A stretch of DNA of 63,795 nucleotides, filler included, from Licmophora abbreviata (lineage: Eukaryota): the NCBI GenBank assembly GCA_900291995.1. It is 15 parts of 15 records of this genome, joined end to end, with 100 filler letters (N's around TTAATTAATTAA, not from the genome) between each part and the next. Parts side by side here need not be neighbours in the genome. Positions count along the whole stretch, not along the records: positions 43,083 to 48,031 come from OLMU01000843.1; 14 more parts are not named here. One strand, written 5' to 3'. A program made the position numbers and the translations under genes. Each line of letters opens with the position of its first letter. The first letter of the stretch is position 1. The notes beneath the pieces were generated by a model. The model was not told where the DNA came from. It did no database searches and saw only the letters and a program-made list of their open reading frames with translations. This document shows, one piece after another, positions 1 to 63,795 of the stretch.

Positions 1-77
1 CGAAGTTTGGATTGTGGATGCCATTAGCCTCATTAAAACGTTAGAGAACTTCCTGCTGCGTCTCTTGCTTTCTGCCC

Positions 78-2375
78 ATGCTGTCGAGGATGCCCCGACA
101 CCACTCCCGACTCTACGTTTCTGCTACTTCGTTGCTGTCTCCTCGATTTGCCACAGCCTTGTTGGCGTTGACATCGTTTTCACCGCAGTCGACGGTCCTC
201 TGCTTCTCCGCTCCCACTACCAACTTTCTATCGACATCACGATCCTTCTTCGCCGACAAACGGATCGGCTTATTTCGGGGTGGGTCCAGTACTCCTCTGA
301 CCAAACGATTCAGTGCCACGACGGACGAAATGACAGAAACAACAACGACGCCCATGACGGCCAGCGGCAAACTTACCGCGCTTCGCGGCAAGCTCGACGA
401 ACTCAATCTCGACGTGTACCTTGTACCGGTCAGTCAATCTGCAAACATATTCTAAGGGGTCAAAACTGGTTTAAAGATTTGCGTACTCACACCTTACTCA
501 TACTCACTACGCTTATTTTAGTCTGACGATCCGCATCTCTCCGAATACACGCCCGACGCCTACAAGCGTCGTGCCTTTCTCACGGCCTTCCAAGGAAGTG
601 CCGGGACGGCGATTGTCACCAAAGATGAAGCCTTCTTGTGGACTGACTCGCGATACTTTAACGAAGCCAACTTGCAGCTGGATGGGGACTTTTGGACACT
701 GATGAAGGCGGGACAGCCAAAAGTGCCGACCATACCAAAGTGGCTAGGCGAACTCGCTGTCAAGTACTACAAGACACACAACAAGCCGCTGCAAGTCGGC
801 ATGGATCCATTTGTGCATGCTGCGTCATTTGCCAAGGATGTCAAAGACGCCTTTGTCTCTGAAGCGGAAGCGGAAGGCATTGAAGATTCAATCATCGTGG
901 GAGAGCTGAACACGGGAAACGAGAATCTAATTGACGGCATTTGGGGTAGTGAGCGCCCTCCCATTCCGACGTCTCCATTTCGTGTGCACCCCATGGAGTA
1001 TGCTGGCATGTCAGTGAGTCAAAAGGTGGGAGAGATCCGCAAGGAGATGGAAGCGAAAAAGGCAACGCTGGGTGTCTTTTGTACGCTGGACGATGTAGCG
1101 TATCTGCTCAATCTTCGAGCCATGGGTGACGTCGAAACGTGTCCGGTGGGTATTGCGTATGCGACAGTGTCAAAGGAAAGCATCACTTTGTATTGCGACA
1201 GTGCCAAGGTTCAGTCTTCTGAGGTGCAAGAACACTTATCCGAAGTGACCATCAAGCCGTACGACGACATTGTTTCGGATATTGAGGCGCACTGCCATGA
1301 CTCTACAACCAACAAGGTGTGGCTCGACAAGTCGCGTGCCAACTATGCGTTGAGTGCCGTCATTCCGGAAAAGAGTTTAGTGGACGCGCAGAATGCCGTG
1401 ACGCCCATGAAGGCATGCAAGAACCAAGCCGAGTTGGAAGGCATGCGCAGAGCGCACATTGTGGATGGTGCCGCAATGGCCGAGTTCATGAGCTGGCTCG
1501 GGAATGAGATTGTTGTAGAGGGTCGCAGCGTAAGCGAGGTTGAAGTCGATCTCAAGCTCACTGGGTATCGTGCCAAGCAGCCGGGGTTCCTCGAAGTCAG
1601 TTTCCCGACGATTGCCGGAGTGGGAAGTAATGGGGCTATTATTCACTATCGTGCCAAGGAAGACGATCTGATGCAGTACCTCGATACATCGAAACCTATC
1701 CTCATTGACAGCGGTGGACAGTACGAGTACGGAACTACGGACGTGACGCGAACATGGCACCTTGGAGAAGCAACGTCGGAATTCAAGGACTACTACACGC
1801 GCGTCTTGAAAGGGAACATTGGTGTCGACACGATGGTGTTTCCCGAAAACACGCCAGGATTCGTTGTAGATGTATTTGCTCGAAAGTCGCTATGGGAGGG
1901 CGGCAAGGATTATGGTCACGGTACGGGGCATGGAGTTGGAGCCGCGCTGAACGTCCACGAGGGACCGCATTCGATTAGTCCACGATGGGCAAACAAAGAA
2001 GTTCTTAAGAAAGGTATGATTGTGAGCAACGAGCCTGGCTATTACGAGGACGGTAACTTCGGGATACGTATCGAGAATCTTCTGGAGATTAGCTACGTCA
2101 AACCAGAACACAACGTCGAAAAGAAAGACGACGAAGCAGAAGCCGAGTCGGCAAAATCTTCTGACAAAAAGTTCCTGAAGTTCGACAAGCTGACGATGAT
2201 TCCAATTCAGAAGAATCTAATCAACATGGACTTGATGACTAGCGCTGAACTCGACTGGCTCGACGAGTATCACACCGAGGTACTCGCTAAAGTTTCCCCT
2301 CTCCTCAAGACCGACAGCCCAGCCATGAAATGGCTTCAGAAGTCTTGCGAAAGGATTGATCGAAGAGGACTCTAA
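78..2375 (+). CDS. Xaa-Pro aminopeptidase P (M24B), N-terminal organelle-targeting extension; exons 78-428, 522-2375
   Basis: Spliced DVYLVP|SDDPHLSEY; GT-AG intron 429-521; motifs GAIIHY, LIDSGGQY..GTTDVTRT, YGHGTGHGVG..LNVHEGP, SNEPGYY..G.FGIRIEN. Confidence 0.93.
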
Positions 2376-2443
2376 TATCGAGTTAGTCCTTCTGATTGTA
2401 CTGCATCTATTACTATATTTTTACTGCCATCAGCGCATGATGG

Positions 2444-5227
2444 CTAGACTGTCTGGTACATTTCGCTCCAGAGCACGGCCGCCTTTGCAGGTCTGCGTCG
2501 CTCGTCGTTCACAATGTCTTCCAGAATGTCTTCATGCTTGTCCAAGAACATGAAACAACCGTCACAACGAGACGCCCCGAGGAGGTCGTCCCTATCCACT
2601 CCGAATGCTGACTGTCGCGAAGCACTTGACGACAGAGCGAACGCTCCTGAAAGCATATTTATTCTATATCCCAGTGCAGCGAGCTGCGCTAGACGCATAC
2701 CATTATAGCATTGGGTACCACCAAACTCCTCCACCTCGCGAGCAAGCTCCACTGTTCTCATCCCACGTCGCGGGCCAAGACTATCAACCATCATTACCGG
2801 TGAGATATCCAATGAAAATAGTTCAAAGTGTCCTTCGGACGTAAGTAGGCGTTCAAACGAGACTTGCATGTCATCGCATTCCATCGTCAACTCGCGGAGA
2901 CCGGCATCGTCGTCAAACATTAGATGGCCATTAATCTCGGCAAAAGTCAGTTTCCACCACAGCTCGTACAATGTCACGAAGATAGCGTTGGAGCTCTCTT
3001 CAGGATCCTCACAATCGCCGCCCTTCTCAAAGTCGTCCGGCTGATGTATTGGAGGTTCTTCCTTTAACTTGATATCCACGAGACTCTTGAGAGGGAAGTC
3101 TGTGTTCAATTCCGGACCGTGCTTGACTGAGAACTGTGGCACCACAAAAACGTTACCAGTCGTCCCAGTGTACACTGCCGACTTGCGAAGCGCAAACATG
3201 GACGCCTCACTAGACAGTATCATTCCTCTCTCGATCTCCAAGCCAGTGACAACCCATCGCGTTGGAGCAGCGTCATACGCCATGTTGACTAGCGCCTTTC
3301 GACTCACGAGATTATCATCCTCTCCCATTATCAACGCGACGAGACAAACGTCAAGTTCCACTGGGTCCAAGCGGCTGCGAATCCTCGACGCTGCCTCAGG
3401 GAGCCCTCCGGCAACGTGAATGACTAATACGCACGGTTGACCCTGCCACGCACGGATGTTGGCCATGGCGATTTCCAATACACGGTCGAGCGCGGCATGA
3501 CTTGCTGCCTGTTGTAGTGTTATCTGCAGGGTCAAGGATAGAGTCACTTCGTGTTTCGCGTCGACCTGATTCCAAACGGGAGCTCCGTGCAGAACTTCTA
3601 CTGTTCGCCGGTCTTGCCACGACACGCTCTTTTCGCATTGTGGGGCCGGAGGCCGAGGAGGCACTTTGCGCGGCCCTGACCGAAGACAATACCGGTGGCT
3701 AGGTAGCTGCGATCTGTCAACACCGGCTTTCCATCGGGAAATGTACTCACCGAGCGGAGTCGCGAGAGATGGTCCTCGCCACTCGTGTCCTTGATGCGGC
3801 AGTAGCGGGATGGCGCCTTCCTTGGCAATTACCCATCCAAGTGCGTCGGTAGATCGATGCACCGAGGCGAGCTGGCCAGAACGATAATATCGCTTCCATT
3901 CCTGGAAGTGAAAGAAAGGCGCCGATCTCGTTTTCCCTGGAAGCTCAGTGTTCTCGAATCTTTGCTTGTAGAGCGTCCCATCAATCCAAAACAAGGTGTC
4001 GCTTTCTTTCACTCCCTTCGGCATGCAAATCGTTTCTTGGTACTTTTCCTGAACCCAATACATGCAGTTTGACGAGGCGTTCGTTTCATCTCGTTTCACG
4101 ACTTCCCTCGAACCAAGCTCGTGCTGTAACGGCCGCCGCTCGCGCGACCCATACATGTTGTCGCGCTGCTCAAACCACGTGGGCGACAGGTGTAGGAGTG
4201 ACCTCCCATCGACATGACTACCGGCCTTGTAAATGACAGATCGATCTTTGTTCGAGCCGATTCCCAAGTAAAGTCCATGAGTCGCTGCCGTATCGTTGTC
4301 ACTGATATCATTGAAGGCCTTGACAGCATACTTGATCCGCACATCCGTCTGCTGCAGTACAACCTGCGAATAGCATCCCTCTGCTGACTCGACATGCAAC
4401 TTCTTCTTCCCTTCCAGTACCTTGGCAAAGCGGACGTCCATTTCCGAAAGATATGTGCAATTACGCCATAACTGATTTATACGGGGGGTATTCCTGTGAA
4501 TTGTGAACTGCCCTCGTAGATAGATGCGATGTTGATCACCGTATCCATAGGTGACAATGTCGAATTCTACAAGTTCCTCCGGCGTAATCCACCGAGGTAA
4601 GTCGCCGAAGACAATGTCCAGATCCGAGTAACCCCAATGGGAGTAATCTTGCAGAATATCGTCAAAGATATGCCCCAAGGCTGGTTTGAACTCGACCAGT
4701 ACATATGGATAGTAGTGAATGTGTTTCGAGACGATGTTGGCAAGGCGCGCTAGCGACCCAACTTGGAGCTCGTCGGATGGCCGTGTGTCAACGACCCTCA
4801 TTAGTCTTTCCACAAAAGCCTCAGTCGATCCCAGACTAATCATCTTTACATTGGGAGGAACATAATCGTGATAATGATCGAGAACACCATTATGAACGAG
4901 CAAAAAGTCCACCAAACTGGCCGAGCCTGCCGCTGCGGTACAAAACAGATTCATATAGGATGGGATGGACTCTGCTGTTTCTCCCACGAAGGGAATCACA
5001 ATTGCAATCCGATACTGCTTCTTTCCACGAAACGATGAAGGACTTATACGATGGGAAGCAAGAAAGGATGACTTGGAAGATGCTTGTAGGACCGCCGATG
5101 ACGACTCGGGCGATGATGTTGTGCTTGTCCAGGGAAGTAAGACCAGCGAGACAAGCAACAGAGACGAAAATCCCAATGCCGCTGCAATAACGGCCCGAAT
5201 ACTTCGTATTCTTCTTCTTCGTCTCAT
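2444..5227 (-). CDS. Type II membrane glycosyltransferase-like protein: DUF6625-like N-half plus GT49 (LARGE/B4GAT1)-like C-half
   Basis: Intronless ~927-codon ORF; poly-Arg + TM anchor; IAIVIPFVG..PSY, WGYSDLDIVFGDL; C-half VTLSLTLQ..WQGQP..KALVNMA..TRWVV..VFVVPQF. Confidence 0.7.
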   Translation of the reverse strand: MRRRRRIRSIRAVIAAALGFSSLLLVSLVLLPWTSTTSSPESSSAVLQASSKSSFLASHRISPSSFRGKKQYRIAIVIPFVGETAESIPSYMNLFCTAAAGSASLVDFLLVHNGVLDHYHDYVPPNVKMISLGSTEAFVERLMRVVDTRPSDELQVGSLARLANIVSKHIHYYPYVLVEFKPALGHIFDDILQDYSHWGYSDLDIVFGDLPRWITPEELVEFDIVTYGYGDQHRIYLRGQFTIHRNTPRINQLWRNCTYLSEMDVRFAKVLEGKKKLHVESAEGCYSQVVLQQTDVRIKYAVKAFNDISDNDTAATHGLYLGIGSNKDRSVIYKAGSHVDGRSLLHLSPTWFEQRDNMYGSRERRPLQHELGSREVVKRDETNASSNCMYWVQEKYQETICMPKGVKESDTLFWIDGTLYKQRFENTELPGKTRSAPFFHFQEWKRYYRSGQLASVHRSTDALGWVIAKEGAIPLLPHQGHEWRGPSLATPLGEYISRWKAGVDRSQLPSHRYCLRSGPRKVPPRPPAPQCEKSVSWQDRRTVEVLHGAPVWNQVDAKHEVTLSLTLQITLQQAASHAALDRVLEIAMANIRAWQGQPCVLVIHVAGGLPEAASRIRSRLDPVELDVCLVALIMGEDDNLVSRKALVNMAYDAAPTRWVVTGLEIERGMILSSEASMFALRKSAVYTGTTGNVFVVPQFSVKHGPELNTDFPLKSLVDIKLKEEPPIHQPDDFEKGGDCEDPEESSNAIFVTLYELWWKLTFAEINGHLMFDDDAGLRELTMECDDMQVSFERLLTSEGHFELFSLDISPVMMVDSLGPRRGMRTVELAREVEEFGGTQCYNGMRLAQLAALGYRINMLSGAFALSSSASRQSAFGVDRDDLLGASRCDGCFMFLDKHEDILEDIVNDERRRPAKAAVLWSEMYQTV

Positions 5228-5554
5228 CGTCAAGCAGACCAATAACGCAGCACCGATTTAGCCACGATAGAGGGCGGCAATGGCAGGATCAAAGAGCCGC
5301 TACAAACACCGTGGTGTGGTGATGCGGTGTGTCGTCTCATGAGATTTCAGATTTTGACAAGAAAATCAACCAAATTTGACGTACGCCTGGCAGACTCTGT
5401 CGGCGCCAAGTTTTTGGGGCCCGTAGGATCACTACCATGGTCTCTGTAGGTTTGCAATTTGGAAGGCGAACAACGAAGACGATCATCGAGATTCGAAATT
5501 CTCCTTTTCCGTCATGTTGAATGAGTATATGATTACACTTCATCGCAGCGTGCC

Positions 5555-6400
5555 ATGCATCTCTTGTTACTGCTGCCTCTCTTTGTTCTCTTCTTGTCTG
5601 CTTCATCCATCATGGCCATGAATATCGTCATTACCGGTGCAAATCGCGGTCTGGGCCTCGAAATGGTCAAGCAGCTTCATGCTCGGCCGACGGCGTCCAA
5701 GATCTACGCTCTTTGCCGCAAGACTACTGACCAGTTGTCGTCGGTGGCCGCTGTCGAGAGTTCAACGAACGAGTCGTCAATTGTTATTGTGGAAGGCATC
5801 GACGTCAGTCAAGACGAATGTGTTCCAAAATTGAAGTCGACTTTCCAGACGGAAGATAGGGACAACATCGTTCCAATCGATCTATTGATTCACAACGCTG
5901 GTGCCTACGGACCTCCCGATGATTTCGAGACTCCCGCGGCCATGTTCGCCTCCCAGAATCTTGAGACCATCTCCATGGATTGTATGCGCTATGCCTTGGA
6001 GCTCAACACCCTCGGCCCACTTCGTGTCACACAAGGACTCCTACCCAATTTGCGGGCTGCCAAGTCTGCCAAAATCATCGTCATCTCGTCTCTCATGGGG
6101 AGTATGACGGACAATACATCGGGATCGTCCTACGGATACCGCACTGCCAAGGCGGCAGTCAATATGATTGGCAAGTCGATGGCGGAGGATCTGAAACAGG
6201 AACAGATTGCTGTCGGTATCGTACATCCGGGCGCGGTCTTTACAGGATTTGGAGGAAACGAAGAGCCTCTTCCGTATCAACGTCCTATCGAACCGTCCGT
6301 TGCTGGAGTATTGGAAGCGATTGATTCTGTGAATGTGGATAACACGGGGTCTTTTTTGCATGGAAACTATGGTGACGGAGTCAAGCCGCTTCCATGGTAG
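5555..6400 (+). CDS. Short-chain dehydrogenase/reductase (CsgA/C-factor-like); start at 5555 (signal peptide) or 5612
   Basis: ITGANRGLG, IDLLIHNAG, ISSLMGS, YRTAK (YxxxK), VHPGAV.T. Confidence 0.9.
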   Translation: MHLLLLLPLFVLFLSASSIMAMNIVITGANRGLGLEMVKQLHARPTASKIYALCRKTTDQLSSVAAVESSTNESSIVIVEGIDVSQDECVPKLKSTFQTEDRDNIVPIDLLIHNAGAYGPPDDFETPAAMFASQNLETISMDCMRYALELNTLGPLRVTQGLLPNLRAAKSAKIIVISSLMGSMTDNTSGSSYGYRTAKAAVNMIGKSMAEDLKQEQIAVGIVHPGAVFTGFGGNEEPLPYQRPIEPSVAGVLEAIDSVNVDNTGSFLHGNYGDGVKPLPW

Positions 6401-6733
6401 TTGAAGCTTGGTTGCTTAGTACGAAGTCGTACTGAAATTCGTAGCAAGGTCTATAGTACTTTAGCAGAGTTGAACACAGTCATTCAGATTTCGCTGAAAG
6501 GTTTCGTTGCTTTCAATACTCCATGCTGTGGTGTTAGAGCCGATTCATGCTGGCTGTCGTTGACATCATCTCTCAGTCTCCCTCGGTGTTATCAAAGTCA
6601 AGGGGAGATGCGGTTCATTCATTCATTTACTTGCGGGGTCGCGAGGTCGGACAGCAGGAAAAAACACGCGACGTCCCTTTGGATCTCGACCACCAAAGCC
6701 TGACATCACATAGCGCCCTTTGGCAAACCGACA

Positions 6734-7372
6734 ATGCGAGTGTTGCTAGTCCAGTCGGCCCTCTTGTGGACTGTCAGCTCCTTTGTTTTGCAGTCGAGAT
6801 CGTTCAACTTGCATTCGTCGCTGTTTCTGACTCCAAATGGCGAGACAATGGCAAAATCCAAAAAACCAAAATTCTACGCTGTTGCTGTAGGAAAGGCGAC
6901 GGGCATCTACAACACGTGGGCCGACTGTGAAAAGCAGGTGAGCGCGATAGGTAGAGCGAGTAGGATGCATCTCTGGGTAACCAAAAGTGACATTCGTGTC
7001 TGGAAGAGTGACGATATTACTCATTCCTGTTCCACATTGCTCCTTACACTCAGACGAAGGGTTTTTCTGGCGCTCGGTTCAAGAGTTTCTCCACTCGCGG
7101 GGAGGCCGAGGACTTTATTCGTTTGAACAGCAGCAAGCCGACGCATGCCTCAGAAGGACCTGATGTCAAACGACGAAAACTTGGTGATACTGCCGTACTG
7201 TGTTGGATGGCAATTGAGATGTATTTTGACGGTGGCTCGCGGGGCAATCCTGGCGTAGCTGGATCTGGAGCCACGATTTTTGTCACAACGCCAGAATCGG
7301 CTACGCGGGAAAAAACGGAAGTCCGCATGTACCTTGGAACCAAGGCTACTAATAACGAAGCCGAGTATCAGG
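6734..7372 (+). CDS. RNase H1 (hybrid-binding domain + RNase HI domain), 3' end lost in gap; exons 6734-6937, 7054->7372
   Basis: KFYAVAVGKATGIYNTWADCEKQ|TKGFSGARFKSF (intron 6938-7053); YFDGGSRGNPGVAGSG and TNNEAEY; N-terminal VSS-F presequence. Confidence 0.9.
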
Positions 7373-7472
7373 NNNNNNNNNNNNNNNNNNNNNNNNNNNN
7401 NNNNNNNNNNNNNNNNTTAATTAATTAANNNNNNNNNNNNNNNNNNNNNNNNNNNNNNNNNNNNNNNNNNNN
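7373..7472. other. Artificial scaffold linker (N44-TTAATTAATTAA-N44); identical linkers at 11181-11280, 12759-12858, 15103-15202, 17847-17946, 20652-20751, 22939-23038, 28462-28561, 31407-31506, 42983-43082, 48032-48131, 56664-56763, 60477-60576, 62090-62189
   Basis: Fourteen identical 100-nt blocks; the core places a stop codon in all six frames. Confidence 0.98.
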
Positions 7473-7686
7473 CCAACTTGCTGATTTCTGATTTCGCGGG
7501 CTTCTCTCAGCGCCGCCGACGGAAATCGATATGGATTCTGACACGTCATCGTGGCGTCAGCGCCCTATTACTGGCAAGTACGTGTGGTCGACTGAGAAAG
7601 ATGGAAGATGATCTCGGGAGGCACGCAGTGCTCCATCACCATTTCATAGCAAGGAGGTCGACATGGTGGGAGTCACGCCGTTTAGC

Positions 7687-9426
7687 ATGTCGATCAGCTT
7701 TTCCCCGGGACTCGTATTGGCGCTGCTCGGCTTGAGCTTGGCATCTGGTTTCTTGACGAGCCGAATCTCATCGACAAGGAGAGGCATACAAGCATCTCAC
7801 CCTCTTTGGAACACTCATGGTCATGATGCATGGGGCGATTTCAATGCAACTTCAACCAGAAAGAAGGTCACTGTTATTGGCGCCGGCTGGGGAGGCCTCT
7901 CTGTTGCGCATGCGCTGTCAAAGGATGGCGCCGATGTTACTGTGGTCGATGCCACGCCTCGCGTTGGCGGTCTCGTACGCGATGGGTTCCGGACCATGTC
8001 TGGTGCCAGACCGGCCGAAGCTGGACAGCACGGGTTTTGGGACAACTATCACAACATTTTTAATCTTCTAGAGAATGAGGTGCCTTTGCTTGACATTGAT
8101 GACGTCTTGACTGACTATGCGGAGCAAGGCCAATACTCACCCGACGGCCTCGAGGCTGTGTGGCCGGTGTACAGAGATCAGAGTCCCAGTCTTCCGACGG
8201 GGCTAGCGCAAGCGTTGCATACCCGATTTACGAATCTACCAGTGTGGGATCGCGCTACAGCGTTTCCTTTGGTACTCGCATTCTCAGAGTTTGACGACTC
8301 GAAGGAGGCCTGGGCTAAGTACGACGAGATTTCGTTTCGCGACCTCTGCACTCGTCTTGGCGTGTCGCGCAGATGCTACGAGGAGGCATTTGAGCCCATG
8401 ATTTTGACTGGACTGTTTGCTCCTGGTGGAGCATGCAGTGCAGCTGCTGCGATGGGGATGGCGTACTTCTTTGTGCTCAAGAGCCAAAACTCATTCGATG
8501 TACGGTGGTGCAGAGGGAACGTCGGCGACAAGATTTTTGATCCCTGGGTCAAGGACATGGAGAATCGGGGAGTCAAGTTTCTGACATCAACTAAAGTCGT
8601 TGAATTTTCTACCACTATAGACTCGAAGACGGGGCGGATAACCGAAGTCATCGCGCAATCTAACGGCGGAAAGAAAGCCGTCCTCGAGTCTGACACGGTC
8701 GTGTTTGCCATCGGGGCAGCAGCGCTGAACGCGATGGTTCGAAACAGCCCAGAGCTTGCTAAATATGAAGAGTTTCGACGATTTGCGAACTTGCGTGGGA
8801 CAGGTGTGCTGGCGACGAGACTCTATCTGGATCAGACGATCGAGACGCCGTACAGTGCGAACGCATGTTGGGGGTTTGACCGGGGCGTGGGCATGACATT
8901 TTTTGATATCACCAAGCTGCACGGAGTAAACAATCCTACGGTTCTGAACGCCCCAGGAAGTGTGATCGAAGTTGACTATTACCACGCTGGATCGTTGTTG
9001 GTGATGGACGACGACACGATCGTTGCGAAAGCGAAGCGAGATCTGGATACGATGTTGGGGAGCAGGAGTCAGAACGCCAGAGTGACTGATGCTGCTGTCG
9101 TTCGACTCCCCCAAGCTGTAAACTGGTACTATCCGGGCTCGTACGTGGATATGCCAGACTTGAAGTCCGACTCAATTGACAATGCATACTTTGTCGGTGA
9201 CCTTGTGAGATCGAGGCATGGGTCGTGGTCGCAAGAAAAGGCTTTTGTCACTGGGGTGGAAGCCGCCAATGCAATATTAGGGAGACCTGAAGGCACAGAT
9301 ATTATTCCTCTTTCCGATGACGAGCCTCACGTTGCGTTCGGACGACGAGCCGTCGCTAAGGGAAAGGAGTTTCTTGGAATGGGTGATCCATCAAGAGCGC
9401 CCTCCCTTGTCGACTTTTTGTGGTAA
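7687..9426 (+). CDS. Plastid-targeted FAD-dependent oxidoreductase (amine oxidase/carotene desaturase superfamily)
   Basis: LASG-F presequence; VIGAGWGGL FAD motif; EAGQHGFW; YFVGD..RHGSWSQEKAFVTG.EAAN. Confidence 0.85.
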   Translation: MSISFSPGLVLALLGLSLASGFLTSRISSTRRGIQASHPLWNTHGHDAWGDFNATSTRKKVTVIGAGWGGLSVAHALSKDGADVTVVDATPRVGGLVRDGFRTMSGARPAEAGQHGFWDNYHNIFNLLENEVPLLDIDDVLTDYAEQGQYSPDGLEAVWPVYRDQSPSLPTGLAQALHTRFTNLPVWDRATAFPLVLAFSEFDDSKEAWAKYDEISFRDLCTRLGVSRRCYEEAFEPMILTGLFAPGGACSAAAAMGMAYFFVLKSQNSFDVRWCRGNVGDKIFDPWVKDMENRGVKFLTSTKVVEFSTTIDSKTGRITEVIAQSNGGKKAVLESDTVVFAIGAAALNAMVRNSPELAKYEEFRRFANLRGTGVLATRLYLDQTIETPYSANACWGFDRGVGMTFFDITKLHGVNNPTVLNAPGSVIEVDYYHAGSLLVMDDDTIVAKAKRDLDTMLGSRSQNARVTDAAVVRLPQAVNWYYPGSYVDMPDLKSDSIDNAYFVGDLVRSRHGSWSQEKAFVTGVEAANAILGRPEGTDIIPLSDDEPHVAFGRRAVAKGKEFLGMGDPSRAPSLVDFLW

Positions 9427-10010
9427 CTCTGATCGAAAACCGTTGCGAAGCAATCACTGCCTAATGTGCCCTTAGACTGGTTTGTAAGGGTAAAAAGGAA
9501 CTAGGAAGTAGATGCTAGTATGATATACGAAGCATGTGTGATATTGCAGGAATAGTAACCGACGACTTCACGGTCTCGACTAAACTCATTCCTCGAATGA
9601 TATTATTCACCATTCGATATAAGCGTATATATGTTCGCCCAAAATAGACTGCTTTGGGCGTATTCTCACAAATGGGCGAATTATTGTATGACGTACTTAA
9701 GGTATGAATAAAATATCTCTGGTTAAATAGAATACGCCCAATCGCCAGAAAAGGTATCCTTCGATACGATTTGGCGCGCCACGAAGAACTTTCGGCGCCA
9801 AACTTGAAGGCAAAATTGAAACACTACTGACGCGAAACTCATGATCTTCATTAAAGACGACCGGAGGTATAAATTGCCCTCGACTGACAAGTAAGAATCG
9901 ACTTTCGTTTGGTCTGAGGTTCAAGTCGCCAGTCTTGTTGAAGGCCCAACACGTCATCTCGAACCTCGAGGTTTCTACAAATTGCTCGAGGTCGCCCATC
10001 CGAGAAACTC

Positions 10011-13000
10011 ATGACTGCGATGTCTGACACGACAGGTGCGGTCCCGACTGTCAAGCCGTCTCCGGCTATTCAATTTCACAGTAGAAAGCGCCCTGGTGAC
10101 CAGAACTGCTCGGGGATGAGCTGGAAGGCAGCGATTGTTCAACAAAACAGGCATGGTAGTGATTCGGAGGACTCCAACCGTGACACCATTCCCCGAAGCT
10201 CTGCGAACGTTTCAGTCCCATCAGAAGAAGCAGTGTCAGTTAGTACCAGAGTCTACGTGGAGCTGAACCAAGACCAATCACAAATCGACGCGACACCACA
10301 ATTCTTCTTTGCTCGATCTGACGCGAACCATCATAAAGACGAGCAAAGCATCGAGAAAAACAACGTTGCGGTTGATAGCACAGCGGCAACAGCGGCTCTG
10401 GGCAATTTCAACGTAGGCAAGCAAGAGAGAGAGCACACAACGGCACCTTCCGAATCTCAGTCAGACTTACAGAATTCGCCAGGCGTGACAGTTGCGCGTA
10501 CTTTTGCGGGATCGAATTCACAAGCACGTCTCGCAATCTCTGGGACTCGTTTCGAATCTACTCCTTTACAATCTGCAGTAACACCCTCTGACACATTGTC
10601 AGCTACAGCAGCGACCTGGTCATCTTCGAAAGTGAACGTCTTACTTGAAAAACACGATCGGCTCCCGACAGCAGGTTTTCTGCCAGGGCGTAGTATGGGA
10701 TACACGAACGACAGCACCCAAGCGCCTTGGAGCAGCCCTAGCACCTCTTCAAGCAAGATGGATAGTCCTCCGACACCAGTCATGGAAAATAAGGACAGGG
10801 AGGACGACGGCTTCTCAGTTGAATATTCGATGACTAGCAGCAATACCGTAAGCCCCGCGATGCCCCCCTTGTACACCGGAGATCAGGTCGACAATGTAAC
10901 ACCATTGATTCTTCCCTCGCTGGGAACTCCGACAACCGTTTCGACGGCCGCTTCCACTGCGGACGAAGCATCGGTGGACGGGAATCTGTCACCGTCATGG
11001 GAAAGGCTCTCGCTTCGTTTGGATGAATCACATGGCCCGTCGATTCCGTCTAGTCCCGCCCTCCACGCGCACACTGTCTTGCGTCGACCGGACCCACAGA
11101 ATGTTGCAAGGAGACCCGCAAACGATAGACAGGGACATCAGCAGCAGTACCATAGACGATCCATGTCCTGGGGGGTGCCTNNNNNNNNNNNNNNNNNNNN
11201 NNNNNNNNNNNNNNNNNNNNNNNNTTAATTAATTAANNNNNNNNNNNNNNNNNNNNNNNNNNNNNNNNNNNNNNNNNNNNGGGTGCAAGGCTCGGTTGGA
11301 GATGCGAAGACACATACGCCTCAGCCTCGAGTTGCATCGTTCCGTCGAAATGAAAGCGACACGAACGATAAGCTTGTTGAACATTCTCGATATGGACAGG
11401 ACACGGCGCAACATCGATCGCCCTATGGTGACCCACGGATCCCTTATCCTCATTCCCATGTCCAACAGATGAATGTGGATGGACGCGGTGGACTTGCATA
11501 TCGTCATCATGCCGCGGGACCGTATGGGCAGTCAAGGATGGGACAGGGTCGCTCGGCGCAGCAGACGCCACCTCGTGCTCAGAACCCTCGAGTTCATGGA
11601 CAGGCAGCAGTGCGAATGCCCCCGTCGTCGCCGGGTGGCGGCGGTGCTGGCAGTCCTGGGGGACCTCCTGGCACGGGTTCTCAGCGATCACAGGCCGAAG
11701 TTCTCAAGACTCTGCTTCGAAAGAAGGCATGCCTTTACGAGCCAGAGACGTCCCGAGCCGTCGCGTTAATGACATGGCTGGTAGGACGAGAGCTCGCCCT
11801 TGCTCATGGATACTTTTCTCGTCAACAGCTACAAGCCGGAGTTCATTCGTGTGTCGCACAGAAGATTGAGTCGGGAACGATAACGAGAACCAAGGTCAAT
11901 CGGTGCATGCAAATTATCTTGAACAGTTGTTTCCATTACATAATTCCCCGTCCAGATGGATCGGAAGAAAGCGGCGAGGCTTTTCGACAGGATTTTATGT
12001 TGTCGTCATCGGATGACTCGGGTCTTCTTGTTGATCTAGGTGCTCCCTGGAACAACCTCGTGGCAAACCGAGACGCGATTCTGGCCGCAGCCCTCGAAGG
12101 TGACAAGCAGAAGGCGATGTCTCCTAACTCATCGCCTAGGATGGCCGCGACTGTGCCAGAAGGAGAAGGTGATACCAAGAGATCTGTGCTGCTTTGTTTC
12201 AACGAGAATGTTCGTTCGGCTGAGGACGTCTTCCGTTGCCACAACGAGTTCATCCGGGACACGGCGCACGCTTCCAATCTCCACCTCTCGGTACAGGAAT
12301 GGCGTTCCTTCTTCGGGAAAGCTTCCACTGCTACCTCGAACACTGCACCTGATGCGTCTTGGAGACAGACGGTAGCAGCTCAGTCGGATGCTTCTGGGAA
12401 AATGACTGCCATCGACCTCGGCAAGTTTCGAACATCATGGTGCGCCAAACGCTACGAACACGATCACACCCTGTGTGGCTTTGCTCACGTCGAGGTGAAC
12501 GGCGGCTGGCTACGGCGCAATCCGTTAGAGACTCCGTACAGAGACGAGATGTGCCCGTCCATCAAGCATATTGCCGACAAGAATATCGAGTCTGGGCCTT
12601 TCGTCATTAACTCTTGTGAGAGAGGCGCGTCGTGTCCCTTGGCTCACTCGAAGGAAGAGATGTTGTACCATCCGCAGCAATACAAGCGCCATACATGCCC
12701 TTTTCAGTCGGAGCGAGTCCTAACCTGCAAGCTGGCCGACGTCTGTCCTCACCAACATNNNNNNNNNNNNNNNNNNNNNNNNNNNNNNNNNNNNNNNNNN
12801 NNTTAATTAATTAANNNNNNNNNNNNNNNNNNNNNNNNNNNNNNNNNNNNNNNNNNNNCCGATGCTGTATGTGAGTCCAGCTCCGCCTTCCAAGTTTGAA
12901 GAACATCTTGTTTTGCCGGGCTTGCAGAGTCTATTTCGTCGTAATTGCGCTGCAACCAAGGTATACCTGCTGTCGCACGACGACGAAGGACGCGCGACAT

Positions 13001-13098
13001 GTCACTACACACTGTTTGGGGAAGACGGATGTGCAGTGCGGACGGATGATACCATTATTCTCTCACGTGGACTTCCTCCTCCTGTCAGGAAAGAGTAG
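10011..13098 (+). CDS. Tandem CCCH zinc-finger (Unkempt/TZF-like) protein with long disordered N-terminus, split by two gaps (10011-11180, 11281-12758, 12859-13098)
   Basis: FRTSWC..HDHTLCGFAH..WLRRNP..MCP..CERGASCPLAHSKEEMLYHP..YK..C..CKLADVCPHQH; same-strand long ORFs run into each linker; joining the three pieces is inferred. Confidence 0.75.
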
Positions 13099-13594
13099 CA
13101 GATGCGATTTGGCTCATGCTCTGCAACAATATATCAAATGAATCACGACGATTTCATGTAAGATATTCTCAAGCGCACGCATAAGTCACTCTCTTGTCTT
13201 TTTGACTTTCTTATTCATCTTTCATTATTAACGACTACTACCACATCGCAAGCTAACCAACTTAATTGTTAAGATGGTGTTACAGTGGTCTACTTTCATG
13301 TTTAGCTAGTCTAGTGTCGGTCAATACTACCGGTAGACGTTCATTGGCGCGGAAGTGCGTTCAAACATTCATCAGAGCGCGCGTTTTTGCCGCGCCTAGA
13401 CCGTCCTGATGTGTGGATGATGTGTGATGAGAGGATGACGCGACGAACGACGATGAGAGAGACGAAAACACGAAGGCCACATACCAAACACATTCCTTGA
13501 ACATTCCCAAACCACAACAGACCATTGCAACTGTATTGGCGATCACACCACATCGAAAAGCCTCCCTCTGTATACTCGTACATCCCCAGGAAAA

Positions 13595-14325
13595 ATGAAG
13601 TCAAGAAGGCGCGGTGAGAAAGCACTGCGGACACTTTCGCCATCATCCGTCGTCGTGCTCCTCGTACTCCAAAGCGCCTCTCTGAACGGGGTCTATGCGC
13701 GAAGACCCCATAACCGCCACCATCGATCCAGAAGAAGGGCTAATACACCGTCTGGATTGATCCATCGCACGGCATTGGACAATGACGACGAGACGTCGTC
13801 GACTCGGCGTTTGCTCGGACTACGCGGCGGTGACAGCAATGCGAAACACGCTCTTCTTCAAGCCATGACTCGGGTAGCAAGCGACATTGGGGAATCGAAA
13901 ACTAAAAGCTGGCTTGTGCTGCTTGGTTGTATTCTGAACGAAACGGGTGCGACCACCCTGTCCAAGATGGCCAGCGTCACCAAGGACCCGAAGAAGTTAG
14001 TAGCGTCCATGCTTCTCTACAACGCAAGGTTCGTTCGTGCATCACTTCTCTTGTCGTCAGGCACCATGACATGTGATATGCCTCTTCATAGAAGATCCAT
14101 CCATTCTCACAATTTTGTCGCCATTGCCATTGCAGTTTGTTGGGATTCGCGCTGAGCCTCAACCAAATTGACGTGTCCGTCGCTTACGCAGTCTGGGGTG
14201 CTCTTGGAACCACTATAGTTTCACTGGCGGGCATTTTCTTGTTTGGAGAGGACTGCGACCCTGTCAAGGTTCTTTCTCTTGTGTTGATTCTTGTTGGAGT
14301 CATTGGTTTGAACGTTCGAGGCTGA
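13595..14325 (+). CDS. Small multidrug resistance (SMR/EmrE-type) transporter with N-terminal signal/LRGG extension; exons 13595-14028, 14136-14325
   Basis: WLVLLGCILNETGATTLSK (TM1 Glu); IDVSVAYAVWGALG; LFGE; LILVGVIGLN; GT-AG intron 14029-14135. Confidence 0.88.
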
Positions 14326-14527
14326 TGGGTAGAGAAGTAAGAGTACAGAATACCTATGGTTACCATTAATATTTACAGATCTCGGCCATCGTCGCGCATG
14401 GCCCGCGGACGTCATCCAATCCACAGTTATGAAGCCACCGCGTCTCCGCAAACACGCTAGTCGGAGTCTCCTCGGTGACGTACGAGTATAGCCTCGCAAG
14501 AAGGTCCATCGCCAACATCCTCATGGA

Positions 14528-14943
14528 TCATGGACTCTCCCAAATATCTGTATAAATATCAATCATATCTTTCAACGCCACACGCTGCGGAAGATCATAA
14601 CGACGCGACAGCGACGTGACTCCTCGAATGACCTGTTCCCGCCGTCCCGGAGACGGAGGAGGCGCTCTGGGTACGGGTCGTCGCTCGGCGTCAAATCGTT
14701 TCTTTCTCCACTCGGCACGCGCCTTCTCCCAAGCATCGTAGCCCGGATTGCAAAACTTTCGTACCGTCGTCGTCGTGGTCGTGTTATCGGAAGAGGACGT
14801 GCAGCTGTGCGTGTCCATGCTGTTGTTGCCGCCAATCGTCGTCGTCCCGTCGGCTTCTTCCTTTTCGCAGTCGTCCGAAAATTCCACCGCCACGTCTTCC
14901 CACCAGCTTTCTTCTGACGGAGGCTGATGGTTCAGTATATTTT
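14528..14943 (-). CDS. DUF4050/Gag1-like clamp domain small protein (last exon; first exon uncertain)
   Basis: FCNPGYDAWEKARAEW ... LPQRVALKDMIDIYTDIWE; pyrimidine-rich acceptor ending at 14944. Confidence 0.7.
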
Positions 14944-15757
14944 CTAATGATTAGTGGAATGATGAATGATGAAAGAAAAAGAGAGGATTAGCAACCTATC
15001 GTGCACCGTGGCAGGCATAGGGAGGGAGTCGAGTCATTCTCGGTGTCGTGCCGAAACATCAGTGTCACTTTTTTTCTATTCACGGGCTTCTCTTCGTCAC
15101 TCNNNNNNNNNNNNNNNNNNNNNNNNNNNNNNNNNNNNNNNNNNNNTTAATTAATTAANNNNNNNNNNNNNNNNNNNNNNNNNNNNNNNNNNNNNNNNNN
15201 NNCACGTAGATTGTACGATACGTACCCACACGCCAGGGCGCATCACGACTGGCCCCGATCTCTCGCGCCGCTGTGCAGGAAGTTCGATTCTTGCGCTCGC
15301 GTCTGCTCTTTTGCTTCCACCGCTTGCCTCTGGTGGCACCATTGTCAGCAGGAGACTCTGTCTTCCGCGATTTAGGGGAAAAGAAAGAGAGAAGCGGCAT
15401 CTTCCAAGGTTCACGCTCTTGCCGAACACGACGCGTGTGAGAGTTTTCGTTCCAACTTCAAGAGTGTGTTCTCGTGTTCTCTCCTTGTGTCGCCGCTCAA
15501 CGCACGACGATGTGACCTTGTTTGCTGTGCTACGTAGACATGTACTGAGAATCTACAAGTGACGTACAACGCGAACACCCATGCGTTGAGAGCTCGCAAG
15601 GTGCGCGAAGAGCGCGAAGCCGAATTTCGAATTTCGTCTCTACGAAAAGACCAACAGAGCATCGCAGCTAGACTAGCAGACTATGATTGATAGACGACAC
15701 AGTGCTATATTATCGCAACTGATGTCATACTACTAGAGTACTCGTAGAGTACTCGTT

Positions 15758-17245
15758 TCATACAGCGTTCTGTTGTTGCGTATCTTCTCCTCCATTCTGA
15801 AGCGAACCGCCGCCACCACAACCACCACCACCACCATCACTACTATCCTGCGTCCTATTGTTTTCCATGACTTCCAAACTAATCGCTCCAGGACTCTGCG
15901 ATAGCACCTTGTCAACTCCATTTCGCAGCCTTTGAATATCGTTCAGCGTCTCCTTTGGCAATGTGCTACTCCAAAAGGCGTCTCGAAAGTCCATGGGTCG
16001 ATGGAGTGTCCGTATCGTGCTTGATGGGGGTGGTTCGTAGCCTCCTCCGTCGCGACCGGCTACACTCGACGGCGGTGACCGCGGCAAGTATTCCTTGTAC
16101 GTGAATGTGTATGAGTGGGCAATAGCAAAAAATACCATTTCGATACAAATACAGTAATCCTGAACACCATTGGCCACTTCATTGGCCTTCCAGTTGCCCA
16201 TGTTCTTGATGAGATTCGTGTGGGCGCGCAAGTAGAAAATCACCACACTTTGCCACCAGGTAAAGAAAACAACGCCCTTGACGCAAAGGAACTTGCCGAG
16301 TGGATGCCAGTTGATCGGATGACACAGTTCATAATTGACGGCATGATAGAATTTGACCAAACAATACAAGGCGTACATGACACTGACATTCAAGACAAAT
16401 GCCAGGTAGGGATAGGCCGTGCGCCAATCAAAGTTTCCTTCTCCGTACAGGTCGAATGCTTCCAGGAGAAAGGTTAAGAGTGTTGCAAAAGTCTTGACAA
16501 CCACATATTGTAGGACGCCATGTTTGCATTGAAGCATGAATTCCATACCGAGTTCCCACGGCTGAACAAAGAGACTGACGGGAAAGGTGTGACGACCAAG
16601 AGATTCATTCTTGCGACGCAGTGTGAGTATCAGTGCCTCTTGTCCACCGAGTAGTTCGATAAGGTAGTAAAGGAAGCTGGCAATGACAAATGCCTCGTAG
16701 AGATCGCGAATGGTGTCAATGTAAATGCGAGCTTCGCGAAATCGCAATGACAGCCAAGATTGGACGCTGTAGAGCGGGACCATCCAGAGGATTCGCACGA
16801 CGTACTTTTGAACATCAGGGCTGTACCAGTGTGTCAGGTGCAAGTAGACCAGTCGTGTCGACAGTGTGACGGTGCCTAGTACCATGACTTCGGCACTGTA
16901 GAATGCAGCTAGATCTTTGCGGTCTTCTGTCAGCGCGTGGTGGAATACGATGGGGACTATAATGAGCATGGCCAGGAGCGTAATGGTAGCGAGGTAGTGA
17001 CCGACTTTCTTCATGAGGGCGCTGGCGATCCGTAAATGAATTCCGCGAGAATAAGGATTGTTGGGGTCCAGAGTTGACGGAAGAGGTCGAGGAGAATGGG
17101 CCGAAGGATGCGGTACCGGTGGTAGCAGCGATGACCCCAGATTGGTTTCGAGCAGAGCAACGGATTCTTGCTCTTCTTCATCGAGGTCTGGTTCTTGCGG
17201 TGCAGCCATGACCCGCGGCGACGGGAGGCTATTTTCTGGTGTCAT
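15758..17245 (-). CDS. TMEM184/organic solute transporter alpha family membrane protein
   Basis: HLTHW..P.VQKYVVRILWMVPLYS, IRDLYEAFVI, KFLCVKGVVFFTWWQ, QDYCICIEM.FFAIAH.Y.F. Confidence 0.92.
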   Translation of the reverse strand: MTPENSLPSPRVMAAPQEPDLDEEEQESVALLETNLGSSLLPPVPHPSAHSPRPLPSTLDPNNPYSRGIHLRIASALMKKVGHYLATITLLAMLIIVPIVFHHALTEDRKDLAAFYSAEVMVLGTVTLSTRLVYLHLTHWYSPDVQKYVVRILWMVPLYSVQSWLSLRFREARIYIDTIRDLYEAFVIASFLYYLIELLGGQEALILTLRRKNESLGRHTFPVSLFVQPWELGMEFMLQCKHGVLQYVVVKTFATLLTFLLEAFDLYGEGNFDWRTAYPYLAFVLNVSVMYALYCLVKFYHAVNYELCHPINWHPLGKFLCVKGVVFFTWWQSVVIFYLRAHTNLIKNMGNWKANEVANGVQDYCICIEMVFFAIAHSYTFTYKEYLPRSPPSSVAGRDGGGYEPPPSSTIRTLHRPMDFRDAFWSSTLPKETLNDIQRLRNGVDKVLSQSPGAISLEVMENNRTQDSSDGGGGGCGGGGSLQNGGEDTQQQNAV

Positions 17246-17523
17246 GTGACGATTGTTCAGTGTGAAAGTTTCGACGAGCGGCAAAGATTCGGCAGAGCAT
17301 CGTCACACGGTGATGCCATGGTGGAGTGTGGACATTTTCTTCCAATTTGACTCCCGGCGCGTTGAGACGAATCAGTCGACTCCTTCGACTGGAGAATCTC
17401 GCACGGCGCGCGCGATGAATGAAAACGAGGCGGAAAAATATAAGGAAAAAGGCGCGCCAGAGCGGCGACCATGACATTCACCATGCCGATGATGGTAGAA
17501 GAAAGCATAGCATCGGCCGTCTC

Positions 17524-19056
17524 ATGATCAAATCAACAGGCTCCCATGTCGCACCGCCACGCACCGACCTGTCGCTTGAAGCAGCGTCATCGCAGTCGAT
17601 GAGAGGAGTCGTCTTTGCTCGTTCCATCCGATCCTTCTCGGCTGCACTGCACGTCGCCTGCTATGACTGCGCCGGTGAGCCGAGTCGCCAGCCTGCGTCC
17701 GACATTATTTCAGCCGCCGATCACCATTACTCCTACGTACTCGTCTCGATCAAGTTCCACAATGATGATATAGCGTCTCAATTACGATCGTTCTGTCGGC
17801 GACGGAGTAAACTCGGCGATATGATTCGATTCCAAGGAGGTCGATGNNNNNNNNNNNNNNNNNNNNNNNNNNNNNNNNNNNNNNNNNNNNTTAATTAATT
17901 AANNNNNNNNNNNNNNNNNNNNNNNNNNNNNNNNNNNNNNNNNNNNGAGAATCAACAAAACCTTGCAACAGCAGTCACCGGAGCTTTGATATCACGTCGG
18001 ACGCGTCCAAGACGGTTTGAACTTCGTGTGTGGAGTCTGGAACAGGCTGAATCCTTGATTGAAACAGAACAAGTTCGATACTGGATCATGCCTCAATGCC
18101 AAGCGTGGCAACAGCAATATAGACAAAAGAAACGATCGACTCCGAGCAAGGTCGCGATTGTTCAGAATCTCCGTGCAGCGTCGCTATCTACCAACGCTGT
18201 TGCTGCTGCTGCTACTACTACTCCTTCACAGCAGCCACGACACGGTGGTGCGCTTGGGAAAAAGATACAGAGCGAGCGTCTCGCCAACTTTCTGATACAC
18301 ATGATCACGCACAAAGACGTCGGAAGTTCCTCTCCCGCCGACGAGGCCACGGCCCGTCCGGCCTTTTCCTACGAGCGCGCCAAAGCGATTCAAAAGTTAA
18401 ATGCTGGGTCTGGTGTCTTGGATGTGGCGGGTGGAGCGGGCTATGTGAGCATGGCACTGGGACTGCAGGGTGTCAAGTCGACCGTCATGGACCCACGAGA
18501 ATCTGTCGGTATCTTGCCCAAGCGAGACCGCAAGGTATGGTATCGTGCACTGAAGAAAAGCAATAAAGAGACAGCACAACGTTATCCACTGGCTAGTGAC
18601 GATGCTATCAGTACTACTAGTATGCCACTGATGCTGTGCCAGCCGGTCGCTCCCTATACGTCAGTGCGCGCGTGGTTTGGACAGCCGCCGAAGGATGTTG
18701 ACTTGAGCGTCAAGGATCGACACTCGGACACTGTCGATATCCCTGTGTGTTCCGATACCGACAAAGTCATTCAACACTGCTCAGCAATCGTCGCATTGCA
18801 TCCCGACGAAGCGACGGATGCGGTTGTCGATGTAGCTGTGAAGCATCGAATACCGATTGTGATTGTTCCGTGTTGCGTCTTTTCGAGGCTCTTTCCGGAA
18901 CGACACCTTCCTGGTTCGGATGAGCCCGTGTGCACCTACGACCAACTGCTGGAATATCTTGTTGCCAAAGACAAATCAATCCAGCGAACTGTTCTACCAT
19001 TTGAGGGCGCCAACGTGGCCTTATGGTCAACTTTCGAATCTACGAGTAGTAGCTAG
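17524..19056 (+). CDS. Putative SAM-dependent methyltransferase-domain protein, split by gap 17847-17946
   Basis: VLDVAGGAG, VMDPR, LHPDEATD.VVD.A....P..IVPCCVF, LPFEGAN; link to the upstream piece is inferred. Confidence 0.72.
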
Positions 19057-19096
19057 CTATGGTGGGGAACTCACGCTGACTTTCAGATCAGACTAC

Positions 19097-20311
19097 CTAC
19101 AATTCCTCTTCGACAAGTCCCTCTTCATCCACATCGTATTCATCTGAGTCGTCGTCGTCCTCCCTTCTTCTAGATGCATACGGCACTTTCACGCACTTGA
19201 CAAAATTCAGGGGAATCGTCACCATACGTCCTTTCTGATTGATAATGACGTCCATTGCATTGCGATCCATCAGTTTTCCTTTCAATGTTCGATTGCTACC
19301 GAACGGATCCTGCGTCTCCACCATGACACTCTGTCCCCGTCGATTGTCAAACTCCCGCTGGGTTTCCAACAAGTGCGACGAGTCGTTCGGTTCCGTCAAA
19401 ATGACTTCATGTCGTTCCAAAATGTGCAGGTCATCCTCGACCGTCTCGAGGGCTTCCAGGATACTCCTAGCAACCGTGGAGAGCGCCGCGGTATTCACAT
19501 CCAAGACGTCACTCGTGACCTCCGTCTCCATATTTTCCAAACGAGCCTCTTCTTCGTCCGATCTAGCGACCATGTCTTCCCGTGTTTCGCGTTCCATGAA
19601 GAGCGGTGCATGCTCCTTGTCTTGTTCTCGTTCTCGTTCCAAGTCGTCGTCGTCGTCATCATCTTCTTTGCGTGTGTATAATGATTCCTGAAGCTGTTGT
19701 TCACGTTCGACGTCCCGCTCAAACAAGTACTCCTCATCATCGGCCCATATAGGTTCCGGCGTAGGATCTTCTGGGTCAAAGTATTCCGGTCCATCATCGT
19801 CGGGGATCGTTACAATTTCCGGTCCTAGCGTATAGTCGTCCACTTGGTGCAGTGTCGAGTGATCCACCGTGATCACAAGTTGCGTGAGATACCACGTAAC
19901 ATCCAATACAGTCCCTCCCACCATTCTGGAAGCCTTCTTGATGGTAGACTCGGCCTGCACGCGCCATTCGGCTTCGATGGGATCATGACAGCCTTCGGTG
20001 GTACCACGTCGCCAGGGTTGATGAAGGACTGGGTGTACGGACGCGTCGTAATGAAGCTCTGGAATGTCGTCGTTATCCACTATTTCGACTGTCGATGCTT
20101 CGATATCTGGAGTGGGGCCGTCCTCATCGACAACCGTGCTGCGAGAAGACGCTGCCTCCAGTACAAACTGCTGTGTTGTTGCTGTTGTGGGCAATCGACC
20201 GAACGATGAAAGTCTATGTTTTTGCTGTTGCTGAACGACAAAGGCACGAGTGGTTGTAGACACAGAGCAGAGCAGTATCGAAAAGAGGCTGTTCAATACG
20301 AAGCGGCGCAT
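19097..20311 (-). CDS. rimP: Plastid ribosome maturation factor RimP-like protein
   Basis: TTRA-F presequence; VLDVTW..LVITVD; ALSTVARSILEALE..HEVILTEP..LETQREF..RGQSVMVET..TLKGKL..VTIPLNFVK. Confidence 0.75.
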   Translation of the reverse strand: MRRFVLNSLFSILLCSVSTTTRAFVVQQQQKHRLSSFGRLPTTATTQQFVLEAASSRSTVVDEDGPTPDIEASTVEIVDNDDIPELHYDASVHPVLHQPWRRGTTEGCHDPIEAEWRVQAESTIKKASRMVGGTVLDVTWYLTQLVITVDHSTLHQVDDYTLGPEIVTIPDDDGPEYFDPEDPTPEPIWADDEEYLFERDVEREQQLQESLYTRKEDDDDDDDLEREREQDKEHAPLFMERETREDMVARSDEEEARLENMETEVTSDVLDVNTAALSTVARSILEALETVEDDLHILERHEVILTEPNDSSHLLETQREFDNRRGQSVMVETQDPFGSNRTLKGKLMDRNAMDVIINQKGRMVTIPLNFVKCVKVPYASRRREDDDDSDEYDVDEEGLVEEEL

Positions 20312-20815
20312 CGCGAGAGATAGAACGCCGTCAATTCGTCTTGACAGGAACACCATGGTGGATCTGATGCTGTTATGCTTGTTCTTTTCGACATCAAACA
20401 TCGGAAGATTTTGGATGGCCGTCCGTCGTCGTCGTGGAGACGGATGACGGCCAGAGTCAGATAGACACCACGAGCTCTCTGATGATGTTGAGCTCTTCCT
20501 CCATGGTGCAGCCTGCACACGATAACAAAATCGCGAGTGGACACGACGCCGCCGACGACGACAACGAAAACAACGCGGCGATCATTGTGATTGCTTGTGC
20601 TGTGCGGTCGGAATTCTTGTGCCTTTGTTGCTTGTTATATTCTACTTTTCGNNNNNNNNNNNNNNNNNNNNNNNNNNNNNNNNNNNNNNNNNNNNTTAAT
20701 TAATTAANNNNNNNNNNNNNNNNNNNNNNNNNNNNNNNNNNNNNNNNNNNNATTCTTGTGCCTTTGTTGCTTGTTATATTCTACTTTTCGATTCGTCCCC
20801 GTGAATGAAGCGACA

Positions 20816-22753
20816 ATGAATCCCCTGTCCGGAATCGAAGCTGCCTTGGGAACCGCCATGCTGAAGCAGATCCAAGAAAGCAAAATACTTCTGGTCGGAG
20901 CCGGTGGCATTGGCTGTGAATTGCTCAAGAACTTGGCTCTGAGTGGGTTCTCGAACGTACAAGTCATTGATCTCGACACCATCGATGTCAGTAACTTGAA
21001 CCGACAGTTCCTCTTTCGAAGTCAGCACGTCGGGATGCCCAAATGCAAAGTTGCTTGTCAAGTCGCACAGGACATGGCTCCCAAAATCACTGATGGCGCT
21101 GCTGCTCTTGTGTCGTATCAAGCTCATCACGGGAACGTTTGTGACAACGGCAAGTTCAATGTGCAGTACGTATCCCAGTTCAATCTTGTCTTGAATGCAC
21201 TGGACAATGTTACGGCACGTCGTCGCGTCAATCGCCTCTGTCTCGCTGCCAATGTCCCACTCGTGGAAGCTGGGACGACAGGCTATCTCGGTCAGGTCAA
21301 GGTCATTGACAAGGCGTCCAACGTGGCCTGCTATGAATGTACGACACAAGAGACGCAAAAGGTCTATCCTATTTGCACTATCCGATCGACACCGAGTATG
21401 CCGGTACACACGATTGTTTGGGCCAAGGAGCTTTACAAGCTGCTATTTGGAGAGAAGGTGGAAGACAGCATGTTGTTTGAAGATACCTCTGCGGCGGACA
21501 GTGAGCCTAGTACGTACATGGCAAGTGTCTTGAAATATCGTGCGTTGCTGCAGGACAATGATGATGCGGCGGTGCGGTACATCATTACGCGGGACGTGGT
21601 GCAGCAATTGTATGTGGACGAGATCGACAAGCAGCTTGGGGTGGGACGTTACAAGATGGCCAAGAAGACTCCGGCACCATTGAAGACGGAAGATATCGTA
21701 ACAGGCACTGAATCTACCATTACGCCACCCATGAAGGACGCTGCAAAGTCTACCACTGACGTTTGGAGTATTGTTGATTGTATTGCGGAATTTACATCCT
21801 GTTTGGTCGAAGCCGACCCGACTACCTTACTTTCAGAGTTTGACAAAGATGATCCACTCGCCATGCAATTCGTCACGGCCGCCTCTAATCTCCGATCCTA
21901 CGTTTTTGGCATTGAGCCGATTCAATCCTTCTACTCGGCCAAGGGTATTGCTGGAAACATCATCCCGGCGATCGCCACAACCAACGCCATTGTCGCCGGG
22001 CTCCAAGTCCTCCAAGTCTTCCACATTCTAAAGGCGCAAATGGATGATGCAAAGTCCCTTGCCGATACGTGTCGCTACATGGACGTGACACGCAATCGTC
22101 TTGGTCGTTCGGGATTCTACATTGCGTCGACGAAGCTCAATCCTCCCAATCCCAAGTGCTTCGTTTGCCGCAATGCCACAATCCCGCTCACACTCAACGT
22201 GCACAGCTGGACTTTGCAAAAGTTACTCGCCACAGTACTCAAAAAAGAATTGGGTTTTGAAGAACCTACGGTTTTGGTGGAAGGCGACATAATCTACGAA
22301 GAAGGCGAAGGTGCCGAGACAACAGCCTATGTCGGAAATCTGAATAAGTTGCTGACGAACCTGCCGTGTGGCGGCATTCAGCACGGGACGGTATTTCGTG
22401 TGGAAGACTTTTCACAAGATTTGGAAGTCGACGTGTGTGTTCATCACAAGGAACATTGGGAACTCGCGGAAGGAGAAGACTCGGTGGATAGCGCGGAGAA
22501 ATATGAGATTGGCGGCGAGAAGCCAAAGCCGCTGGAGATACAGAAGCCAGCCGCTGTGGAAAATGGAGGAGAAGAAAAGAAAGAGGATTCTGCTGGAGCA
22601 GCAATTGACGATGATGATGAGATTGAAATCATTGACGACGATGAAGCGGATACGACCGCTGGATCCAAGAAGCGCATGGCCGAAGCCGCGTCGGGGGTGC
22701 CTCCTGAGAAGAAAGCCAAGAGCGACGAAGCCGAGATCATTGTCCTCGACTGA
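20816..22753 (+). CDS. UBA2: SUMO-activating enzyme E1 subunit 2
   Basis: LVGAGGIGCELLK, DLDTIDVSNLNRQFLF, CYEC, YPICTIRSTPS (catalytic Cys), AGNIIPAIATTNA, PNPKCFVC. Confidence 0.95.
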   Translation: MNPLSGIEAALGTAMLKQIQESKILLVGAGGIGCELLKNLALSGFSNVQVIDLDTIDVSNLNRQFLFRSQHVGMPKCKVACQVAQDMAPKITDGAAALVSYQAHHGNVCDNGKFNVQYVSQFNLVLNALDNVTARRRVNRLCLAANVPLVEAGTTGYLGQVKVIDKASNVACYECTTQETQKVYPICTIRSTPSMPVHTIVWAKELYKLLFGEKVEDSMLFEDTSAADSEPSTYMASVLKYRALLQDNDDAAVRYIITRDVVQQLYVDEIDKQLGVGRYKMAKKTPAPLKTEDIVTGTESTITPPMKDAAKSTTDVWSIVDCIAEFTSCLVEADPTTLLSEFDKDDPLAMQFVTAASNLRSYVFGIEPIQSFYSAKGIAGNIIPAIATTNAIVAGLQVLQVFHILKAQMDDAKSLADTCRYMDVTRNRLGRSGFYIASTKLNPPNPKCFVCRNATIPLTLNVHSWTLQKLLATVLKKELGFEEPTVLVEGDIIYEEGEGAETTAYVGNLNKLLTNLPCGGIQHGTVFRVEDFSQDLEVDVCVHHKEHWELAEGEDSVDSAEKYEIGGEKPKPLEIQKPAAVENGGEEKKEDSAGAAIDDDDEIEIIDDDEADTTAGSKKRMAEAASGVPPEKKAKSDEAEIIVLD

Positions 22754-23204
22754 TCTTGCTATAGAATAGCTGTAGTGCATCCTGCATTCTGCATCTCGTC
22801 TACTTGTAGACCGTGGTTTTCGCGAGGCCAGCCAATTCATATTGATTGTGCCCTCGTTGCGTCTTGGCGCGAAATGGTATTCAAAATTATGGGCCATTGA
22901 CGGATGGACGGCAAGGAAAGATGGGCGCGCGCGCATTCNNNNNNNNNNNNNNNNNNNNNNNNNNNNNNNNNNNNNNNNNNNNTTAATTAATTAANNNNNN
23001 NNNNNNNNNNNNNNNNNNNNNNNNNNNNNNNNNNNNNNTTCCGAAGCATCGTGTTTCAAATCCAACGACGACGAAAATGGTTTGCAAGGCCGATCCCACT
23101 CATCTCATCACAGTGCTTGCCATTCGACTCCACATCTCACAAGAGGAGACTTGATAGAAAACAGCAAACACAAACAAGCAAGCAAACTCAAGAACTAAAC
23201 CAGC

Positions 23205-24800
23205 ATGCGAGAGATTGTCCACGTTCAAGTGGGCCAAGCAGGCAACCAGACGGGCACAGCATTCTGGGAGGTACGTTGAACGTGCATGTCGTCGTTTGAA
23301 CGCCATCGAGACTTGTTTTACCAAATCTTCTCACAGTGATTGTGGAATGTGTCCTATCTCCAGATGATGGCTTCCGAACACGGCGTCGACCAGACTGGTG
23401 CTTTCGGCGGCGATTCGGAGCTCCAGCTCGAGCGCATCAACGTGTATTTCAACGAGGGACAGAGTGGACGCTATGTGCCGCGTGCTGTCCTCGCTGATCT
23501 CGAACCTGGCACGATGGATGCGATCAAAGCGAGTAGCTTCGGAAAGATTTATCGCCCTGATAACTACGTCGCTGGTGCTACCGGTGAGTTCAAACGTATG
23601 CGTCGGTCGATTCGTGTGTGTCCATCGTACAAACTCAAACGAGATCGATCACTCAACATCGTGCTTTCTTATCGTATTCTGTCGCTCTATTCCTTTTGCG
23701 CAGGCGCTGGAAACAACTGGGCCAAAGGTCACTACACCGAAGGAGCAGAACTCGTTGAGGCAGTGCTGGACGTCGTTCGCAAGGAAGCCGAGGGTTGCGA
23801 CGCCATGCAGGGCTTTCAGCTCACCCACTCCATCGGCGGCGGTACTGGAGCGGGCATGGGCACTCTTCTTCTCGCCAAGATTCGTGAGGAGTTTCCGGAT
23901 CGACTCATCTCGACGTATTCAGTCATTCCTTCCCCCAAGGTTTCAGATACGGTTGTTGAACCCTACAACGCGACCCTCTCCATCCATCAGCTCACGGAGA
24001 ATGCCGACCAGTCGTACGCTCTGGACAACGAAGCTCTCTACGACATTTGTTTCCGCACTCTTCGTCTCGCGACGCCCACCTATGGTGATTTGAATCATCT
24101 CATTGCGTCGGTCATGTGCGGAACGACTTGTAGTCTTCGATTCCCTGGTCAGCTCAACTGCGACTTGCGCAAGCTCGCCGTCAACATGGTTCCTTTCCCG
24201 CGCCTTCATTTCTTCATGGTTGGCTTCGCTCCGTTGACTGGAAGCGGATCACACGACTACCGTGTCTTATCCGTTCCCGAGCTTACGGAACAGTGTTTTG
24301 ACGCCAAGAACATGATGTGCGCCGCTGATCCTCGTCGTGGTCGTTACTTAACGTGTGCGGTCATGTTCCGCGGCAAGAAGGTGTCTGCCAAGGTGGTCGA
24401 CGATCAGATGCTCCATGCCATGAACAAGAACTCTTCGTCGTTTGTTGAGTGGATTCCAAACAACGTGAAGGCGTCCATCTGTGACATTGCTCCTCAAGGC
24501 TTGGAGATGTCGTCTACGTTCATTGGCAACAGTACCGCCATTCAGGAGACTTGGTCGCGCGTCGCCGAGCAGTTCAGTGCCATGTTCCGTCGCAAGGCGT
24601 TCCTTCACTGGTACACTGCTGAGGGCATGGACGACATTGAGTTCACGGAAGCCGAAGCCAACCTTCACGACTTGGTCAACGAGTACCAGCAGTACCAAGA
24701 CGCCACGGCCGATGAGGACGACGCGTTCCTCGAAGGCACTGACATCTACACGAAGGACGGCTACGACGTGTCGTCCGATCTCGAGGATCTCGCCAGTTAG
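23205..24800 (+). CDS. TUBB: Beta-tubulin (divergent); exons 23205-23270, 23364-23583, 23704-24800
   Basis: [63 protein letters not shown]; two GT-AG introns. Confidence 0.96.
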
Positions 24801-25693
24801 ATATCTGACAAGCTCTCGTCAAACCCTGCATGTTTCATTTCCTTCATTCCATCTTGTGCCCGTTCCGTAGCTGCTTCTTTCAATCATAAAACTCAAGTCT
24901 AGTTCAATCCGATGTCATTTGCAGTTTCATATTTCAAAACGCTTGGCTGAATATTTGATCCCTTATATAGCTCATCGTGTGTAAAAATGGGGAGACTCAC
25001 TTGCCGTCATGATGGAGGAGTTGTGGAGCGTCGCCTTGCGGTTCCGTTCCGCCATGGTCATCACCCCATCACGCGAAAGGCGGGAATATTGTTTTTTGAC
25101 GAAATTTGAAATTTGCAGAAGCTGATCTTTACTCTTTCTATTTCTGCGCAAAAGATCGTATGTTCCGGGTTTCTTCAGTTGCATAAATTCGAGCGGCGCA
25201 CCAGAATTTGACTACTCGAAAGAGCAAATGCTTTCCAAAGACCTCAATCAGCCATTGCGCTAGGATTTCAAGGACATATGGAAGGTGTCAAGGAAGTCAC
25301 ATTGATGTCCGAGGAATGAAAGAGCCCATCAAAACTTCAACACCCAATCAAAATCGAGAACTCATGTACTCTGCCATGGTACACTTTCTACGAGCTTGTC
25401 TGTACCCAGCTTGCGCTCACCTCCGAACTTGCACCCAAATCCACAACTCAAAGGCGAAAAACCCGTGACAGCAGGAGAAAAGTGCAAGTCATTGACCATT
25501 TCGACCGTCGTAGTCACGTTAGTTCCAATCTGAGCTATCCACGAGTCGCCCCGACCTCACCTAGAGCTATACTGAAAGGTGAGCCACTTTGAGCGCATCA
25601 TCCCGTCTAGATCTTCTGTTTTTTCTCGACATGAGAATGCTTTCAAAGAGATTGGATTTTGTTCCTCACGAATTCCTCCTCGCCTTTCTCTAG

Positions 25694-26656
25694 ATGCCCA
25701 CTATCCAGTCCACACTGAATCTCAACTCGATTGCCACGGGATGCCATCTGAACCCTATGCTCGCCATCGTCACCCCGCTGGTGGCACCGAGGAAAACGCC
25801 GCCCGTCGAGTTGTCCACTGCTCTCCCGCTTGCCATTGCGAATGCAACTCATGCTTCAGTTCCTCAGCACAAGCGAGCTTCTGTTAGTCCCCCGACCACT
25901 CCAAAGCTCAAGCGGACGTCATCGACGGGAACGCGTCTGAATAAGTTTGTCCGCCGACTTCATGACATGCTACAGGCAGAGCAAAACTCGGGCATTGTCG
26001 AGTGGCGTCGTGGTTTGCTCGTACTTCACTCCACTGACGCCTTTGCCAAGAACATCCTGCCTCGTTACTTCAACACGCGAAACTTCAAGACATTCCGTCG
26101 TCAGTTGAACTACTACGGTTTCGTTCACGTGCGATCCTTCAGTACAACGGGGTCGACCACGACGGCACTCTGGGTCAATCGAGACCTTGCCCAGGCGGGA
26201 GATGCCAGCATCTCGAGCGTTCTCATGCTCAAGCGTGTCGAGCCCTGCGAGTCTGCAAAGACGGCGGAAGGTCGACGAGTTCGCAAGGAACTTGCCGTCA
26301 GCACCGTCGAAGAAGATCTTGGGGTCAACACCAAGAGTCTGCAACTCGATCACATTCGATCGATGGCTCTTCGCAGCGAAGGTGTGGACGACGTTACCAC
26401 GACGTCTTCTTCCTCTTCGGATGACCTCTTGTCTCAAATTCCTCTCGTCGTTCACTGTCATGGAATCAATGGTACGACGACGACGACCATTGAAGGGTGC
26501 GCACCACTCATGTCGAAACTGAATCGACGCGACTTGGGTGGACTGCAGATTAGCGACGCTTCGTCCAGCCTGGAAGGCGAGTCCACAGACGAAGACAATG
26601 CCAACGCTGCCAATCTCCTTTTGATGTTATCTAGGTCTTCTGTCGCCTGCGGGTAA
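25694..26656 (+). CDS. Heat shock factor (HSF) DNA-binding domain transcription factor
   Basis: FVRRLHDML..IVEW..FAKNILPRYFNTRNFKTFRRQLNYYGF; C-terminal AANLLLML. Confidence 0.92.
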   Translation: MPTIQSTLNLNSIATGCHLNPMLAIVTPLVAPRKTPPVELSTALPLAIANATHASVPQHKRASVSPPTTPKLKRTSSTGTRLNKFVRRLHDMLQAEQNSGIVEWRRGLLVLHSTDAFAKNILPRYFNTRNFKTFRRQLNYYGFVHVRSFSTTGSTTTALWVNRDLAQAGDASISSVLMLKRVEPCESAKTAEGRRVRKELAVSTVEEDLGVNTKSLQLDHIRSMALRSEGVDDVTTTSSSSSDDLLSQIPLVVHCHGINGTTTTTIEGCAPLMSKLNRRDLGGLQISDASSSLEGESTDEDNANAANLLLMLSRSSVACG

Positions 26657-27334
26657 CATTCTCTGCCCCCGCTATCGCAACTTTTGAGCAAGGCTGGCCA
26701 CAAGCTGGCTCTTTGCTCCATGCATTATTCATTACTTCCCTTGTCCTACTACTGCATGTCTCGGCTGCACTACGCTACTACAGCTATCATCCAAATCACA
26801 CCATCATTACGACACGACTATCCTACGAATCCTGTGAAACTTAAAGCACAACTAAAGACACGACGCGCTACTCTCTCTTTGGTTGGTGTCAATCGAGACC
26901 GGGGCGTCGCGATTCGACGCAATGTTCTACTAGTTCAATTACATTATCAATAGTACCAGGTACCACCAAGTACCTCATCGATTGCCGGTTGCTTCTTTCT
27001 GCCTATCGAAGCTGCTACAGCGTGTCTATATATTCTTTGTCGCATTGAACGCCGTCTAGAGTTGAGCAGGTACCAACTTGCTTCGTCAACGCAGCAAACT
27101 GAATGGAGCTCGAGAAGGAATCAGGCGTCTCGGTGTCACAGCCATCTCAGACAGAGGCTTCGGCTCTCGCGAGTTTTGGAGTTTTGGATCTTTTTTGATC
27201 GTGGATCTTTTATCTTTTCGCTTACTAAAACTTACATCCTTGTTTGCATGTGTTCGCATCGCCCACTCGACCCGCCGTTCTTCACTCCTTTGATACGATA
27301 CTAGTCAACCTCTGCTTGAACCAAATTCTCCACC

Positions 27335-28908
27335 ATGGTAAGTTTGGTGAGAATGAAAGTCCTATTGGATGTCAGAACATCCGGCACGAAATCGAAGAAA
27401 AAATTCTTCTTCAGCGAATCTCTCACTTGAATCTTGCGTTTACGCCACAGAGCGAAGATATGCGCAAGTCTGTGGCCAAATCCAGCAAGGAACACCGTGC
27501 CTCTATTCTGGCTTCTGATTCAGCCAAGAAGAAGACTGCCGAAGCAGCTTCCGTGAGCGAGTTTGTCAAGAATGCTCGCGAAGACATCCTGCTCCAAATG
27601 GCAGCCCTTCGCGCCTCCCTCGTCTTGTTGGACTCTCTCGCCGACATGGGCGACGACGAGAAGCTCGACTTGCTCTTTGAACTTCTTGACAAGGACGGCG
27701 ATGGGTTCATTAACGCCCAGGAGCTGGCCGATGGAATTCGCAAGCGAAACCAGGAACTCAATTTCTCTGAGTCGCTGGACCGTGCCATTGACATGGTGGC
27801 GCTCTTCGACAAGGACAAGAACGCAAAATTGGACAAGGCCGAATTCAAGGAGTGCCTCGACACCTTGCTCCTTGCCATGGAGTCCACCTTTCACGAGTTC
27901 TCGGAGTTCCTCATCTTTCAGATGATCTTCTTGGACGGAAACGATATCGTCGAGGAGATCGTTAGCGACATTGCTGCTCCCGAAATCGAGGAGGAAGTCA
28001 AGTCTCGTGGCGAGTACTACGCTGCCCTCGTTGACCCTCGTATGGTCGCCTTGTTCCAGCTTTTCGATCTCGATCATGATGGTACTGTGGACTATGTCGA
28101 GGTCGTCCTTGGACTCTACACCATCACAGGGGATCTCGAGGGCGCCGAGCAGGCGGCCGTTGCGTGTTTGATGATGTTCGATGATGATGAGAATCGTTCC
28201 CTCGATTACACGGAATTCGCCAAACTCATCATGAATATTGCCGCTGCCTCCGACAAGAAGTTTGAAGACATTGCCGATGGGTTGACTCTTGCCATGCTGG
28301 AAGAAAAGACGGTCACAAAGGAGCAGGTCGACGACCTCATGATCAAGGATGCCGAGTTCACCGCTGCACTCGATGCCGCCGAAGAACTCAAGGACGTCTT
28401 GATGGCTGCGGGTGCATTGCAGTACACGAGGCTTCTCAAGCTCTTTGAGCTGTGGGATGCTNNNNNNNNNNNNNNNNNNNNNNNNNNNNNNNNNNNNNNN
28501 NNNNNTTAATTAATTAANNNNNNNNNNNNNNNNNNNNNNNNNNNNNNNNNNNNNNNNNNNNACCACGACGGCTACATTGACTTTGGCGAACTGGTCGTGG
28601 CGATGCGCAAGTTCCAGGGCGCCATGGATATGGAAGATTCGGTGGGACTTGCTGCCATTACCGTGCTCGGTTTCGACCAGGATGGCGACCAAAAGTTGGA
28701 TCCTGGTGAGTTTGCATTGGCATTCATCCAGTACGCCAAGGCGTTGGAGGTGCCGGTGCCCGAGCTTGTCGACTTTATGTGTGTCGTCAGTACCCTCGAA
28801 GAGAACGATGTGGAAGAGGAGGCATACTTGAAAGCGATTGCGCCAGAGGTTTCCGGTAAGATTGGTGAGATTCAGCTGAAGATCGCCAAACTTGCACTCG
28901 AAGAGTGA
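27335..28908 (+). CDS. Multi-EF-hand calcium-binding protein; exons 27335-27337 (ATG only), 27451-28908, interrupted by linker 28462-28561
   Basis: Loops DKDGDGFINAQE, DKDKNAKLDKAE, DLDHDGTVDYVE, DDDENRSLDYTE, DA/DHDGYIDFGE, DQDGDQKLDPGE; ccaccATG|gtaagt...cacag. Confidence 0.88.
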
Positions 28909-29337
28909 GACTTTGTCGTGACAGGGGGTACGTGGTAGTAAGGTAAGGAGTGTGGGCACAGTATGAGATAGTTGAAACCGTGTTATATTGTTACCCGTAC
29001 TATGTCCTAGTTACTATACTGTCAAGTAGGCGTGCATGCGTCTCTGCTGTCTTGAATACTACTCTCGTCAATTGAGATTATCGTTCGACCTGCATGAAAG
29101 CCTGTACCGGAGAAGGAGAACAAGAAAAGGATTGTGGGGGGCAATAGCAGCAAACCGATGAATCGGAAGCGTGTATGCGACGCTGTAACTTCGAGTGTTC
29201 TAATGACTCACTCGACTTGACTGACTCAAGAGTGCGCGACGCCGCGGCAACGCAAGACGAATATGTGACGAGACTGCAACATCACATCACGACGAGATCT
29301 TGACTTTGTGCTCTTGAGTGTCGTTGCTTAGGTTACG

Positions 29338-30329
29338 ATGAAGTCTGCGTTACGAGCGGCGTTAATTCTGTTGGCGGTGCTTGCGGAGAGGTCAAATGCC
29401 TTTGGAGTCGTTGGGACGAAGCATGATGCGGTAAAGGCGCGCCAAGTCAACGCGGGTACGTGCGTGTGTGTGCGTGTGCTGACTGATCTCTCTAGCCGCA
29501 GTAAGATACATCAATAGTCTTTGAGAGACTGACCCATCTACACATTAATACTTCACTACAGAATCTTTGCTCTTCAGTGTGACCAGAGCTACAACGACTG
29601 CCTTTCTGGGTGCGCTTCTTGCGGTTGGCTCCCCTGCTTTCGCTGATGGCGGAGCCAGCATCGGGGCGAATGCCAAAATCACGACGGGTGGAGCATCGAC
29701 TTTGCAGTCGGGACGGACGATTGCCATCACACGAGGTGTAAACTTGGACAATTCCGACTTTGGAGGGCAGAATCTAAGAGGTGTTGCCTTCCAACAGAGT
29801 ATCGTTCGGGACTCCAACTTTAAGGGCACAAACTTGGTCGGCGCGTCGTTCTTTGATGCTACAGTCGATGGATCGGACTTTGAGGATGCAGGTACGTGGA
29901 GACCGTCGAGTCGTTCTTGTTGACAACGAAGGATTGGGTGCTCATAGTGTGTACACGCCCGCTACATCGTAGACATGACGCTGGCGAATGTCGAGATGGC
30001 GCAATTCAATCGAGCCAACCTCAAGGTGAGTCATGTCTATGATTGTCGTCTTCACTTGACGCGACCGCGTGTATATTGAAGTCGCGTTTCCTCGTATCGG
30101 TTGCTAACATGCTACCATCCTTCACTATGTGCAGAACGCTGTTGTAAGAGAAATGTACGTTTCCGGAGCTACCCTCTTCGAGGGAGTCAAGAGCATTGAG
30201 AACTCTGATTGGTCTGACACTATGCTACGAAAGGACCAGCAAAAGTATCTCTGCTCTCATCCGACAGCGAAAGGCACCAACCCAGCAACGGGAGTCGATA
30301 CCCGCGAAAGTCTCATGTGTGTCGACTAG
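29338..30329 (+). CDS. Thylakoid lumen pentapeptide-repeat protein (TL17-like); exons 29338-29455, 29562-29891, 29973-30025, 30135-30329
   Basis: SNA-F presequence, lumenal hydrophobic segment ending PAFA, repeats NLDNSDF/SNFKG/SDFED/ANLKN, C-terminal LC..AKGTNP.TGVDTRESLMC. Confidence 0.9.
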
Positions 30330-30500
30330 TAGCTGCTAACTAGTTGATCGAGTTGTACCGGTACGGAGCAAGCCGTCTGATTGAAGTGTTGGAGCGCATG
30401 ACCCTTTGTTCCATCCATTCCCAATACACAGTAGAAAGCTACATGCTAGCTATTTCGCAGGTCATATAGAAACAAACGATCTAAATAGTCTAGTAGACTT

Positions 30501-33170
30501 TCAGTGCTGAACTGGGCATCCACCTCCCCCTCGTTGATCTTTTTCGCCGTTTGTTCGTTCTGTCGTCTGCCATACGGCGTCCTCTTCGGACACGTATGGT
30601 CTGCCGTTCACGTTCAATCCTCTCTTAAGGTGCTCCTTCTCCCACCATCCACCAGTCTTGGGAGGCAGGGCATCTCTTGATAGCCTTCGAGCGTACATGT
30701 TGAGACCGTTCATTGTATGAATCGTAGCGCCGGTCTTCATGCCGACATCCTCTGGGCTAGTCGCAAAGGTAAAGTCGTAGTTGTTTAGCAGGATCGACTG
30801 TGCAGAATAACCAAATGCAACATTCGAGAGTGAGAACGACGCTAGGCTTGACGCAACAGGTACTCCAGTATACAGGAAAATGACTTACGAAAGTAACAGC
30901 AGCCTCCATCATGGCGAACTGATCCCCAATACACTTGCGCTGTCCTCCGCCAAAAGGTAAGAAAGCAAAGTCCGCCGCCTGCTCGTTCGGGTACAAGCCT
31001 TGTACCTTGTCTGGGTCGTAGCCGTTCCATCCCTTAACAGTAGGGTTATGGAATGGCCTGTCCCATCTCGTAGGATCGTACTTCTCGGGATCTTCCCACA
31101 GTTCCGGACTCCGGTGAAGGTTCCACGTTGAATAAAAATATCAGTACCTCGCAACATCTTCACGCCACCCGTCAGACCGGACCCTCCAGCAGGTAGGTTG
31201 TCTTCGGCTCGTGCGCGTCGGATCAGCACTGGTGGTTCGGGATACAACCGGAGCGCCTCGATAAGGCAGTAGCGCAACTTCTTCATGCTAACCAAATCGT
31301 CCATGTCGGGTCTGTCCTTGCCCTGAAGCACCGTTCGCACCTCAGCCTGGACTTCTTCCAAGAGGCCTGGGTCTCCTTGTGAAAGCTCGAAAAGAGTCCA
31401 CGTCAANNNNNNNNNNNNNNNNNNNNNNNNNNNNNNNNNNNNNNNNNNNNTTAATTAATTAANNNNNNNNNNNNNNNNNNNNNNNNNNNNNNNNNNNNNN
31501 NNNNNNCTCCTTGTGAAAGCTCGAAAAGAGTCCACGTCAACATGGCCGCTGTCGTCTCGTGGCCGGCAATCAACATCGTCATTAGATCGTCACGGAGTCG
31601 CATGGACGATACATCTTCACCGCGCATGTCCACCAGAAACCGCAAGAGCGAAGGGTCATCGTCGTTGTCGCGTTCCTCCAATTCCTCGATGGTGGCTTCT
31701 CTGCGAGTGGATATGGCGCGATTGATCAAGTCCGCCAAAATATCGTCCAACATGTTCATGTCGCTGCGGAATTCAACCTGTCCGCCCATCCACTTGTCGG
31801 CATAGGGCAGGTTCCAGTAGGGGATGAACGAGGACGATCGATGTTCCGCCTCTCGTAGTACCCGATATACAGCCTTGACGATGGGACTCTCTTTCGTCAC
31901 ACTGCCAAAGTCGTATCCGAACACCGCCTTGCCTGGGGAAATTCAAAGCGAACAACGACAACCGAGTTTAGCCATTTGCGTCCTCGAGACGAACATTGAC
32001 AAACATAAATTAACTCCGACATGACTCACCAATGATATCCAGAGTGACGGAGCAGAAGCGTTCCTCCATATCAATCACGTTTCCTTTTCGGGCTTTGGGT
32101 TCGAGATCGTCCACAAGAATTTCGGCACGTTCCGCAAAGAGCGTCACCATGCGGTTCAACCAGCGCTTATGGAATCCCGGGACAATGGCACGTCGACGGA
32201 CCTGTACAAGTCACGGTAAAGTGAGACCCTACAGACCTGAAACACCCTGGACCGATGCGGACGGGCAGCAACTTACCTTCCACGTCTGCGGGTCAGCCGG
32301 AATCAAGCCTTTGCCCATGATGGGTTCCAGGATTTCCGCCAACATGCCCTTACAATACTGTTCGGGGGACGCTTCGCGGAGAATATGCTTCGCCATCATG
32401 GGATCGGAAATCACCAAGAAGGATTTTGGCCCGAAGCTAAGATTAAATATGGGCCCATAGTCTTGAAAGTACTTGGCCAAGAGCAAGAAGAGCGGGCCAC
32501 CCGCCAGTGTCTGCAAGTCTCCACCCAGTACGCCCTTTATGAAGGAGAAGAAGGACCCTTCGTATTTCTGAATGACCGCATCCGGCACAGCCGCCATACC
32601 CAGAGCGGGCCCAAAGCCAACGTTAGTGAGAAAGTTGATTGCAACAAGCTTGACGACATCCATCATGTTGACGGGTCGGAACTTGCTAACCGAAGTTGCG
32701 ACCTGTCCCTCCGATACCAAGAAATCGAGAAAGGACGGCTGTCGCACCCAGGAGCCGTCTTCACGTAGACGCAGTCCAGCAAAGAATCGCCTCATCTTTT
32801 CAATTTCCCAGTCGAAACCTTTCTGGCTGGACGGGTCCTGCTCCCAACGTTCTACCAAATTGGTCTCGTACATGGATGGGTCCAAAAGCTGAATTTGACT
32901 GTTGCGCGCCGGGATTCCAGACCCTGTAGTTCGGAGCTGTTCTGGAATCTTTCCGTTGCGTTGAAAATCAGAAGAAGCAAGCTCCTCCGCAGAGGACGTA
33001 CGTTCTAGTTCCGATACAAGACGACGCGTTGCGCTGTCGTCGCCGCGTGACCTCGCCGTGATGGGACCATTCGTTCTCGGCGCCTTTGAAACAAAGGCTT
33101 CGCAAGACGTCAGCGAAGACACTAGCAGCAACGCAGCTACACCAGTCGTATTCCTTCTCAGTGGGGCCAT
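30501..33170 (-). CDS. CYP97: Cytochrome P450 CYP97 family carotenoid ring hydroxylase; exons 33170-32277, 32201-32030, 31932-30889 (contains the linker overlap and a 1-nt frameshift near 31131), 30797-30501
   Basis: CEA-F presequence; [67 protein letters not shown]. Confidence 0.92.
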
Positions 33171-33684
33171 TGGGAATAGCGTGAAATGGGCGACTCAAAC
33201 CACTTTTTCTGTTTCGATTGATGGCTGATGGATCACAGCCGAGATGGATGTCGGCCGTGTATCATAGGAGTAAGTGGTTGCAAAAAGGTTGCTAGAACTT
33301 GTGCAGGCCCGAAATTCAGCTGGTCGCGGCCAATGAGAATTCTTGAGGTGGGACCCGGAAAAGTATCTTGCCACTTCAACCTTTACGGCCGGCACGGTAC
33401 GAATTCTACGTGGTCCCTTTCGCAATCCACGCGGAAGCAATTGGCGTGTTAGGACGATCACCACGGCGATGCTCTCCTTAGAAGTTCTACGAATGCCTTC
33501 TAATGATCTACTTCGTACAAAACAGCTAAAGTTGTAACCGAGCGCCCTACTGTTACAGCTACAGCTGCTGTTAAGATTATCTTGCTTCGTACAGTTTTAG
33601 AAGTAAGACTCTGCTCGCAGATCGTACCTGTCCATTCGGCGGCCGTACTTGCAAATAAATGTGTATACACATACTTGCTATATT

Positions 33685-35251
33685 TTAGCTCTGGTTGGAT
33701 TCAAAGTCCTTGGGCAACCAATCCATCATGGAGTTAATGGCCTTGTTGAGACCGTTCTTTTCCAATATGCGTCGCTCGTCCCCTCGCCATTCTTCGTTGT
33801 CGTCCCACGTGAACCAACTCACAGCGTGAAATCGATCGCCTTCAAACACATCGCGACCGTGAAGGGCGCGGTAGTTGTCCACCAACAAGACGTCGCCTGG
33901 CTCCATGGACAGAGCAGTAATGTGCTTTTCACTGGCACTGTAAACCATGAACGAAATTAAACCATGGAGGATTAGTACCCTCGATCAGTAAACCCGTCAC
34001 ATGGCAAGTCGAAACAGAAGCATCATAGGTTAGCACCGCCGACACACGTACCGTTTGATCTCATGGCAATCCTCCAACGTCAGGGGCTCCATGGTATCAG
34101 CGTAAAAGACTTCCGTCATTCCTACTTCAGGCACACCGCAGGGGCGACGATCGCGAAGCTTTCGGGCGTGGTTGTGCGCGTTGCTGAACCACACGGGGAG
34201 TCCAGTCACCGGGTGACGGTTGATGGGCGATTCGGCCGTCTCGACTGCCTGCAATCGTCCAGGCTTGCCATCCGCTTCGTAAATCATCTCCAAGTCCATG
34301 TCAAACTTGGGAGCAACTGCGGCATCGACAACATCCTTGATTCCTTCTTTGAGAAATCCAGGAAGAGTCGGGGGAATGTCCAAGTTGGAGACGGAAATGC
34401 GAATCTGACGATCGTACAGTTTCTGCAATACTTTTGTATCCATTTCTGCCAGAATAGCGGCACCATCTGCCACCAGAAATCGTCCCCCACCTTCTGTGGC
34501 CTTTTTGAAACACACAAAGGCAGCATACGCCGCGGTTCGCTTGGCTGTCGACTCGCAGTGCAATCCGATGTAGTGCTGGCGCAGCGACGGCTTGTTCACT
34601 TCCTCGTAAAGCGCATCTCGTTCCGAAGCAAACTTTCGCAGTCCCGAACTGTGCAGCGGATCGAGACAAGGATCCAATCCAAGTGCTTCGTACATTTGTC
34701 GATGTCCTTGGACACTCTTCATCAAGTCAAAGCCACGCATCCAAACGGCACCGTGTTTCAGGAGATCGGCACGGATCTTGTCCTTGTTGTCGCGAAAGTA
34801 GTCAGCGCCTTTGGCATTGTCCGCATCCGAGGCACGCAGCTCTGCGGGAGACTTGGGCATCTTGGCAGCTTCCTTTTGCGCTTTCACCACGTCAATACTA
34901 TAAAATCAACGCAAGGAGACAGAGTGTAGTGAGCAAGCAAAATGCCACTGGCAGCTTCAAAAAAGAGTGCTTCCCCGAAGATGACACGTACCCTTCCGAG
35001 CTCCAACGCGTCAGGGGACACTCCCACATTCCAGCCAAGTCTGGCTTAGACATGTCGCTAGCCAGAAACTCTTCCTCAGACAAGCCTGGACGATTTTCCC
35101 AGTCAGGGACGCTCCCGGCTGAGGGCGCTACGCGCTCCGGAGGCGCAGCCACCGTCGACGACAATCGTGTCTTTCCCGCATTGCCTCCTCTTTGAGGGGC
35201 GAACGCCGCCACCGTTGGAAGCGTGACGAGCAGTACAGCTGCAAGTTTCAT
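33685..35251 (-). CDS. Plastid-targeted TauD/TfdA-family Fe(II)/2-oxoglutarate dioxygenase; exons 35251-34992, 34897-34052, 33937-33685
   Basis: VAA-FAP presequence; HGAVWMRGF; IGLHCES (HxE); HPVTGLPVWF; GDVLLVDNY..LHGR. Confidence 0.85.
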
Positions 35252-35555
35252 GGTGAATGCGATCTTTCGACACCAGCACAGCAGAGAATGGCAATTTTGT
35301 CGCGGTAAGGTTTCCAGTTGCGCTTTTCTTTGGCGCGCTGAAATCTTGAACTAACCCGGAACTTGAACTTGTGTAAGATACGCAGTATATTATCTACGAG
35401 CCGAATGCGTAGAAGTTGAAGTTTTGATTGGCTCATGACCAGTGAAACGTCATCGCCGGGTTGCCAGTTGGCGCCAAAACTGATGGCAAATTCAAAGTCC
35501 TCAACTTTCTCGTGTGTTGTTCACTCTGTGTCCATCTCTGCTCCCATCCACCAAG

Positions 35556-37223
35556 ATGAAAGTCGTCTCAGTGCCAACGTTACTCCTTTCCTTGACCTTC
35601 GTCGTCTCTGATGTGGAAGGATTCGCTCCTTCGACTTCGTTTGTCCGGCCACAGATCTCCACGCCGACGACTCATGTCGGGTTGCGAACCTCATCACAGA
35701 CATCCAGTTTCCTGCGAATGATGGATCCGTCAGTCTTTGTCGAGACGACTGCGACGGCAATGCACTCCTTTGAGACATCGTCGCTCTTGGCTTTTACCGA
35801 CCAAGGACAGAACTTGGCTGGAACTTTCTTTCAGGCATCTCTCTTGCCCTACTTGGCCTTTCTCTACTTTCTCTCCTTTCGCGGCAATCGCATCCCTGCC
35901 CTTGGTAACTTTGGCTTTCAATACATTCTGCTATTTGTCCTGTCCACAATTCCAGCCGGGATTATTTCCAAAGCGACTTACGGCGTCTCACTTGCAAATG
36001 TGGACTGGCTGCATGGAGCGGCCGAGCTCCTCTTGACACTCGCCAATGTTCTCATTGTGCTTGGTTTCAAAGGAGCCATGTCGAATCCAAGTCCGCCGGA
36101 TGCGGGCAAGCCGCGAAACATTGCCCTTGGAGTGGGAGCGGGATTTGCCGCGCTTTGTGTCGGAGGCCTCAGCGTCGGCTTGGACGTACACGCTCCCTTT
36201 CTATTCGGTCTAGGTAACTTGCCTGCCGACATGGCCTTGGCGCTTCCGTGGGTCGCGCACGGCGAACCAGTCAACGCCTTATCGATTCCAACATGGGCAA
36301 TTCACTTTTCCTCCGTCATTGAGTACCTTGTCGCCATGAGCTTGGTCTGGGACTTTTCCAAGACAACCAACAATGAGAAATGGAAGGGATTGACCTGGGG
36401 TATGCTCCCGCTACACGCGTCAGGAATCTGTGCCTGCACATATCACTTCTTTTACAATCCCTCCGTCCTACAGTTCTTGGTGTCAATGCAAGCTGGATTT
36501 ACTCTGTTGGGCAATACAACTTGCGCCATTGCAGCGTACCGCATCGCGAAAAGCAATGGATGGAGTTTGGGTGAAATCAATCCGTTCCCGACATCGTCTA
36601 CCAGTCCGGCTGGCATCATAGTGGATGCGAATGCGGCGACGCCTTTGGAAATAGCCGAGCCAACAGAATCGAATGCCATTCTGGCTGCCAAAATTGTGTC
36701 AGCGACTGTTGTCTTGTCGTATGTGGTCAAGTATGGTGAGCTTGGGCTTGACTTGCCGTTCACTCCGAACGCCCCTGTGGCTCTTGCTATGGTACTTGGC
36801 GTTCCAGCAGCGACAGCGGCTGTCTACTACAACAAGTCACAGGAAGGCGGCGGCCTTGCTTTGCCGACATTCGGTCTTGGTGGCGACGGCGAAGGCGGTC
36901 TCTCGATGGCGGATGTCAAAAAGTACGGCGTTTCGGGCACAGTAGCGTACGTTTTGACGGAGCTGGCCTTTTGGGCAGTGGCTTTCCCGGTCGCCTCGAC
37001 AGCGCTCTATCAGTCGACTGGTCATTGGCCAGACGTGATCAACGACACGACAGATCGAGCAACCGTCCTGGGCTTTATCTTTGCTGGCGCAAATATCGCA
37101 AGACTCCTCGTCCCGATTCGGTTGGGGGCAGCTTTGGCCCTGGCTCCGTGGGTGGACGAGAACATTCTGAATCGCCAAGGGGATGCATCATCGATCGAAG
37201 AGGAGACATCCTCTAAGGTATAG
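35556..37223 (+). CDS. Plastid multi-pass membrane fusion protein: DUF3593 + DUF2499 (Ycf49) + C-terminal DUF1279-like domain
   Basis: VEG-FAP presequence; SLLPYLAFL..SLANVDWLHGAAE; NALSIPTWAIHFSSVIE..HFFYN..QAGFTLLGN; KKYG..AYVLTE..PIRLGAALALAP. Confidence 0.8.
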   Translation: MKVVSVPTLLLSLTFVVSDVEGFAPSTSFVRPQISTPTTHVGLRTSSQTSSFLRMMDPSVFVETTATAMHSFETSSLLAFTDQGQNLAGTFFQASLLPYLAFLYFLSFRGNRIPALGNFGFQYILLFVLSTIPAGIISKATYGVSLANVDWLHGAAELLLTLANVLIVLGFKGAMSNPSPPDAGKPRNIALGVGAGFAALCVGGLSVGLDVHAPFLFGLGNLPADMALALPWVAHGEPVNALSIPTWAIHFSSVIEYLVAMSLVWDFSKTTNNEKWKGLTWGMLPLHASGICACTYHFFYNPSVLQFLVSMQAGFTLLGNTTCAIAAYRIAKSNGWSLGEINPFPTSSTSPAGIIVDANAATPLEIAEPTESNAILAAKIVSATVVLSYVVKYGELGLDLPFTPNAPVALAMVLGVPAATAAVYYNKSQEGGGLALPTFGLGGDGEGGLSMADVKKYGVSGTVAYVLTELAFWAVAFPVASTALYQSTGHWPDVINDTTDRATVLGFIFAGANIARLLVPIRLGAALALAPWVDENILNRQGDASSIEEETSSKV

Positions 37224-37323
37224 CATGTAAAACTAGCGAGAGTATAATTCCTCACTTGCTTATTGTATCTCTAATAGAGTGACATCGACACGCGGACAAG
37301 AATCAACGGGTATGCCCAGCTAG

Positions 37324-38915
37324 CTAGTAGTTCACGACGTTTTCGAACCAAAAGCCGACAGCAATCATAACGTAAGTGGTGATCAACAAGGATCCCTCCA
37401 GCCAATTACCTTTTGGATTAGACAGGCAGATAAATACCGTCACAACAGAGAGAATGTACAACATGATCTCAAACATGGGAAAGTTCAATGTCATGTTCTT
37501 GCCACACGCCCATCCAATAAGAACCGTCAATGGAATAACGAATAGGGCAATCTGAGTGCACGATCCGACAGCAACTATGAGGAGTCACATAAGAACGAAG
37601 ACATGAATCAGCTGGGGGCGAGCTCGTGACAATCACAACGCCACAATCATCCACCACAATACTTACTGCCCATGGCCAGGTCCATTTTGTCTTTCGTCGC
37701 CACAGTGACAGCTGTGAGATGCTCCACGGCATTGCCAACAATCGGCAGTAAGATCAGACCTACAAACGTGCGGCTGATGCCCGACTCTTCCGTGAATCCA
37801 TCTATGCTTGCCACTAGAAAATCGGAAAATATAGCAACCAACAAAGTAACACCGAGAAGTGACCCGAGAGCGACGCTAAGTGGGATTCGTGGAAGCTCTT
37901 CTTCTTCATCCTCTTCGTCTTCAAACAAGTCCGAGTGAGTACGAAGCTGAAACAGCAACAGCTGAAGATACATACTAATGAGAAAGACCGCAGCGAAACG
38001 GGAGACAACCAGCACGTGTTCGTCCTCAATGACGTAGTACTCGGCAAACGGCGTCGGTAGCACCAAGGCAGTACTACTCAGAGCCAGCAGACCCATGTTG
38101 GCGGTAGCAGCGGTACTATTGAAGCTCTGTTCCTTGTAGTACATCCCACCAAAGAAGAAGCAACATCCAAGGACGAGAAGTAGATTCGAAAAGATACTGC
38201 CAATCATACTCGCCTGAACGACTCGAATCTCGTTGTGCAACAGAGCCTGAATCGCCACAACGACCTCGACCGCATTTCCGAACGTGGCGTTGACAAGTCC
38301 ACCGATGGTCTGATTGGTATGAGCTGCAACTTCTTCCGTAAAGTCTCCGAGAATGGATGCAAGCGGGATCATGGCAAGAAAGTTGAGCCAAAAGATAGCT
38401 ACAGGCGGCCACTCGAGAAGATGCGCCGCATACCCAAAGGGGAGAAAGATCAAGAGAAAGCTGACCCATTTTCCAAAGAAAAAGTCAAACAAAATGGCTA
38501 CGAGCGACCTCTCCCTCTTTGAAGCTTCATCATCATCTTCTTCCCGAACCGACGGAGACAGCAGAGTTGTCGTTTCTTTGGCCCTGTCGGATGCGCCTGA
38601 ATTCGTACGAACGCTACCGGTATCCAGGCCCATGAGACGGCGCTGAGACCTAGATTTCTTGTCTAGTTTGCGCATGTGCGCCATGATCTCGTACACATGC
38701 GGACGAACCCCTACAGCATGGAAGCTCTCGCCGTACTGGCGACGACCGTTGCCTGTATCTACTGGAGTATCCGAAGCGCGACGCAGTGAGTCTACTTCCT
38801 CCATGACGTGTACCTCGCGACGACTGTGATTCAAGACGTCTTCTGCAATCGAGCTAACGCGACGAGTGCTTTTTTGCTCTTGAGTAAGTTCGTCCGGGAG
38901 CAGCCCGTTGCTCAT
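37324..38915 (-). CDS. CAX: Ca2+/H+ exchanger (CAX/VCX1 family); exons 38915-37667, 37574-37324
   Basis: GGLVNATFGNAVE, GSIFSNLLLVLG, LPIVGNAVEH, MDLAMG|IAVGSCTQIALF, NWLEG. Confidence 0.93.
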
Positions 38916-39359
38916 GTGATGCGCACAAAGTTACCAACGATCGGAGCAGCGGCGTCCACAAACCCAGCAGTACCGTATTTTTCGTCGAGTGACAAAAAAT
39001 AACCAATTATCGTTCCCTCGTAAATCTAAGGGCGATTTTCGTCAACCGCACTCTGTAAGATGTATATTTTGGACTGCAGATGTGGTTCAGACACGATAGT
39101 GGTGTCGAAAGGTTGCTCAAAACGATCCAGTGAACCGACCCTGTGAATCGAATAGCCGATAGATGAGACCGCCTTCCGGCTTTTCGTGAGATCTTTTAGT
39201 CGCGGTGTTCCGACGGGAATTGGGAATTCTCGGCAAACGAACCTCTGAAACTAAGGTCACATTTTGACACAACGACATCAACAAGGAAACATGACACCAA
39301 CAGTACCGGTAGAAGGCAATAGCAATAGGCTTTATTTATTCTCTTCTGATTGTCGATGA

Positions 39360-40599
39360 TCAAATATCGAGATCATCATCCGGATCGTCTTCGTCAAAGT
39401 CGTCAAACTCTGGGTCATTGTCTTGCATGTAGATTCGCGGCCTCTGGTTGTTTTCACCAGTACCTGTTGCATGTGATTCAGCCCGCGCTTTTTCAGTAGT
39501 AGAATCATCCTCCATCTTTAGTGCCACCTTTCCGGGTCTGTGGGGTAGGAGTGGAATATCTGAATCTGCTGTCGCAGGTGCGAAAGAGCTCGATGGTCGT
39601 TGCGGGATGGACTGTTCTTTGCCAGTTTCAACGCTGTCATCATCGTCACCGCGATCTTCCACGCCCACATCTAACTGTAGCGTTCTTCCTTGATGGCGTT
39701 GCTCGTCGTGAACCATAGTCAGTCGGAATGGAACGACCTCTCGTATGACATTCCCCTTGTCACGTACTCCGTGCCGAATCAACGTCATGTCTCCTTGATG
39801 TAGCGACAGCACAGCCTGCGCAATGTCTTCCAGTGCCTGATGCTGTACAGAGGAAAGTGTCTCGACCATGATGGGAACAATCACAGTGCAGCGCAGTCGT
39901 AGTGCATTTGTATTCGTAGTCGAACGCAATAGCTGTCGCAGCCATTGAAATGTTCGAGGTGCCCCATGACGCATCAGCAGCGGAGAAATTGATTCAATAA
40001 CCACAACGACAGTACACTGACCACCATCCTCATCCGTCGAAGGAGTCGCATCGCCCTCCTCGATAGCATCAGAAACATGTGTTTCGATAGCCCGCGTGAG
40101 CGCCTCGAGGTCTTCCAGGAGTGCGACGGCTACTTTTGCGTCCCCGTCGCCCCGAGTGTCGTCCCAACCGAACGGATCCACAGATGTGTCCAAAATACGT
40201 ACTACTGAGTCCGAAGGAATCTGAAAATCAGCCAGTCGACGGTGTCCATCCGAAGTCGTCTGTATATAGACGAGTCGTGTCGAAGACGATGCAGTTCCGT
40301 TCCCTGATGCTGTTGGTACAGAATTCGCGACACAAATATTGCAACCACAAATGTCCAGTGGCATCCCGCATGGCATTCTCTGCTGGCGTTCTGATTTGTG
40401 CTTGTCGATAGAGCTGTTCTTCATTTTGCTGGTCTCCGCTGCCGCCTCCATCCCATAAGACTTGTCGAGCGGGTTGTAACGAGTGTTGGAGTAAGATCAA
40501 GTATGACGATGAGGCAGAAGAATCGATTCTTCGATGGCCGTGAGTCAGCGACGTAATTAAAGCCTGAACTGGGTTCTTTTGAAAATTCAAGGACGTCAT
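39360..40599 (-). CDS. ELP5: Elongator complex protein 5 (ELP5)-like; probable 1-nt frameshift near 40303
   Basis: DPFGWD, VVIESISPLL.RHG, C-terminal IY..DPEFDDFDEDDPDDDLDI typical of ELP5; the N-terminus appears in an overlapping frame. Confidence 0.68.
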
Positions 40600-40866
40600 G
40601 ATTGACGAAGGCAATGGTGGAGGTAAATTAGCAAATCTCCGATTGCATCAGAGCGAAGCGTCCAAAAGAAATTGGCCTACATTCAGTCTCATGGTCGCCA
40701 TGTTCAATGTGCCGCGATATGATGAGACTTGCATTTTTAGCGCCTGCGCAGGATGACGGACTGACTACGAACGGTGGTACTCTGTACGTCGTCCGCAAAG
40801 TTCATGCGTACGTGTTCCTTTTGAGAGCCGCAGATCCATCACGTCGCAGTGTTGAATGTGTGATGG

Positions 40867-40894
40867 ATCGCAAATCGCAAATCGCAAATCGCAA
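40867..40894 (+). repeat. Perfect tandem repeat (ATCGCAA)x4 in a divergent promoter
   Basis: atcgcaa atcgcaa atcgcaa atcgcaa. Confidence 0.9.
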
Positions 40895-40987
40895 CACTTT
40901 TGGCATCATAGAGACTTCAATTCTTTCAAGTTGACTACAGAGCGCTGTTTTCGATACTTCTCCTTAGCGCTTGCTATCTACAGGACC

Positions 40988-41839
40988 ATGATTTCGTCTC
41001 TCTGCTCTCTTCTCGTGGCCGGTGCCGTCCTAACAGGACTCTCCTCTCCTCAGAGCGCTACGGCCTTTGCTCCTTCGTTTGTACCTCGCACGCAGTTCTT
41101 GTCTCGCCACAGTCTTGCTACTTCCTCTACTAGCTCTTCTGCCTTGCAAATGTCGTACGGAAAGGTCTTTGTCGCCGGAGGCTCCCGCGGCGTCGGTCGA
41201 TTGATTATCGACAAACTCCTCAGCACTGGCACCAACGTCGTCGCCATGGTCCGGACGGACGAGGCCGTGAGTGAATTGAACGCCCTGGAGGGAGTCACCG
41301 CCATCAAGGGAGATGCCTTTGAATACAAGAATGTCGAGGGAGCAATGGACGGCTGCGACGCTGCCATTACCACCTTGGGCGGTAGCACCGAAGATGATGG
41401 CAACCGTGTCGACTACAACGGAAACAGCAATGTCATTGAAGCCGCCGGTATCTTGGGAGTCACGCGACTACTGCTCGTCACCAGCATTGGATGCGGCAAT
41501 AGCAAGGAAGCGGCGCCTCCCTCAGTCTTTGAAGTCTTGAAGGATGTATTGGCGGCAAAGGAACGAGCGGAGAATGTACTCATCAAGTACTATACCAACA
41601 TGAACTGGACCATTATCCGGCCGGGTGGTTTAAAGTCAGAACCGGCCACGGGAGAAGCGATTCTCACTGAAGACAGTTCGGCAATTGGAAGTATTCATCG
41701 AGAGGATGTGGCGGACCTGGTGATTCAGGCCTTGGGATCGAGCAACACGGAGAGGAAGGTGCTGAGTGCCGTCGATCCCTCCATCACGAGTGCAGTCAAT
41801 GCTGAAGGTCGTGAAGTGGAGGCTTTTTCACTTGCTTAG
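40988..41839 (+). CDS. Plastid atypical SDR / NAD(P)-binding Rossmann protein
   Basis: ATA-FAP presequence; FVAGGSRGVG; VDYNGN.NVIEAA; WTIIRPGGL; IHREDVA. Confidence 0.9.
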   Translation: MISSLCSLLVAGAVLTGLSSPQSATAFAPSFVPRTQFLSRHSLATSSTSSSALQMSYGKVFVAGGSRGVGRLIIDKLLSTGTNVVAMVRTDEAVSELNALEGVTAIKGDAFEYKNVEGAMDGCDAAITTLGGSTEDDGNRVDYNGNSNVIEAAGILGVTRLLLVTSIGCGNSKEAAPPSVFEVLKDVLAAKERAENVLIKYYTNMNWTIIRPGGLKSEPATGEAILTEDSSAIGSIHREDVADLVIQALGSSNTERKVLSAVDPSITSAVNAEGREVEAFSLA

Positions 41840-41947
41840 CTTGCTTCGACATTCCCACTAAATCCAAACGTTCACTTGTCTACTACTGCGGCAACAATCT
41901 AACTTTAAACTTTGGTGGATGCATCAGCGACTAGAGAGGCACATGTC

Positions 41948-42727
41948 CTACGTCGTAGTAGTTGGGTCTTGACTGCCTGCGTTCGTCGCGCCGTCTGCGC
42001 CAACCCTCTTCACCGCTTCTGTCAGCGTCTCTCCCAGAACATCTTCAATAGTTAGTTCGAGTACATTATCATTGTTGACAGCCTTGACGTTTTCTCCCAT
42101 TTTGGCCATAGCCTTTTCAATATCCCATCCGCCCTCCTCTTCGGTTTGGTCCGTGAAGAACCCCAGTCGATCGGCAATCAAATGCAAGTTGCTACATCCC
42201 GGACACCGGACCATTACTACACCATGGTTGTACGCCTGTTCTGTGAATTGTTTGGCTGCTCGAGTCTCACAGACCTTGCAAGTATAGACAATGGCCAATT
42301 GGCGACTGCCGCCCTTGGTGGTTCCCGGAAGGTCGGTAGCTGATGTTGTTGGTGTTGTTGTTATTGAGGTTTGGTCCGCCATGGTGGCATCGACCGCCAA
42401 CTGAATGTCTTGCGGAGAAATAGTTTCTCTACTGCCTGAATCATGTTCATGTGAAGCATCATCATCCTTGGAACCGGACAAGACTCGCTTTTGTCTAACT
42501 AGCGTTGTTGGTCGAGCGATGTTCGACTTTCCGGAAGGATATGACCAGGAGGAGTGCAGACGCTCTGAAACGCAACGAGACGGCAAATGATTCCCTCGAC
42601 TACCCCCCACGGATAGAATAGGTTCGGGTTGGATGAGAACGTCGATTCGTGCGGCTGTCAATCGAAAAAGAGCGCCACTCTGGCGACCCGCACCAGCGAT
42701 GCGGCGACACAAAACAGGTGGATTCAT
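41948..42727 (-). CDS. DNLZ: DNL-type zinc-finger Hsp70 escort protein (Hep1/Zim17/DNLZ), probably mitochondrial
   Basis: YTCKVCETR..FTEQAY.HGVVMVRCPGCSNLHLIADRLGFF. Confidence 0.9.
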   Translation of the reverse strand: MNPPVLCRRIAGAGRQSGALFRLTAARIDVLIQPEPILSVGGSRGNHLPSRCVSERLHSSWSYPSGKSNIARPTTLVRQKRVLSGSKDDDASHEHDSGSRETISPQDIQLAVDATMADQTSITTTPTTSATDLPGTTKGGSRQLAIVYTCKVCETRAAKQFTEQAYNHGVVMVRCPGCSNLHLIADRLGFFTDQTEEEGGWDIEKAMAKMGENVKAVNNDNVLELTIEDVLGETLTEAVKRVGADGATNAGSQDPTTTT

Positions 42728-43472
42728 GAGGATAATGATTCTTGCTTTTCCACGCTTTTCTTCAGGAATAGACAAGTCCACGTGGTGATGCAAGTCTTTT
42801 TGGTCTCGCACGGATGTATTGCTTCTGTCTCTCTTCGAGTGTGTAGCAGCTTTGTGTCCGCATCACTCGTTTCGACCTTCGAAAGAAAACGAATACACAC
42901 TCGCGCGGCCTTTTCGCATCCAGTATGTCAGCTCCGGACGAAGGACTAACCTTCCCGCAATGTTGGGCCCTTGCATCGGCACNNNNNNNNNNNNNNNNNN
43001 NNNNNNNNNNNNNNNNNNNNNNNNNNTTAATTAATTAANNNNNNNNNNNNNNNNNNNNNNNNNNNNNNNNNNNNNNNNNNNNGGCTTTGTGTTCTGGTCA
43101 ATACATCGTGGCTGCTGGGTGGCGCCACTCAAGAGAGAGTGGGCATGCTGTACATTCAACATGGGACAAGAACGCAAAGAAGTATCATCTCAGCGTCCAT
43201 CTCATAACACGGATTACACTATTGTGTTTCCAACGAAAGATTCGTCTCACAAAAGATTCAGTCCGGCGCATCTCGTCACATCTCACTACTTGTGTTGAGA
43301 TATTGCGAATGAAGATTCATACGGGTAAAGATGCGGCTGAGTCTACCCCACTACTTCGAAACTGAATCGAATCTGCATCGAATCTCGACTGGAAAAGATT
43401 TGGATATGGCACTCCAGAGATCTTTTGGTGAGCCCATTTCAAATTTGCGCGCCAATGTTCGAAAAGAAAACG

Positions 43473-45103
43473 ATGAAGGTCTCGCTGTTACTTCTTCTGA
43501 CTAGTCTCACCTCTGCCCCGGCAGCGGCGACGAAGCGTCTTGTCGACGTAGGAAACAATGGCGATTTCAGTGTCCCCGTAAGTACAATGAAGTTCCAACT
43601 CGACACGGTTTTTCGTATGCTATGTTGTTGCCTCACTTTCTTTCTATCGGTATCCTGTTCTTTTAGTACCCTCTCGCTGCCTGTGAGGGCGATTGTGATA
43701 ATGATTCCGATTGCGCTGGATCTTACCTCTGCTTCAGGGACAACGACTTCGCGACTGTCCCGGGTTGCGCCGGGCGTCGCGCCGAGCCGACAGGCCCGAA
43801 TGGCAACATGAAGGATTATTGCTACGACCCAGATTATAGCAAAGATAAGTCTGATGGTGGTGGAAAGTCTACCAAGTTCGTGACTCTCGGAACCCGTCCC
43901 TACTTCCTCGTCGCGTCCATGGACGACTCTGCTCTCAAGTCCATGCTCGGTACGTCGGCAAATCCCCTCCATTGTTGTTCACTGCTCGCAGTCTGCTGAA
44001 CGTGCTTCGCTCTTTGTCCTTCTGTAGAGGAGTGTGCCGCAGAGACAAGTCAGTTTCTCCTTTCTGACTTTTCTATTGGACATCGTGGAGCGTGCATGCA
44101 GTACCCCGAGCACACCTTTCGTTCGTACGAGGCTGCTTCTATGATGGGAGCGGGCATTATTGAATGCGATGTGACCTTCACCAAGGACCGCGAGCTCATC
44201 TGCCGCCATGCACAGTGTGACCTTCACACCACTACGGATGTTGTGCTCCGTCCTGAAATGAACGCCAAGTGTACGACGCCCTGGGCCCCGGGTGTTGCCC
44301 CCAGGTGCTGCGCGTCTGATTTCACCTTGGAAGAAATCAAGGGCATGTGCGCCAAGATGGACTCGGCTGGGCCCAATGATGTTGATGCCGAGACGTACGT
44401 TTATGGGGGCACCGCTGACTGGCGTACTGACCTCTATCAGTTCGAGTGTCCGCAAGTTCCGACTCACAAGGAGAGTATCGAGCTGATCAAATCGAACGGT
44501 GGAAAGTTCACCCCAGAACTCAAGTCTCCTGACGTGGAGATGCCTTTCGAGGGTGATTACACCCAAGAGATGTATGCTCAACAGATGGTCGATGAGTATG
44601 TCGATGCGGGCATTCCCCCCGAGGACGTTTGGGTGCAGTCGTTCAACGAAGACGACGTCTACTACTGGGTAAAGAATGCCCCCGAGTTTGGAGTGCAGGC
44701 AGTTGCACTCGACGGCGTCTACGATCGCACGCAAGCCGAAGTTGACGAGTTTCTTGATCGCCTCGTTGCAGGAGGTGCTCAGATTGTGGCGCCACCCATG
44801 TGGCGTCTCGTTGACCCCGATTCTTCCAGCCCCTATAAGATGAAGGAGTCTGGCTACTCCATCTCCGCTCGCAACAAAGGCCTGGACGTCATCACCTGGA
44901 CGCTAGAGCGCACGGGCCCTGGTCTTCAGGGCTGGTACTGGCAGACTCTCAATGACGGAGGCATTGACCTGGTCGATGGCGACAAGTATAACTTGCTTTA
45001 TGTCCTTGCTGAGGAGGTCGGTGTCCTCGGGGTCTTTTCTGATTGGCCCGCCACGACGACCTTCTTTGCCAACTGCATGGACATTGCTGTCCGTAAGAAG
45101 TAA
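43473..45103 (+). CDS. Secreted glycerophosphodiester phosphodiesterase with an N-terminal frustulin (acidic Cys-rich) domain; exons 43473-43577, 43667-43949, 44028-45103
   Basis: Signal MKVSLLLLLTSLTSAPAAA; CEGDCDNDSDC..CF..VPGC..DYC; IGHRGA.MQYPEHT, IECDV.FTKD..LICRH, ELK, WTLER, GVFSDW. Confidence 0.9.
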
Positions 45104-45497
45104 TGTCTCAGTGCCATCAATGTGGCACAATATCCAAGGTAATACATAGTACGGTAGTAGCGCAGATTGGTCTATAAGAGGTTGGTGTGCTAGCTATTAG
45201 GTCTTACTATTACAGTAGCCACCGTATACCGTAGGCATTCGCGCTTGAGTTGAACATGCCGGTATTGTGTTGGGACGAGCCAATTGTCTTCTGGAAACGG
45301 GCGAAGGGCGGACCCTTTCGAATTGAGAATGATTGGCTTCGCGCGCCGTCGCGCACGATCCCATTTTGCCTTCATCAGCCCTCTGTTTTTCGGATTTGGC
45401 GGATCAACCCATGGGATTTCGTTCCGGTCATCACTGTACGCGTTGAATTGTTTATATTTTTTATTTTGACTGGATCGATCCTTGCTAGACAGCTGTA

Positions 45498-48031
45498 ATG
45501 TGGCGCCATGTTATTCAACATCCAAGGCGGCTGCATCACTTCTCGTCCATCCGCCGACAAGCTGCGTCTTCGCCAATTTCTGCCTCGCTCTGCTCACCCC
45601 ATCCTGATGCCAGCGGCAGCAATTCCTTGTCGACGATTGCACAGTTTAGCAACTCTGTACCGGACCCATCCACGGATATGGCGTCTGCATCGTCAGCAGC
45701 TGTGTCGTTGGCATGTTCTTCCTCTCCGTCGCCCCAGCTGTACGAGTTAAACCCCACCATTGGTCGTGTCGTGGCACGCAATTTTCTCCACGCACTTCAC
45801 GTGGTGACGGACAAGGACGATTACGCGACGGAATACACTGGCCCGTGGGCACAGACGATGGACAAAGGAGCAGATACAGGGCTCGTGAAAGAAATTGTGC
45901 TGCAGAAACAGGAGGATCTCGCTACACCGCATGTGGTAGTCTGCGAGCGGCCGCTTGGTGTTTCAAGCGAACCGCTACAGTCAGAGGAAAGTCTGCACCA
46001 TTCTCAGGAGAAGGTTGCTGAAGGGGGAGTCAATGTGTTAACGATGAAAGGAGCCATGGATATAGAAGAAACTGAGAATGCATCCTCCGGCACGACCTCG
46101 CAGCCTGAGAGAGCAACGCGGCCGCTGCAAGATATGGAGGGGCGAGCGAGTGTTGTAGGAACAACGGCCAAAAAAGACCATGCCGCCACAGCGAAGACGA
46201 GGGAGCCCCCAGTGAACGTTTTCAGAAAAGGGCACGTAGCTTTAGCAGCGCACACCATCGCCTCAAAAGATCAGAAGGGGCGATCTCAGACAACTCTGGA
46301 ACTCAGGATGACTCGCGCCATGCGAGACTCCAGCCATTTTCTTCTCACAGATCTATTTTACATGTCGAAAAAGGAAAATACCAAAATTGACTTGGAAATT
46401 CTACGGGACGTCTTCTTCGTGTTGCTTCCTGTGAACCCATTGAACGCCAACGACGTGCTGCGACGATATCGTCAGCTACTTCCTGATACAGACAACGATG
46501 AAGCTACACTACTCGAGATGTATCGTGCCTTGAGTGGCGCACTTGGATACACCGATCTCAGGCGGAACAAGTTTGATCGGCTCGTTCATGTTCTTGATAG
46601 TGTCAAGCGTGATCTTAATCGCCTTGGCACCAGCTACCAGCGTAGCTGTTATCCCAAATTGCTGGTGAGTGTGGCGCGACACAATGCTGCTTCTCTTCGC
46701 CGTGAAGCGACGAACCTATACCGATACATGATGCACAACAAGTATGATCTAGAACCGGAAATTCTGGAAGAAGTTATCGCCACAATCGACTTTACTGGTC
46801 GGCAACACTTGCCCTTTGCCGATTTCTTGTCGAAGCTGGTCAAGAAAGGTACGTGAGACGGGAACGTTATCTACGGAGGGCACAATGCTGTCATCGCTCA
46901 CCCTGTCGCACTCATCACCCCCAGGTTGCCGACCCGCTCCCGATATTGCGATTCCGGTCTTGGTTAACCTTTATCCCTTTGACAACTACGTAGATACTCG
47001 GCAGGCACTACAAGCTATCGTCGACTTGCAAGCGTCGCTTGATGCCAAAGATAGAGCGGGGGACTACGCCGTGGACATTGGCACACTGGAACTTATTGCG
47101 GCTTCCGCAGCGCGGCGCGGAAACTATGAGCTGAATTTGCTCCTATGGGACTTGATGGATATGCTGGGATACGCACCCACGGAGGCAATCTACGAGAGTA
47201 CTATCCAGGGATTTTCTATGACGTATCGACAAGATCATAATGTTCTGTCTGTACTTGGGGAGATGGAATCGAAGGGATTTGTTCCCTCTCGGGCCCTTAT
47301 CACAAGTGTTGCGCGGTCGTTGCGGTAAGTTCGTCTGATGCACCTAGTGCCGGAACTGGACTGTTTGCACTCGTAATCTCGCGGCTCATAACTCGACAAC
47401 TTTGCCAAACCGCCTAGCTTCTCGACCGGGCGAGTAGACAATGCGTATCACTTGCTAACAAATGGAAAGCTCGAAGGGTCCAGAGTTACGGTAGCCTCTT
47501 TGAATATCATGCTTTGTTCATGTGCTGGCATTGCCGACCTTGATCGAGTATTCGCGACGCTGGATGATTTTCAGTCATATGGATTGGAACCCGACGTCGA
47601 TAGTTACTCGTTTGTGCTGGAAGCGCTGACGCGAAGCGTCAATCCAGATACTGAAAAGAATGAGAGAAAACGTCTTGCGGACGCGCTCGCCAAACGAGAT
47701 GCCTTCGAATCGATTATGGGCATTATGGACGAGAAAGGGCTGGAGCTATGTCCTCATTGTATTGAGCAGTATGTAGTATTTCTGCTATTTCTTGGGGAGC
47801 GGGAGGCAGCGGTCGAGTTCCTCGTGGAGCGGTTGGATAATGGTACGATAGCGCGCAACAAGACTATTCTCATTTTGGCTACAGCATGTGGCGATGCAGA
47901 GGATTTCGATATGGCCGTCCATCTTGCATCGAGAGCACGGGAACCCCTGGACTTCTTACAGCGTCGTATCGAAAAGTGGAAACAGGGAAGTGGGCGCGGG
48001 GCAGATCGAGCCATTGACGTGGCAGACCCGG
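45498..48031 (+). CDS. PPR-like helical-repeat protein, probably mitochondrial, 3' end in gap; exons 45498-46848, 46925-47324, 47418->48031
   Basis: Arg/Ser-rich presequence; ~35-aa units LWDLMDMLGYAPTEAIYESTI, EMESKGFVPS, DFQSYGLEPDVDSYSFVL; GT-AG introns keep frame. Confidence 0.75.
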
Positions 48032-48178
48032 NNNNNNNNNNNNNNNNNNNNNNNNNNNNNNNNNNNNNNNNNNNNTTAATTAATTAANNNNNNNNNNNNN
48101 NNNNNNNNNNNNNNNNNNNNNNNNNNNNNNNTAACTTCGCAACTAGGCAACTATTGTACTTCTACTCGTGCCTGCTAA

Positions 48179-51100
48179 TCATGCGAGTGGGAACAACCGA
48201 CTGAGGACCCGTTTCCCAATGCTCTGTCTTCCAGCCCGATTGTAACGCGATTGCCTTGTGCCTGTAGCGAAGTCTACTCTTCGGTAGCTGGCTACTAGCT
48301 CAAGACAACGCCCAAGCTCGATGGCGGTGCCGTGCTGCTTCCCGCGAAGAATTGCCTCGGCCTCCAGACCAGTTCCTTCTCGAAGTTGCCGCAGTCGATC
48401 GGCAGCATATTCAGAATATGACGTTGCCTGTTGCATATGGGCCGCGATCTCTTCAGCATCCCCGGAGGCCGCGTTGTTGTTGTCGGATGGCCGGAATAGA
48501 GAGATAATCCCGTTTCGTATAGAAGCTACGGGGGAATCGCCCGACTTTCCAAAAAGTCCATCGCCAGCCTGCTGGATGCTTTCAGCAGCAATTCGCGTAG
48601 ACTCGTCGACAGTACTCTCTGAAAGCGCAAACTTCGTCAAGGCTCCAAGCCTTTTTTTGCCTCCGCTTCGATCGCGTCAACGACATCCTCTGCCTGAAAT
48701 GGAGACGACGCGTAGATAATCAAGAGTTTCTGCATCTCATTAGCAGATAGTTGGTCCGTCAACTCTAGGCATCGTTTCGCTATGGCGGACAGAAGTCGGT
48801 AGCACGAACTGAGTATCTCTGACTCCACGGGTGGATCCCCCAAGACAAGAGATTCAGTTGCAACCTTCTGACTTCCCACTCTATCTTTTGGCGTGTTTGT
48901 TTCTGCAGATGTTTCCGCAGCCCCCACAACAAAGGAGCTGATCGCAGGATCTTCCGTTCCGATCGCATTCACAAGCTTGCTAGCAGAATAGTTCAGTTCG
49001 CATAAGTCTGCACCGCGTTGAAGCCACAAAACGCGAGTCTCGGCTGTTTTCAGTACAGAGCGGACAAACGATGGCTTGCTTGCAAGCATATTCATGGATA
49101 CGGCGCCGTGAAGCAATCTCGATACCGATTCTGCAGACAGAGCGGCAAGCTCTTCAGACGAGAGCAAGTCGCGATCCGAAACCAGCTGAAGCTTTCGGTG
49201 CGCCATTCGCGGAAAATCGTCATGTGAAACGTGCCGGACTCCCAACTCACCGAAACACCATATCAGCATAGCTTTGTCCCATGGTGATGCTCTGGAAAAG
49301 CGACCGGATGCGCCAATGTGATCTTCACTGTCAATATCGAACGCGGCGTTCATTAGCTGCAAGACTCGACGGGTGAAAAGTCGCGTGACATGCTCCCTCC
49401 CGTGACCATGAATTTCATTGGTGCTACACGCATAACATAGTCGAATGATATCACGCGTTGAGCACTGTTTCATTAGTTGGCCATTTTTTGACGCCAGGAG
49501 TCGAATGGCCACTCTAATCAATGTCCACCCTCCCTTCACGTCTCGGTGCACTCGACCCAACTCAGCATACCCAGCCGCAAGCTTACACAAGGAAGATGGA
49601 TCTACTGAAAGGTCCCGCAATAGTGGCAGCGACCTCCTCCCGTTTAACGGGTAAGGCTGAACATCACCGTCGTCAACTTCATACTCGCCAATTCTCTGAT
49701 TAAGAATTGGAAGTGAGAACCGTGACTTCCCAAAGAATGTTGAGTAGCGGACTGAGTCATCTGGCTTCTCGGTATCATGTACTGTGGCGCCCAAAGCCTG
49801 ACTGGTCTCCCAAAGGAGCAACGAAGTCTCGATCACGGCAAGGATGCGCCCTAGTGACTCGGCGACGTCCGGGTCAGAAAGCGATTTAACGCTTTCACAA
49901 AGCTGCAGAAACGACCATGATATCCGCACCTACAGAGAGAAGCTATACGTTAGTTTATACAGGAATCAATGGAAGTACCATATCGGCAGTCGACAGCAGT
50001 CGCACTCACCAAATCTTCAGTGCCAAATACGGCAATGTTTGAACCCGCGGTGCAGAGTGCAACTTCTGCAAGTCGGCTCATCGAGGGAACTCTATTGTCC
50101 TGCCTTTCAAATGGGTCGACGATATTGTCTATCGTAAAGGCAAGGGACCACATCAAACGCCCTAGTTCTGGTGGCTGGAATTCGTTCAGCAATACGTCAA
50201 GACATTCACAAGACATTTCGGGGCCTCGCGTCTCTTCGTTGGTCAGGTCGAGCCTTTCCAGGACAGTTTCGGCGATCCATCTTGTAACGGTAGCAGTTGG
50301 AGAGCCATCGGACTGCTCCCACTCCACAGCTAACTCTCTGGTAGCCGATCGTGAAATCGCCCACGCAAGGTTGGCGAGATCGCCCCCACTCACGTGAGTC
50401 AGACTCTGCCGCCCTGAAATATTAAACATCTGAGACACTAAGTCGACAATGAGAAAGCGCAATGGATCGCGCAGGTCTGTGACAGCCCAAGCGATCGAGC
50501 ACAGGTCGTGAGGTGAGAATGAGAGCTTGTTAGATCTAAGCAGATCTGACGTATTTGGCATCGGGCTTCTGTCGCTTGGGCTCTCGTTCACGCGCAATTC
50601 CTTCAATTCTTCTAGCGCGACATCTCCATGATTCGATTCTTTAGTTTCCATTGATGGGCCAATTGGTACAGGCGTCACAATTAATTCCGTTTCAATTTCT
50701 CCTGCACTGCCCGTGGATTCTGCGGCGAGCAACGTGGCGGCATCGACGACCTGCAACGACGCTATGTCAGAGTCGCATCGTACTCCGTCAGTTGAGACAC
50801 TTTCAATGTCCAACGAAAAAGCTGTATGAGCGGCTTCAGACGCTTTCAGCAATGTTGCAGCGTCAACGACCTCAACGACCATGTCTTCTTGCGCTCTAGT
50901 GGTCGGGACCAAGTCAGTGCCTGCCTCCGACTCTTGGTCTGTGCATTTCGTGCCCTCGGATATATCAACCAAATCATCTGGGCTTTCACTAGAGACTTGG
51001 ATCCGCATCATCTCAAAGTCGCGTCTCAGCCAGCCAACGAGTCGGTCGAAAGCAATTTCTCGAAAGGCGGAAGTTGTTTCTGACAGAGTAAGCTTCTCCT

Positions 51101-52652
51101 TGGACTCGGGCTCAGTGGGACTCCCGTGAAGAGCTAGTGCCCACAGCACATCCGTGACCTCATTAGGCGAAAGCCAGTCGAGCAGAGAGTCTCTGGAAAC
51201 ACCAGCGAAGTCGTCAGGACTCACGTCTGGCGACCTTTCAGAAACAACACCATCTACATTGGCATCTGCAATAGAGTCAGCATCGACTTCCGACCGGGCC
51301 AGCCTCTCGACAACATCGTTGACGGCGAAGCTGGGCCCCTCTAAGCCCTCGCTTTCGGCGCTCGCTTTGTCTCGGAGCTCCGCCGGGTTCTGACAAAGTA
51401 TGGAACAACAGTCTTCAATAAGGAGAACACTCCGGACCCCTGTACAAGCCTTCACGCATGCGAACGACCAAATGGCGGATGCGGCGTCTTGAGCTAGTGA
51501 CTGCGCATCGAGCTCGAGCTTCTCTGCGAGTGACATCGACCCGTCGTCATCGATCTGTCGACGAGGCTCGCCCTGACGCAAGAGCTGCAGGCGTGCAAGT
51601 AGACGCTCTCGGGTTCGCAAAGAGAGGGCGGATAGAATATCCGAGGTGCTTTCGCCGCCAATCGTTTCCAGATCGTAGCCCCCGAGGATCGCGATTCCCC
51701 ATGCGGCACGGCATGCGTCTTGTATTGAGAGTCCAGCATCAAATTTTGCATCCTCTTCGTCCAGAACCTCTTCAATATCCCGTGATTCTTCCTCAGTTCC
51801 ATCCTTTCCATTCTCTTGACGTTGCTGGGCTTCCTCTCTCCTCCTTCGAACGTCTACTCCACATAGAACACATTCTACGAGCTGTTCGAACCGCCGATCC
51901 CTGGCAATGTCGGAGCCTGCCGAAAATGTATCCTTTTCCTTGCCACCTCGCCCAGTGAGCGCAGAGTGCTTCTCGTAGGATTCACAGACACGAGCAGCAC
52001 TGCCAATAATACACGCGGCGACACCCGGATCCATGTCGCTTCGTGAACACTGCACGCGCAACATAAAATCAGGCGAGTGCTTGATAGCCGGAACCTTTGG
52101 AGCAACATAGTGAAGAAATCGAGTAGGGTGTGGTAGCCTTTCGTCGGAGGTGCAGAGGAGAAGATCGTCCATGTAAGCCTGAGCTCGAGACGAAATCATC
52201 TTTCGCAAATCATACGATTCTTCTGTAGGACCCGTCTCTGCCAGTATCTTCGATATCACATCCGACGAATGTCGCGTTTTGTGCCTTCGCTCATTGGTCA
52301 CGGGTACTTCCATGGAAGGAGGCGCCTCTGATTCCTCTGAACCTATTGAACTTTCTTCATGTAAAGTGCTCTTGGGTGATTTTTCATTCCGCTGTGAATC
52401 ATACTGCACTTTCTCGTCGCCGTCGGGCTCTGTTGCTTCCGACCTACCATCCTCCTCGCTGTTGCCACCGCGCACGAGAAGAGATGGGCAAAAGGGTGCG
52501 TGAATACGCATCCCAAGCACACATGCTGGTGACGAAGCTCTGGTGCTGGAAGACTCAGAGGTACGAAGGAATCCTTGTGTAAAGCAAGACAGGATGAAAA
52601 TCACGCCAACGATAGGCCGCAGGGCGAGGCGAACTGGATATGTTGTCCTCAT
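48179..52652 (-). CDS. Large helical-repeat (OPR/FAST-like) protein with signal peptide; exons 52652-50010, 49929-48179 with a frameshift at the A7 run 48652-48658
   Basis: Repeats LSPNEVTDVLWALA, FSPHDLCSIAWAV, VSGGDLANLAWAIS, FQPPELGRLMWSLA, FGTEDL|VRISWSF; intron 50009-49930. Confidence 0.7.
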
Positions 52653-53435
52653 GCCGGCACCATACGACAAGATTGAATCTGTTCGCACGAGTTGTTCGCT
52701 TGGTGCTGTTTTGATGAGAGAGCTATAAACGCATGGGAACTAACGACCTCCGGTATCGACAAATGCTGGCGCTTGTAAGATCTACAGCACGCGTTGCCTT
52801 GACGCAGGCTTCTTGTTGCGCCGATGATGCTTCTTTTGATGCAAAGCCGGCAGAGATGCATCGATGAGACGGATGCGATGATGTTGAAATTGTGAATTTT
52901 GTTCTGAACTTCGAACTTCGGAATGCGATTGAGTGAAATCTGAGCGCGCGGCGGCGCCCGTGCCGCGTGGCACTGCGGATATCGCCTTGCACCGGATGAG
53001 ACAGTGTGAACTGTAGGAACCTTGACGGACGAGGACCTACGCCGGGGAAAGCGACTGTGTCAATATCCCCATTAGTCTATAGTATGGCGTTACGGGAATG
53101 TTCAAGGAGGAGGTCGTCCCAATTTTAGACTAGTAGTGATCGCCTTCCTCCTCTAATAAAACCACAGCAGCAGTACTTGGTACGAGTAGTCTACAAAACT
53201 CGACAGAGCGATGCCGATACAGCATCGTAGTCTGTCATCGGCCTGCCAATGTCGTGGGGCTCTACTAGTATGAAAGTCTCTAGTAAATGACGTTCCAGGT
53301 ACATTTGACTGATGTAGCGGAATACGGGTTAGAAACAGAAGGCTGTCCAATCGCAGCATCGCAAAAAATCGGTTCCATCTCGGACTATACGACGACCGCT
53401 TCTATATTAAGCAACCAAACCCAGTGTTATTCTTG

Positions 53436-54155
53436 TTACACTAGGAACCCAAGCGTATCGCCATTGACCTTGGCCTTCTTGATGAGCTTCGTACGGAGAT
53501 GGTAGGCACCAACCCAAACACAAAAGTCGCCAATGTACTGACTGTGCAACGAAATGGCCTTTCCGCGAATCTTATTGAGCTATTATAGAAAAAAGGTGGG
53601 AAGGCGAGTTTGAGTTGAGCGCGATGACGAGGCGTGTGATCCTTCCATAGACATTCTCAACCCGTCATTGCGTCTTCCATCCGCGTATTGATCACTATCA
53701 AGATATATGCACCAGCACTGAATGGCGCGCTCACCTTTTCGGATCCCAATACAACCTTGGCTCCATAGACGGCGGGAGAAAAAACGCCAAACTTGGCTTG
53801 ATTGCCCATTCGGAGATTGGATACACCGGCGGAGGAAGTTCGACGAGTCAGATCAGTGACTGGAACTTGTTGCATTTGCGAGACAACGAACGAGGAACCT
53901 GTCGAGTGAGAGTGGAGGGACAGGGTACGAACAAGAGGGGTGAGTTTCAAGCAACCAACAGTCTCGTTGCTGATCGACGCTGCGGAAATGGATCGGGTAC
54001 GGGCCTCTTTTGTAGCATGACTCGGTTCGCTGTGGCTCACCTCCTGCGACACCGGAAAGACTCATTCTGGCCGAACTGACTCCAAAGCCGCTGGCAGTGG
54101 ACACCAGCACGGCAAAGATCATCACGAGGGAATAGGACGCGATACTGCACTTCAT
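53436..54155 (-). CDS. PGR5: Proton gradient regulation 5; exons 54155-54041, 53898-53735, 53579-53436
   Basis: Spliced GVFSPAVYGAKVVLGSEK|LNKIRGKAISLHSQYIGDFC...LIKKAKVNGDTLGFLV*; ASG-F presequence; last exon not in the ORF track. Confidence 0.93.
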
Positions 54156-54534
54156 CTTGCTTCTTCTTCAATTGCTGTTGTCGCTGTACTGGGTGGATCT
54201 CGAGCAATGGAATGGAACACAACGGGAACACGGCGCGGTGCCTTCGTCGTCGTATTTTTTATGTATTAGCAACGCGATGACGTGTTGCGTGTGCCAGAGC
54301 GTATCTTTCAGTTTTTGTTTTATGTTGTTTGAATAGCTCGCGTCTATTGTAATAAAACCTAAGCGGTCGAACACGTCAGACCTCGTGAATTCGCGCTCCA
54401 CGCGAGAGTTTTTCAACTTTACCGCGACGCGATGAAAGTTGAAGTGAGAAAGCAAGAACACAGCTGGCATAGTTGTTCTGCCGCAGTTTATGTGGTGCTG
54501 CCGTCGTTGCCGTCCTCTCCTATCTATCCCCAAG

Positions 54535-55140
54535 ATGATTTCCCGAAGAGCTCTAGTAGGAGCTGTCGCAGTATTGGTGTGCTCCTCGTCCTGGCCAGTG
54601 TCGGCCTTTAGCCCTCGTCCGATCGCGATCCTGTCGCGCCAACACAACAGTATCAACACGCACGCCTCCTCGGACATGGCACTGAACTTCAATGTTCCCA
54701 GTTTTCAACCAAAGAACGAAGACGATGGCACTGCTGGCGACAACAAGGACGACAAGAAACTGGGATTGAAAGGTCTGATTCAGCTCGTTGCGGCGGGAGC
54801 CGGGTCTCCGTTTCTTGGCGACTACCAGGGTACCGACCCTGAGACTGGCAAGATGCTCTTCTCCCTTGAAGCCAACAATCTAGTTGATGAGGTATGTTTT
54901 ATTATATGAACGAACATATGTCCTCTGGAACGCTTGTGCAATCGTCTCTCACCTAGTCGCGTGTTCTACTTCGTATCATACGTTTACTCGTTTTATACTG
55001 TACCACAGGATGGAAACAGTAAGCAGACCAAGATGCCCTATTTCGAGAGTGGGTGGGTAGCGGACGAAGACTTGGAAAAGCAACGTCAACGGAAAGCGGG
55101 CCAAGCGGGTGGTGGATTTAAGCTTCCGTGGCAAAAGTAG
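54535..55140 (+). CDS. Small plastid-targeted protein of unknown function; exons 54535-54891, 55009-55140
   Basis: VSA-FSP presequence; in-frame GT-AG intron 54892-55008; ends FKLPWQK. Confidence 0.75.
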
Positions 55141-55388
55141 ACTCAGCATGTATGGGTATACCGGTACAGCGGAGACGATCTTGGGCTACTTGGTTGTCTG
55201 TTCGATACCACATACTCTATCATACTAGCAAGTAGTTTCACATTTGTATTGTGCACTTATTGTTCATGATAACGCTTGGTACAACAGAGCCATATCAACT
55301 TGCATGACTCTCGAAAAATCTCAGATCCCACGGAGGAGCGCCGCTGACACTGAAGTAGAATTCATATGTTGACAGATACCAAAGCGAC

Positions 55389-56396
55389 TTACCCCCATAG
55401 CTCGTCATGATATTTCTTGGTGGTTGTGAAATGGAGAAACGTCGTATCAGGCTTTCCTAGATATCGTAATACTTTTTCCATCAGATGTGCTTCCATCACG
55501 ACGTGCCGTCGTTCATTTTGCAACACACACACTGAAACGTTCCTTGACTCTTTTATTGCCTCCGTCAGCTTGGGCTGATCACGACGGAAAAATGGCGGAG
55601 TTAGGAGCCGCTGTCCCCATTCAAGGAGGAGCGGCAGTGCTGATCGTCTTGCGACAAAGATGCCGCTGTTCCAAGAGCCATTAGTGCGCAAGGAAAATGG
55701 GAGGTTGGCGTACCATGGCTCTCGATACATCGAGATATCGCATTGGGTCGGTGGTCTTAAGTTGACTTGTTGGTCGCGCCAAAAGTCATCCAAGGATGTT
55801 TGCACGACAATATCGGCATCAAGAAAGAGTATCAAACTGGTAGCGTCCGTCATGAGATCAAAGAGCTGCGACTTGTGCCATTTGGACCAAAGTGTCTTCT
55901 TTGTCTCATTCGACAACAGACCAAACTGGTGCATCTCGTTCATGCTTGTCCATCGCTGAATACGGTCGAGTTCATCCACATCGCTTCGCTCGTTGTGCAA
56001 GTCCGTCTCTTGCGACAGCAAAACATCCGGTTCGTGCGAGCGAAGGTCAATCGTAGTGACGCCATTGGCATCGTCGGCCTCTGGGTCGTCTGTCAAGACG
56101 TAAATCGGTCCCTTCCAGCCTCCCACGTTCCTAAGACCGCTGGATAGCATGTTGGAACGAAAGCCGTCCGTCGCCAAGGTGAGTATAGCATCGGGAACGA
56201 TGATTTCTTCCGTAGTGAAAGGCGACGACCACTGAAACGCAGCGAGGAGATACCCTTGGCGCGCCCACAGCACGAGGCCGAGAACCGAGCACGCAACACG
56301 TGTGACACAAATAGGGACGATGCGAGACGTCGTGCAGCAGGCGCGCCGACGTCGTTTCGCAATGGATGCGCGTGAACCAGAAACAATCGACGGCAT
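55389..56396 (-). CDS. Type II membrane nucleotide-diphospho-sugar transferase-like protein
   Basis: Basic N-terminus + TM; GWKGPIYVLTD; K..LF..ILFLDADI (DxD); WNSGIF; RDQ..L; FLHFT. Confidence 0.72.
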   Translation of the reverse strand: MPSIVSGSRASIAKRRRRACCTTSRIVPICVTRVACSVLGLVLWARQGYLLAAFQWSSPFTTEEIIVPDAILTLATDGFRSNMLSSGLRNVGGWKGPIYVLTDDPEADDANGVTTIDLRSHEPDVLLSQETDLHNERSDVDELDRIQRWTSMNEMHQFGLLSNETKKTLWSKWHKSQLFDLMTDATSLILFLDADIVVQTSLDDFWRDQQVNLRPPTQCDISMYREPWYANLPFSLRTNGSWNSGIFVARRSALPLLLEWGQRLLTPPFFRRDQPKLTEAIKESRNVSVCVLQNERRHVVMEAHLMEKVLRYLGKPDTTFLHFTTTKKYHDELWG

Positions 56397-57065
56397 GGTA
56401 GAGAAAAGCAAAAGGGGACCTTGGATGAGAAAACAGCGTGGGAATGAATCATATCGTACAGTGTTGAGTGTGCTGTGCATCTCATCAATGACGAGCGCCG
56501 CCGTTTGGTGCCGCGGTTTTTGTGTTGCGTGCATTGGTATGCTTTTTTTCGATACACTGCGATGAAATTGAGAGTGTCTCAAATTGGATACCTTGAACAT
56601 GATCCGTACACGTATACATTTATATGATATAGTAGTAATAGTTTTGGTTAAAAGAAGTGTCTANNNNNNNNNNNNNNNNNNNNNNNNNNNNNNNNNNNNN
56701 NNNNNNNTTAATTAATTAANNNNNNNNNNNNNNNNNNNNNNNNNNNNNNNNNNNNNNNNNNNNAAAAGAGACAGAGGATCACCGGGCAATCATCAGAATG
56801 GGGGAACTCGCCATCTCGTCGACTAAAAGTCTCTCGTGAGTTTTAGCGGCGGGAGAAAGAAAATTGGTGGACTGGAGACGACGAGCTCGCGAACTCTCTC
56901 CATGTTCAAGGTGTGAGGTACGGACGATGCAGAGGTCGGAACGTGTCGGAGGCACGTGCTTCACGCCATCCGTGTTTCTGGACCATGGGGGTGACGAACG
57001 TGCGGCCCATTCTACCTCTTTCGTGTTCCTAAGTTGATTTCTATTGACCAAATTACATTCCCACC

Positions 57066-60053
57066 ATGACTTCCGAATCGACCTTGTACATTTTGTACGG
57101 CTCTGCGACTGGAAATGCAGAGCAAATAGCCAAAGACCTCGCTGCACAGAAATTGCCGTCTCCTGGTGGCTTTGAAAAGGTCGTGTGTGAACCCTTGGAA
57201 AAGTACAGGAAGTACAGTGATGCGTGGCTCACTGCACCTGTCTCTAGCAATCAGTCAAAACATGGATTGATATTGGTCGCATCGACCACCGGAAATGGCG
57301 ACGCACCGGAGAACGCGTCGCGCTTTGTTCGATACATCAAGCGCAAGAGTACAATCGAGACCATGCCGTTTCAGCACTGTGCATTTGCCGTGTTAGGACT
57401 GGGCGATACGAATTACGATCAGTTTTGTGCGACGGGCAAGGCTCTGGACAAGAAGGTGGCGGAACTGGGTGGAACGCGTGCGCAAGCGCTAGGAATGGCA
57501 GACGAAGGGACCGGACTCGAAGATGTTGTTGATCCATGGGTCGGCTGTGTCCTGGCAGAAGTGACGAAGGCATGCTTCGACAATGCCCATGCACCACTTG
57601 CACCACTGGACGAACCACCTGTGGGCGTCACTCCGACTCACCCAGCCACTGCACCAGTGGAGGTGCCGTCTCAGTCGTCGACGCCGCTCTGTATTTTGTA
57701 CGGCTCGGCCACGGGGAACGCCGAGCACATTGCCAAGGATCTGGCCTCGACATACGAGTCGCTCTTGAACAATCCTGACGCAAAATGCTTCTTTCCTGAT
57801 GTCGTCTGTTGCGAACTAGATCAATGGAAAAAGAACTGTGCGACGCATTGGGAGGTCGAGCCACCATCGCCTACCAAGCATGGCATCATTATCATTACAT
57901 CCACGACAGGCAATGGTGATCCGCCAGAAAATGCGTCTCGCTTTGTAAGATACTTGAAACGCAAGTCGACAGCGCCGACTATGCCGTTCCGCCATTGTAC
58001 GTTTGCTGTGCTAGGACTGGGTGATACCAACTATGACAAGTTTGGAGAAACGGGGCGTACCATCGATAAGAAGCTGCCGGAGCTTGGAGGCGTGAGTGCC
58101 AAGGCGTTGGCGATTGCGGACGAAGCGACAGGATTGGAAGATGTCGTGGAACCATGGACACAGTCAGTTTTTGTAGATATCACCAAGGCATGTCAGGGTG
58201 GAGTAGGAACAGCGGCACCCGCGTTTGTGTCACTATCGACGGACTCCGCCAAGGCAGAGATGCACAGCGAAGAGAAGAAGGTGGACGCGTTGGATAGCGT
58301 CACGACACCAGCTGCTACCTCGTTTGCTCCTGGAGTAGTCATTGCACGCTCACTGCTACAGATATCTTCATCGACGTCACTTCCTTGTGTCGAACATGCC
58401 TGTCTACCACCACTTGGAACGAGTTTGTCATCGTGCCAGTTCATTGGCGACGAGGATCCCGAGCGGTCTCGTTCACGAGGCATGTCGCTAGCAGAAATGG
58501 ATCGCATGACGGTATCGAGTTCCAGTACGACAGCGATTCATTACACCATGACACATCCATTTGACGCTAAGATTGTAAACGCCACATACTTGACGGCAAC
58601 GAGTAAGGATGCTGCAGCCGCTGTGAGCGATCTGCTTGGTGATAGCATCGTGGACGATGACTTACTGGTAAGGTCGATGAACGTGTACGCAGATTGTTTT
58701 CCTCTCGTATCCACTGAAATAGAGGACGACGGTGTTTGTGAACGAAATGGCAAGCGAGTCATCGAAATGTCGCTTGCCCTGCCTGACGATTTTTCGCTCG
58801 AGTACCAACCAGGCGACTCGCTGGGGATTGTCGTTCCCAATACCCCCCAAGCTGTTCGATTCATCTTGGACATGCTGCACGAGAAACACCAAGTGCCTCC
58901 GACGCAGAAGATCTCCATCGACTCGAATCATCCGATTTCCGTGGAAGAGGCGGTTAGGACCTGTATCGATTTATGTTCGCCGGTCAAGTCGAAACGCATT
59001 CTACATTCGTTGTCGCAGTTTGCGACTGACCCGGAGGAAGAAATGGTATTGAGACTGCTGGCTAGCAAGACACCGCAGGGTGAAGAGTTGTTTTGCAAGT
59101 TCGTTGACGAACAGCGTCTAACCGTTGTGGATGTGCTGAAAGAGTTTCCATCGTGCCAGTCGATTCCTTTGGAAGGTATTTTTGGCATTCTCCCAGGAAT
59201 CCCTCCTCGGTACTACTCGGTCAGCTCTAGTCCTCTTGACGACCGGCATGGCTCCTTGTGTCTAACTGTGACGTTTTCGGTCGTCGACTACGTTACATCG
59301 TCGTTGATGCTGTCCGCAAGCCAACAAGAAGTCGGACGTCGCCGCATCGGTGGTGTCGCCACTCGCTACTTGGAAGTTTTATGTGCTCCCTTCTTATGTC
59401 AGCCTCACGCGCTGCATCATACCAAGCCATCGTCTCCCGCGACGCTTCCCATCTTCCCCAAGCCCACCAAGGAGTTTCAGTTGCCCGCATCTTTGTCGAC
59501 TCCCATTATTCTCATTGGCCCCGGAACTGGTGTGGCTCCGTTCATGGGCTTTCTTCGCCACAGGCAGGCGCAATCTATGCTATCGAAAAAGGTTGCAAAT
59601 ACTGTTGTGGAAGGCACGTGGCGCGGCGACTACGAACTACAAGAGAATGAGCTGTCTGGTGACGTGTCAGGTTTGGCGGGCAGCCGCAACCACACACCAG
59701 GAAAGGCCAAGCTGTTTTTTGGATGCAGGTATGCCGATCACGATTGGCTTTATAAGGACGAAATGCTAGAACTCGAGAAGCAGGACAAGATCGAATTGCA
59801 CACAGCTTTCTCGCGACAGCCGCTCCCCAAGCAGTACGTTCAAGACCGCATGCGACAAGACAAGGAAATGCTGGCCGACTGGATTGTCAAGGACGACGCA
59901 TGCGTTTACATCTGCGGAGATGGCAACCACATGGCAAAGGACGTTCAAGCGGCAATGGTGGACGTTCTGACGGGGCACGTGGAGAACCCCGAGGAGCACT
60001 TGACCAAGATGAAGGAAGAGAACAAGTTTGTGATGGATATTTGGACGAGCTAA
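57066..60053 (+). CDS. Diflavin reductase (methionine synthase reductase/CPR-like) with two tandem flavodoxin domains
   Basis: ILYGSATGNAE..STTGNGD.PENA..LGLGDTNYD occurs twice; YQPGDS, PRYYSVSS, GVAT, IGPGTGVAPF, YICGDG..MAKDV, DIW. Confidence 0.88.
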   Translation: MTSESTLYILYGSATGNAEQIAKDLAAQKLPSPGGFEKVVCEPLEKYRKYSDAWLTAPVSSNQSKHGLILVASTTGNGDAPENASRFVRYIKRKSTIETMPFQHCAFAVLGLGDTNYDQFCATGKALDKKVAELGGTRAQALGMADEGTGLEDVVDPWVGCVLAEVTKACFDNAHAPLAPLDEPPVGVTPTHPATAPVEVPSQSSTPLCILYGSATGNAEHIAKDLASTYESLLNNPDAKCFFPDVVCCELDQWKKNCATHWEVEPPSPTKHGIIIITSTTGNGDPPENASRFVRYLKRKSTAPTMPFRHCTFAVLGLGDTNYDKFGETGRTIDKKLPELGGVSAKALAIADEATGLEDVVEPWTQSVFVDITKACQGGVGTAAPAFVSLSTDSAKAEMHSEEKKVDALDSVTTPAATSFAPGVVIARSLLQISSSTSLPCVEHACLPPLGTSLSSCQFIGDEDPERSRSRGMSLAEMDRMTVSSSSTTAIHYTMTHPFDAKIVNATYLTATSKDAAAAVSDLLGDSIVDDDLLVRSMNVYADCFPLVSTEIEDDGVCERNGKRVIEMSLALPDDFSLEYQPGDSLGIVVPNTPQAVRFILDMLHEKHQVPPTQKISIDSNHPISVEEAVRTCIDLCSPVKSKRILHSLSQFATDPEEEMVLRLLASKTPQGEELFCKFVDEQRLTVVDVLKEFPSCQSIPLEGIFGILPGIPPRYYSVSSSPLDDRHGSLCLTVTFSVVDYVTSSLMLSASQQEVGRRRIGGVATRYLEVLCAPFLCQPHALHHTKPSSPATLPIFPKPTKEFQLPASLSTPIILIGPGTGVAPFMGFLRHRQAQSMLSKKVANTVVEGTWRGDYELQENELSGDVSGLAGSRNHTPGKAKLFFGCRYADHDWLYKDEMLELEKQDKIELHTAFSRQPLPKQYVQDRMRQDKEMLADWIVKDDACVYICGDGNHMAKDVQAAMVDVLTGHVENPEEHLTKMKEENKFVMDIWTS

Positions 60054-60127
60054 GTCTACTAGAGTTAAAGAGAGTAGATAGAATTTGCATATGCTAAACC
60101 CAGCTTACAAACGATATCGTTCACTCA

Positions 60128-60636
60128 TCACAGCACCTCATGATCGGGCGCTCCCTTGTCATTGATCGTTTTCCATTCCACGCCCTCGGTCTGTTTGGTC
60201 AAGCAAACGATGAGCCGGTGCGTCTTCTTCTTGACTGTCGCCTTGGTAATGGGCGCAGTTAGCTTACCAAAACTCAGACACTGCGGTTCCTCTTTGTAGT
60301 TTCGTACGATCAGACAGAGGGACGTTTCCGTAAAGTCCAAAGTAATATCCCCGTCTTGGCATCGTTCCCCGACTGCTTCCATGTCGACGTAAAGCTTGAC
60401 AGTCTTGTCGTCGTCAAGAAAGGCATACTTGTTAATGGTACTCTTTGAGTACTCGAAAGCGTGTCTATTTCCTTGTNNNNNNNNNNNNNNNNNNNNNNNN
60501 NNNNNNNNNNNNNNNNNNNNTTAATTAATTAANNNNNNNNNNNNNNNNNNNNNNNNNNNNNNNNNNNNNNNNNNNNCTCCAAATTGTCTTGCAGCGCTGA
60601 AGTCCGGACTGAGGCTTCGGGGGTAGATTCCGACAT
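60128..60636 (-). CDS. CS (p23-like) domain co-chaperone, CacyBP/SIP-like, split by linker 60477-60576
   Basis: INKYAFLDDDKTVKLYVD..LIVCLTK..W; upstream piece MSESTPEASVRTSALQDNLE. Confidence 0.7.
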
Positions 60637-60903
60637 GGTGCCACGAAACGAAGGACAAGAGCAGGTTCAAGGTGGAAATGCCATGGAGGCTCTTCGAATT
60701 CAGAGTGCGACCTATATCCTATACATCGATTTTCTCACAAGAGAGAATTTGCGCGCGCCAAGCGTCTGTACGTCGTCTCACAGTCATTCTCTTGTGGCAT
60801 TCTCCTGTATCGCCAAAATGTCAATCGTGTCCAACGCTCGAGGCATTCCGCCAAAGCACGAGGACAGTCTCTTCTAAATTTCGACAGCCACACGATCTCG
60901 ACC

Positions 60904-61922
60904 ATGACGCTCTTGGGAGTCCCCGATTTCAGCACTGGCTCTGCCGCAAAGCCGTCTGAGACTACAGATGCGGGCGTTGATATGTCTCTTGGTACGTAAA
61001 ACGGAAAATGATGTGAATTGGAATGAAGCAGCGAGAATAATAAGTCGCGAAAGTCTCAGTCACGGAGCTCGCTAAATCCTGGAGGGCATCTTGTGTGGGT
61101 TCTACGTGATTTTGTACCAGAAGTTTCGCATTTCAGGATTGAGAATCCAGCTGCGGTGTCGACACAATGACCAGCGATGATGGATCGATGGTGCTTCTTA
61201 TTTGCCATACTCTGGTCGGAGACAGTGTTATAATCGTGCGAATCTCTCGTCTTACCAGCGCTTCCCTCTTCTCTCGCAACACAGACGACATGATCAAGAA
61301 TCGACGCAGTAAGGATCAGCGCCCGGCTCGTCGTGCTACTGCCGGTGCCTCCAGCCGTCGCAACACTCGCACGACCGCTGCAGATCGCGCCATTGGTACG
61401 TCCAAGGCCAAACGCGAAGCCATGGTGAACTTTCGTCGCGGACGCACCCCCAACAACAAGCCCACCTCCATGGAGATTGAACGCGAAGTCTATCGTCAGA
61501 CACGCAAAACTGTCAAGATGCAGCAGAACAATAAAGCAGGAGAAAAGAAGGATACCCCGAAAAAAGGAGCAGCTCGTCCAGCAAAGCGTGCTGCCGATGT
61601 CAAGGCCAAGGCCAAGATGACGAAACAACGCAAGACACAGGCCAAGCAAAAGCAGCAGGGCCCTCCTTCGAAAACTGCGGTCAAGGCGGCTGTGCAGGCC
61701 ATGAGTCAGAAAGGATTCAACATTCCAAATGGTATGCAAATGGTCATTTCATTTGCACCCGCACCAAAACCTAAGTCAACAAAGGACGCTCCCAAACACC
61801 AAAAGAAATCGGGGGGAAAGGGCAAGGGGAGCGGGAATAAGCCAAAGGCATCTGGCCAAGGAAATGCTGGGAGAAACAACGCCGGTACGGGCAACCGTCG
61901 TAGTGCGAGAAACCGCAAATAA
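60904..61922 (+). CDS. Basic K/R/G-rich protein with a UAP56-binding-like motif (ALYREF/UIF-like); exons 60904-60991, 61285-61922
   Basis: Removing the GT-AG intron 60992-61284 yields VDMSLDDMIKNRR; highly basic, no RRM visible. Confidence 0.72.
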
Positions 61923-63147
61923 GGAGTGAGCTGATGTATTGGAGGGCGGTCACTTGTTTGTGGACCTACAGCAATGGCTACATATGCTTGCCTGGGCGAG
62001 ATTGTAATATGCATCAATATGATTTGGTTTGACGTCGAGAAAAGAAAACGCAAGTGGCGACGTATCTCTGCCTCGAAGGCGCGTCGTCGNNNNNNNNNNN
62101 NNNNNNNNNNNNNNNNNNNNNNNNNNNNNNNNNTTAATTAATTAANNNNNNNNNNNNNNNNNNNNNNNNNNNNNNNNNNNNNNNNNNNNGCAACCGCAGC
62201 GACATGTCTCGATGATACCGGCCGGTTTCGATTCCCTGGCATTCTCAGTTCAGGCTCGTCATGGTCGGATCGACGCTTCTTCCTTGCTGTCTGGTAATCG
62301 CCCTACGAGAGTCAGAGAGTCCCCTGCCATCGTCGTCGTCGCAGACAGTTGAAATGGGATGGAGTGTGTAGTTGGATCGCCTTCACCCATCATCAGTTTG
62401 GGTGGCTCCAGTTTTGGCGGGAAATTGGTTTTGAGCCGATGCCAGGCATCCCATTCGCCCGCTCGCGCGCCGGGCGGCCTTTCGAGCTCTCTCGCTTCTT
62501 CCAATCTTTTTCCCGCAGGTATGATACCAGGTACCCTGTACTGCTTTGGTCCTTCTGTATCACTTTCTTTGACTTTTCTTCCGTGGTATCACCAGGTGGT
62601 AGAAGGCATGCTTCTGCTCTGGATGTGGGTGGATCGTGCAAGGATCGGTGTGTTAATGGGCAGGGATAATCAGCCCACAGAAGGAGAAGGAAAGCCAGCT
62701 CCGCCGTTGCGACTTGGTGGCCGTAGCCCTAGATCATCTTGGGCCAGTCCTTACTTTCAAATAGCCACCGTCCTCGCAGTGTACTGTATATAACACCCAA
62801 ATTTGCTCAGGTACGTTGCAGTCTTGTACGCTCCGTCTACTGGGCCTTTGACCTAGCTAGTCGCTCCGACCCATTTGGCTGACAGACCGTTGCTGTCCCT
62901 ATCGATCGCCTTTATGGCATGTATGATAGACTGGGTGAGACAACGCAATCAAGCCTTTAGATTGAACAGTGAATCAGGTGCGATTGTAACTTTAAAAGCA
63001 ACTACGTCGTAGCATCGGCATAGCAGGGCTCGAGGGAAACATTCGCGTTCGACGTGAGCATCACAACTCGGATCACAGTTCCTTCCCGACGATGAATACA
63101 GTTGTACAGAACTTTTACTCCGATCTCCTGTGACCTTCGTTCGTTTC

Positions 63148-63486
63148 TCACATGGGCATGATGGTGTAGGTCTGTGTCTCTACTTGTGAAATACCGGGCG
63201 TCGCCTTGAGTTTCGCCAAGACCTGCGCTTCAGGTGCGAACTTGTCCGAATCCCAGTCACCAAAGGATGACGCGGACAGAGAAGTGACAATTTTGAAGTC
63301 CAAGCATCCTCCGCAGACAATGCGCTGCACCTTGACTCCCTCTTTCAGAGTTTTGAGCTGTGGTAAGACCTCGTCCAGGATCTTCTGCGCTTCGACCAGA
63401 GATTTCTTATCATCATCCATGGACCACTTGCATCGCCACTCTCGAGCAATCGTATCGAAGTCTACCCCTTCAGCAATGGAACCCAT
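63148..63486 (-). CDS. Small hypothetical protein (112 aa) with a CGGC motif
   Basis: Clean ORF MGSIAEGVDFDTIAREWRCKWS..VQRIVCGGCLDFK..VETQTYT with globular-protein composition. Confidence 0.75.
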   Translation of the reverse strand: MGSIAEGVDFDTIAREWRCKWSMDDDKKSLVEAQKILDEVLPQLKTLKEGVKVQRIVCGGCLDFKIVTSLSASSFGDWDSDKFAPEAQVLAKLKATPGISQVETQTYTIMPM

Positions 63487-63795
63487 GAACCTAAATAATG
63501 ACAAGGACGGGAGAGCAAAGAGCAGCGGGCATTCCGTGGTTGGTGGTGGTGCAAGCGAAGATTGCTTGATGCTGCACACTGCACTGTTCACCGGCAGACA
63601 GAGAAGATTGGATCTTTGATCCTTGTTCGTACCTCTTCGCTTGCGTTCCAACTACTCCTGCGTTCGTCGATACATGCGGCAGCCTTGGTGCCATGGATAG
63701 AACGGATCGGCTTTGGGGGGCGGCGCTGCGGGCGAACCGTACGGCGACGACGGGAGTCATGGTGCTGCTGCGCTTTTAGTTAGGCGGCGATTGTA

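What the first reader, a model, noticed from the sequence alone, without database searches (positions are those of the whole stretch)
43473..45103. Frustulin cell-wall domain fused to a glycerophosphodiester phosphodiesterase
Seen: splicing gives signal peptide - YPLAACEGDCDNDSDCAGSYLCFRDNDFATVPGCAG...DYCYDP (43667-43831, absent from the ORF track) - complete GDPD domain. Established: CEGDCD..DC..CF..VPGC..DYC is the acidic cysteine-rich domain of diatom frustulins, Ca-binding glycoproteins coating the frustule; GDPDs release glycerol-3-phosphate from deacylated phospholipids. Inference: a frustule-displayed ectoenzyme that scavenges organic phosphodiesters, using the frustulin module as a wall anchor. 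This is the best candidate for an undescribed system here.
Basis: partly seen in the sequence, partly recalled or inferred. Interest (0 to 1): 0.78.

Follow-up and report, generated by a model that had tools for sequence, protein, structure and literature searches.

The report
Diatom phosphodiesterase carrying a frustulin wall module
A diatom gene joins one copy of the calcium-binding, cysteine-rich module of the cell-wall proteins called frustulins to an intact secreted enzyme that splits phosphodiesters, and its promoter looks phosphate-starvation controlled, so the cell may pin a phosphorus-scavenging enzyme to its own shell.

Summary
Window 43473-45103 (+) is a three-exon gene of 487 codons. 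It encodes a signal peptide, one acidic cysteine-rich (ACR) module and a complete GDPD enzyme.

- **Fusion:** the ACR and the conserved first strand of the enzyme lie in one exon, so the fusion does not depend on splicing.
- **ACR identity:** a profile built only from named frustulins scores the module 51.8 bits; the best of 1000 shuffles scores 7.6.
- **Enzyme:** Pfam GDPD, E 2e-20. All 83 columns that are at least 97% conserved in 120 homologues are kept.
- **Rarity:** no ACR in 0 of 120 closest homologues or 0 of 62 metagenome loci. One of 150 cluster representatives is a fragment with a partial ACR-like start at its C-terminus.
- **Promiscuity:** the module also occurs on PhoX-like phosphatases, a metallophosphoesterase, a carbonic anhydrase and lectins of other diatoms. 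It is not frustulin-specific, and this protein is not a frustulin.
- **New here:** five GAATCT cores lie 93-235 bp upstream. GAATCT is the reported PtPSR phosphate-starvation element, known to me only through a secondary citation. Similar clusters precede several diatom orthologues.

Wall anchoring by the ACR stays an inference, and no RNA data were available. I rate it a new variant of a known kind, of moderate interest.

The parts
43238..43385 (.). Cluster of five GAATCT cores: AGATTC at 43238, 43254 and 43313, and GAATCT at 43369 and 43380. They lie 93-235 bp upstream of the ATG and are a candidate phosphate-starvation (PSR-type Myb) promoter element.
   Evidence: this is the only place in the 63.8 kb window with 3 or more cores in 160 bp, and 1 of 2000 random placements gives 5 or more. 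The motif meaning comes from PMC13729311, which cites Kumar Sharma 2020; the original paper is not held. Similar clusters lie upstream of orthologues L058/L042, L033 and L052.
43473..43577 (+). Exon 1 (35 codons). It holds the signal peptide (about residues 1-19), then K-R-L, then the first ten residues of the ACR module (VGNNGDFSVP). An in-frame ATG at 43455 would add six residues.
   Evidence: The signal peptide is read by eye (MK, a 12-residue hydrophobic run, AAA before the predicted cut). No predictor was run.
43578..43666 (+). Intron 1, 89 nt, with a GTAAGT donor, a pyrimidine tract and a TAG acceptor.
   Evidence: If retained it shifts the frame and ends the protein at 43811.
43667..43831 (+). 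Main part of the ACR module (residues 36-90). It has six Cys, the CEGDCD and VPGCAG hexapeptides and a DYC ending. The 71-residue stretch from residue 25 has pI 4.05.
   Evidence: profile positions 3-62 of 62 matched. The motifs are as named in PMC4712521.
43832..43876 (+). Short Lys/Gly/Asp linker (residues 91-105).
   Evidence: It sits where the closest homologues carry Lys/Gly-rich linkers.
43877..43949 (+). First conserved strand and helix of the GDPD enzyme (FVTLGTRPYFLVASMDDSALKSML), in the same exon as the ACR.
   Evidence: Homologues, bacterial ones included, align from residue 106-107 onward.
43950..44027 (+). Intron 2, 78 nt, phase 1, GTACGT...TGTAG.
   Evidence: The position is conserved in L047, L053 and L058.
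44028..45103 (+). Exon 3: the rest of the GDPD catalytic domain and the stop codon (45101-45103).
   Evidence: PF03009; 83 of 83 conserved columns are kept, including H18, R19, E27, E45, D47, H60, E163 and K165 in exon 3 numbering. HRG, PEHT and ExD line up with PDB 5t91.

Best explanation
This is a nuclear diatom gene for a secreted glycerophosphodiester phosphodiesterase. Its N-terminus copies the start of a frustulin: signal peptide, a dibasic-Leu site (KRL where Phaeodactylum frustulins 3 and 5 have RRL), then one acidic, six-cysteine ACR module.

Proposed working:
- The gene is switched on under phosphate starvation through a cluster of GAATCT elements.
- The protein enters the secretory pathway.
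- The ACR module holds it in the Ca2+-bridged organic coat of the frustule, where frustulins sit.
- The GDPD domain there cleaves glycerophosphodiesters (deacylated phospholipids and similar dissolved diesters) to glycerol-3-phosphate plus an alcohol. Surface phosphatases and phosphate transporters can then use the product.

Shown: gene structure by homology, ACR homology, an intact GDPD, and motif clustering. Inferred: secretion, induction, enzyme substrate, and above all retention on the wall.

My odds for the parts are: gene model 0.9, ACR homology 0.95, active GDPD 0.85, phosphate control 0.6, wall retention through the ACR 0.4-0.45.
For: - **One-exon fusion:** the ACR and the GDPD N-terminal strand share exon 2.
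- **ACR homology:** the profile from named frustulins scores 51.8 bits against at most 7.6 for 1000 shuffles. The hexapeptides CxGDCD and VPGCxG are as described for frustulin ACR domains (PMC4712521, passages). The module has pI 4.05 and 6 Cys.
- **Frustulin-like start:** named frustulins P0212 and P0280 read signal peptide-...RRL...-VGNNG/VGDNG-ACR, the same order as here.
- **Enzyme intact:** Pfam E 2.1e-20. 83 of 83 conserved columns are kept with no deviation, and nine conserved Cys fit an oxidising, extracellular setting.
- **Precedent for ACR on enzymes:** other diatom proteins are built signal peptide - ACR(n) - enzyme. These are five PhoX-like proteins, one metallophosphoesterase and one carbonic anhydrase.
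- **Precedent for wall display:** frustulin1-GFP is displayed on the cell surface of Fistulifera (PMC4712521, passages). [quoted passage not shown]
- **Phosphate link:** five GAATCT cores lie 93-235 bp upstream, unique in the window, with 1 of 2000 random placements as dense. Similar clusters precede orthologues L058/L042 (6 cores), L033 (5) and L052 (5 upstream plus 1 inside the coding part). A T. pseudonana GDPD with a signal peptide rises from 5 to 5560 tpm without P (PMC3315573). Two P. tricornutum GDPDs are induced (PMC5825098).
Against: - No transcript evidence, so the junctions rest on homology only.
- There is one ACR, whereas the four named frustulins read here carry 2-5. Nothing shows that a single module suffices for binding, or that the ACR rather than other frustulin parts mediates wall association.
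- The module occurs on many unrelated secreted proteins, so it may serve folding, Ca2+ binding or oligomerisation instead.
- P. tricornutum phosphate-scavenging enzymes localised so far are released to the medium or sit in the plasma membrane. None is wall-bound (PMC7283521, passages).
- The GAATCT meaning comes from a secondary citation and from another species. Two diatom orthologue groups lack a cluster: L047-L050 have 2 cores within about 540 bp, and L053 has 1 with only 218 bp available.
- I could not show that the P-induced GDPDs of the papers are orthologues of this gene.
- The gene lies on a 4.9 kb contig, and no reads were available to check the assembly.
Confidence: 0.45

Rival explanations
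1. The protein is secreted but not wall-bound. It is released to the medium or the space under the frustule, and the ACR is a general disulfide-rich, Ca2+-binding stabilising or oligomerising module of diatom exoproteins.
For: The ACR occurs with many partner domains, including lectins, TSP1, DUF7633, carbonic anhydrase and PhoX. There is only one copy here. The known P. tricornutum phosphatases are released or membrane-bound (PMC7283521). Most GDPD orthologues do without any ACR.
Against: The N-terminus mirrors that of wall-resident frustulins. Orthologues carry other candidate wall or matrix-binding devices at the same place: 13 of 47 full N-termini have signal peptide-RxL-Lys-rich linkers, and 9 of 120 have a C-terminal fasciclin. 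That pattern suggests selection for retention.
Confidence: 0.3
2. The enzyme works inside the cell (ER, vacuole or another endomembrane compartment) in phospholipid recycling during phosphate stress, not outside.
For: P-induced diatom GDPDs are discussed as part of lipid remodelling (PMC5825098, passages). A signal peptide alone does not prove export.
Against: The protein has a frustulin-type presequence and an extracellular-type six-Cys module. Nine Cys are conserved in the catalytic domain. I saw no C-terminal retention signal or membrane span in the sequence (read by eye). Some bacterial homologues carry N-termini that look like signal peptides.
Confidence: 0.1
3. The enzyme is wall-tethered but acts on the wall or mucilage itself, trimming phosphodiester-linked polymers rather than scavenging nutrients.
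For: The GDPD fold is also used on polymer substrates. The PDB sequence search returned GP-PDE domains inside large proteins of 832-848 residues (9eul, 9euf). That B. subtilis GlpQ trims teichoic acid is my recollection, from no call.
Against: The promoter motif cluster and the literature on P-induced diatom GDPDs point to phosphorus supply (PMC3315573). No such wall substrate in diatoms came up in my reading.
Confidence: 0.08
4. Gene-model or assembly artefact: the ACR part is a dead exon fragment, or a chimeric join that never appears in the mature protein.
For: There is no RNA evidence (one search listed no run). The contig is short, and the combination is unique among 120 proteins and 62 loci.
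Against: The ACR and the enzyme strand share one open exon, with no stop and no frame change. All six Cys and both hexapeptides are intact at 51.8 bits. The splice sites are canonical and the homology continues across the joint.
Confidence: 0.07

Closest known systems
Frustulins (alpha- and epsilon-frustulins of Cylindrotheca/Navicula; frustulins 3 and 5 of Phaeodactylum tricornutum)
   Same: They share the signal peptide, a dibasic-Leu site and the VGNNG...C(E/Q)GDCD...VPGCxG...D(Y/F)C module. The module is acidic, has six Cys and is about 60 residues long (PMC4712521, PMC4557024).
   Different: This protein has one ACR instead of several. It has no proline-rich, polyglycine or tryptophan-rich domain, and it carries a 380-residue enzyme. 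Its ACR lacks the Q of CFQR and has a loop 5-7 residues longer before DYC.
Secreted, phosphate-stress-induced GDPDs of diatoms (T. pseudonana PID 23858; P. tricornutum Phatr2_32057 and Phatr2_44900)
   Same: They belong to the same enzyme family and are reported with a signal peptide. They give a phosphate-stress context, which here is suggested by the promoter motifs (PMC3315573, PMC5825098).
   Different: No wall module is reported for them. Orthology with this gene was not tested, because their sequences were not in my hits under those names.
Extracellular GlpQI/GlpQII of Pseudomonas and related gammaproteobacterial GDPDs
   Same: They are Pho-regulated secreted GDPDs that release P from glycerophosphocholine outside the cell (PMC5438359, passages). 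Bacterial proteins are 54-57% identical to exon 3, for example P0100 from a Pseudomonadales MAG.
   Different: They are bacterial and have no ACR. Whether my bacterial hits are GlpQI or GlpQII in the sense of that paper was not tested.
ACR-PhoX-like proteins of other diatoms (for example P0124 of Amphora coffeaeformis, with six ACR then PhoX)
   Same: They are built the same way, signal peptide - ACR - phosphorus-releasing enzyme.
   Different: The enzyme is different and there are several ACR copies. The Pfam PhoX matches are partial (27-55 bits). I found no paper describing them.
Engineered diatom surface display (frustulin1-GFP in Fistulifera solaris; silaffin-enzyme fusions in T. pseudonana)
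   Same: A wall-protein part is fused to a cargo protein to hold it on the frustule (PMC4712521 passages; Poulsen 2007 is seen only in the reference list of PMC9650480).
   Different: Those are man-made and use a whole frustulin or silaffin. This would be a natural counterpart with a single module.

Membership tests
GDPD / GP-PDE (Pfam PF03009) | Match to the family profile above the curated cut-off | tested here: met
   E 2.1e-20, 74.3 bits against a cut-off of 23.6. Residues 18-315 of exon 3 cover profile positions 1-237 of 244.
GDPD / GP-PDE (Pfam PF03009) | Catalytic and metal-binding residues (HR..., PE.T, E.D, second His, E..K) present | tested here: met
   83 of 83 columns that are at least 97% conserved in 120 homologues are kept, among them H18, R19, E27, E45, D47, H60, E163 and K165. 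HRG, PEHT and ExD align with PDB 5t91. The assignment of roles to these residues is recalled, not computed.
GDPD / GP-PDE (Pfam PF03009) | Hydrolysis of glycerophosphodiesters to glycerol-3-phosphate | not testable with these tools
   This needs an enzyme assay.
Frustulin ACR domain | Hexapeptide motifs C(E/Q)GDCD and VPGC(S/A)G in a Cys-rich stretch of about 50 residues | tested here: met
   CEGDCD and VPGCAG, with six Cys. The motif definition is from PMC4712521 and the domain size from PMC4557024 (passages).
Frustulin ACR domain | Match to a profile built only from proteins named frustulin | tested here: met
   12 distinct repeats from P0231, P0212, P0230 and P0280. The score is 51.8 bits over profile positions 3-62 of 62. 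The best of 1000 shuffles scores 7.6 bits.
Frustulin ACR domain | Acidic character | tested here: met
   14 D/E against 5 K/R in 71 residues, pI 4.05.
Frustulin ACR domain | Ca2+ binding | not testable with these tools
   Reported for frustulins (PMC4557024). Not measurable here.
Frustulin (whole protein) | At least three of five features: presequence, ACR domains, proline-rich, polyglycine and tryptophan-rich domains (rule used in PMC4712521) | tested here: not met
   the presequence-like start and one ACR are present. There is no proline-rich, polyglycine (only GGG) or Trp-rich domain, so at most two of five are met.
PSR (Myb) phosphate-starvation regulon of diatoms | GAATCT cis elements in the promoter | tested here: met
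   five cores in 148 bp, 93-235 bp upstream. The motif is taken from a secondary citation (PMC13729311). The longer form I used was recalled.
PSR (Myb) phosphate-starvation regulon of diatoms | Induction under phosphate limitation, and binding by the factor | not testable with these tools
   No RNA run was listed. This needs qPCR or RNA-seq with and without P, and a binding assay.
Secreted or wall protein | Cleavable N-terminal signal peptide without a plastid-type cleavage motif | tested here: inconclusive
   Read by eye only: MK, then 12 hydrophobic or small residues, AAA before the cut and T at +1. No predictor is available. The plastid rule (aromatic residue at +1) is recalled.

The most novel reading that the evidence does not exclude
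The ACR module is a portable frustule tag. Diatoms would use their shell as a solid support on which they immobilise a set of nutrient-acquisition ectoenzymes: GDPD here, and PhoX-like phosphatases, a metallophosphoesterase and a carbonic anhydrase elsewhere.

The stretch between signal peptide and catalytic domain of this GDPD clade would then be a swap site. Different lineages have inserted different wall-targeting devices there: ACR, RxL plus Lys-rich silaffin-like linkers, or, at the other end of the protein, fasciclin. Expression would be under PSR-type phosphate control.

That would give the ACR domain, known since 1994 without a clear role, a function as a wall-binding module.
Probability: 0.3. 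Interest if true: 0.7.

Novelty: new variant of a known kind. Interest (0 to 1): 0.5.

Why it matters
Phosphodiesters are an under-counted part of marine dissolved organic phosphorus. Diatom diesterase activity is known to be phosphate-regulated (PMC3315573), but how such enzymes are kept at the cell surface is not known.

A natural ACR-enzyme fusion gives a direct handle. Deleting one small module should move the enzyme from the wall to the medium. The same experiment would test what ACR domains do, which is still open for frustulins.

If it holds, the module is also a small native tag for enzyme display on diatom silica, which so far has been done with whole frustulins or silaffins.

If it does not hold, the gene is simply one more secreted GDPD with an extra Cys-rich domain.

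Tried and rejected
- **RNA evidence:** The look-up of sequencing runs listed no RNA holder for 43300-45300.
- **Own genome:** none is held. Other ACR or GDPD genes of this organism could not be counted, and the window holds no second ACR.
- **Earlier findings:** none for this place. The two found by sequence and by words concern a Vibrio promoter and an Ostreococcus protein and did not bear on this.
- **Pfam on exon 2:** only a sub-threshold WAP match (E 0.1, 13.4 bits against a cut-off of 20.8). Pfam has no ACR family, so I built a profile.
- **Protein atlas:** three unnamed diatom clusters at 0.90-0.93, which gave no names.
- **PDB by sequence for exon 2:** 0 hits at E up to 10.
- **Fold of the ACR:** the AlphaFold model is moderate, 59 residues from a 70-row alignment, pLDDT 75.5, pTM 0.60. 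Foldseek against PDB gave a best E of 3.2. VIA-align against 48,161 chains gave a best Z of 3.2, all small cystine-knot peptides. I saw no credible relative, which does not show that the fold is new.
- **Fusion elsewhere:** 0 of 120 proteins and 0 of 62 loci; the one VPGCAG in L002 is a chance hit on the other strand of a bacterial locus. 1 of 150 representatives, P0408, is a 199-residue fragment whose GDPD end is followed by a partial CEGDCN start (16.6 bits). It is too short to judge.
- **Papers not held:** Kroger 1994 (PMC395402) and Kumar Sharma 2020. The Ca2+ and EDTA details and the exact PSR motif therefore come from secondary sources.
- **Literature for the combination:**
  - 'frustulin' plus 'phosphodiesterase' gave one unrelated work in two versions.
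  - CEGDCD, CQGDCD, VPGCSG and 'frustulin-like' gave only PMC4712521.
  - No supplements were opened.
- **Neighbourhood:** rejected as evidence, because the window is made of contigs joined by spacers.
Full report
**What is there.** The window is not one stretch of genome. It is built from contigs joined by spacers of 44 N, TTAATTAATTAA and 44 N, with 14 such spacers. The finding lies on the piece 43083-48031, so only those 4.9 kb count as context.

On this piece the + strand carries a three-exon gene:
- Exon 1 is 43473-43577.
- Intron 1 is 43578-43666 (89 nt, GTAAGT donor, pyrimidine tract, TAG acceptor).
- Exon 2 is 43667-43949.
- Intron 2 is 43950-44027 (78 nt, GTACGT...TGTAG, phase 1).
- Exon 3 is 44028-45103.

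Joined, the frame is open for 487 codons. An in-frame ATG at 43455 would add six residues and changes nothing else.

**The enzyme.** Exon 3 matches Pfam GDPD (PF03009) at E 2.1e-20, 74.3 bits against a cut-off of 23.6.
- A search of 5.8 billion proteins scored 8000 candidates and listed the best 120. The top hit is 76% identical.
- The hits named by a source are diatoms, apart from one Pseudomonadales MAG: Fragilaria crotonensis, Cylindrotheca fusiformis, Discostella, Cyclotella, Ditylum and Rhizosolenia.
- Bacterial proteins follow at 54-57% identity, for example that MAG (P0100).
- In an alignment with these 120, all 83 columns that are at least 97% conserved are kept in the window protein, with no deviation. 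These include the HR, PEHT, ExD, second His and E..K positions, which line up with solved GlpQ 5t91, and nine cysteines.
- The enzyme therefore looks active and suited to an oxidising compartment.

**The fusion does not depend on splicing.** Homologues, bacterial ones included, begin their conserved part with a strand of the type (V/I)xLGxRP(Y/F)(Y/F)L(V/I), followed by LK..L..CA. In the window this strand (FVTLGTRPYFLVASMDDSALKSML) is the 3' end of exon 2. It lies in the same open frame as the Cys-rich part, with only a 15-residue Lys/Gly/Asp linker between them. tblastn of the spliced protein against six related loci always starts at residue 106-107.

Intron 2 sits at the same codon in diatom loci L047, L053 and L058, and is absent in L052.

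**The Cys-rich part is a frustulin-type ACR module.** PMC4712521 (passages read) defines ACR domains by the hexapeptides CQGDCD and VPGCSG. PMC4557024 (passages) describes them as acidic Cys-rich domains of about 50 residues that bind Ca2+.
- The window has CEGDCD and VPGCAG, six Cys, and a pI of 4.05 over 71 residues.
- A third database search returned proteins that sources name frustulin: alpha-2 frustulin of C. fusiformis (P0231) and frustulins 3 and 5 of P. tricornutum (P0212, P0230, P0280).
- From their 12 distinct repeats I built a profile. It scores the spliced protein 51.8 bits over residues 26-90 (profile positions 3-62 of 62) and exon 2 alone 47.9 bits. The best of 1000 shuffles scores 7.6 bits.
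- The module starts in exon 1. Repeats elsewhere begin VGNNG/VGDNG...FPL..C.GDCD, and alignments run over the exon 1/exon 2 joint without a gap. All 155 of 155 ACR proteins match, and 81 alignments start at or before residue 24.
- That supports the 43577/43667 junction. A stop lies directly before exon 2, so the module cannot be translated without such a splice. Of seven in-frame GT donors only this one is GTAAGT, and all seven keep the frame.
- The start of the protein also mirrors named frustulins, which read signal peptide, RRL, then VGNNG-ACR. Here the site is KRL, which is not a strict RxL.
- By the five-feature rule of PMC4712521 the whole protein is not a frustulin, since it meets at most two of the five features.

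**How common is the combination?**
- None of the 120 closest GDPD homologues has the motifs or matches the ACR profile; the best score is 4.1 bits.
- None of 62 related metagenome loci has it, and the closest locus (L052, up to 80% identity) lacks it too.
- Among the 150 best cluster representatives of 1.84 billion proteins, one does. P0408 is a 199-residue fragment whose GDPD C-terminus is followed by a partial CEGDCN start (16.6 bits). It may be an independent C-terminal fusion but is too short to judge.
- Only the best-ranked hits could be inspected, so rarer cases may exist.

**The module is promiscuous.** Searches with the ACR return diatom proteins in which one to six ACR copies accompany other domains. 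I checked these with Pfam:

| Partner domain | Proteins | Bits |
|---|---|---|
| PhoX-like phosphatase (partial matches) | P0124, P0240, P0242, P0244, P0271 | 27-55 |
| Calcineurin-like phosphoesterase | P0315 | 29.1 |
| Carbonic anhydrase | P0134 | 58.4 |
| TSP1 | P0129 | 63.0 |
| DUF7633 | P0125 | 95.1 |

- Precomputed labels add ricin-type lectins, C-type lectin, LamG and discoidin domains.
- P0124, whose cluster holds an Amphora coffeaeformis record, starts signal peptide - ACR x6 - PhoX, the same plan as here.
- Every hit that carries an organism name is a diatom, but the ranking favours that.

**What orthologues have at the same place.** 47 of the 120 homologues have a complete N-terminus.
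- 13 of them show signal peptide, an RxL site and a Lys-rich linker with 5-13 Lys.
- RxL sites and lysine clusters are known processing and silica-targeting features of silaffins and cingulins (PMC4557024, PMC9650480, passages). Whether they act so here is untested.
- 9 of the 120 carry a C-terminal fasciclin domain (P0038 verified).
- The region around the catalytic core thus varies in ways that suggest matrix binding.

**Promoter.** GAATCT is cited as the cis element bound by PtPSR, the Myb factor of the Phaeodactylum phosphate-starvation response. I know this from PMC13729311, which cites Kumar Sharma 2020. The original is not held, and the longer form I used was recalled.
- Five cores lie at 43238, 43254 and 43313 (minus strand) and at 43369 and 43380 (plus strand), 93-235 bp before the ATG.
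- The window holds 48 cores in 62.6 kb, and this is its only 160-bp stretch with three or more. Random placement reaches five in 1 of 2000 trials.
- Among the 62 loci, 4 have three or more cores within 160 bp upstream, and all four are diatom-type.
- L058 and its near-twin L042 have 6 cores 107-359 bp before the ATG. L033 has 5 at 69-261 bp. L052 has 5 at 318-610 bp.
- The L047-L050 group (2 cores) and L053 (1 core, with only 218 bp available) have no cluster.

**Literature.**
- A T. pseudonana GDPD with a signal peptide rises from 5 to 5560 tpm without phosphate, together with diesterase activity (PMC3315573, passages).
- Two P. tricornutum GDPDs are induced without phosphate (PMC5825098, passages). 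I could not test orthology with this gene.
- Secreted Pseudomonas GlpQI and GlpQII release P from glycerophosphocholine outside the cell (PMC5438359, passages).
- P. tricornutum phosphatases localised so far are released or sit in the plasma membrane (PMC7283521, passages).
- An alkaline phosphatase domain was found in a silica-associated proteome and judged unlikely to be involved in silica formation (bioRxiv 10.1101/2021.09.18.460806, passages).
- No paper in the library joins frustulin with a phosphodiesterase in this sense or mentions the motifs beyond PMC4712521.

**Fold.** An AlphaFold model of the 59-residue module is moderate (pLDDT 75.5) and has no credible solved relative. The best Foldseek E is 3.2, and the best VIA-align Z is 3.2 to small cystine-knot peptides. 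This neither names the fold nor shows that it is new.

**Verdict.** The gene most likely encodes a phosphate-starvation-induced, secreted GDPD that carries one frustulin-type ACR module. That the module tethers the enzyme to the frustule coat is the best reading but remains unproven. The main rival is a freely secreted enzyme with a general Cys-rich stabilising module.

This is a new combination of two known parts. Its value lies in offering a simple test of what ACR domains do and how diatoms hold scavenging enzymes at their surface.

Noticed in passing
whole window; spacers at e.g. 42983-43082 and 48032-48131: The window is a chain of contigs joined by 44 N + TTAATTAATTAA + 44 N, with 14 spacers. 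Genes on either side of a spacer are therefore not shown to be neighbours in the genome.
   Followed up: yes
window 45489-48031 (+): Long open frames at 45489-46856, 46753-47328 and 47392-48031 lie downstream of the GDPD gene. They are probably exons of one gene that runs off the contig. I did not analyse them and saw no link to the finding.
   Followed up: no
P0012, P0032, P0069, P0076, P0079, P0081, P0083, P0084, P0087-P0090, P0099: 13 of 47 GDPD homologues with a complete N-terminus carry a signal peptide, an RxL site and a linker with 5-13 lysines before the enzyme. This layout recalls silaffin and cingulin silica targeting.
   Followed up: partly
P0038, P0040, P0045, P0047, P0048, P0060, P0061, P0066, P0067: 9 of the 120 closest GDPD homologues have a C-terminal fasciclin (FAS1) domain. 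P0038 was verified: GDPD at 32-361 and fasciclin at 393-518.
   Followed up: partly
P0124, P0240, P0242, P0244, P0271, P0315, P0134: ACR modules are fused to PhoX-like phosphatases (five proteins), a calcineurin-like phosphoesterase and a carbonic anhydrase in other diatoms. I found no paper describing these architectures.
   Followed up: partly
P0408: This is a 199-residue fragment in which the end of a related GDPD is followed by a partial CEGDCN...DC start. It may be an independent C-terminal ACR fusion in another organism.
   Followed up: partly
P0325 (763 aa), P0326 (742 aa): These proteins have two tandem copies of this GDPD type in one chain, each with two matched stretches.
   Followed up: no
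P0100, P0106, P0109-P0111, P0114, P0119, P0120; loci L001-L032: Bacterial GDPDs, one of them labelled as from a Pseudomonadales MAG, are 50-57% identical to the diatom enzyme over its whole length. That is close enough to suggest gene transfer between bacteria and diatoms. No tree was built.
   Followed up: no
whole window: The eight-letter form of the PSR-like motif occurs 28 times in the window, against 17.3 expected, and 0 of 100 shuffles reach 28. Four of the 28 lie in the GDPD promoter. The other sites were not examined.
   Followed up: no
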